Assembly (NCBI GenBank): GCA_043805855.1
Contig: JAZDHP010000019.1
Location: 1 to 21,378 of the forward strand
From: Candidatus Micrarchaeota archaeon
GTDB taxonomy: Archaea > Micrarchaeota > Micrarchaeia > Norongarragalinales > UBA8480
Direction: 5' to 3'
DNA: 21,378 nt
Shown here: positions 1 to 21,378 of the stretch, piece by piece
Layout of the letters: each line of letters begins with the position of its first letter
Position numbering within the stretch: the stretch's first letter is position 1
Translations under genes and position numbers: made by a program
The notes under the pieces: generated by a model
Database searches by the model: none
Told to the model about the DNA's origin: nothing
Seen by the model: the letters and a program-made list of their open reading frames with translations, nothing else

Positions 1-1140
1 TACGCCTACGGCTACGAGGGGCCAACGTACTGCACGCCAGCTACTCGTGATTTAACCGTATTGCTGCTCCAGGACTGTATAAACGTCATGAACAGCGAAG
101 GCAAAGGTGCGCCGTACGGCGAGAAAGACGTTAAGAAAATGTTAAACCACACAATTACCCGCGAGTACGGCGAGGTTACAGACGTTACTCCTGAAGTTCG
201 ATTTACTTTTTACAACGCTGGCCACATTTTAGGATCAAGTCAAGTTCACCTCCATGTTGGTGAAGGAATGCACAATTTAGTTTTCACTGGTGACTTAAAG
301 TACGGCCGCACTAAACTCCTCGACGCAGCAGACACGCGCTTCCCGCGCATTGAAACATTAATTATGGAAAGCACGTACGGCGGCAGCCACGATTTACAAC
401 CGCCAATTGAAGAAGGTGCTGCTAAAATAGCACGTATTGTACGTCAGACAATGGAACGACGGGGCAAAACTCTTATTCCCGTGTTTTCAGTTGGCCGCGC
501 GCAGGAAATTATGCTTATTCTCGAGGAACAGTTCCGCGAGGAAGATGGGATAAAAGTTTACATTGACGGCATGTGCAAAGAAGCAAACGCGATACATACT
601 GTGTATCCGGAGTATTTGCGTCACAATATCCGCCGCAGGATTTTGCAAAACGACTCTCCTTTTGACAAGCCGTTATTTTCGCATGTTGTGCCAAAGAACC
701 GTAAGGATATCGCAGAGTCTGAAGATCCTTCAGTTATAATCGCGCCTAGCGGTATGTTAACCGGCGGCACTAGTGTGGAATTCTTAAAAATGTTAGCTCA
801 CGACGAACGCAACTCTCTAATTTTCGTCGGCTACCAAGGCGCATCTTCTCTAGGTAGAAAAATACAAATGGGTTCAAAAGAAGTCCCGTTGTTAAATGAC
901 AAGAATAAACTTGACTCGCTGAAAATAAACTTCCAAGTTGAAAGCGCCGACGCGTTTTCAGGACACAGCGACAGGTTACAATTAATTTCCTACGTTCGCG
1001 CCCTAAGGCCAAAACCGCTTCGCATTTTAACAGTTCACGGCGAAGAATCAAAGTGCGACGACTTGTCACGCTCACTATCAAGAATAATCCACGTCGAATC
1101 CAGAGCACCAATGGACTTAGACACAACTAGGTTGAAGTAA
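1..1140 (+). CDS. fttA: Archaeal beta-CASP ribonuclease aCPSF1 / transcription termination factor FttA (C-terminal part; 5' end outside window)
   Basis: Frame open from base 1 (YAYGYEGPTYCTPATRDL). MBL/beta-CASP motifs NAGHILGS, FTGD, MESTYGG, PVFSVGRAQE, SGMLTGG, GYQ, FSGHSD, VHGE. Confidence 0.93.
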   Translation, partial: YAYGYEGPTYCTPATRDLTVLLLQDCINVMNSEGKGAPYGEKDVKKMLNHTITREYGEVTDVTPEVRFTFYNAGHILGSSQVHLHVGEGMHNLVFTGDLKYGRTKLLDAADTRFPRIETLIMESTYGGSHDLQPPIEEGAAKIARIVRQTMERRGKTLIPVFSVGRAQEIMLILEEQFREEDGIKVYIDGMCKEANAIHTVYPEYLRHNIRRRILQNDSPFDKPLFSHVVPKNRKDIAESEDPSVIIAPSGMLTGGTSVEFLKMLAHDERNSLIFVGYQGASSLGRKIQMGSKEVPLLNDKNKLDSLKINFQVESADAFSGHSDRLQLISYVRALRPKPLRILTVHGEESKCDDLSRSLSRIIHVESRAPMDLDTTRLK

Positions 1141-1186
1141 ACAAAAAAAGGGACTTTTAATATTCCACTTTTACTATTTACTTTAA

Positions 1187-1825
1187 ATGGCAAAGTTTGG
1201 TTCGCTTGAAGTTAGAACGTTCGGCAAAGGAAAAGAACGAATAACAGTAGCTGTTTTTCCAGGGCACGAATTTACCGCAGAGCACTTTGACCCTGCAAAA
1301 TTAGAACGCGTTTGGTGGTTAAGCAGCCGAGTCGGGTTGTTCAGCAATAAAAGTGCTAATGTTGCCTTTGTCGGAAAAGTTGCTGAGCCTACTATTGGGC
1401 TGGGTAACACTGCGCCGTTAAGCGCGGTTAACGAGGCAAAAATAGCTATGTATGCGAATCACGTTGCTAAGAAGCACGGTTTTCACGACATGGTAGTAGA
1501 CGAACCATTAGCAGTTTCTTTTAAACGTGGCGAAGCTCAAGTTTTTTACCGACGTTTCACGCCGAAATCCCACGCTCCCGCTTTAGATAAATTTGGGCAT
1601 TTAATTCCGGAACCAAAATTTCCCGCGCGTGAGCAACTGCACCGAATTGAGCTTTTTTTAAATAAACTGCGCAAAGAAGGGGTTACTCCGAAAGATATTG
1701 TAAATCCACGCGGCCAGACTCAATATTGCTTAGCAGACGATGGCAAAGTTCACTTCTTCGACGTTGAATTTTGGAAGCCAACAGAAAAATTAAAAAAACA
1801 ACTTAAACTGAGGAGACAAGAATGA
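1187..1825 (+). CDS. Hypothetical basic protein, possible divergent protein-kinase-like fold
   Basis: 212-aa ORF. Motifs in kinase order: VAFVGK (beta3 Lys), NEAK (helix C Glu), LRKEGVTPKD (catalytic-loop-like), DGKVHFFD (DFG-like). Stop overlaps the next start (ATGA). Confidence 0.55.
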   Translation: MAKFGSLEVRTFGKGKERITVAVFPGHEFTAEHFDPAKLERVWWLSSRVGLFSNKSANVAFVGKVAEPTIGLGNTAPLSAVNEAKIAMYANHVAKKHGFHDMVVDEPLAVSFKRGEAQVFYRRFTPKSHAPALDKFGHLIPEPKFPAREQLHRIELFLNKLRKEGVTPKDIVNPRGQTQYCLADDGKVHFFDVEFWKPTEKLKKQLKLRRQE

Positions 1826-2346
1826 AACTCGTAATTACTGGAATTCCTGGAAGTGGCAAAACAACGCTAGCAAAAGCACTTGCAACGAAGTTAGGAGTTG
1901 AGTATGTTGATCTTAATGCCGTCGCGAAGAAATTCGCTGTGAAGAAAAAAACTGGCAAGGAGTTTGAAATCAATTTGAAAAAGTTGCAAAGCGTTGTTAC
2001 AAAGATTTTACGAGGTAAAAAAGCGTTTATTGTTGACGGGCATCTCGCGGCGGAGATAAAGATTCCATGCGATTTAGTTGTTATTTTACGTTGCAACCCG
2101 CGTGTTTTGATGAAACGCTTACAAAAACGCAAATATAACGAGAAAAAGATTATCGACAACGCGTTGGCTGAAGCACAGGATTACTTTTCGTTGAAAGTTG
2201 AAGAAAATTACGGCAAAAAATTCATCGAAGTTGACTCTACGCGGGTAATTTCTGCGTCTAAATTGTTGTTTTTGATTTCACATCGCAAATCAACCAAAAT
2301 AAACTGGGGCAAAGAGTTACTGTGGTTTGCTTCGCAAGGTTTATAA
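1822..2346 (+). CDS. Adenylate kinase, AK6/Fap7 (hCINAP-like) family
   Basis: ITGIPGSGKTT P-loop, hhhDGH motif, VVILRCNP..L.KRL..RKY...KI.DN..AE pattern typical of the AK6/Fap7 family. Confidence 0.85.
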   Translation: MKLVITGIPGSGKTTLAKALATKLGVEYVDLNAVAKKFAVKKKTGKEFEINLKKLQSVVTKILRGKKAFIVDGHLAAEIKIPCDLVVILRCNPRVLMKRLQKRKYNEKKIIDNALAEAQDYFSLKVEENYGKKFIEVDSTRVISASKLLFLISHRKSTKINWGKELLWFASQGL

Positions 2347-2389
2347 GCTTTTAACCTATAAAACGTACTCACGAGGTTATTTATTTTTT

Positions 2390-2524
2390 ATGCAAATTAC
2401 GCCCATGTTATTGAAAAAAGAAAAAGAAAACGTTGAAGACGACAAGGAAGACGAAGATTGGGACGAAGAAGAATGGGAAGATGACGACTTCGACGAAGAC
2501 GAACTAGAGGAAGAAGAAGAGTAA
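2390..2524 (+). CDS. Small, highly acidic protein (44 aa)
   Basis: ATG 2390 preceded by GAGGT (SD-like) and a TTTATAA box near 2340. Encodes MQITPMLLKKEKENVEDDKEDEDWDEEEWEDDDFDEDELEEEEE. Confidence 0.5.
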   Translation: MQITPMLLKKEKENVEDDKEDEDWDEEEWEDDDFDEDELEEEEE

Positions 2525-2570
2525 CTTTTATTTAATTCGCCTTGTTCAGCCCACCATTTGCTTTTTTTTG

Positions 2571-2627
2571 TTTAACAAAGCACCAAAGCTTTGTTAAAGC
2601 CTTACACTTTGTTAGGCAAAGTGTAAG
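2571..2627. repeat. Two adjacent perfect 11-bp inverted repeats between convergent genes (terminator-like or REP-like)
   Basis: TTTAACAAAGC-accaaa-GCTTTGTTAAA (2571-2598) and CTTACACTTTG-ttagg-CAAAGTGTAAG (2601-2627), flanked by T-rich DNA. Confidence 0.7.
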
Positions 2628-2682
2628 TTATTTTTCTTAATTTTGTCTTGTATTTAATTTTTCTATTTTTTATTACTATTTT

Positions 2683-3342
2683 TTAAAATAGTTTTTTACC
2701 TTCGCCTTCTAGCTGTTGCCCTGCTTCTCTAAGTTGCATTAACTGCAACGTGTTCACGTCGGTTGGGATAATGGCGTCTTTTTTTATTTCTAGTTTAGCG
2801 AAGAAGTTAAACGCGAAGTTTTCAGTTGCTTCCCTTGCTTTTACAAACTTAGTTGCTGGCAGTGTAATTTCAATAAAATCTCCAAAGTCGTCAATACTGT
2901 AAACCATTATTGTAATTATCCCTGCGCTGAACTGCCATATTGTTAAACCGCGGTCAAATGCTTTTTTGTACCCGAATTTTTCTAAGTAAGGTTGAATTGT
3001 GTAAGCGCTTGCGACGTCTAAATTTAGTTTTTCATCTTCTTGAATCATGTATCCGTCGAACAATAGCGTTTCGTTTTCAGTTTTTGTATCTACTCTAACA
3101 GTAAAGTACGCGTTTACATTTTCCCCATATTCTTTATAGTAAACCGTTTCGGTAAATTCGCCACCGCCAACAAACCGTGCTTTGTGCCGTAATTGGTTGA
3201 TGTACTTTTCCGCGTCGTCAACAGGAGCGATTAACCTAGCTTCTGGAATTTTCCATTTTAATTCATGTTGCGGCGGTTTTTTCTTCTGAAATAAGTTCAA
3301 TACGCTTGCAAACGGCGATGATAACTGAGATAGTTCTGGCAT
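2683..3342 (-). CDS. CYTH-domain (class IV adenylate cyclase-like) protein, degenerate
   Basis: QHELKW resembles ExExK. Followed by ETVYY, TVRV, LEKFGYK and IDDFGDFIEI in CYTH order. Confidence 0.6.
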   Translation of the reverse strand: MPELSQLSSPFASVLNLFQKKKPPQHELKWKIPEARLIAPVDDAEKYINQLRHKARFVGGGEFTETVYYKEYGENVNAYFTVRVDTKTENETLLFDGYMIQEDEKLNLDVASAYTIQPYLEKFGYKKAFDRGLTIWQFSAGIITIMVYSIDDFGDFIEITLPATKFVKAREATENFAFNFFAKLEIKKDAIIPTDVNTLQLMQLREAGQQLEGEGKKLF

Positions 3343-3360
3343 ATTTGACCACTTTTTTAC

Positions 3361-5607
3361 TCACAAGGCGTTGTTTTCGTCTTGTGGGTTTTTCTTCATG
3401 TAAAACAAATACGCCGCGCCTATTAAAATTATCACTAGACTGCCTGCAATTGCCCAAGTTTTAACATCATCTTTTCCACTTGCAGTTGCCAGGCCGGTTG
3501 CCTTTGTAGCTTCTTCTAAGGTTGCCTTGTTTTGCTTTTGTGCAGTTTGCAACGCCATTGTGTACTTTCCATCTTCCCATTGTTTTGAAGCGTCTTGCGG
3601 AGCGCTTCCGCGTTCCTCTGCAATTGCAATTTCCACGCTTGCCTTGCGCTGTACGGCGGTAATCGCTTCATTCATTGTATCAATGCTTTTTTTCACTTCA
3701 GCAGCTTTTTCCGCTGTCGGGTTTTTCGCTAATTCTTTTGCCTTTTGTTCGGCTACTTTAAGCGCGTTTTCAAACGAAATTTGCTCTAAACTTTTTTTGG
3801 TTTTGTCAGTTGAGTAAAAAGCGTTTACTCCGTTAGTTTTCACTTCTTCAAGCTGTGCTAAAATTGAAGTTACGTCAACACTGTTATTGTTGCTAGTTTG
3901 AATTGCGTTTATGATGTTGCTAGCGTTTTTGCTTGTATTGTTGGTAATTGTTTCGTTTGTTATTCGCTTCGACGCGGCGTTGATAAGCAAGCGCATTTTG
4001 TCCTCTATTGTGTTTACATCTGCAATAAATAGCGCGATATTTTCTCCATTATCTACAAAGTTGCGCCGTAGTTCGGCAACTGCGTTTTCTTCAGTTGCAG
4101 TAAATAGGTTTTGCTTATCAAGTTCATTTACATTTGCGTACATTTCACGTAGGTATTTGTATTTATCTTCGATTAATTGAAAGAGAATTGTTTTTGCGCT
4201 TTGCATTTGCTGTTCTAGTGTAATTAACTCGCCGGCGTTGCTTACGTTGTCAACAAGTGCGTAGATGCTTTTCAATGCGCTGGTTATTTCGCTTGCGCCG
4301 TTTACGTTTTTCGCCTCTGCATCCATTGAAATGCGCTGCAACGAGCGAATTTCAATTTTGAGCTTTAATTTATCTTCTTCAGTTAAGTTGTTAGTGTAAA
4401 TGCGGCGTAAATCAGCTAGTGTTTTTGTAAGTAAATTTAGACTTTGTATTTTGTCGTAAATTGTTTCTCCTATTTTAAAGTTGGAAATTGTTTTTGTAAT
4501 AAGGCTTTTTCCAATTGGCTTGTCGATTTTTCCAGCTTCGAAAATTTCGTGCTGTGTTTTTTCCTCTATTTGCGTCAATATTGCGTTTGCCTGTGTGAAA
4601 CTTTCTATTGCGGCTGTTTTTGAAACTGTTGTTTTGTCAAGTGCGGAATTGTAGTTGTTTATTTTGTTAGCTGTTCTTCCTCTTGCGTTGTAATTGCTTG
4701 CAGTTTTTTGTAACACTTTAGCTTGTTCTAGCAATGTTTCGCTTTCTTCAATTAAACCAGCGGGGGATTGTGAACGCGTTTCATCAATTACTATATTTTC
4801 ACTTGCAGTTAATTCCAATTGCTTTATGTAAAACGCATCTAGGTTTTGCAGTTCTTCTTTCTTAGCTTCTTTTAACTTTTCTTCAATTTCGCTTGTCTCT
4901 ATTGTAATTTGTGCAACACGTTGTTCAACAATTGTCTTTAGCTCCAGTTGCTTTTCGCGTAATTTAATTGTTAGTTCTTGTAATTGTGCGTTTAGCCCAT
5001 CTTGCGAAATTATTTCTATTACAGTTGCTCCTACTTTTCCAGCTTGACGGTTTTTAATATTTGTAATTGCACTTAGCATGCTTTGCTGTAATTTAGTAAA
5101 GGTTTCGCCTAGTTTGCCAACTCCGTTTTCAGCTTCGCGGCAAGTTACCAAAAGTGTTTCACTTGGGCCTACGAAGTTATCGCCAATTTCAAAGTCCATT
5201 TTTTCAATTTCTGCATCTGTTTCAGTTGCAGTTGCTTGTGTTAACTCAAGGGATTTTTTCAACGCGCTTGCAACTGTGATTGTACACTCGTAGCCAGCTG
5301 CGGCACGTATTGGTGGGCTAACTCCTAAATACATTTGTACTTGCGCCATTGTTTTTGCAAAAGCCAAATCTTGTTTTATTGCTGTAACTTTTTCCTGCGC
5401 TTCTGGCTTTTCAAGTTTAACTTCTTGAAATTCAGCTTGGTTTTGCATCGGGCTACAGTCGTTCCAAAGTGCGGTATCTATTGGCGTGTCAAAATATGGC
5501 GACGGGATTAGTTGCGCTAAAGCGCCCGCGTTTACAATTGCGCTGGTAGTTAGGGTTAGTATAACCGTTAGTAGCGTAGTTAGTAGAATTGTTGTTGTGG
5601 TTTTCAT
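3361..5607 (-). CDS. Large alpha-helical/coiled-coil surface protein with N-terminal signal peptide and C-terminal membrane anchor (748 aa)
   Basis: Likely start ATG 5607 (MKTTTTILLTTLLTVILTLTTSA). Body is E/K/Q/A-rich and helical. C-terminal TGLA, then TM WAIAGSLVIILIGAAYLFY and basic MKK. Confidence 0.7.
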   Translation of the reverse strand: MKTTTTILLTTLLTVILTLTTSAIVNAGALAQLIPSPYFDTPIDTALWNDCSPMQNQAEFQEVKLEKPEAQEKVTAIKQDLAFAKTMAQVQMYLGVSPPIRAAAGYECTITVASALKKSLELTQATATETDAEIEKMDFEIGDNFVGPSETLLVTCREAENGVGKLGETFTKLQQSMLSAITNIKNRQAGKVGATVIEIISQDGLNAQLQELTIKLREKQLELKTIVEQRVAQITIETSEIEEKLKEAKKEELQNLDAFYIKQLELTASENIVIDETRSQSPAGLIEESETLLEQAKVLQKTASNYNARGRTANKINNYNSALDKTTVSKTAAIESFTQANAILTQIEEKTQHEIFEAGKIDKPIGKSLITKTISNFKIGETIYDKIQSLNLLTKTLADLRRIYTNNLTEEDKLKLKIEIRSLQRISMDAEAKNVNGASEITSALKSIYALVDNVSNAGELITLEQQMQSAKTILFQLIEDKYKYLREMYANVNELDKQNLFTATEENAVAELRRNFVDNGENIALFIADVNTIEDKMRLLINAASKRITNETITNNTSKNASNIINAIQTSNNNSVDVTSILAQLEEVKTNGVNAFYSTDKTKKSLEQISFENALKVAEQKAKELAKNPTAEKAAEVKKSIDTMNEAITAVQRKASVEIAIAEERGSAPQDASKQWEDGKYTMALQTAQKQNKATLEEATKATGLATASGKDDVKTWAIAGSLVIILIGAAYLFYMKKNPQDENNAL

Positions 5608-5728
5608 GCGTTTGCTAATGTCAGCGCGTTTCAAAAGCGTTGTGGGGTAAATAGTGGACGAATGGAAAAGGGTAGTTTTCCCCTGTTGAAGCGGAAGGCA
5701 TTAATTGTTTTTCTGCGTTTGTATTTAC

Positions 5729-6259
5729 ATGCGTTTATTCAAACACGGCGATTCACTGGCAATAGTTGTTCCAGATGCTATTTGTAAAAAGTTGAACTTG
5801 AAGGAAAATACTGAACTTGAATTTTTTGAAGTTGAAAACGGACTTTTTGTTGCTGCTACGAAAGAGTACATTGCTGAAAAGCTGAAGAAAACAATTGCTC
5901 CTTTGTTGCAAGTTGCTTCTGCTGCTTCCAAGGTGCCGGCAGTAGTGAAGCCACAGTTGCTTACTTTTTCTTCAGAGGGGGAGGCGCGCGTTGCGTCGCA
6001 AAAAGTCGAGCAATTTATGCGTAAGGGTGAAATGCTCGCTGTTTTTGGTATTGATAAGAAGTATTATTTAGTTTCTTCTGAGTTTTTTGAAAAAATTTCA
6101 GCAAAACTTTCTCCAGTTCTAGAAAAGGAAAAAACTCTCATGCAGTTGGCTACTGAAAGCGGCGTAAATCAGCGGGAAGTTATTCCAGTTTTATCCGCAA
6201 TGAAAGAACGCGGGGAAGTAATTGAAAAGCGAAAGGGAAACTTTCTGCTGGTAAAGTAA
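5729..6259 (+). CDS. AbrB/MazE/SpoVT-family DNA-binding protein with C-terminal winged-helix-like domain
   Basis: Likely start ATG 5729: MRLFKHGDSLAIVVPDAICKKLNLKENTELEF (AbrB pattern). C-terminal KTLMQLATESGVNQREVIPVLSAMKERGEVIE is HTH plus wing. Confidence 0.75.
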   Translation: MRLFKHGDSLAIVVPDAICKKLNLKENTELEFFEVENGLFVAATKEYIAEKLKKTIAPLLQVASAASKVPAVVKPQLLTFSSEGEARVASQKVEQFMRKGEMLAVFGIDKKYYLVSSEFFEKISAKLSPVLEKEKTLMQLATESGVNQREVIPVLSAMKERGEVIEKRKGNFLLVK

Positions 6260-6308
6260 TTGTAAAAATAAAGCGATTGTTAATGTAATTGCGCTTTGCT
6301 GCTGTTTT

Positions 6309-6464
6309 CTAAATTAGGAAGTGTAATGCGAGTTCTAAAATTATTACTGCTACGCATAGTCCGACAATTGCCTTTGGGTCAACTTGAATGTTTGAGCTGG
6401 ATACGTCGTAGAATCGAATTAAACCAGCGCTTGTTGCCGGTGCTTGTACTTTTTCTTGTGACAT
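6309..6464 (-). CDS. secG: Preprotein translocase subunit Sec61beta (archaeal SecG); not in the ORF track
   Basis: Hand translation MSQEKVQAPATSAGLIRFYDVSSSNIQVDPKAIVGLCVAVIILELALHFLI* (51 aa). Has the SAGLIRFYD..I..DP signature plus one TM helix; GGT-type SD upstream. Confidence 0.92.
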   Translation of the reverse strand: MSQEKVQAPATSAGLIRFYDVSSSNIQVDPKAIVGLCVAVIILELALHFLI

Positions 6465-6557
6465 TTTACCACTATTATTTGTTTTGTCACTGTTCGTTTA
6501 AATACCCTTGTAAATATGCACGTTTTTAAAACCCGCGAGTGAAATAACTATTATAAC

Positions 6558-7475
6558 ATGGCTGAAACTAAGTCGCTTGTAAATGACATTGCTCACATTC
6601 TAGTGCTGCTTGTACTTTTGCTTGTATTGCTAGTAATTGTTACGAAGTTCAAAGTAATTCACCCGTCAGTTATTCCAGGCTGGCAAGGGGTGTTCTGTGA
6701 ATATGTTGAACAAAAACACTCTGTTGTTGGAATTGTTTACGGTTCTGACGGCCTAGGTAACCCTGAAGAGCTAGAGGTTATTTTGTCGCGCTTGCGACCA
6801 ACAATGCGCGTTGAAATGGTTAAGCTGGAAGACGTTTCCCCTGCGCTGTTGTCGCGCTATGAGGTCATAGTAATTGAACGTAGTCGTACTGTTCCATTTC
6901 GCTTTGTTAACACGCTTAGTGGTTATCTTGATGGCGGGGGTAGTTTAATTTGGACTGGCGACGCGATGTCAAACCAGGTACTTGGCAGTCGCGACATTAC
7001 GGAAGCTAACCAGCAGGATCAATTACGCTACGCCGCTTGGCTTAAACTGCCAGAAAATAAAGGTAAGGACTATACAGCGTGGCTTACTGAAAAATATGAA
7101 GGAAAAGAATATACTGCTTGGATTCAGGATAATAATGCAGAGCAAGGCGCATTTGGAGAATTTGGAAGCAATTATCTCGGCGCTTATCTCAAAACCGAGC
7201 GTTCAAACTCAGCAACGTCACTCGTGCCTGTGCTTACTGATCATTTGATTCTCTCTGGAATTCCAAAGTTTCAACTTCCACTAACTAACTTCGGCGTGGT
7301 AAACCAGAACGATGACTATAATATAATTGCTAATATTGAGCATAATGGAGAAATCGTTCCAGGTATTTTGGAAAAGAAATACGTTGGTAGAATCCTCTAC
7401 TTCGCGTTTCCCTTGGAAGTCATTGACAGCCCAACTTTCCTCGACAACATATTCGACTACCTGGTAACGTGTTGA
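6558..7475 (+). CDS. Membrane-anchored protein with class I glutamine amidotransferase-like (probably non-catalytic) domain
   Basis: N-terminal TM ILVLLVLLLVLLVIV. Motifs YEVIVI, YLDGGGSLIWTGD, DHLILSGI, GRILYFAF. Paralog of 9180-9998. Confidence 0.65.
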   Translation: MAETKSLVNDIAHILVLLVLLLVLLVIVTKFKVIHPSVIPGWQGVFCEYVEQKHSVVGIVYGSDGLGNPEELEVILSRLRPTMRVEMVKLEDVSPALLSRYEVIVIERSRTVPFRFVNTLSGYLDGGGSLIWTGDAMSNQVLGSRDITEANQQDQLRYAAWLKLPENKGKDYTAWLTEKYEGKEYTAWIQDNNAEQGAFGEFGSNYLGAYLKTERSNSATSLVPVLTDHLILSGIPKFQLPLTNFGVVNQNDDYNIIANIEHNGEIVPGILEKKYVGRILYFAFPLEVIDSPTFLDNIFDYLVTC

Positions 7476-7481
7476 TGTTGT

Positions 7482-8249
7482 ATGATTTTGCGTCCTAAAA
7501 GTTTAGAGCAAATGGAGCAACAATTAACTGCTATTCCTGAAGCGCAACGAAAAGTGATTGTTCTTGTTGGTAGGCACGTGAATGAAGGTACGGGTATACT
7601 TGCTTCTCGCCACCATAAAAGTTGGGAACAGCATGGTGCGGTTGTCGTGCATATTCCAAAGCACTGGACGCCCCATGGCCTGGCAAATATTGTTGTTAGG
7701 CGAAACCTTGACGAGTGTAGTTTTCGCAAGCTAGAGGCGCGCGTTGTTTCTGACGACGTAATTTGTAAGTTTCTTTACAAGCGTGGGTTTCGCCAGCCAA
7801 TTGTAAACTTGCACGGCACTCCGTTTGTTGATCAAACAAAAGACCGTACATTAGTTGGGTTTCTTTCTTCATCTTCGCAAATTCACGAACACAGCGGCTT
7901 TTTCCTGCATCCTGAAAAAGTTAAAACGCCAAATTACGTTTTAGCTGAATTTTTCTTCAAGGGAAGGGAGCCAAACAAGCGCTTGCGCGATTTATACGAA
8001 CAAGTTCGGAAATTCAGTTTGACTGGTGACAAAACGCCGGGAGTTGTTAATTTAAGTTTTGGCCACCTTTCTGGCCAAGCGGCTTTTAGCTATTTGCAAA
8101 AGCCACTTGCTGGGAAAACAGATTTGGATTTCTTTTCAAAACACCTCAATCCCTCTTTTGAAGGTTTCTTAGCACACCTAGCTGCGACTGGCTTGAAACG
8201 CACTGCAGTTAAACCAAAAGTTCCAAGATTTCTCCAGTTCGGCTTTTGA
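7482..8249 (+). CDS. MILRPK-family protein 1; putative M14/AstE-AspA-like Zn hydrolase fold
   Basis: VIVLVGRHVNEG (HxxE), IVNLHG, VLAEF, C-terminal LAHLAATGLK. Paralogous to 8290 and 15285. Confidence 0.6.
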   Translation: MILRPKSLEQMEQQLTAIPEAQRKVIVLVGRHVNEGTGILASRHHKSWEQHGAVVVHIPKHWTPHGLANIVVRRNLDECSFRKLEARVVSDDVICKFLYKRGFRQPIVNLHGTPFVDQTKDRTLVGFLSSSSQIHEHSGFFLHPEKVKTPNYVLAEFFFKGREPNKRLRDLYEQVRKFSLTGDKTPGVVNLSFGHLSGQAAFSYLQKPLAGKTDLDFFSKHLNPSFEGFLAHLAATGLKRTAVKPKVPRFLQFGF

Positions 8250-8289
8250 AGAGTAGATTTTATAGTAGATAAAAGGTAAATTAGATTAC

Positions 8290-9093
8290 ATGATTTTACG
8301 GCCGAAGAACTTGAAGGAAATGGAAGCGCAGTTACGTGCAGTTCCGGCGGACAAGAGAAAAGTTATTGTTTTGGTTGGTCGGCATCCGAATGAAGGGACG
8401 ACAAATATTGCGGTGCGCCATCATGACGATTGGGAAAAAGAAGGAGCAGTTGTTGTTCGAATTCCCGGTGAATGGACTCCGCACTTTATTTGGGATAAGG
8501 TTTTGAAAGGTAAATTTAACCAGAAAGCTCAAAAGGAAATGCGGCGCCGTTTGCTTTTTACTCCAAATGATCGCAAGGTTGAACGTTTTCTTTACGATTC
8601 TGGTTTTCAAGTTCCAATTGTAAGCTTTCATGGTACTTCGGCTAAAGATATTTTTGGAGTTAGCGAGAGCCACAGTGGAGAAATTAAATATGCCTTAGCT
8701 TTGAAATCACGGCTTCACGAACATCCCTTGTTTATTGCTAGTAAACATGCTAGTGGAAGCGACGCGCCGCCGAACGTGATGACTGTTGAATATTTTTACG
8801 ACAGCGTGTATAAAGATCCTAAATTACTGCGTTTGCGCTATGATCGTTTAGTGAAGTTAATCAGTCCAGAATTAGCTATTAAACTGCACCTTGGCCAAGA
8901 TGGACAAGCTGGACTTAAACCAAGGTATATTGAACATTCAACAATTTCTCGAAGCGCTTTGAACTTTTTTTCAAAGCATCACGCTGTCAATTTTAAAGAT
9001 GTATTAGCTCATTTGGCTAGCACTGGTTTAAAACAAAGGAAAGTGAAACCAGCGGTTCCTGACCCATATTGGGTTCTTGACGAGGTAATGTAG
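8290..9093 (+). CDS. MILRPK-family protein 2; putative M14/AstE-AspA-like Zn hydrolase fold
   Basis: VIVLVGRHPNEG, IVSFHG, MTVEY, LAHLASTGLK. Confidence 0.6.
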   Translation: MILRPKNLKEMEAQLRAVPADKRKVIVLVGRHPNEGTTNIAVRHHDDWEKEGAVVVRIPGEWTPHFIWDKVLKGKFNQKAQKEMRRRLLFTPNDRKVERFLYDSGFQVPIVSFHGTSAKDIFGVSESHSGEIKYALALKSRLHEHPLFIASKHASGSDAPPNVMTVEYFYDSVYKDPKLLRLRYDRLVKLISPELAIKLHLGQDGQAGLKPRYIEHSTISRSALNFFSKHHAVNFKDVLAHLASTGLKQRKVKPAVPDPYWVLDEVM

Positions 9094-9179
9094 CTTCCTT
9101 TTTAAACTCCTTCTGGGGAACAACGTATTTAAATGTCGTTTTTCTTAATTTATTCAAGATAAATGCTTATGGTGATAAT

Positions 9180-9998
9180 GTGAAGAGAGGTCAATATGCT
9201 CCGCAGCCTTCGGGTTTCCACGCAGAAAGTGCAATTCCTTTAGTTTTAATTGCAATTCTCGCGATTTTCCTAGCAGCTAAATTCAATATACTGCCAGTTG
9301 ATAACATTCCAATTTTAAACCAAATTATGCCGTCGAAAGACATCAAGGTAGGTATCTTTGGTAGACAGTCAGATGACTTGAAAGCAATGCTTGCTTCTTC
9401 GGACTTCCAAGGCGCAGGCGGGATTGCAGTTCGTCCAATTGAAGGCAGGACTGACGACGCTGCACGCTACGCAGTTAGAGGGGTAGACGTTATAATTTTG
9501 ACCGGCGACCAGTACTGCGACCGCACGTTTAGAAAAGCAGTTACTGACGCTGTTAAAGGTGGAAAATCTTTAATCGTTATTGGCGACGCTTGCACTAAAG
9601 TTCGCGGTGACAACACTGCGCTTGGCTGGAGTATTGGCGTTGGATTAATGGGCGACATAATGCCAGTTGAAATTGGCGGCTTAACGACAAGGAGAGAGCC
9701 AATTAAGACTTACGACGTTACTGGTCAATTTAGAATAATTAACTTCGACCACACGATCTTCCAGGGAATAAAAGACTTCCCGTTCGCAGGTTCAGTTACT
9801 GAAGTTGTACCGACAAGCAACGCTGACGTAATTGCACAGCTTGACACTGGCCCCGGACAGAAGAATCTTTACCTCGTTGTAGAGGGAAAGACGTTCCCAA
9901 GCGGCAAAGTTCTCTACTTTGCTTTTGACCCAGCACAGCAAGGGTTAAAGGAAATGTTCAAGAACACGTTGCTATACGTAACTGCTAAACGCGGTTAA
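9180..9998 (+). CDS. Membrane-anchored class I GATase-like domain protein (paralog of 6558-7475)
   Basis: GTG start after GGTGAT SD. MKRGQ N-terminus, TM IPLVLIAILAIFLA. Motifs VDVIIL, GGKSLIVIGD, DHTIFQGI, GKVLYFAF. Confidence 0.65.
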   Translation: MKRGQYAPQPSGFHAESAIPLVLIAILAIFLAAKFNILPVDNIPILNQIMPSKDIKVGIFGRQSDDLKAMLASSDFQGAGGIAVRPIEGRTDDAARYAVRGVDVIILTGDQYCDRTFRKAVTDAVKGGKSLIVIGDACTKVRGDNTALGWSIGVGLMGDIMPVEIGGLTTRREPIKTYDVTGQFRIINFDHTIFQGIKDFPFAGSVTEVVPTSNADVIAQLDTGPGQKNLYLVVEGKTFPSGKVLYFAFDPAQQGLKEMFKNTLLYVTAKRG

Positions 9999-9999
9999 A

Positions 10000-10120
10000 A
10001 CGTTTCTTTTCCTTTTTAATTTCTTTTTAATTTTTTTTATTTCATTTTTTTAATTGTTTTATTTTTTTATTTATTTTTTGTTTTTTCTTTTGGTTTTATT
10101 TTTTCAATTCCCATTTTTTC
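10000..10120 (+). terminator. Extended oligo-T region, likely archaeal terminator/spacer
   Basis: About 120 nt of consecutive T runs directly after the 9998 stop. A similar tract follows alba (10514-10600). Confidence 0.45.
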
Positions 10121-10179
10121 GGCGAAGCAGTAATTTCAGTCAAAAGACTATCGAAACATACAAAAGCAGGTGAGTTAAA

Positions 10180-10506
10180 ATGGAAAACGTAGTTGAAAGT
10201 AGAGAAGTTAAAGTGCCAGAGCAGAGGAAACGCGACCCCAACGATAACACTATTTACGTTGGAAAGAAAAGCGTAATGAACTACGTAATCGCGGTTGTAA
10301 CTCAGTTTAACAACAGTTCTACGGAAGTTAAACTAAAAGCTCGCGGTAGAAGTATAAGCCACGCTGTTGACGTTACGCAAATTGTAAAAAACCGCTTTAT
10401 CCCAACGCTCAAGATAAAGGATATTATCTTAACAACTGAAGAGCTAATTTCAGAAGACGGCCGCCCCACTAAAGTTTCTTCGATGGAAATTATAATGACA
10501 AAATAG
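10180..10506 (+). CDS. albA: DNA/RNA-binding chromatin protein Alba
   Basis: NTIYVGKKSVMNYV, VKLKARGRSISHAVDV, VSSMEI; AGGTGA SD upstream. Confidence 0.95.
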   Translation: MENVVESREVKVPEQRKRDPNDNTIYVGKKSVMNYVIAVVTQFNNSSTEVKLKARGRSISHAVDVTQIVKNRFIPTLKIKDIILTTEELISEDGRPTKVSSMEIIMTK

Positions 10507-10622
10507 GCGTCAAATTTTTTAATTTCTTTTCTTTATTTTTTCTTTTTGTTCTTTTTTTTCTTGTTTTTTTCCATTTTCTTTCAAGCTGTGCTTTTTTTAA
10601 CTTTTAAACACTTTATTTTTAC

Positions 10623-11108
10623 ATGTTGCCAAGCGTTTCTAATCGTGTTTTGAACAAAAGAGTTATGGATACTATTATAGAGACTGGTACTGCGCGTTAC
10701 AATAAATGGCGCGAAATTGGAAATAACAAGGCAGTTGCGTTGTACGAGCGGGTTAGAACGCGCAGGGTTAATGGCGTTGGTTTTCTTGGCCACGGTTCCT
10801 GGGATCGATATTTACAGAAAGTTCACTTATTTTTTGATGTAAATCAACGACATTGGAGTGACGTGCGGTTCCACGCATCTGTAGCTGCTGTTTTACCAAA
10901 GTTTCCCCCTGAGAAAATTGGGTGGGCAACTCCCGAGGCTTATGCGAAAGTTGCAATTGCTGGCCGTTCTCTTGGTGCGCTTTACCGCTCTGCTTATGAT
11001 AGTAATCATCGCGGACGGGCAAACGGGGTTACGTTTTTTGGTCAAGGTTCTTGGAAGAACTACGTAAATTGGGTTCGTAAAAGGAGAAGAGTTTCTTTAG
11101 ATGGATAA
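10623..11108 (+). CDS. Basic hypothetical protein with two ~70-aa ALY...F(L/F)GxGSW..Y repeats (paralog of 11101-11595)
   Basis: ALYERV..NGVGFLGHGSWDRYL and ALYRSA..NGVTFFGQGSWKNYV. Confidence 0.65.
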   Translation: MLPSVSNRVLNKRVMDTIIETGTARYNKWREIGNNKAVALYERVRTRRVNGVGFLGHGSWDRYLQKVHLFFDVNQRHWSDVRFHASVAAVLPKFPPEKIGWATPEAYAKVAIAGRSLGALYRSAYDSNHRGRANGVTFFGQGSWKNYVNWVRKRRRVSLDG

Positions 11109-11595
11109 AATAATTAGACACCTTTCAGACAAAGAATTACATTCTGAGATTGGAAAAGCGCTTCGATTAACCAAGGGAGATGCAACTCCCAAAGCTTGGA
11201 AAGCCATTGGTGAGGTTGAGGGAGTGAGTTTAATTGCGCTTTACAACGAAGCGAATAAACGTAAAGTAGACAAAGTGGCATTTTTTGGCCATGGTTCTTG
11301 GGATGCGTATTTAGAAAACAAGCACGGCTTTGTTTCGCTTGATCAAAAACATTGGAGCAATACGCGTTTCCATTATGTTGTTGCACAAGGAATTGCAGTT
11401 CATCCTCCTAAAGAAATAGATTGGCATGCAGCTAATAAGACTTTATTTGCAGGTAAATCTCTTGCAACATGGCAGCAAATGGCGCGCAATAGCAACGTAA
11501 GCCACCGCGCTCCAGTTAAGATTAAATTTTTCGGCAAGGAAAGTTGGCCGGGTTATGTAGCGTGGATTAGACAAAAATATGGTGGAAAAGTTTAA
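11101..11595 (+). CDS. Basic hypothetical protein with two FFGxxSW..Y repeats (paralog of 10623-11108)
   Basis: SLIALYNEA..FFGHGSWDAYL, QKHWSNTRFH (cf. QRHWSDVRFH), FFGKESWPGYV. Overlaps both neighbours. Confidence 0.65.
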   Translation: MDKIIRHLSDKELHSEIGKALRLTKGDATPKAWKAIGEVEGVSLIALYNEANKRKVDKVAFFGHGSWDAYLENKHGFVSLDQKHWSNTRFHYVVAQGIAVHPPKEIDWHAANKTLFAGKSLATWQQMARNSNVSHRAPVKIKFFGKESWPGYVAWIRQKYGGKV

Positions 11596-12299
11596 TGCGA
11601 ATAAATAATGTTTTCACTTGTCAGGAAAAAGTAATTGGAAGCGCTAGCGTAAAATTGCGTAAGCTAAGCGTAGCAGTTATCGGCGCTGGCGGAATTGGTT
11701 GCAATACTCTGCTCCTTCTAGGCCAACTTAGCGTTGGTAAAGTAACTTTTGTTGATCCTGATGTTATTGAAATGTGCAACTTATCTCGCCAGCCGCTTTA
11801 CAGCGAGAAAGACGTTGGAAAGTTAAAAGTAACTGTAGCAAAGGAAAAACTTTCAAAACAGTTTCCTTCAACGAAGTTTATTGCGGTAAACGATATTTTG
11901 GAAGAAACTAATTCTGCTAAGTTGTTGAAAAAAGTTGACGTTGTGCTTGACTGTACTGATAACTACGCAGCGCGACGTGTAATTAACGATTTTTGTCAGA
12001 AAAATAAAATTCCTTGGATTTATGCAGGGGCAATTCGCGACACGTGCATGGTAGCGACGTTTCTGCCAAAGCGTAGCAATGGCTTCGCGCGATTTGCGCC
12101 TCCGGTTTGTGAAAAGTCTTGCTCTGAAGAAGGGGTAATTGCAACTACAACTTCCTTCGCAGCTACGTTGCAAGTGCAAGAATTGATTAATTTAATTGCA
12201 GGCAAGCCAAAGCTAAATGGTAAATTGCTGCACGTTAACTTGTCAACGCTGCGGTTTGAGATTTTTTCGCTTAAAACAAGTAAAAATTGGGTAAAGTAG
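11595..12299 (+). CDS. HesA/MoeB/ThiF family E1-like adenylyltransferase
   Basis: IGAGGIG, DPDVIEMCNLSRQ, DVGKLK, DCTDN..AR..IND, SCSEEGV (active-site Cys region). Confidence 0.9.
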   Translation: MRINNVFTCQEKVIGSASVKLRKLSVAVIGAGGIGCNTLLLLGQLSVGKVTFVDPDVIEMCNLSRQPLYSEKDVGKLKVTVAKEKLSKQFPSTKFIAVNDILEETNSAKLLKKVDVVLDCTDNYAARRVINDFCQKNKIPWIYAGAIRDTCMVATFLPKRSNGFARFAPPVCEKSCSEEGVIATTTSFAATLQVQELINLIAGKPKLNGKLLHVNLSTLRFEIFSLKTSKNWVK

Positions 12300-12302
12300 A
12301 TT

Positions 12303-12794
12303 ATGCCATTCACACCATTTCACTGGGCCGTTGCGTTATTTGGGTTGATTTTCTTTAACGTCCTTTACTTGCCCGCTTTGATTATTTCAAGCGTGTTGAT
12401 GGACCTCGAGCCGTTTTACTATATGTTCTTTTCTCCGCCAGCTGACGGAGTGCTTCATGGATTTTTCCACACTTACCTAGCGGTAACGATCCTCGCGTTG
12501 GTTGTAGCTTTTGTTTTGATTAAGTTCAGGCCTGCGATTGATAAACGCATGGCGCGGTTCAGCGCTTCCCAGACTAGAATTTCCAACAACTGGATAATCG
12601 CCTCTTCTCTACTAGCAGCGTGGTCTCATGTTTTCCTCGACTCGTTCCTCTACACTGACATAAAGCCATTCTGGCCGCTGACAAACGCAAATCCATTCCT
12701 TGGAATGCTTTCTTCAAGCACAGTTTATCTTTTATGTATGTTGGGGTTAGTTGCAGCGATTGTGCTTTGGGTTATAAAATTAGTAAAAAAGTAA
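12303..12794 (+). CDS. Membrane-bound metal-dependent hydrolase-like protein (YdjM/DUF4184-like)
   Basis: MPFTPFH, DLEP, HGFFHT, SHVFLD, PFWPL motifs with several TM helices. Confidence 0.75.
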   Translation: MPFTPFHWAVALFGLIFFNVLYLPALIISSVLMDLEPFYYMFFSPPADGVLHGFFHTYLAVTILALVVAFVLIKFRPAIDKRMARFSASQTRISNNWIIASSLLAAWSHVFLDSFLYTDIKPFWPLTNANPFLGMLSSSTVYLLCMLGLVAAIVLWVIKLVKK

Positions 12795-12813
12795 GTGGTA
12801 ATTTGGTGTTTCT

Positions 12814-13302
12814 ATGAAAATTGTATTTCTCGGTGGCCCTCGCGGTGCAGGTAAATCTACTTTAATTAACAAAGTGTCAAAAGAATTTCCAGAAGTTCAT
12901 ACCTTTCACTTAAAGTACGTTTTACTCCATGCTAATGCACAGGGAATTTCTCCGGAGGAATATGTTACTCGCGTTGCAGCTGGAAAAAAAGTTGTGCTAA
13001 TAGATGGAAAATTTGCTAATACTCCTAGTAATTTAAGAAATCTAGCTACAGCGTCGTATTTCCAAGATGGAGCTGGTTTCTTTCCATCTGCAAGTAAGTT
13101 TGTATTCATGTCCGCACCTGAAAAAGTTTTGAACGAAAGGATGAAAAACGACAAAAAGAAACGCAAACAAAATCCACGTGCCTTGTTAGCAGAATGGACT
13201 GCAATGCGCCTATTTGAAAAGCCAGTTGAACACATTGACTCAACAGATCAACGTGAAGCACACCGGGCGCTTAGGAAAATAGTCCTACAAGAAATGCGCT
13301 AG
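12814..13302 (+). CDS. Divergent P-loop NMP-kinase-like protein
   Basis: KIVFLGGPRGAGKST Walker A, VVLIDG, lid-like L.ERM..D..KR, IDS near the C-terminus. Confidence 0.65.
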   Translation: MKIVFLGGPRGAGKSTLINKVSKEFPEVHTFHLKYVLLHANAQGISPEEYVTRVAAGKKVVLIDGKFANTPSNLRNLATASYFQDGAGFFPSASKFVFMSAPEKVLNERMKNDKKKRKQNPRALLAEWTAMRLFEKPVEHIDSTDQREAHRALRKIVLQEMR

Positions 13303-13330
13303 CGCTAATAATTTTATAAAAAATAAAAAG

Positions 13331-13586
13331 TGGGCCTACCCGGATTTTCGTTATCGGAAAAGTTTTCTTTTCCCAAGGCTTTTTTCTTTACAAAGAAAAA
13401 AGGCTTATCGAACCGGGGATCTTTCCCACGTCAAGGGAACATCTTTGGCTTCAGCTTTTAATTAAAAGCTATTAATTTACCAATGTCGAAAGGTGCTCGG
13501 CCAGAGGTCTTGAGGTTGACGCGAACGCATTCGCGTCGCAACTTTCCCCCTGCGGCCGTGAGCGGCCTTTTCTCGACTATAGGCCC
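13331..13586 (-). tRNA. tRNA-Val(GAC) with three introns (15/16, 22/23, 59/60)
   Basis: Exons 13586-13572, 13482-13477, 13443-13407 and 13344-13331 join to a 72-nt cloverleaf: GGGCCTA TA GTCG AGTGGTA AGAT G TTCCC TTGACGT GGGAA AGATC CCCGG TTCGATT CCGGG TAGGCCC A. Each junction has a 4-bp central helix with 3-nt bulges (GTCG/CGAC, TGGT/GCCA, TTCG/CGAA). Anticodon at 13432-13430; no encoded CCA. Confidence 0.9.
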
Positions 13587-13609
13587 ACTTACCTAATTGT
13601 TAGGTGCGG

Positions 13610-14266
13610 TTACTTTTTTATATCTAACATTGGAAGCGTGCCAGTCTTAATCCAACCATTATATCGGTCTAGATTTCTTGGATTATTGCTTCCTATTAAT
13701 TCAAACCATTTTTTAGTGCATGCTATTCCACTAATTCCGACATCTCCGCTTGAATCATACGCAGGTAATCCAACTTCTCTAAGCATTATTTTAAGCTGTT
13801 TTCTCAATGGAGTGCTTTCACTAGATATTAGTACTAATGGTCGTCTATATTGTTCGGATTTACGTGCAGACATTGATCCATCTGTATCGAAAAGTCCCCT
13901 AATTACATTAAAGCGTTTCTCTAAGGGTAATTTCATGATCCATTTGGGAATTTCTATTTGTCCTTTTTTACCAACTGGAAAGTCTAAACTTGTTAATAGT
14001 TCTGCAAATTTTTTGTTGTTAATTACTGCATTTATTGTGTTTGTATGTTTGTCTTTATAGAAATACGCGTGTACGCCGAATCTTTTTAAAATCGGGTTTA
14101 TAAATTGAGTGAGGTATTCTAAATCTCTTGTTGCGTTTCCACTTATAAAAATTCGAAAATAATATCTATTGTTTGGTTTTTTGAATCTAACAATGCAACC
14201 GTCGCCCATCAAAACGCCAAAGAATTCGAGAAATTCGTCGCTTGTTGTTTCTATTTCGTTTAGCAC
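13610..14266 (-). CDS. Free-standing two-motif LAGLIDADG homing endonuclease-like protein
   Basis: EFFGVLMGDGC and NVIRGLFDTDGS, both keeping the catalytic Asp. No intein splicing motifs. GTG start. Confidence 0.88.
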   Translation of the reverse strand: MLNEIETTSDEFLEFFGVLMGDGCIVRFKKPNNRYYFRIFISGNATRDLEYLTQFINPILKRFGVHAYFYKDKHTNTINAVINNKKFAELLTSLDFPVGKKGQIEIPKWIMKLPLEKRFNVIRGLFDTDGSMSARKSEQYRRPLVLISSESTPLRKQLKIMLREVGLPAYDSSGDVGISGIACTKKWFELIGSNNPRNLDRYNGWIKTGTLPMLDIKK

Positions 14267-14330
14267 TAAGGTCTTTAGTTGTAAGCGGCTTTATTTTTTT
14301 CGGAACACGTCGTTGCCGGTGAAAAGTAAT

Positions 14331-14400
14331 AGTTTCTTTTTCCAAAGTTTCTTTTCTTCCACTGAAAGGCTTCTTTTCTTTGCGAAAGAAAAGAAGGGTT
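14331..14400 (-). repeat. Intergenic copy of the hairpin element found in both 59/60 tRNA introns
   Basis: Minus strand AACCCTTCTTTTCTTT-CGC-AAAGAAAAGAAGCCTT...TTTGGAAAAAGAAACT versus intron AAGCCTTTTTTCTTT-NN-AAAGAAAAAAGCCTTGGGAAAA. Confidence 0.7.
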
Positions 14401-14403
14401 TCA

Positions 14404-14538
14404 TGGACTCACCGGGATGTTCGAGCTTTTGAGAATTTCTTTTTTCCCAAGGCTTTTTTCTTTTGAAAGAAAAAAGGCTTATCGAACCCGGAGTCGCCCC
14501 CACGCCAAGGGGGTATGTTACCGTTACACCATGAGCCC
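14404..14538 (-). tRNA. tRNA-Ala(GGC) with a 63-nt intron at 59/60
   Basis: Exons 14538-14481 and 14417-14404 give GGGCTCA TG GTGT AACGGTA ACAT A CCCCC TTGGCGT GGGGG CGACT CCGGG TTCGATT CCCGG TGAGTCC A. G3:U70 and A73 alanine identity elements present. Full BHB: T-stem, TTCG/CGAA, bulges ATA and CAT, AGC/GCT. Confidence 0.93.
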
Positions 14539-14592
14539 ATTTTCGTGAAATTATTTGGGCGGCTAGATAATTATAATCCCTTTCTTGGTGGT

Positions 14593-14976
14593 TTATTTTA
14601 TGAATTCTACGTTTGGGCGGTTTTCAAAAGCTGGGTCGCCAGTTAGGAAACTTGCGTTCAGTTCAAGCGCCTTTTGGTATCCGATTGCGTCTGTGTAGGA
14701 TATGTCAAATCTTTGTTTCTTGAGTTTTAAGCGTAGGCGCATTGCTTGTTTTAATTCCGATTCAGTTGTTCTTGTTAAGTACTGTGCAAATCTTTCAAAG
14801 TAATTATCTGCATTTTCTTCGGTGGTTTCCCGTAGAAGTATGTAGTATAGCTCGGCTAGCATGAATTCTGTTGTGTGCAATGAAGTTGCTTCGTTTAATA
14901 CTTCTAGGTATTTTTTATTGCCCTTTATGTACTCTATCACTGCGTATGTGTCGACTACGTATTTCGTTGAAATCAT
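14593..14976 (-). CDS. vapC: PIN-domain toxin, VapC family
   Basis: Likely start 14976 (ATGA overlap with antitoxin stop). YVVDTYAVIE, LAELYY, ISYTDA, FLTGDPAF acidic PIN tetrad. Confidence 0.88.
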   Translation of the reverse strand: MISTKYVVDTYAVIEYIKGNKKYLEVLNEATSLHTTEFMLAELYYILLRETTEENADNYFERFAQYLTRTTESELKQAMRLRLKLKKQRFDISYTDAIGYQKALELNASFLTGDPAFENRPNVEFIK

Positions 14977-15197
14977 TCTTTCCATCCCTCTTGAGCTTCC
15001 TTCTTTAATTCAAGTGTGCTGCGTTTTGACTTAAAAGTTCCAAACAAGTCGCGAAGTTCTAATACGGGGCGTATGTTCACATGAAGTTGCATACTTTCTC
15101 GTAAATTTAAATCATCGGCTGTTTTCTTTGGAATAATAATCCCCCATGAATTACCGATCCTCTTTGGCGTAACGTTGACCTCTTCCATTTCACTCAC
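14973..15197 (-). CDS. vapB: AbrB/MazE-type antitoxin, VapB
   Basis: KRIGNSWGIIIPK AbrB motif, LFG..K C-terminal pattern; directly upstream of and overlapping the PIN gene. Confidence 0.85.
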   Translation of the reverse strand: MSEMEEVNVTPKRIGNSWGIIIPKKTADDLNLRESMQLHVNIRPVLELRDLFGTFKSKRSTLELKKEAQEGWKE

Positions 15198-15200
15198 CTT

Positions 15201-15244
15201 AATTTTACTAGTAGTATAATTTTACACGATGTATAATTTAAACC
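15201..15244 (-). promoter_or_regulatory. vapBC promoter with tandem operator-like repeats
   Basis: 17-bp period AATTTTAC-N5-GTAT at 15201-15217 and 15218-15234, each a TAC-N5-GTA palindrome, between a TTTAAA box (~15237-15242) and the vapB start. Confidence 0.55.
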
Positions 15245-15284
15245 TTTCTATTAAACTTAAAATGTATGCGGTTCTTGTAATTCT

Positions 15285-16031
15285 ATGATTCTACGCCCGA
15301 AGAGTTTGAGAGAAATGGAAGCGCAGTTACGGCAGGTTCCGGCGGAGAAGCGGAAAGTTATTGTTTTGGTTGGTCGGCATCCGAATGAAGGTTCAACTAA
15401 CATCGCCGCGCGTCATCATGGCGATTGGGAGAAAGAAGGCGCGGTTGTAATTAGAATTCCTGGTGAATGGACGCCACATTATGCGGCCAAGCGAGCTATT
15501 CAGCTTGGTGTTTTAAAGAAAATTAGGTCGATTGTGCGGGATATTCCAACTGATATTAAAGTTTCTGGTTTTCTTGAAAAAAGGTTCGATGTTCCAGTTG
15601 TTACTTTTCACGGTAGTTGTGCAAGTGAAGTTGGTGAATCGGAGTTTTACCATCAAGCTGCTTATGTTTTGCCAGTTCGTTCACGTATTTTTGAACACCA
15701 ATTTTTTGAAGCAAATGAAGAACTTTCTTCGCGACGTCGATGGCGGCCTAATCAAGTGATTGTTGAATATTATTTCAAGGGAAAACCAAAAGAGACGCCT
15801 GTTGATCTAAAACGCGCGCCTGAACTACGCGCTTCTAAGCGCCAGTTAAGTCCAGATTATTTAAATCGCGCTAGAGTTACTTGCGAAGATCTTGAAGCTT
15901 TTGCTAATGGGCATAACAATAAGATTTTTGAAATAGTGTTAGCGCACTTATCAAAAACGGGATTAAAGCCAAAGTCAGTTAGGCCTAAAGTGCATGATCC
16001 AGTGCCTTGGTTTATAGATTGTGATTCGTAA
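15285..16031 (+). CDS. MILRPK-family protein 3; putative M14/AstE-AspA-like Zn hydrolase fold
   Basis: VIVLVGRHPNEG, VVTFHG, VIVEY, LAHLSKTGLK. Shares a 38-nt identical DNA stretch with the 8290 gene. Confidence 0.6.
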   Translation: MILRPKSLREMEAQLRQVPAEKRKVIVLVGRHPNEGSTNIAARHHGDWEKEGAVVIRIPGEWTPHYAAKRAIQLGVLKKIRSIVRDIPTDIKVSGFLEKRFDVPVVTFHGSCASEVGESEFYHQAAYVLPVRSRIFEHQFFEANEELSSRRRWRPNQVIVEYYFKGKPKETPVDLKRAPELRASKRQLSPDYLNRARVTCEDLEAFANGHNNKIFEIVLAHLSKTGLKPKSVRPKVHDPVPWFIDCDS

Positions 16032-16093
16032 AAGAGCTTGCGCTAAACCTTTAGTTTTTGGTTCCCGTGGTTGGTAAGGCCGCGGTGGGGGCC

Positions 16094-16327
<234 letters not shown>

Positions 16328-16369
16328 TTAAATCACCTAAAAAATTAAATATGTTTTTTGATTGGTCAA

Positions 16370-17179
16370 TTACTTTTTGAACATTGTAGAGATTGACTCA
16401 AATATCTTTCGCACTATTCCTTTTTTAGCCTTTCCAGTTACTTTGCCCGTGATGAGAAACGTCATTGCTTGAGTTATTCCAGCTGTAAAGTCGCTTTTTG
16501 GAAATTTTGTAAACGCTGGCGTCTGCGAAGTTGAAGCTTTTTTGGCGTGTGGGTCAAAGGGAATTGACGCGACGACGCGGCAGCCTAGGAGTTTTTCCAA
16601 TTCCTCGTTGCGTATTTCGGTTTTTTCTCCCATACGCATGTTTGTAATTACGCCGGATAACTTCACGCCGTTGCGTTCCGCGAGCGCTTTTACTTTCAAC
16701 GCGTCTGCGAGGGACGTGGGTTCTGGGTTTAGTACTAGTATAACTTCTTCTGCTGATGTGAGTGCAGCCATTGCGTCTTTTTCCAATCCCGGCGCACAGT
16801 CAATAATTACAAAGTCGTTGCTTTGCTTTAACTCTGTAATCGCGGTTTTGAACTTGTCGAAGTCTAATCGTTTTATTCTTTCTAGCGATAATCCAGCTGG
16901 CACTACTTTTAACCCGCGAGCAATGTCGTAAGTTGCTTCTGCGACTGTGCATTCGCCCATTAGTACGTTGTGAATTGTTATTGGAGAACGTTTTAGCCCG
17001 AGCATTATTCCAGTACTGGCCATTGTCACGTCGCCGTCAACAACAGTTGTTTTCTTTCCACTTGCAGCAAGAGCCAAGCTTAGATTAACTGCGATGCTAG
17101 TTTTGCCAGTTCCGCCTTTACCGCTTGCAATTGCAATAACTCGGCTGTCTCTATTGCTACTGTTATTTATAGTATTCAT
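16370..17179 (-). CDS. minD: MinD/ParA-family ATPase (archaeal MinD)
   Basis: Deviant Walker A SGKGGTGKTS, VVDGD, IIDCAPG, PEPTSLADA, amphipathic C-terminal helix GIVRKIFESISTMF. Confidence 0.88.
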   Translation of the reverse strand: MNTINNSSNRDSRVIAIASGKGGTGKTSIAVNLSLALAASGKKTTVVDGDVTMASTGIMLGLKRSPITIHNVLMGECTVAEATYDIARGLKVVPAGLSLERIKRLDFDKFKTAITELKQSNDFVIIDCAPGLEKDAMAALTSAEEVILVLNPEPTSLADALKVKALAERNGVKLSGVITNMRMGEKTEIRNEELEKLLGCRVVASIPFDPHAKKASTSQTPAFTKFPKSDFTAGITQAMTFLITGKVTGKAKKGIVRKIFESISTMFKK

Positions 17180-17655
17180 TGTGTTTCAGCTAGTGAACTT
17201 AATCCGTATTTGTTTAAAATTTCTTCGCTCGACGCGACAACAGTTTCTTCTTTGCCATTGTTGCTTTCTTTATTACCTTCTCGCGGTTTATTTTCTTTTG
17301 CGTCGCTGTGTTTTTCGCGTTGTTTTACTTCGCTTTCTGGCCGAACTGCTAGCGCGAGTTGCACTTGTTCTTCGCTTAGTTGCACGACGTCGTAAAACCC
17401 AGCTGCGTTTTCGTAGCCAGTTGTCTTGACAAGCGCTTCATCGCCATGGGTGAGTTGTTTTGTTTTAAAACTCTCGTGAAACGCGCCTACGGTTTCTCCT
17501 TTAATCAACGCAACTGTAAAATCGTGAATTCCGTTTTCGTTTTTCACTGTGAAGCTAACGTAGCCAGTGAAAGTTTTTTCCTTTAGTGAGTTAACCACTT
17601 CTAGTGGCTTTTGTTTGAGCTCTTCACTTTTGACAAGTTGTCCACTTGGAAACAT
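17176..17655 (-). CDS. DUF2226-like archaeal protein, coupled to minD
   Basis: MFPSG start, FTGYV, G..VGA, GDEAL, YDVVQLSEEQV.LA, C-terminal EEILNKYGL; ATGA overlap with minD. Confidence 0.6.
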   Translation of the reverse strand: MFPSGQLVKSEELKQKPLEVVNSLKEKTFTGYVSFTVKNENGIHDFTVALIKGETVGAFHESFKTKQLTHGDEALVKTTGYENAAGFYDVVQLSEEQVQLALAVRPESEVKQREKHSDAKENKPREGNKESNNGKEETVVASSEEILNKYGLSSLAETQ

Positions 17656-17676
17656 AGGTTTTTGTTAATGCCTCGT

Positions 17677-18138
17677 TTATTCTTTTGCGTCGATTACAAT
17701 GTCTGCGCTATTTTTCAACGCGGTTGAAAAGTCAGGATTTGTTCCAACGACTATTGTTTCTTTGTTGTGTTCCTTTGCTTTGGCAATTACTGGCCTGAAG
17801 TCGCTGTCGCGCGATACAATTGCAATTATGTCGATGTTCGGGTTGAACATGTACTGCGTTGCGTCTACTGCCATTGCGACATCCACGTCGCTTGGTACAA
17901 TTACTAAGTCGTAGCCTTGGTTTGTAACTGCTTCAATTAGTTTGTCAGACGCGTATTGGTCTAGGAATACTTTTGCAACTTTTATTTTGCCGTACTTTTC
18001 TAGTTTCTTTTTTACTTTCTCTAAATCAATACCAAGTTCTTTGCGTATCATGTTTGGTCCATCGACGAAGCAAGCGATGTTTTTCTCTTTGGCGCTTTTG
18101 CCAATCATTTTTTTCAATTTTTCTGTAAAGTCGTTCAT
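17677..18138 (-). CDS. NYN-domain protein (TIGR00288-like, PIN-like fold)
   Basis: FVDGPNMIR, DVDVAMAVDA, SRDSDFRP, FSTALKNSAD. Confidence 0.9.
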   Translation of the reverse strand: MNDFTEKLKKMIGKSAKEKNIACFVDGPNMIRKELGIDLEKVKKKLEKYGKIKVAKVFLDQYASDKLIEAVTNQGYDLVIVPSDVDVAMAVDATQYMFNPNIDIIAIVSRDSDFRPVIAKAKEHNKETIVVGTNPDFSTALKNSADIVIDAKE

Positions 18139-18147
18139 TTTTTAATT

Positions 18148-18888
18148 TCACCTGAAGAAATTCTCTGCATTTACGGCGATTTGTTCTTCGACGTTTTCAA
18201 TTTTCACTTCGCGTATTTTTGCGATTTCGTTGTAAACTTCAACTACGTTTGCCGGCTCATTGCGCGTAAGCCATAGGTACGGCGAGTCGGTTTCGCACAG
18301 TAAACTTTCTAGTTTAATGTGTTTCATTATGTATTTCCTTTCCTTGCTTTTAACCGTTGGCAACGAGATTAAACCATTCATTTCCACAACGCGCGGCGCT
18401 AGGTTTTTTACAAGGAAACAGTGCATTGTGAAATTGTTAAATTTTGCTTCTTGTAGAATGTCAAGGCACCTTTCCTCAGCTTTTCTCCCATGAATTACAA
18501 CTGGCAAATCTAAAGTGCGTGCGAGTTCAATCTCTTCGCGGTACAGTTTTTCTTGTTTTTGCTGTTCTTCAGTGGTTTTGAAGTAGTGAAAGTCTAGCCC
18601 TATTTCGCCAATTGCCGCAATTTTGCGGTAATTTTTTTCAATTAAGTCAAAAATCTTTTCTTTTTGCTCTTTTGTAACCTTGTTCGCGTCGTGGGGGCTA
18701 ATGCCAATAACTGGGCGCAACATCATAGGATAAGCTGCGCATAGCTTTAACACCAGCTCGTCGTGGCCAAGCATGCCGCTCGCGCAGTACATTTTCTCAA
18801 CCCCAGCTGCCCTTGCCCTTTGTATAACTGCGTCTACGTCGGTTTGAAACGCTTCGTGCGTTAAGTGACAGTGGCTATCTATGAACAT
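18148..18888 (-). CDS. tatD: TatD-family metal-dependent nuclease
   Basis: Likely start 18888 MFIDSHCH. GISPH, AIGEIGLDF, LPVVIH.R.AE, HCF, ETDSPYL, NEPANV. Confidence 0.93.
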   Translation of the reverse strand: MFIDSHCHLTHEAFQTDVDAVIQRARAAGVEKMYCASGMLGHDELVLKLCAAYPMMLRPVIGISPHDANKVTKEQKEKIFDLIEKNYRKIAAIGEIGLDFHYFKTTEEQQKQEKLYREEIELARTLDLPVVIHGRKAEERCLDILQEAKFNNFTMHCFLVKNLAPRVVEMNGLISLPTVKSKERKYIMKHIKLESLLCETDSPYLWLTRNEPANVVEVYNEIAKIREVKIENVEEQIAVNAENFFR

Positions 18889-18983
18889 TGTCGTGCTAAC
18901 CATCGGGGACTGAAAAGTCTTTTTAAGTGTACTGCGTCTAAATTAATAGCTTTTTATGTATTATTTAATGGAGTGATTAGAAG

Positions 18984-19376
18984 ATGTCAGTTGAAAAAAT
19001 TTTTGGTCAAATGGGCGACCTTTCAAAAGGTAAGTACGTTCTCGTCGACGAGCACCCATGTAGGGTTATGTCGATGGACAAGAGCAAACCGGGAAAACAC
19101 GGTGCGGCTAAGGTCAACGTCGTAGCTATTAGTCTTCTCGATGGTTCAAAGCACTCTTTGATGAAGCCAAGCGACGCTGATATAGAAATTCCAATTGTAG
19201 AAAGAAAGAGGGCGCAGGTTGTCAGCGTAACTGGAACAACTTGCCAGTTAATGGACTTAACTTCGTTTGAAACCTTTGAAGCTACAATTCCCGAAGATAT
19301 GAAAAGCGAACTCGAAGCCGGCAAAGACATCCAGTACATGGCGACAATGGGAAGAAAGTTGCTGGGTAAGGATTAA
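18984..19376 (+). CDS. eif5a: Translation factor aIF5A (eIF-5A)
   Basis: SKPGKHGAAK hypusine-site motif, PCRV, QLMDL..FETFE; GAGTGA SD. Confidence 0.96.
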   Translation: MSVEKIFGQMGDLSKGKYVLVDEHPCRVMSMDKSKPGKHGAAKVNVVAISLLDGSKHSLMKPSDADIEIPIVERKRAQVVSVTGTTCQLMDLTSFETFEATIPEDMKSELEAGKDIQYMATMGRKLLGKD

Positions 19377-19438
19377 GTTTAGCTTCTTTTTCAGTTTAAT
19401 TTTTTTATTTATTTTTTATTTACTTGTTTATTTGTCTT

Positions 19439-20095
19439 TTATTCTTTATGCCTTAGTGTTTTGACTATTCGTTTCCAGATTCCGGGTCGCGGTTTCCGCA
19501 GTTCATAAGTTGGCTTGTCGGGAAAAACCGCGTTTGGAATTAGCCTCACTTTGTCGTGGCCGGCTTCTATAAAAGCGTGGTATGCACCGACTGCACAGCC
19601 GCCGGTTAGTGTGCTAGTTATTTGTCGCGGTAGTTTACGTTCATAATTACTTACTGCTTGTGAGTAATTCCTAGGCACTGTTGAATGAATGTTGCCATGT
19701 TCTATTGAAAGTTCTCCCGCGACTAGGATAGTTTTAACTTTTGCACTGCGCAACGCTTTATGAAGTGCTTTCCAGCCTGCGGTTGGTTGCGAGTCTTCAA
19801 GGTCGGTCTTAAGGTGAAATATGTTGGCGCTGGCTATAGCTTGTGCGCTTTGCAAGGCGTTTTCATTATCTTCCATTATAACTAGTGGAACTTTATAGCG
19901 GTGTTTTAGCCTTTGTACCACTTTTCTATATTGATTGAACTGCTTTTGAGTTGTGCCGTACTTTGTGCGTAAGAAGATACCATCAGGCATTTGCCCCGCG
20001 TTGAAAGACGGGTGGACTAGCACAATTACTTTTCCGCCGTGAGCTGTAACTGCTTTTCTAAATGCTCCCTGGTTTGTAAAAAAGTCAAGCGACAT
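19439..20095 (-). CDS. Basic hypothetical protein, possible isochorismatase/cysteine-hydrolase-like fold
   Basis: Likely start ATG 20095 (MSLDFF). KVIVLVHP, LRSAKVKTILVAGE...GGCAVGAY..FIEAG..KVRLIPNA resembles the cysteine-hydrolase C-terminal half. Confidence 0.5.
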   Translation of the reverse strand: MSLDFFTNQGAFRKAVTAHGGKVIVLVHPSFNAGQMPDGIFLRTKYGTTQKQFNQYRKVVQRLKHRYKVPLVIMEDNENALQSAQAIASANIFHLKTDLEDSQPTAGWKALHKALRSAKVKTILVAGELSIEHGNIHSTVPRNYSQAVSNYERKLPRQITSTLTGGCAVGAYHAFIEAGHDKVRLIPNAVFPDKPTYELRKPRPGIWKRIVKTLRHKE

Positions 20096-20148
20096 GAGAC
20101 AAATTAGTGCAAGTAGCTGTTTAATTGTTTTGCCTTTATACAACTAAG

Positions 20149-20490
20149 AAAAAATAGTTTCAGGATCGAAAGTTTCGATCCTGGGATCCATGCTGTGCGT
20201 TGTGGCGCAGGAGTCGGAAATCGGCTTCCGAACCGGCATAGTTAATCTCCTGAACTGCAGTTTGATGCACTCGGCGTTTATTTCAACTTTACAAAGAGCT
20301 CACGGATCCAGTCAAGCTGGGGTGAGATTCGTTAGGGTTGAAATTCTCTTGCGAGATTTGCCAAGTGCTTTTTCAGCCAAAGCAACGACTCAATCGAGAC
20401 CGAAGTCCCAAAAGGAAATTCCATTTTTCAATGGTTAAGCTTCATATAAAGCCGTGCTCTTTTGCAACGCATTTGCACTCGCGAGAGTAG
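20149..20490 (-). ncRNA. Candidate structured non-coding RNA/element of unknown class (~340 nt)
   Basis: Many helices: 20346-20355/20478-20487, 20280-20287/20337-20344, C(UUCG)G hairpin 20396-20409, GAAA hairpin 20421-20434, 11-bp hairpin 20161-20183 followed by U6. BRE-TATA at 20519-20505. Strand uncertain. Confidence 0.5.
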
Positions 20491-20500
20491 ACTACACATA

Positions 20501-20520
20501 GTTAAAATATAAGCTTTTCT
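20501..20520. promoter_or_regulatory. Probable divergent promoter region
   Basis: Minus strand GAAAAG-CTTATATTT (BRE+TATA). Plus strand TTAAAATA lies about 29 nt before the 20531 ATG (leaderless spacing). Confidence 0.5.
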
Positions 20521-20530
20521 TTTTACGTGT

Positions 20531-21172
20531 ATGTTTAAAGATAGGGTTGATGCAGGTAAACAGCTTGCAAAGAAACTTGAAAAGTATAGGCGAAATACAA
20601 TTGTGATGGGTATTCCGCGGGGTGGCTTGCAAGTTGCGTGGGCTGTTGCAAATAAGTTAAATTGTAAATTGGGCTGTGTGTTTAGTAAGAAGATTCCACA
20701 CCCATTTGATAGCGAAGTTGCAATTGGTGCTGTTTCTCTTGGTGGCGTTGTAGTTAATGAAGAGATAGTGACAGGTTCTCTAGTTGACCAGAGCTATGTT
20801 GAGCATAAGAAGAGGGAGCTTTTGCGGGAAATTAAACAGTTAGATTCTTTGTACCACAAGAGTGTTCCGCGGGTTGATTTTAAAGGTAAGGTTGTTTTGC
20901 TTGTTGATGATGGTATTGCAACTGGTGAAACTGTGAAAGCTGCGCTTTTAACTTTAAGGAAACAAGGGGCGGCTAAGGTAATACTCGGCGTTCCAGTTGG
21001 CCCGCAGTTAGTTTTGCAAGAATTGAAAAGAGATTTTGACGAAGTTGTGAGTGTTATTCAAGAAAGCGAGTTCCAGGCGGTTGGGCAGTTTTATAGAAAT
21101 TTTCCAGCTTTATCGCATGGCGAAGCTATAGCAATCCTGGAAAATAATCCGAACGTTTCGCAGGATTGCTAG
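20531..21172 (+). CDS. Type I phosphoribosyltransferase family protein
   Basis: MFKDRVDAGKQLA, GIPRGG, PRPP-binding VLLVDDGIATGET, AVGQFY..F. Confidence 0.92.
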   Translation: MFKDRVDAGKQLAKKLEKYRRNTIVMGIPRGGLQVAWAVANKLNCKLGCVFSKKIPHPFDSEVAIGAVSLGGVVVNEEIVTGSLVDQSYVEHKKRELLREIKQLDSLYHKSVPRVDFKGKVVLLVDDGIATGETVKAALLTLRKQGAAKVILGVPVGPQLVLQELKRDFDEVVSVIQESEFQAVGQFYRNFPALSHGEAIAILENNPNVSQDC

Positions 21173-21227
21173 TTGTAACATGCGTAAAGATTGTCAGACA
21201 ACTTTAGCATGTTGCTATAAGGCGCTT

Positions 21228-21377
21228 TTAGAATCCGAGTTGTTTTAAAACTATTCCAATTACAAATGCGAGTAAAATTAGCAAAATCGTTAAGTTCAAG
21301 TAGTTGATTTGCTTGACGTTGTGCAGTTCTTTTTCTAGATTGTCTAGTTTTTCTTTTTCGTAGTTAGTTTTTGCCAT
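21228..21377 (-). CDS. Small coiled-coil plus single-TM protein (49 aa; may extend beyond the window); not in the ORF track
   Basis: Hand translation MAKTNYEKEKLDNLEKELHNVKQINYLNLTILLILLAFVIGIVLKQLGF*. Confidence 0.6.
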   Translation of the reverse strand: MAKTNYEKEKLDNLEKELHNVKQINYLNLTILLILLAFVIGIVLKQLGF

Positions 21378-21378
21378 T

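Follow-up and report, generated by a model that had tools for sequence, protein, structure and literature searches.

The locus at 13331..13586 on the (-) strand of the window (the whole stretch of DNA analysed, 21,378 nt, from a Candidatus Micrarchaeota MAG of a groundwater archaeon population) is very probably a working tRNA-Val(GAC) gene, and apparently the only one of its genome, interrupted by three bulge-helix-bulge introns at tRNA positions 15/16, 22/23 and 59/60. The phenomenon itself is already documented in archaea, and the Val(GAC) gene is a further example of it; what it adds is a well-polarised case in which three introns appear to have been gained recently, and in which intron families can be recognised and variation is visible between strains. 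The observation from which the analysis started, an original prediction made from the sequence and its open reading frames, is confirmed and its interpretation is supported: the coordinates and lengths that it gave for the exons and introns all proved exact on the (-) strand (13586-13331).

The gene is 256 nt long, is composed of four exons and three introns, and does not encode the CCA end. Exon 1 (13586-13572, 15 nt) carries the 5′ strand of the acceptor stem, positions 8-9, the 5′ strand of the D-stem, A14 and G15. It is followed by intron 1 (13571-13483, 89 nt, at 15/16), an intron of the group that we call family A, which has the central helix GUCG/CGAC together with a 5-bp intron-side helix and which contains a hairpin-forming block of 38 nt (13548-13511) that measures 6 nt in other family-A copies. 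Exon 2 (13482-13477) is a micro-exon made up, as had been noticed at the outset, of the six nucleotides TGGTAA only; it extends from the G18 G19 region of the D-loop to position 22. Intron 2 (13476-13444, 33 nt, at 22/23; central helix UGGU/GCCA) separates it from exon 3 (13443-13407, 37 nt), which encompasses the 3′ strand of the D-stem, the anticodon arm with GAC, the variable loop, the 5′ strand of the T-stem and the T-loop up to position 59. Intron 3 (13406-13345, 62 nt, at 59/60), a member of family B, consists of a T-run/A-run hairpin and a second small hairpin, and its central helix UUCG/CGAA is flanked by the T stem. Exon 4 (13344-13331, 14 nt) supplies position 60, the 3′ strands of the T-stem and of the acceptor stem, and the discriminator A. 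With lengths of 89, 33 and 62 nt, the introns account for the 184 of 256 nt that had been reported as intronic. Cutting after the second base of each 3-nt bulge had been said to give an exact 72-nt cloverleaf, and ARAGORN does call the joined exons a 72-nt tRNA-Val(gac) with anticodon GAC (cloverleaf score 30/31).

About 30 nt upstream of position 1 there is an A/T-rich, TATA-like box (13614..13623, (-) strand) that overlaps the end of an upstream ORF and is a putative promoter element; it is also found upstream of the uninterrupted Val(GAC) gene of a genome from the same genus (G002). Immediately 3′ of the discriminator, runs of T5 and T6 (13312..13330, (-) strand) form a putative archaeal oligo-T terminator. 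Between the neighbouring tRNA-Ala gene and tRNA-Val lies a free-standing 218-aa ORF with a LAGLIDADG_3 domain (13610-14266, (-) strand; E = 6.9e-12), in a stretch that aligns with G002, whose Val(GAC) gene has no introns, and a 130-aa PIN-domain ORF (14593-14985, (-) strand; E = 4.7e-11) is located upstream of tRNA-Ala.

Comparison with uninterrupted orthologues

The decisive evidence on the nature of the locus is comparative, and lies in the match between the predicted spliced product and uninterrupted orthologues. When 40 relatives were searched for the exon-3 segment (a 39-nt part), eight of them matched, of which three are congeneric and the remaining five are spread over three other families, at exon 3 identities of 90-100%; the other 32, which gave no match to this 39-nt part, are uninformative either way. 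In each of the eight, ARAGORN calls Val(gac) as an uninterrupted 72-nt gene. These genes differ from the predicted product at 1, 2 and 2 of 72 positions within the genus and at 8, 9, 9, 11 and 11 positions in the three other families, so that removal of the introns restores a canonical tRNA that is identical to its orthologues at 61-71 of 72 positions. Moreover, the predicted 16-nt splice junction occurs as contiguous DNA in the congeners.

Within the genus, the exons are identical at 71/72 positions to G001 and at 70/72 to G002. The two differences found in G002 and in G003 constitute a compensating pair, since they affect both sides of acceptor pair 5:67, which is C-G in the studied gene and in G001 but T-A in G002 and G003, and the two halves of which are located in exon 1 and exon 4. 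The locus is syntenic in G002: positions 14649-13572 of the window align with that genome at 72% identity over 1,101 columns, the alignment crosses the upstream tRNA-Ala gene and an ORF and ends exactly at 13572, the last base of exon 1, and the gene found there is uninterrupted. The contrast between exons that are identical at 70-71 of 72 positions and flanks that are only 72% identical indicates that the exons have been under selection after the insertions. Since all three introns are absent from all eight relatives, three gains are more parsimonious than repeated triple losses, and the introns were thus presumably gained within the genus-level lineage. Losses do occur in the group, as can be concluded from the 59/60 intron of tRNA-Ala(GGC), which is patchy among the relatives (gene lengths of 73-74 nt in some and of 93-117 nt in others).

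A check for another Val(GAC) gene had been proposed along with the original prediction, and none was found in the 92%-complete assembly (1.03 Mb): exon probes derived from the eight orthologues match only the studied locus, and of 24 hairpins resembling a GAC anticodon arm it is the only one with a tRNA context. This single-copy result applies to the assembled part of the genome, about 8% being unassembled. Genes for Val(TAC) and Val(CAC) are present separately.

The expectation that standard annotation would overlook the gene was borne out with both tools employed. ARAGORN did not call Val(GAC) on the 256-nt precursor, on the window, or on the genome with intron mode, and the Rfam/Infernal tRNA model did not report it either, the window being without any Rfam match at the gathering threshold and the genome without an RF00005 match at E <= 1 at the Val(GAC) locus. 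Only 5 loci of this 92%-complete genome pass the Rfam tRNA threshold; five relatives have 11, 17, 21, 25 and 30 tRNA matches at E <= 0.001, all but one of which are above threshold, and the text of PMC3239211 gives 43 as the number of tRNA genes in ARMAN-2. As neither ARAGORN nor the Rfam tRNA model sees the apparently single Val(GAC) gene or most of the other tRNA genes, the tRNA complement reported by automatic annotation would be grossly incomplete even though the genome is 92% complete.

Splice motifs and alternative readings of the locus

All three introns follow one and the same helix register, in which the central helix joins four bases of the exon with four of the intron, the former ending 2 nt short of the 5′ cut and the latter 2 nt short of the 3′ cut. 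The helices GUCG/CGAC, UGGU/GCCA and UUCG/CGAA leave 3-nt bulges to be cut after the second base, giving an exact 3-4-3 arrangement at three of three junctions, and each intron possesses the bulge-helix-bulge core of two 3-nt bulges and a 4-bp helix. The strict hBHBh' form, with flanking helices on both sides, is not seen at any of them; the motifs are of the relaxed hBH or HBh' type instead, each having one strong flanking helix (consecutive flanking pairs on the exon side and intron side being 0 and 5 for intron 1, 5 and 2 for intron 2, and 5 and 0 for intron 3). The exon-side helix of intron 2 arises through pairing of the end of intron 1 with the start of exon 3. The boundary of intron 2 can slide over three A's without altering the product, and the bulge rule fixes it at 22/23.

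A 4-bp helix in this register is found in 2.3% of the 76,806 position pairs of the region, and a helix plus flank in 0.22%. When the introns were shuffled, the helix formed in 3.4%, 6.3% and 2.2% of the trials for introns 1, 2 and 3, respectively, and all three helices together in none of 20,000 shuffles. The full precursor is predicted to form the central helices with pair probabilities of 0.88-1.0 and to have a minimum free energy of -97.4 kcal/mol (z = -5.62), a value that was reached by none of 200 shuffled sequences, and the predicted fold retains the acceptor, anticodon and T stems. The cloverleaf obtained after splicing, on the other hand, is weak and non-specific evidence when considered alone. 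A blind enumeration of 170 candidate introns and 27,865 combinations resulted in 21 ARAGORN-positive solutions, from which we conclude that this test alone is too permissive. The top cloverleaf score is common to six solutions, the originally predicted one included, which use the same three sites within 2 nt.

One could thus argue for a different splice pattern, with other boundaries or with only two introns: ARAGORN accepts all 21 combinations, the six top-scoring ones differ by 1-2 nt at introns 1 and 2, and the product is unchanged wherever among the three A's intron 2 is bounded. The uninterrupted orthologue sequence is, however, reproduced only by the predicted pattern, and since the 6-nt exon is flanked on both sides by non-tRNA sequence, no two-intron pattern should be able to reproduce it, which makes this alternative extremely unlikely. 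An assembly artefact, in which repeats would have been joined chimerically, could be suspected from the location of the locus in a MAG and from the repetitive nature of intron 3. The same junctions are nevertheless covered by contigs that were assembled independently, from four runs belonging to two studies, including a 167-nt contig that is identical on either side of an indel in intron 1 and a 1,552-nt contig that spans exon 4 to exon 1, and we regard such an artefact as next to impossible.

Another possibility is that the locus is a pseudogene, that is, a Val(GAC) gene killed by the insertion of three small hairpin elements, in which case GUY codons would be read by a different Val tRNA or by a copy located in the 8% of the genome that is unassembled. 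Introns 1 and 3 indeed belong to repeated, hairpin-rich families behaving like small mobile elements, and the assembly is only 92% complete. This reading is, however, very improbable given that the exons are intact and, with their compensating pair, far better conserved than the flanks, that all three insertions are in exact bulge-helix-bulge register, that diverged strains retain the exons and the intron ends, and that the assembly yielded no other Val(GAC); in addition, most tRNA genes of the genome are likewise interrupted and cannot all be dead. The T6 run within the intron 3 hairpin (window 13395-13400, (-) strand) is no shorter than the T-runs that follow the gene, and archaeal RNA polymerase could terminate there without reaching exon 4. 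The gene might then be expressed in two pieces, with exon 4 transcribed separately and joined in trans, and split tRNAs joined via the same motif have been described in other archaea in the text of PMC3239211. No TATA-like box was seen between the T-run and exon 4, however, and the same hairpin family is present in 12 of 19 inspected introns, in many tRNA genes, so that read-through must be routine; the single 256-nt transcript also folds the motif of intron 3 with the T stem. Two-piece expression is accordingly rated as highly unlikely.

Splicing enzymes and a proposed pathway

According to the original prediction, a tRNA with three such introns would need a broad-specificity splicing endonuclease. 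This holds, since all three motifs are relaxed, and typing of EndA, as had been recommended, revealed a single frame in the genome, of the epsilon2 (ARMAN-2) type. The 388-aa ORF, with Pfam matches to the N-terminal and catalytic domains, has the form expected of this type, a single polypeptide of ~390 aa with three units, and aligns end-to-end with the 395-aa chain of the ARMAN-2 epsilon2 enzyme in PDB 4fz2 (residues 9-388 to 10-387, E = 9.1e-131). Of the functional residues listed in the text of PMC3488258, catalytic Tyr236/His251/Lys282, RNA-binding Arg275/Trp384 and specificity-loop Lys161 are identical (6/6, counted manually on the 4fz2 alignment). The nearest EndA genes among named genomes are those of Candidatus Micrarchaeota MAGs. 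The ARMAN-2 protein is described in the text of PMC3239211 and PMC3488258 as a homodimer with broad substrate specificity that cuts strict as well as relaxed motifs at non-canonical sites in vitro, and by analogy with this homologue the EndA studied here probably has a similarly broad specificity. The RtcB ligase is present too, so that an endonuclease of the type suited to relaxed motifs and a ligase are found in the same genome. In the RtcB gene (G000:C59:12806-15532 (-)), the regions that match profile positions 1-50 and 45-426 belong to a single open frame of 960 aa but are separated by ~1.4 kb, a spacing that points to an intein or a different large insertion in frame.

In the pathway that we propose, folding of the 256-nt precursor would place a 3-4-3 bulge-helix-bulge at each exon-intron boundary, the single epsilon2-type EndA would cut both bulges of each motif, and RtcB would join the exons into the 72-nt tRNA, to which CCA would be added afterwards. 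Cutting of both introns 1 and 2 before any ligation would entail loss of the 6-nt exon, since after cleavage at both of its ends nothing but four pairs to an excised intron would retain it, and cutting and ligation would for this reason have to alternate. When intron 1 is removed, the predicted probability of the central helix of intron 2 drops from 0.95-0.99 to 0.67-0.80, and the 3′ bulge of intron 1 is, by thermodynamic prediction, fully unpaired only after removal of intron 2. The use that the intron 2 helix makes of the 3′ end of intron 1, together with the opening of this bulge, would favour the removal of intron 2 before intron 1, and modelling suggests that this is the order of splicing. 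The splicing of intron 3 appears from the same folding predictions to be largely independent.

Intron families, other interrupted tRNA genes and known systems

Two of the three introns have relatives elsewhere. In family A, intron 1 shows a match at both ends to the canonical 37/38 intron (60 nt) of tRNA-Gln(CTG) on contig C45 and at its start to the 15/16 intron (55 nt) of tRNA-Val(TAC) on C22, and a 57-nt copy is found at 15/16 of Val(CAC) on a metagenome contig of another organism. The copies have a core in common and vary in their last few bases, which pair with the host exon. The single contig obtained by a metagenome pattern scan was rejected as a strain allele of Val(GAC), being the Val(CAC) gene of another organism. 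An orphan family-A core lies in an intergenic region behind a TATA-like box (G000:C29:47723-47773 (+), locus L096); this copy gave no Rfam match at E <= 1 and no tRNA solution. Family B is characterized by the T-run/A-run hairpin followed by a short purine-rich motif. Over its first 39 nt, intron 3 shares 92-95% identity with copies located in the adjacent tRNA-Ala(GGC) gene and on C17, C53 and C8, and the 12 inspected introns that cluster with intron 3 by similarity are inserted at D-loop, T-stem and T-loop sites. Families A and B both comprise similar introns in different genes and at different positions, as is typical of transposed intron families; for intron 2, no paralogue was found in the similarity search.

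Genome-wide, there are 72 loci with a T-run/A-run hairpin (9-nt arms, at most one mismatch), three of them inside long ORFs and 60 near tRNA seeds, the latter count being partly circular since some seeds were defined by the hairpin. A role of the family-B hairpin as a general terminator was rejected, as only 3 of the 72 hairpins are located within 60 nt of an ORF stop. Such hairpins occur just downstream of the EndA gene (C10:28990-29012) and of tRNA-Ala (window 14371-14395).

Metagenome contigs revealed variation between strains. A contig without any difference on either side (X1, record 2) has the 38 nt of intron 1 replaced by 6, which generates a 57-nt form of the intron. In two more diverged contigs (X5 and X2), 74 nt of the interior of intron 1 are replaced by two different 19-nt stretches; X5 (~91% identity) extends across introns 2 and 3 as well. 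Both contigs retain the sites and ends of the introns, while the interior of intron 1 varies, and an intron-free form of the gene was not seen among the metagenome contigs examined (DNA from four runs). It could be that protein-spliced introns are at present spreading actively in this Micrarchaeota lineage: families A and B would be colonising any tRNA gene that offers a few exon bases able to pair with the 3′ tail of the intron, Val(GAC) would have acquired its three introns once the lineage had separated from its congeners, family A would move among Val isoacceptors with a common 5′ exon, and intron interiors (57-nt versus 89-nt alleles) would still be changing between co-occurring strains. 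We give this scenario an even chance of being correct. If true, the lineage would provide a natural system for studying the mechanism of archaeal tRNA-intron transposition, as well as a test of whether a 6-nt exon imposes an obligatory splicing order. An intron-gain case in a second archaeal lineage with an independently evolved broad-specificity endonuclease would also add comparative material on intron movement.

The Val(GAC) gene does not stand alone, as most tRNA genes of the genome are interrupted likewise. Our census included 51 seed regions on both strands and strict 3-4-3 motifs with introns of 10-260 nt; it is seed-biased and noisy, and represents a lower bound from which no true per-gene intron average can be taken. 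The triple-intron stage was omitted for 14 strand-searches with a high-scoring solution of at most two introns and for 2 others. Eight genes were resolved by their match to uninterrupted references, namely Val(GAC) and Gln(CTG) with three introns, Val(TAC) and Glu(TTC) with two, and Ala(GGC), His, Lys(CTT) and Thr(GGT) with one. By cloverleaf score alone, Tyr and Gly(TCC) would have two introns, Val(CAC) one and Thr(TGT) none. Phe(GAA) was mis-solved (66/75 to its reference), and Ile, Ser, Leu and other loci are also without a solution. A 155-nt 'intron' upstream of Val(CAC) was rejected as a spurious call on reading its junctions, and the call of a second intron in Ala(GGC) was spurious as well. 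Since only 5 loci exceed the Rfam threshold and the other orthologue-validated genes are interrupted too, splicing must be obligatory in this genome.

The tRNA-Gln(CTG) gene (G000:C45:18161-18400 (-), locus L026) harbors one intron of ~60 nt in the D-loop, one of ~60 nt at 37/38 and one of ~62 nt at 59/60; the second belongs to family A and the first and third to family B, and the spliced form of the gene is identical at 67/73 positions to the gene of G017. The tRNA-Ala(GGC) gene (window 14403-14539, (-) strand) has one 63-nt family-B intron at 59/60 (14480-14418); it is mis-called by ARAGORN as a 92-nt gene (14448-14539), and its spliced form is identical at 72/74 positions to the uninterrupted G001 gene.

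The closest known system is ARMAN-2 (Candidatus Micrarchaeum acidiphilum; Fujishima et al. 2011, PMC3239211; Hirata et al. 2012, PMC3488258), which has the same phylum label and enzyme type as the studied genome. According to the text of PMC3239211, it also has non-canonical introns, including 59/60, with relaxed motifs, as in pre-tRNA-Cys, and its tRNA-Pro(GGG), in which introns at 53/54 and 59/60 leave a 6-nt exon, is a precedent for the micro-exon of Val(GAC). The same text, taken apart from Supplementary Table S2, describes 56% of the genes as disrupted and at most two introns per gene, in contrast to the three found here in Val(GAC) and Gln(CTG), and the congeners of the studied genome differ from it in that their Val(GAC) orthologues are uninterrupted. 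In the literature covered, the main text of PMC3239211 included and its supplementary tRNA list lying outside, we did not find three-intron genes or intron families described for Micrarchaeota. The review PMC4090602, which summarises Sugahara 2007/2008 and Fujishima 2010, reports for Thermoproteales large-scale intron transposition, intron families at varied positions and genes with as many as three introns, the motif being kept at each junction as in Val(GAC). The studied genome, however, is from DPANN and not from Thermoproteota, and its enzyme is the independently evolved epsilon2 rather than alpha2beta2.

Asgard archaea (10.64898/2026.10.13.758758) resemble the studied genome in that the majority of their tRNA genes are interrupted, that standard annotation overlooks many of the introns, and that introns are inferred to have been gained repeatedly. 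Asgard genes contain up to five intervening sequences with a median of ~22 nt, whereas the introns described here are mostly ~60 nt long and fall into recognisable families; the available text of that preprint does not mention DPANN or Micrarchaeota. The original prediction had referred to triple-intron tRNAs as known but rare in archaea. The former is correct, but 'rare' is dated given the Asgard genes and given that multi-intron genes are common in the studied genome, where tRNA-Gln(CTG) has three introns as well. Strain-level variation of tRNA introns in metagenome data has also been described, in the text of PMC3293823, for a natural population of Caldiarchaeum subterraneum; there it is the presence or absence of introns that varies, and here the interior of a single intron (57-nt versus 89-nt forms and swapped interiors).

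Finally, two further RNA-related features were detected elsewhere in the genome. A C/D-box sRNA-like match to sR2 (G000:C53:13328-13383 (-); 629-684 of locus L033) adjoins the tRNA-His locus, with 35.1 bits (E = 6.6e-5) against a gathering score of 42. The 16S rRNA gene (G000:C5:62463-64899 (-)) is 2,437 nt long compared with a model of 1,478 positions, corresponding to insertions of ~1 kb.

Follow-up and report, generated by a model that had tools for sequence, protein, structure and literature searches.

A predicted free-standing LAGLIDADG homing endonuclease gene next to tRNA-Val in a Micrarchaeota archaeon, and T-loop tRNA introns that are distributed independently of it

Organization of the Locus between tRNA-Ala and tRNA-Val

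The window analyzed in this study, a stretch of 21,378 nt from contig JAZDHP010000019.1, originates from a tiny DPANN archaeon of the Micrarchaeota. Between positions 13331 and 14538, a tRNA-Ala(GGC) gene, a LAGLIDADG gene and a tRNA-Val(GAC) gene were identified together with several smaller elements, all of them encoded on the minus strand:

14404..14538, minus strand: tRNA-Ala(GGC), exon 1 at 14538-14481 and exon 2 at 14417-14404, ending in discriminator A
14418..14480, minus strand: BHB intron of tRNA-Ala at 59/60, 63 nt, as read from the sequence
14345..14394, minus strand: variant copy of the intron module in the 3' trailer of tRNA-Ala, outside any intron (nhmmer E 5.6e-5)
14289..14300, minus strand: A/T-rich TATA-like box AAAAAAATAAAG, about 28 nt upstream of the endonuclease start codon
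13610..14266, minus strand: predicted LAGLIDADG homing endonuclease gene, free-standing, single-chain, 218 aa
13613..13624, minus strand: TATA-like box GATATAAAAAAG in the last ORF codons, at -38 to -27 of tRNA-Val
13331..13586, minus strand: tRNA-Val(GAC) with four exons (13586-13572, 13482-13477, 13443-13407, 13344-13331)
13483..13571, minus strand: tRNA-Val intron at 15/16, 89 nt, G+C-rich
13444..13476, minus strand: tRNA-Val intron at about 21/22, 33 nt
13345..13406, minus strand: tRNA-Val intron at 59/60, 62 nt

This layout agrees with the original prediction for this DNA regarding the co-orientation of the three genes and the distance of 23 nt between the endonuclease stop codon (TAA, 13612-13610) and the 5' end of tRNA-Val. 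Likewise, the open reading frame (ORF) was correctly described as residing in neither an intron nor an intein, because each of the two flanking tRNAs is complete without it. Approximately 150 bp separate the endonuclease gene from the tRNA-Ala intron, and approximately 200 bp separate it from the T-loop intron of tRNA-Val. Joining of the exons resulted in canonical tRNAs in both cases: the tRNA-Ala, featuring G3:U70, is 72 nt long and corresponds in type to tRNA-Ala(GGC) of the related genome G001, which has no intron, and 70 of 72 positions of the tRNA-Val are identical to the intron-less tRNA-Val of a second relative, G002.

For the window, ARAGORN reported only one tRNA-Ala with wrong boundaries and did not call the tRNA-Val, and no match within the window was obtained from Rfam at the gathering score. 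Counts for the whole genome amounted to 11 tRNAs (ARAGORN with intron search) and 5 tRNAs (Rfam above cut-off), neither of which is usable as an inventory. In such genomes, most tRNA genes escape standard tRNA finders.

Features of the LAGLIDADG Protein

The 218-aa ORF harbors the motifs LMGDGC and LFDTDGS, in which D22 and D129 represent the predicted catalytic residues. Both aspartates are invariant in all 25 aligned homologs, as is a lysine (invariant positions: G21, D22, G23, K101, G124, F126, D127, T128, D129, and G130), confirming the earlier statement that both catalytic Asp are intact. The protein was assigned to the Pfam family LAGLIDADG_3 (PF14528; E 6.9e-12, 45.9 bits, cut-off 22.5), and the scores for PF00961 and PF03161 were under their cut-offs. 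The pseudo-dimeric alpha-beta-beta-alpha-beta-beta-alpha fold was recovered in the AF2 model (pLDDT 95.8, pTM 0.91), for which Foldseek listed I-Tsp061I (2dch), I-DmoI, and PI-PfuI as top matches (probability 1.00, TM about 0.7), and bI3 maturase and WhiA among further ones. The protein is thus predicted to adopt an I-DmoI/I-Tsp061I-like fold, and sequence profiles also matched solved LAGLIDADG enzymes with E values between 3e-10 and 1e-4. Like I-DmoI, I-Tsp061I, and PI-PfuI, which belong to archaeal rRNA BHB introns or inteins, it features two LAGLIDADG motifs with acidic residues, matching the predicted fold (2dch, 2vs7/2vs8, 1dq3); unlike these enzymes, to which its sequence identity is 15-20%, it is encoded by a gene standing alone between tRNA genes.

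The start codon at 14266 is supported by a GTG to ATG change at this position in related-strain contigs, and the TATA-like box AAAAAAATAAAG upstream of it is the putative promoter of a leaderless endonuclease mRNA. A dN/dS comparison, as suggested along with the original prediction, showed that the gene is conserved under purifying selection: values of 0.178 for dN and 1.50 for dS (ratio 0.12) were determined between the window genome (G000) and G002. The identity was 75% to G002 and 53% to G012, the corresponding values being 75% and 46% for the neighboring Mrp-like ATPase and 61% and 31% for ThiF. The gene is intact and, judged from its sequence, has the appearance of a free-standing homing endonuclease gene associated with tRNA genes.

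T-Loop Introns and the Genome-Wide Intron Module

In the original prediction, the locus was regarded as a candidate for collaborative homing, in which the enzyme would cut intron-less 59/60 sites and the T-loop introns would interrupt this site, shield the host's own copy, and be propagated together with the endonuclease. Such collaborative or trans homing is described for phages, namely for mobE with the nrdB intron (PMC2790892) and F-CphI with the psbA intron (PMC6083498), the concept being presented in PMC2988022. Similar to the phage cases as portrayed in these sources, a free-standing endonuclease gene adjoins ORF-less introns in conserved genes, and its short distance to both T-loop introns speaks in favor of the proposal. 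Unlike the group I introns of the phage systems, those of the window are protein-spliced BHB introns.

At the 59/60 junction of tRNA-Ala, a strict hBHBh' structure was recognized, consisting of the T-stem CCGGG/CCCGG, the central helix TTCG/CGAA, the bulges ATA and CAT, and the inner helix AGC/GCT; cutting at this structure leads to a T-loop joined between TTCGAT and T, i.e., at position 59/60. The three tRNA-Val introns are of the relaxed class (outer or inner helix missing). At 59/60, the central helix is TTCG/CGAA with the bulges ATA and AAT, and an inner helix is absent; at 15/16, the central helix GTCG/CGAC is accompanied by the bulges AGA and ATT and the inner helix AAAGG/CCTTT; and at about 21/22, the central helix TGGT/GCCA occurs with the bulges AAA and AAG. 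All four window introns therefore possess the 4-bp central helix and the two 3-nt bulges of a BHB motif.

The two 59/60 introns are related, as had been claimed, with 37 of their first 39 nt being identical (BLAST E 1.2e-11), and they diverge beyond this segment. The tRNA-Ala intron contains a hairpin module that recurs throughout the genome (AAGCC-T-rich arm/A-rich arm-GCCTTGGGAAAAAAGAAA) and is represented by 21 full-length copies. RNAalifold analysis of these copies supported the first hairpin alone. A second hairpin, which had been suspected by eye, received no support from RNAalifold.

A whole-genome T-arm/acceptor scan revealed T-loop insertions in 19 of 22 distinct candidate tRNA genes, 16 of them being 55-78 nt long, with the strict version of the scan (requiring TTCRA, G1, T8, and R9) missing some tRNAs; two looser scans (2940 and 353 rows) were discarded as far too permissive. 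Because insertions are this frequent, finding both flanking tRNAs interrupted is to be expected and does not go beyond chance. Moreover, the T-arms concerned are diverse and could hardly be covered by one enzyme with a site of approximately 20 bp, which argues against collaborative homing. Both flanking 59/60 introns fall in the youngest, near-identical subgroup of five module copies, as would suit a joint spread with the endonuclease; however, three of these five copies are far from any LAGLIDADG gene, one of them in a 3' trailer. A trailer copy similar to that of tRNA-Ala follows a tRNA at C53:5829, and the intron family occurs in at least 16 other tRNAs of the window genome, distant from any LAGLIDADG gene.

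A 412-aa open frame at C10:28401 was identified as the predicted splicing endonuclease (PF01974, 78.5 bits) and is probably able to handle non-canonical sites. The 59/60 introns would accordingly be ordinary BHB introns excised by the splicing endonuclease of the cell, and their module would have spread through nearly all tRNA genes of the genome independently of the LAGLIDADG gene. For Thermoproteales and ARMAN-2/Micrarchaeum, tRNA genes with several introns and 'intron transposition' are reported (PMC3239211, PMC4090602). As described there, and as in the window genome, a single gene may contain up to three introns, these occupy 59/60 as well as further non-canonical positions, and related sequences recur across tRNAs; the long splicing-endonuclease frame resembles the three-unit epsilon2 enzyme. 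The load appears heavier than in ARMAN-2 (insertions in 19 of 22 scanned genes versus 56% of tRNA genes disrupted), and, unlike in the accounts given by these sources, the shared module is also found in 3' trailers. How protein-spliced introns move between archaeal tRNA genes is treated in PMC4090602 as unsolved in the literature.

Distribution of the Endonuclease and the Introns in Related Genomes

Besides the window genome, the endonuclease gene was found at tRNA-Val(GAC) in G002, G012/L013, and L138, the latter being a near-identical strain with 91% nucleotide identity in the endonuclease gene. Ortholog-level matches (E below 1e-70) were obtained for just 3 out of the 41 genomes of the order sample, and the synteny of Mrp, tRNA-Ala, endonuclease, and tRNA-Val is kept between two families. 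Within the genus, the locus is conserved apart from the endonuclease gene, which is optional: G003 represents an empty site, in which the same flanking genes enclose tRNA-Ala, a 67-nt spacer, and tRNA-Val with neither endonuclease nor introns, and G001 possesses both tRNAs, the endonuclease being absent.

The comparison of endonuclease and intron occurrence, which had been proposed as a check, gave a divided result. On the one hand, G000 and G002 contain the tRNA-Ala(GGC) intron as well as the endonuclease (2/2), and G001 and G003 contain neither (0/2), in favor of collaborative homing, although this pattern comprises four related genomes with probably one event each and two features only ~150 bp apart, and is attributed to linkage. 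On the other hand, the tRNA-Val 59/60 intron occurs in one of the four carriers, its T-loop being uninterrupted beside the endonuclease in G002, G012, and L138. The intron is also absent from G001 and G003 and, judging from these alleles, is a recent gain. For tRNA-Val, intron and endonuclease are uncorrelated among the relatives, and a general co-occurrence of the two elements was not found. The idea that the enzyme mobilizes the 59/60 introns, or is held off by them, finds no support in view of these intact T-loops and of the intron family residing in at least 16 other tRNAs and in the genome of G003, which lacks the endonuclease at the Ala-Val locus. Furthermore, T-arms of both the Val type and the Ala type are intact in the carrier G002, including an uninterrupted Ala-type T-arm CCGGGTTCGATTCCCGG elsewhere in the genome (C27:27646), and G012 combines the endonuclease with an intron-less tRNA-Ala(GGC). 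Unlike in phage collaborative homing, the endonuclease is kept at intron-less sites in these relatives, and the introns occur genome-wide without it.

In G000, the GGTTCGAT T-loops are all interrupted (0 uninterrupted, 5 with intron), and no uninterrupted GGTTCGATTCC T-arm was counted, the latter being a point in favor of the collaborative model. The co-occurrence at tRNA-Ala and the lack of uninterrupted GGTTCGAT in G000 are both predicted by that model and count against the interpretation preferred below.

Regarding the smaller variations, L138 also carries a tRNA-Val intron at the ~21/22 place, and the 15/16 intron is shorter in this strain as well as in one contig from run X1. A metagenome scan returned one locus. 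Contigs from four groundwater DNA runs cover the stretch in pieces, none of which spans the whole locus; one contig of run X4 joins 14417 to 14481 and accordingly represents tRNA-Ala without its intron.

At the 3' end of the gene, the last ORF codons GATATAAAAAAG double as a TATA-like box, which is identical in G002 and L138. In the endonuclease-less G001, the TATA-like sequence GTATAAAAAATA is found at the same distance from its tRNA-Val. Both boxes may act as promoters of the tRNA-Val genes.

The tRNA-Flanking LAGLIDADG Family

In 65 of 80 family loci, which stem from DPANN archaea and CPR bacteria, a tRNA gene adjoins the 3' end of the ORF (51 co-oriented, 13 convergent, and 1 enclosing; tRNA end at most 100 nt from the ORF stop), these counts being based on related, non-independent loci. 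The window gene belongs to these cases with its gap of 23 nt and adjoins tRNA-Val(GAC), as in G002, G012/L013, and L138. As a baseline, 14 out of 903 open frames of at least 150 aa in the window genome end that near a listed tRNA, two of the 14 being the LAGLIDADG genes themselves. The second of these is located at C5:74578-75345, its stop codon lying within the 3' end of tRNA-Gln. Each subfamily adjoins its own tRNA: for 37 of 53 best-hit pairs, both members lie beside tRNAs with an identical anticodon (shuffle mean 2.4, maximum 11), and the same clades appear in a quick tree with SH-aLRT support. Together with the conserved motifs, the predicted fold, and the optional presence at the locus, the adjacency to tRNA genes upholds the designation as a free-standing homing endonuclease.

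In three family loci (L027, L058, and L072), a cassette of endonuclease and intact tRNA is bracketed by both halves of a broken tRNA; 5' tRNA relics alone were detected in L016, L075, and L082, and in L049 a homolog fills a 760-nt BHB intron of tRNA-Thr. The literature outside subscription journals and supplements yielded no account of LAGLIDADG genes flanking tRNAs or of BHB tRNA introns containing an ORF. ARAGORN-called tRNAs beside family members are without predicted intron in 39 of 59 cases, which is again at odds with introns serving as partners of the enzyme.

A weak paralog on C42 turned out to be an intein in a ribonucleotide-reductase-like frame, unrelated to tRNAs. The assumption that D-arm introns shield endonuclease-adjacent tRNAs was abandoned: contiguous 5' halves were observed for 31 of 48 adjacent tRNAs versus 27 of 40 other tRNAs of the same loci.

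Interpretation of the Locus

We consider it fairly probable that the ORF represents a free-standing, single-chain LAGLIDADG homing endonuclease of a tRNA-end family and that the 59/60 introns spread independently of it. The gene would have settled in the tRNA-Ala(GGC)/tRNA-Val(GAC) spacer, with its 3' end at tRNA-Val and its last codons over the TATA-like box of the latter. We infer that the enzyme is capable of cleavage and would cut endonuclease-less alleles at or near the promoter and the 5' part of the tRNA-Val gene, upon which break repair would copy the endonuclease gene plus flanking DNA, and the promoter overlap at an essential tRNA would aid its persistence. The tRNA-Val 59/60 intron would have arrived recently, beside an already old endonuclease gene, and the tRNA-Ala intron would at most travel passively with the endonuclease by linkage or co-conversion.

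A related arrangement is known from phage T4, where SegB is a free-standing GIY-YIG endonuclease encoded between tRNA-Arg and tRNA-Ile and targeting the tRNA intergenic region (PMC2988022). According to this source, SegB is likewise lodged in a tRNA cluster and inherited with the flanking tRNA region, and the T4 seg and mob genes contain embedded promoters for downstream genes that favor retention of these genes, similar to the promoter overlap proposed for the window. Unlike SegB, the window family is of the LAGLIDADG type, resides in cellular genomes, and numbers hundreds of members, each of which is associated with a tRNA species of its own.

A far-reaching extension of this interpretation, which we regard as unlikely in its entirety, would assume a very large and as yet undescribed LAGLIDADG radiation in DPANN archaea and CPR bacteria that homes to tRNA genes. 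Its members would spare their target in three ways, namely by a position at the tRNA flank or promoter, as in the window, by supplying a replacement tRNA and leaving the old gene as broken halves (L027, L058, and L072), or by residence within a BHB tRNA intron (L049). The window gene would then derive from an intron-borne ancestor.

A low probability, comparable to that of the radiation, is given to a domesticated LAGLIDADG protein that has lost homing and taken over a host role, e.g., DNA binding at tRNA promoters or assistance in pre-tRNA processing. The dN/dS ratio of 0.12, the divergence paralleling that of housekeeping genes, and the Mrp-tRNA-Ala-endonuclease-tRNA-Val synteny across two families are compatible with it, and LAGLIDADG folds have been co-opted before, with bI3 maturase and WhiA being among the fold matches. 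A host function is, however, difficult to reconcile with the missing gene in G001 and G003, which possess the same tRNAs at assembled loci, with ortholog-level matches in only 3 of the 41 genomes, and with the invariance of both catalytic Asp in 25 homologs; moreover, the family appears to be mobile, judged from the relic tRNA halves and the member residing in an intron. The housekeeping-like divergence, the two-family synteny, and the purifying selection fit a domesticated function as well and, in this respect, count against the preferred interpretation.

Improbable to a somewhat greater degree is a stranded element, i.e., a nuclease without targets that is kept because its deletion would take away the tRNA-Val promoter in its last codons. 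The TATA-like box in these codons is conserved in three carriers, the embedded T4 promoters provide a precedent within what PMC2988022 describes, and the tRNA-Val is 100% identical between the carrier G002 and the non-carrier G003. From this identity it follows that a target lying wholly within the tRNA would be cut in the carrier too; therefore, either part of the recognition site has to lie in the upstream flank, or homing at this locus has ceased. Promoter retention would, however, constrain approximately 12 nt at the end of the gene, yet the whole 218-aa frame is under purifying selection with its catalytic residues kept, and G003 has an intact tRNA-Val without the gene. The identical tRNA-Val in G002 and G003 is also a point against active homing as preferred here, as is the result of the search for relic tRNA-Val fragments around the endonuclease gene, none of which were seen in the window, G002, or G012.

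Collaborative homing, finally, is very improbable, and the locus is not considered a collaborative system, because six related alleles show that the 59/60 introns are independent of the endonuclease; in addition, interrupted 5' halves are no commoner near family endonucleases.

Significance for tRNA Gene Evolution

The locus had looked like a test case for one mechanism of tRNA intron spread. If the radiation outlined above were true, endonuclease breaks and co-conversion at tRNA loci would be one motor or selective pressure behind the extreme intron load and fragmentation of Micrarchaeota tRNA genes. With the L049 gene, which resides in a BHB tRNA intron, classical homing of an archaeal tRNA intron would become directly testable for the first time. 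The locus itself represents a clean natural experiment. The family of its predicted free-standing homing endonuclease has specialized on tRNA gene ends in two domains, one related allele provides an unoccupied site, the carrier lineage is old and under purifying selection, and the overlap with the promoter may account for the persistence of the endonuclease gene.

Structure of the tRNA Locus

The studied genome assembly comprises 1.03 Mb (41% G+C, completeness 92%), and the window represents its entire 21,378-bp contig C19. Judging by the names of its homologs, the organism belongs to DPANN/Micrarchaeota. The tRNA genes of the window were largely overlooked by ARAGORN and Rfam; the locus contains the following features.

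Features of the tRNA locus in the window
14538-14404, minus strand: tRNA-Ala(GGC), interrupted by one 63-nt intron
14480-14418, minus strand: 63-nt intron of tRNA-Ala(GGC) at position 59/60, with a strict bulge-helix-bulge (BHB) motif
14266-13610, minus strand: LAGLIDADG ORF, 218 aa
13586-13331, minus strand: tRNA-Val(GAC), four exons; introns of 89, 33 and 62 nt

The original prediction described this arrangement correctly, since two tRNAs with 59/60 (T-loop) introns, the ORF between them and the 23-nt gap from its stop codon to tRNA-Val were all confirmed; however, two further introns in the tRNA-Val D-arm had been left out. The BHB motif of the tRNA-Ala intron consists of the T-stem, a central helix (TTCG/CGAA), the bulges ATA and CAT, and an inner helix (AGC/GCT), and cutting there gives the T-loop TTCGAT/T, placing the intron at 59/60. 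The last tRNA-Val intron (62 nt) is identical to it in central helix and position, and 37 of the first 39 nucleotides are common to both. When joined, the tRNA-Val exons matched the intron-less tRNA-Val of G002, a genome of the same genus, at 70 of 72 positions. Beside tRNA-Ala (14593-15197) lies a VapBC-like pair composed of a PIN-domain gene (Pfam, 4.7e-11) and, upstream of it, a small partner; the pair also occurs next to tRNA-Ala in G002, and is missing from the same place in the congeneric G003.

The Endonuclease and Its Relatives at tRNA Ends

The 218-aa protein matched Pfam LAGLIDADG_3 (6.9e-12), and G21, D22, G23, K101, G124, F126, D127, T128, D129, and G130 were invariant among 25 aligned homologs. 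Its AlphaFold model was confident (pLDDT 95.8); the top structural matches were I-Tsp061I, I-DmoI, and PI-PfuI, enzymes of archaeal introns and inteins, which a sequence profile retrieved as well. The start codon at 14266 is supported by related-strain contigs having ATG where the window has GTG. For the endonuclease gene, a dN/dS of 0.12 was calculated between the studied genome and G002. Identities of the protein to its counterparts in G002 and in G012, a genome of another family, were 75% and 53%; the divergence thus tracks that of the neighboring Mrp-like ATPase (75% and 46%), and the endonuclease is better conserved than ThiF (61% and 31%). Ortholog-level matches were found in only 3 of the 41 genomes of the order sample. 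Together with the low dN/dS and the ATPase-like divergence, this indicates a gene that is maintained but optional. Most probably, the LAGLIDADG gene belongs to a homing endonuclease family specialised on tRNA ends; a domesticated function is the strongest alternative.

One genome per species was scanned with the conserved motif; 438 of the 593 stretches that matched encoded relatives, and 80 loci were retained. These represent Altiarchaeota, Woese-, Pace-, Nano-, Micr-, and Iainarchaeota and, on the bacterial side, several CPR phyla. In 65 of the 80 loci, a tRNA gene end was located at most 100 nt from the ORF stop (ARAGORN, Rfam, and a T-arm/acceptor scan). In 51 of these loci the tRNA runs in the same direction as the ORF, in 13 it is convergent, and in one it encloses the ORF; frequently, the stop codon lies inside the tRNA gene. 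Of the 903 open frames of at least 150 aa in the studied genome, only 14 terminate as close to a listed tRNA (100 nt or less), and the LAGLIDADG genes account for two of these. The second family member in this genome (C5:74578-75345, plus strand) has its stop codon in the 3' end/T-arm of tRNA-Gln (C5:75327-75447, minus strand), one of only three scanned tRNAs with an uninterrupted T-loop. Each subfamily keeps to a single tRNA: of 53 best-hit pairs, 37 had matching anticodons (shuffle mean 2.4), although such counts are inflated by relatedness, and a quick tree recovered the same clades. No intron was predicted in 39 of the 59 ARAGORN-called tRNAs adjoining family members, and the 5' halves of tRNAs beside the endonuclease showed no excess of interruptions compared to other tRNAs of the same loci. 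Many members (P0009-P0039, about 320-335 aa) carry an extra N-terminal domain of ~100 aa, helix-turn-helix-like in appearance, which the window's protein lacks. Furthermore, a LAGLIDADG-containing intein was noted within a long ribonucleotide-reductase-like frame of the studied genome (C42:23300-24700, minus strand). Descriptions of tRNA-flanking LAGLIDADG genes or ORF-bearing BHB tRNA introns were not found in the literature searched.

tRNA Genes as Candidate Targets

In three family loci (L027:1782-2881, L058:1554-2715, and L072:1562-2733), a second, broken tRNA brackets a cassette consisting of the endonuclease gene and an intact tRNA that represents another allele. Its 5' piece extends to about position 15-24 and its 3' piece starts from about position 44, the acceptor strands of both pairing together; the 5' relic alone was detected in L016:1575, L075:1599, and L082:1665. 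These bracketing halves look like the footprint of an insertion into a tRNA gene with a replacement copy. In a further Micrarchaeota genome, G008, a homolog (252-aa frame; L049:1894-2748, the same place as L005) fills a 760-nt segment at tRNA position 30/31 with a perfect BHB (CACC[TGT], 10-bp helix, GGTG[AAT]). After in silico removal of the segment, ARAGORN called tRNA-Thr(TGT), which has a second short intron near 37/38. Relic halves and the intron-borne homolog may be regarded as signs that tRNA genes are targets.

The Locus in Related Genomes

Endonuclease and intron content at corresponding loci
G000 (window): endonuclease present; tRNA-Ala(GGC) with 59/60 intron; tRNA-Val(GAC) with three introns, the last of them at 59/60
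G002 (same genus, 75% aa identity): endonuclease present; tRNA-Ala(GGC) with 59/60 intron; tRNA-Val(GAC) without intron
L138 (metagenome contig of a near-identical strain, 91% nt identity): endonuclease present; tRNA-Ala outside contig; tRNA-Val with two D-arm introns, T-loop intact
G012 (another family, 53% aa identity): endonuclease present; tRNA-Ala intron-less, 0.9 kb off; tRNA-Val with one D-loop intron, T-loop intact
G003 (same genus): endonuclease absent; tRNA-Ala(GGC) and tRNA-Val(GAC) intron-less
G001 (same genus): endonuclease absent; tRNA-Ala(GGC) and tRNA-Val(GAC) intron-less

In G003, tRNA-Ala, a 67-nt spacer, and tRNA-Val are bordered by the same flanking genes; compared to G002, the flanks are 86-89% identical and tRNA-Val is 100% identical. 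Genes are gained and lost with particular frequency at this tRNA locus, which makes it a hot spot.

According to the original prediction, the endonuclease would cut intron-less tRNA alleles, with the 59/60 introns protecting the host copy and spreading along (collaborative homing). The expected co-occurrence was seen only for the tRNA-Ala intron, which tracks the endonuclease within the genus (2/2 carriers versus 0/2 non-carriers), and all GGTTCGAT T-loops are interrupted in G000; for four related genomes and ~150 bp between the features, linkage or co-conversion suffices as an explanation. The tRNA-Val T-loop intron, however, occurs in only one of four carriers, indicating that it was acquired recently whereas the adjacent endonuclease gene is old, and an uninterrupted CCGGGTTCGATTCCCGG T-arm is kept elsewhere in the carrier G002. 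Moreover, other tRNAs of G003 and G001 bear the same intron family although both lack the endonuclease at the locus. Collaborative homing of the T-loop introns is largely refuted.

Intron content is fluid among related strains. Among population contigs from the groundwater metagenome runs X4 and X1, one allele equals the window's tRNA-Ala without the intron (14418-14480), another carries a different 108-nt insert at this site, adjoining the endonuclease gene, and tRNA-Val intron 1 (13483-13571) is 38 nt shorter in one related-strain contig. A short motif upstream of the endonuclease ORF, ACCGGCAA(C/G)(G/C)ACGTG, is kept in three carriers (window 14267-14330; L002, about 1440-1470; L003, about 2160-2200), and reads CCCGGCAAGCCAC in G012.

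T-Loop Introns across the Genome

In the studied genome, a strict scan pairing T-arm with acceptor yielded 22 distinct candidates for tRNA genes; Rfam reported only 5 tRNAs above its cut-off for this genome. The T-loop was interrupted in 19 and uninterrupted in 3 candidates, and 16 of the 19 insertions measured 55-78 nt with the 3' junction YGAA..AT. Hence, T-loop introns in two flanking tRNAs are to be expected, and the 59/60 intron common to both is not special. The 5' module of the intron (about 45 nt: AAGCC, a T-rich/A-rich hairpin, and GCCTTGGGAAAAGAAA) was found in 21 full-length copies (profile search, E < 1e-3; e.g., C53:5829-5877, C8:41784-41833, and C17:8388-8436), some in introns at 59/60 or elsewhere in the tRNA, others in 3' trailers. 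Trailer copies follow directly on the discriminator base; one trailer copy lies behind tRNA-Ala (14394-14345). Five of the 21 copies are near-identical, suggesting a recent burst. Heavy tRNA disruption and 59/60 introns are shared with ARMAN-2, for which both features and a three-unit splicing endonuclease have been described (PMC3239211); the EndA frame of the studied genome comprises 412 aa.

Possible Maintenance of the Endonuclease Gene

A TATA-like box (14300-14289) about 28 nt ahead of the endonuclease start codon suggests that the mRNA is leaderless. The ORF closes with the codons GATATAAAAAAG, which occupy positions -38 to -27 of tRNA-Val and recur unchanged in G002 and L138; in the endonuclease-less G001, a TATA-like box is equally distant from its tRNA-Val. 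The gene therefore ends in the putative promoter of the tRNA. Because carrier and non-carrier do not differ in their tRNA-Val, any homing site at the locus would have to take in the upstream flank of this gene. SegB of phage T4 is described as free-standing between two tRNA genes, as is the window's endonuclease, and targets a tRNA intergenic region; for the T4 seg and mob genes, embedded promoters are reported to favour retention (PMC2988022). By analogy, the overlap of the ORF end with the putative tRNA-Val promoter may favour retention of the endonuclease gene.

Follow-up and report, generated by a model that had tools for sequence, protein, structure and literature searches.

What, if anything, is made from the 387-nt gap that separates two divergent genes of a Candidatus Micrarchaeota archaeon? 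The gap lies in a stretch of DNA of 21,378 nt (the window; contig JAZDHP010000019.1 of assembly GCA_043805855.1), and the host genome amounts to 1.03 Mb in 67 contigs with a completeness of 92%. A reading of the sequence alone, made without database searches, had taken the gap for an unassigned structured non-coding RNA (ncRNA) with its own promoter and terminator, and had left the strand open. Several questions follow. Does the element belong to a known RNA family, or does it encode a protein? Is its structure real, and on which strand does the RNA lie? Where does the RNA begin and end, and how might such ends be made?

The element matches no RNA family. A search of the whole window against Rfam 15 at the gathering score returned no match, and a permissive scan (E ≤ 10) of positions 20050-20620 against 4227 families returned only MIR390 at the trailer hairpin, a chance match of 16.3 bits as against a gathering score of 77. 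ARAGORN detects no tRNA at the locus. Neither RNase P RNA (RF00373) nor SRP RNA (RF01857) is found there, and both are accounted for by candidates on other contigs: RNase P RNA at C20:5180-5525, its only match in the genome (50 bits, E 1.7e-13, model positions 1-288), and SRP RNA at C1:2668-2939 (69.7 bits, E 6.4e-16, model positions 1-317). A 5S rRNA is also present elsewhere (C29, 76.8 bits). It is very improbable that the element is a circularly permuted or highly divergent SRP RNA, RNase P RNA or other housekeeping RNA: permutation has a precedent in Thermoproteus, according to the cited part of the published account (PMC4731332), and the SRP and RNase P candidates of this genome score below the Rfam gathering scores, but the alignments of these candidates span the full models, with E values of 1e-13 to 1e-16, and the permissive local scan gave no partial family match other than the 16-bit microRNA.

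The gap also contains an open reading frame of 82 codons, antisense to the RNA described below. This frame is open in the window and in the homolog of genome G003 with the same start and stop positions, which speaks for a small protein with an incidental RNA structure. Against this, the likeness is limited to the first ~17 residues, two of the three homologs interrupt the frame (after 25 codons in that of genome G002 and after 40 in a metagenome copy), the insertions and deletions are not multiples of three, and the pattern of conservation is that of paired helices, so that we give the protein reading hardly any weight. Short reading frames on the sense strand were rejected as well, as their frame shifts between homologs.

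Homologs were found as three sequence types outside the window. In a BLAST search of 40 relatives, significant matches were confined to G002 and G003, two genomes of the same genus (~70% identity, query positions 39-335), and one more type, carried by two contigs, came from scanning metagenome contigs with a pattern; another metagenome locus picked up by the pattern (L057) has no covariance-model match and was dismissed as chance. The three types are 66-68% identical to the window and 86-98% identical to each other.

The structured element is real. As the sequence-only reading had stated, the gap is packed with helices, and it folds better than dinucleotide shuffles on both strands: the minus strand of the 387 nt reaches -116.9 kcal/mol (z -5.19) and the plus strand -120.0 kcal/mol (z -3.89), with none of 100 shuffles as good in either case. 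A structure of 85 pairs in 14 helices was drawn by hand from the four distinct sequences, the whole sample for covariation, two of which are 98.3% alike, and was counted on a model-fitted alignment (A8). Because A8 was fitted to a model that shares most of these helices, and because the structure was drawn from the same sequences, the controls flatter the structure, with pairs in 94.6% of 336 cells where shuffles have 87.8 ± 1.0, and changes on both sides in 20 pairs where shuffles have 7.6 ± 1.9 (neither value was reached in any of 500 shuffles), and with 35-46% paired and 1-6 pairs changed on both sides when the partners were slid by 1-3 columns. The strongest helix is P5, in which all cells are paired (100%) and 8 of the 9 pairs changed on both sides; P7a has 6 such changes in 16 pairs, and P4, P6 and P7c covary as well, P6 through a change from U-A to C-G. 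In P4 the stem and the loop change together: the window has a UUCG loop, G002 and G003 have GCAA, and the metagenome copy has GAAA. The helices H, P8 and P9 never vary and hence give no covariation signal, and P2 has two competing pairings.

On which strand does the RNA lie? It is the minus strand, because of the G-U pairs without A-C pairs, the identities of the loops, and the folding of the G002 copy in the two senses. The three sequences outside the window contain 10-12 G-U pairs and no A-C pair when placed in the model, and the GCAA, GAAA and UUCG loops, of the GNRA and UNCG types, can be read on the minus strand only. The G002 copy folds at -82.3 kcal/mol (z -2.11) in the sense direction as against -69.4 kcal/mol (z +0.18) in the antisense direction. 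RNAalifold run on three sequences did not separate the strands (-56.6 vs -55.9 kcal/mol).

Table 1. Coordinates in the window of the RNA, its domains and helices, its putative signals and the neighbouring reading frames.
Feature	Positions	Strand	Remarks
Predicted mature circular RNA, 285 nt	20188-20472	minus	joint in the contig of run X2
h'/P1c, 5' arm	20465-20471	minus	UGCGUUG, pairs with CAACGCA
h'/P1c, 3' arm	20196-20202	minus	CAACGCA, pairs with UGCGUUG at 20465-20471
5' domain	20388-20440	minus	P2b enclosing P3 and P4
P2b	20436-20440 / 20388-20392	minus	GCUUA/UGAGU
P3 hairpin	20421-20434	minus	inside P2b
P4 hairpin	20394-20411	minus	UUCG loop, inside P2b
Unpaired block	20369-20380	minus	UUGGCUGAAAAA, invariant in 4 of 4 sequences
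Central domain	20267-20368	minus	closed by P5, holds P6 and P7
P5	20360-20368 / 20267-20275	minus	GCACUUGGC/GCCGAGUGC
P6	20346-20355	minus	CUC-GCAA-GAG, central domain; CCC-GCAA-GGG in metagenome homolog
P7 long arm	20280-20344	minus	central domain
3' domain	20208-20261	minus	nearly invariant, with ACUGCAGUU
P8	20247-20252 / 20208-20213	minus	CAGGAG/CUCCUG, 3' domain
P9 inner hairpin	20214-20231	minus	competes with CGGU/GCCG stem
Alternative stem	20232-20235 / 20222-20225	minus	CGGU/GCCG, competes with P9
5' half of closing motif	20472-20480	minus	h GA 20479-20480, H GUGC 20475-20478, AAA 20472-20474
3' half of closing motif	20185-20193	minus	H GCAU 20190-20193, GGA 20187-20189, h UC 20185-20186
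Putative BRE/TATA-like promoter	20504-20518	minus	AAAAGCTTATATTTT, TATA 20505-20512; read from the sequence
Short 5' leader	20473-20483	minus	start predicted; ends after second A of AAA, according to the joint
3' trailer hairpin	20161-20183	minus	11 bp
T6 run	20149-20154	minus	likely archaeal terminator of the precursor; window only
Antisense ORF, 82 codons	20190-20438	plus	judged non-coding
234-aa ORF	19439-20143	minus	one flank of the element, downstream on the RNA strand
Phosphoribosyltransferase-like ORF	20531-21172	plus	other flank, divergent

The positions of the features are given in Table 1. The predicted ring has three domains, two of them with variable, covarying arms and the third, the 3' domain of ~60 nt, almost invariant, as are two single-stranded blocks. 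The inner closing helix h'/P1c comprises 8 pairs, of which 6 never vary and one alternates between G-C and G-U, with 96.9% of its cells paired. Some of the helices that had been picked out in the sequence-only reading recur in this structure: the hairpin GGGAC-UUCG-GUCUC is P4, kept in the homologs with covariation; CCAUU-GAAA-AAUGG is P3, of which a 4-bp core is conserved; and ATTTCAAC/GTTGAAAT, CTCAC/GTGAG and CCAG/CTGG are P7a, P7b and P7c, likewise kept with covariation. Other proposals have to be given up or reinterpreted. The first arm of the supposed 10-bp stem 20346-20355/20478-20487 is the conserved P6 hairpin and the second falls in the leader, which is not conserved; TGCTTT/AAAGCA is incompatible with P5, and the homologs do not retain it; and ATGC/GCAT and TGCG/CGCA could form, in competition with closing helices that fit the circular junction described below. 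Beyond the assignment of the strand, the closing helices, the putative splicing motif and the junction are new.

How, then, are the ends of this RNA defined? Conservation begins and ends at a long-range pairing between the two ends of the core. From the outside in, the closing motif consists of an outer helix h, a GGA or GAA bulge on the 3' strand, a central helix H (GUGC/GCAU), an AAA facing 2 nt, and the inner helix h' of 7-8 bp (UGCGUUG/CAAYGCA). The canonical position of a tRNA intron is 37/38. The motif called bulge-helix-bulge (BHB) is described, in the cited parts of two accounts, as a helix of 4 bp with 3-nt bulges on both sides, which contain the splice sites (PMC4090602, PMC5829648), and in the former the central helix ends at anticodon position 35 (PMC4090602). 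Since the 4-bp helix ends at position 35 and the intron lies at 37/38, the canonical cut falls after the second nucleotide of the bulge, and this geometry combined with the intron position also yields a two-fold rule: on each strand, the central helix precedes the bulge. The same two-fold arrangement is found here, the 5' strand reading h, GUGC, AAA, h' and the 3' strand reading h', GCAU, GGA, h. Judged from these sequences, the core appears to be closed by a relaxed BHB-like motif. The 4 bp of H are paired and invariant in all four sequences, without covariation, and the AAA is invariant in all four; the bulge between H and h is GGA in the window and GAA in the three homologs; and a pair of h covaries, G-C in three sequences and A-U in one (GG/CC in place of the GA/UC of the window). 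The departures from the canonical form are that h has just 2 clean pairs in the window, that AAA at the 5' cut site lies opposite 2 unpaired nucleotides (CA or AA) and so makes a 3x2 internal loop rather than a clean bulge, and that, in co-folds of the flanks, the BHB register has the lowest energy for only one of the four homologs. The cited part of one account reports that relaxed motifs are cut only by endonucleases of the (alpha-beta)2 and epsilon2 types, and that one broad-specificity type is known solely from Micrarchaeota (PMC5829648). The host genome encodes both enzymes that such processing would involve: an EndA in a 388-aa ORF on C10, with the catalytic domain PF01974 (78.5 bits) and the N-terminal domain PF02778, and an RtcB on C59 (PF01139, 476.5 bits).

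The flanks of the core differ in kind from the core itself, the leader, the trailer and the trailer hairpin being completely different between the window and the other three sequences. The minus-strand BRE/TATA-like motif on which the sequence-only reading had based its promoter is present, and the three homologs share another box, AAAACCTTTTTATTCG, located 31-36 nt upstream of the core. The spacing between a TATA box and the start of transcription is well established, and on account of this spacing transcription would start at ~20480-20483, ~26 nt from the centre of the TATA box. The divergent plus-strand gene starting at 20531 may use this AT-rich box as well. At the other end, the 11-bp hairpin and the T6 run that had been called a terminator both exist, and the fate of the two differs: a hairpin of unrelated sequence stands at the same place in all three other types, whereas the T-run is not conserved in them. 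A more fitting reading of the hairpin places it in the 3' trailer of a processing stem. In the three homologs, the trailer beyond the hairpin forms pairs with the predicted leader, as CGUAUC/GAUACG or GCGUAU/AUACGC.

Contigs from RNA libraries cover the element, although assembled contigs show neither the strand, nor the ends, nor the abundance of an RNA. A 213-letter contig of an RNA-Seq run (X1) agrees without a difference with 20254-20466, and a 204-letter contig of another RNA run (X7) lies on 20247-20449; both are wholly within 20188-20472. Neither X1 nor X7 has contigs over the flanking genes, a lack of cover to which no weight was given. The contigs of a DNA run (X3) continue into both flanks without a joint. 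In run X2, a 314-letter contig with a depth of 18 maps to 20247-20470 and then to 20186-20262. Its joint leads from 20470 to 20186, going back 285, and 2 letters fit either side, so that 20472 to 20188 is one of 3 placements allowed; the range includes the cut after the second bulge nucleotide on both sides. The closing helices and the bulges had been derived from the alignments before this joint was seen. The length of the contig (314 = 284 + 30) would correspond to a closed cycle built of 31-letter words.

From these observations we consider it probable that the gap holds a stand-alone gene for a circular ncRNA of 285 nt, formed when EndA cuts the precursor at the closing motif and RtcB ligates it. 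The outline of the proposed process is as follows: the BRE/TATA promoter would drive a precursor of ~330 nt (from ~20483 to ~20149), in which the 5' and 3' ends of the core would pair into the relaxed BHB motif; EndA would then cut after the second nucleotide of each bulge (20472|20473 and 20187|20188), RtcB would join the ends into the ring 20188-20472, and the short leader and the hairpin-bearing trailer would be left as by-products. Could the minus-strand ncRNA instead be linear, with the circular contig coming from a tandem duplication in that strain or from the assembly? The joint is found in one contig of one run, whose library source is given as METATRANSCRIPTOMIC and which is flagged 'RNA? 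(probably DNA)'; a tandem duplication of the DNA would yield the same contig; and the T6 run after the hairpin of the window would end a linear transcript. On the other side, the range of the joint includes the canonical cuts of an independently derived motif, no more than 2 letters are common to the joined ends, so that 31-letter words would not be expected to join them falsely, and all four genomic copies of the element are single. Weighing these points, we hold a linear RNA to be unlikely. If the ring is formed, it might still be a discarded spacer or an intermediate, the functional product being the ligated leader and trailer or a re-linearised RNA. Circular intermediates of archaeal pre-rRNA are re-opened, as far as the cited portions of two studies describe them (PMC12918454, PMC10351888), and the pairing of leader with trailer in the three homologs would fit such a role. 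Conservation and covariation are nevertheless confined to the excised core and the flanks of the window differ completely from those of the other three, which makes a discarded ring quite improbable.

A ring as the product of a processed precursor is not without parallel. Among published cases, the nearest is the circular permuted SRP RNA of Thermoproteus tenax, which, in the cited part of its description, has its own TATA box, a 23-nt leader and a leader-trailer BHB cut by EndA to give a circular product (Plagens et al., 2015; PMC4731332). It resembles the RNA proposed here in having its own promoter, a BHB motif formed by leader and trailer, and a stable ring of ~300 nt with ligated ends; it differs in that it belongs to the SRP family and binds SRP19 and SRP54, whereas the RNA here matches no family, and in that EndA cleavage was carried out in vitro there and is predicted here (PMC4731332). 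The present host, unlike Thermoproteus tenax, has a separate SRP RNA candidate. The processing stems of archaeal pre-rRNA would also share leader-trailer pairing, BHB cleavage and circularisation, in the portions of the literature cited (PMC7714728, PMC10351888, PMC12918454, PMC12558985), but the cargo here is not rRNA, and a single gene with its own putative promoter stands in place of the rRNA operon that gives circular pre-16S and pre-23S rRNA. Introns of tRNA and rRNA excised at BHB motifs would be alike in the geometry of the motif, the enzymes and the circular form of the excised product, and the cited parts of the same sources mention a tRNA-Trp intron, circular and stable, that contains a C/D box sRNA (PMC4090602, PMC12558985). 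Unlike the surroundings of such introns, the flanks here form no tRNA or rRNA by ARAGORN and Rfam, the 'exons' are short and unconserved, and the ring of 285 nt compares with 11-129 nt quoted for tRNA introns in the cited part of PMC4090602.

Is the RNA then of a new kind? To our knowledge, the BHB rings of archaea comprise introns of tRNA and rRNA, intermediates of pre-rRNA and a single permuted SRP RNA, and in the open-access literature we found no description of an RNA of such kind from DPANN archaea. With a confidence just short of even, we propose that the locus is a dedicated gene for a functional circular RNA of a new class, the first in DPANN, in which the arms hold the 3' domain as a binding or catalytic core; with the same slightly less than even confidence, such an RNA would be neither an intron, nor an rRNA intermediate, nor a permuted housekeeping RNA. 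If this is true, stand-alone ncRNAs would have a general route to maturation in the tRNA-splicing machinery, and the genome-reduced archaea of the DPANN group would be investing in structured RNAs specific to their lineages. For the endonuclease of this group, which has been little studied, the RNA also offers a testable substrate whose cut sites are defined and whose product measures 285 nt.

The genomic setting varies from copy to copy. The G002 copy lies between aIF5A and a gene for a 48-aa membrane protein, and at the window, G003 and metagenome loci insertions have placed differing genes at both sides of the RNA. In three family-level relatives (G004, G010 and G006) a small membrane-protein gene abuts aIF5A with no element between them, and in a further genome (G011) a tRNA occupies this spot. 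Because the flanks differ and the flanking genes of other genera abut, the RNA gene appears as a genus-level feature in a variable spot. Among the proteins encoded next to the element there is no RNA-related partner. A gene on the same strand follows the RNA in three of the four contexts, as would suit a riboswitch-like leader acting in cis on a downstream minus-strand gene, but the genes concerned differ: a 234-aa ORF without known identity in the window, an ApbA/PanE-like gene in G003 and in the metagenome contig, and none in G002, where aIF5A is convergent instead. With three different situations at four loci, no consistent downstream gene family was found, nor was any match to a riboswitch family, and a cis-acting leader has very little probability.

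Detection of the RNA is likewise limited to one genus. All covariance-model searches used a single model (R1), whose structure differs in part from the manual one. It matched 3 of the 12 genomes of the family and 3 of 68 genomes of the order, in 1 of 35 genera; in a sample of 151 genomes of the class there were 2 real matches, and 148 other genomes of that sample had none. Two further matches were rejected, one of 42 nt and 19.9 bits inside an open frame of 1013 codons (G137) as chance and one of 10.5 bits (E 0.36; G008) as noise. A search for the end motifs in one genome per species found them only in the G002 and G003 loci, an nhmmer profile run over 30 aIF5A loci returned the known copies only, and the viral contigs scanned gave no match. 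Another genome of the same genus (G001), 71% complete, has no match, and there the contig with aIF5A ends ~210 nt past the gene, leaving the locus unassembled. This distribution fits a recent origin as well as a divergence too fast for R1.

What might such a ring do? That the arms covary while the 3' domain hardly varies at all hints at a core with a specific binding role. The likeliest function, which we put forward only tentatively, would be that of an exonuclease-resistant scaffold or a platform that binds protein through the invariant 3' domain. A scan of the genome for 11-mers antisense to the invariant blocks gave chance-level matches only.

Variation among strains can also be read against the structure. 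Ten substitution sites are listed inside the ring, and six of them keep or create minus-strand pairs (20232, 20360, 20363, 20393, 20397 and 20398), including the three in the 5' domain (20393, 20397 and 20398). Two break terminal pairs (20332 and 20368), the one at 20384 falls in a doubtful helix, and one variant turns a GAAA loop into GUAA, still of the GNRA type. The variant at 20232, seen in runs X2 and X3, touches the stem that competes with P9: one of its pairs is U-A in the three homologs and U-G in the window, and the variant provides a third pair type, C-G. As a separate observation on this region, the stem CGGU/GCCG could form an H-type pseudoknot with CGGAA/UUCCG.

The splicing endonuclease and RtcB, the enzymes proposed to cut and ligate the element's precursor, are each encoded in the same genome (G000) by a single open frame, of 388 amino acids and 960 codons, respectively. 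In the endonuclease, N-terminal and catalytic domains are accompanied by a second stretch that weakly resembles an endonuclease; the architectural type of this enzyme bears on the breadth of its substrates. In the RtcB frame, about 1.4 kb lies between the segments matching profile positions 1-50 and 45-426, the pattern that an intein-like insertion would be expected to give.

The region from aIF5A to a gene for a membrane protein of about 48 amino acids is a variable spot, in which the inserted genes differ from species to species: the window has a 234-aa ORF without assigned function and a phosphoribosyltransferase-like gene, the same-genus genome G003 an ApbA/PanE-like gene, and the metagenome contig a methyltransferase-like one. 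In the family-level relative G011, the gap downstream of aIF5A holds, by visual inspection, a candidate intron-containing tRNA in place of the element.

The window also carries a 92-nt tRNA-Ala (GGC) gene reported by ARAGORN. By eye, it is canonical from the 5′ arm of the acceptor through the T-loop, past which an A/U-rich hairpin follows and the 3′ strands that would match the T-stem and acceptor arm are lacking; from its sequence, it may represent a tRNA gene that is split or interrupted in an unusual way. Shortly downstream of it is a LAGLIDADG_3 ORF.

The RNase P and SRP RNA candidates of the genome both align to the full Rfam models and score far under the gathering scores (50 bits versus 84 and 69.7 bits versus 96.5, respectively); the lineage has divergent versions of both RNAs.

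Positions of the genes and loci considered
Feature	Location	Coordinates	Strand
Splicing endonuclease	G000 C10, L060	883-2049	+
RtcB	G000 C59 (L062/L063)	12806-15532	-
Variable spot	window; also loci L004, L005, L059	18984-21377 (window)	
Candidate tRNA	G011, L031	~1130-1250	
tRNA-Ala (GGC)	window	14448-14539	-
LAGLIDADG_3 ORF	window	13610-14263	-
RNase P RNA candidate	G000 C20	5180-5525	
SRP RNA candidate	G000 C1	2668-2939
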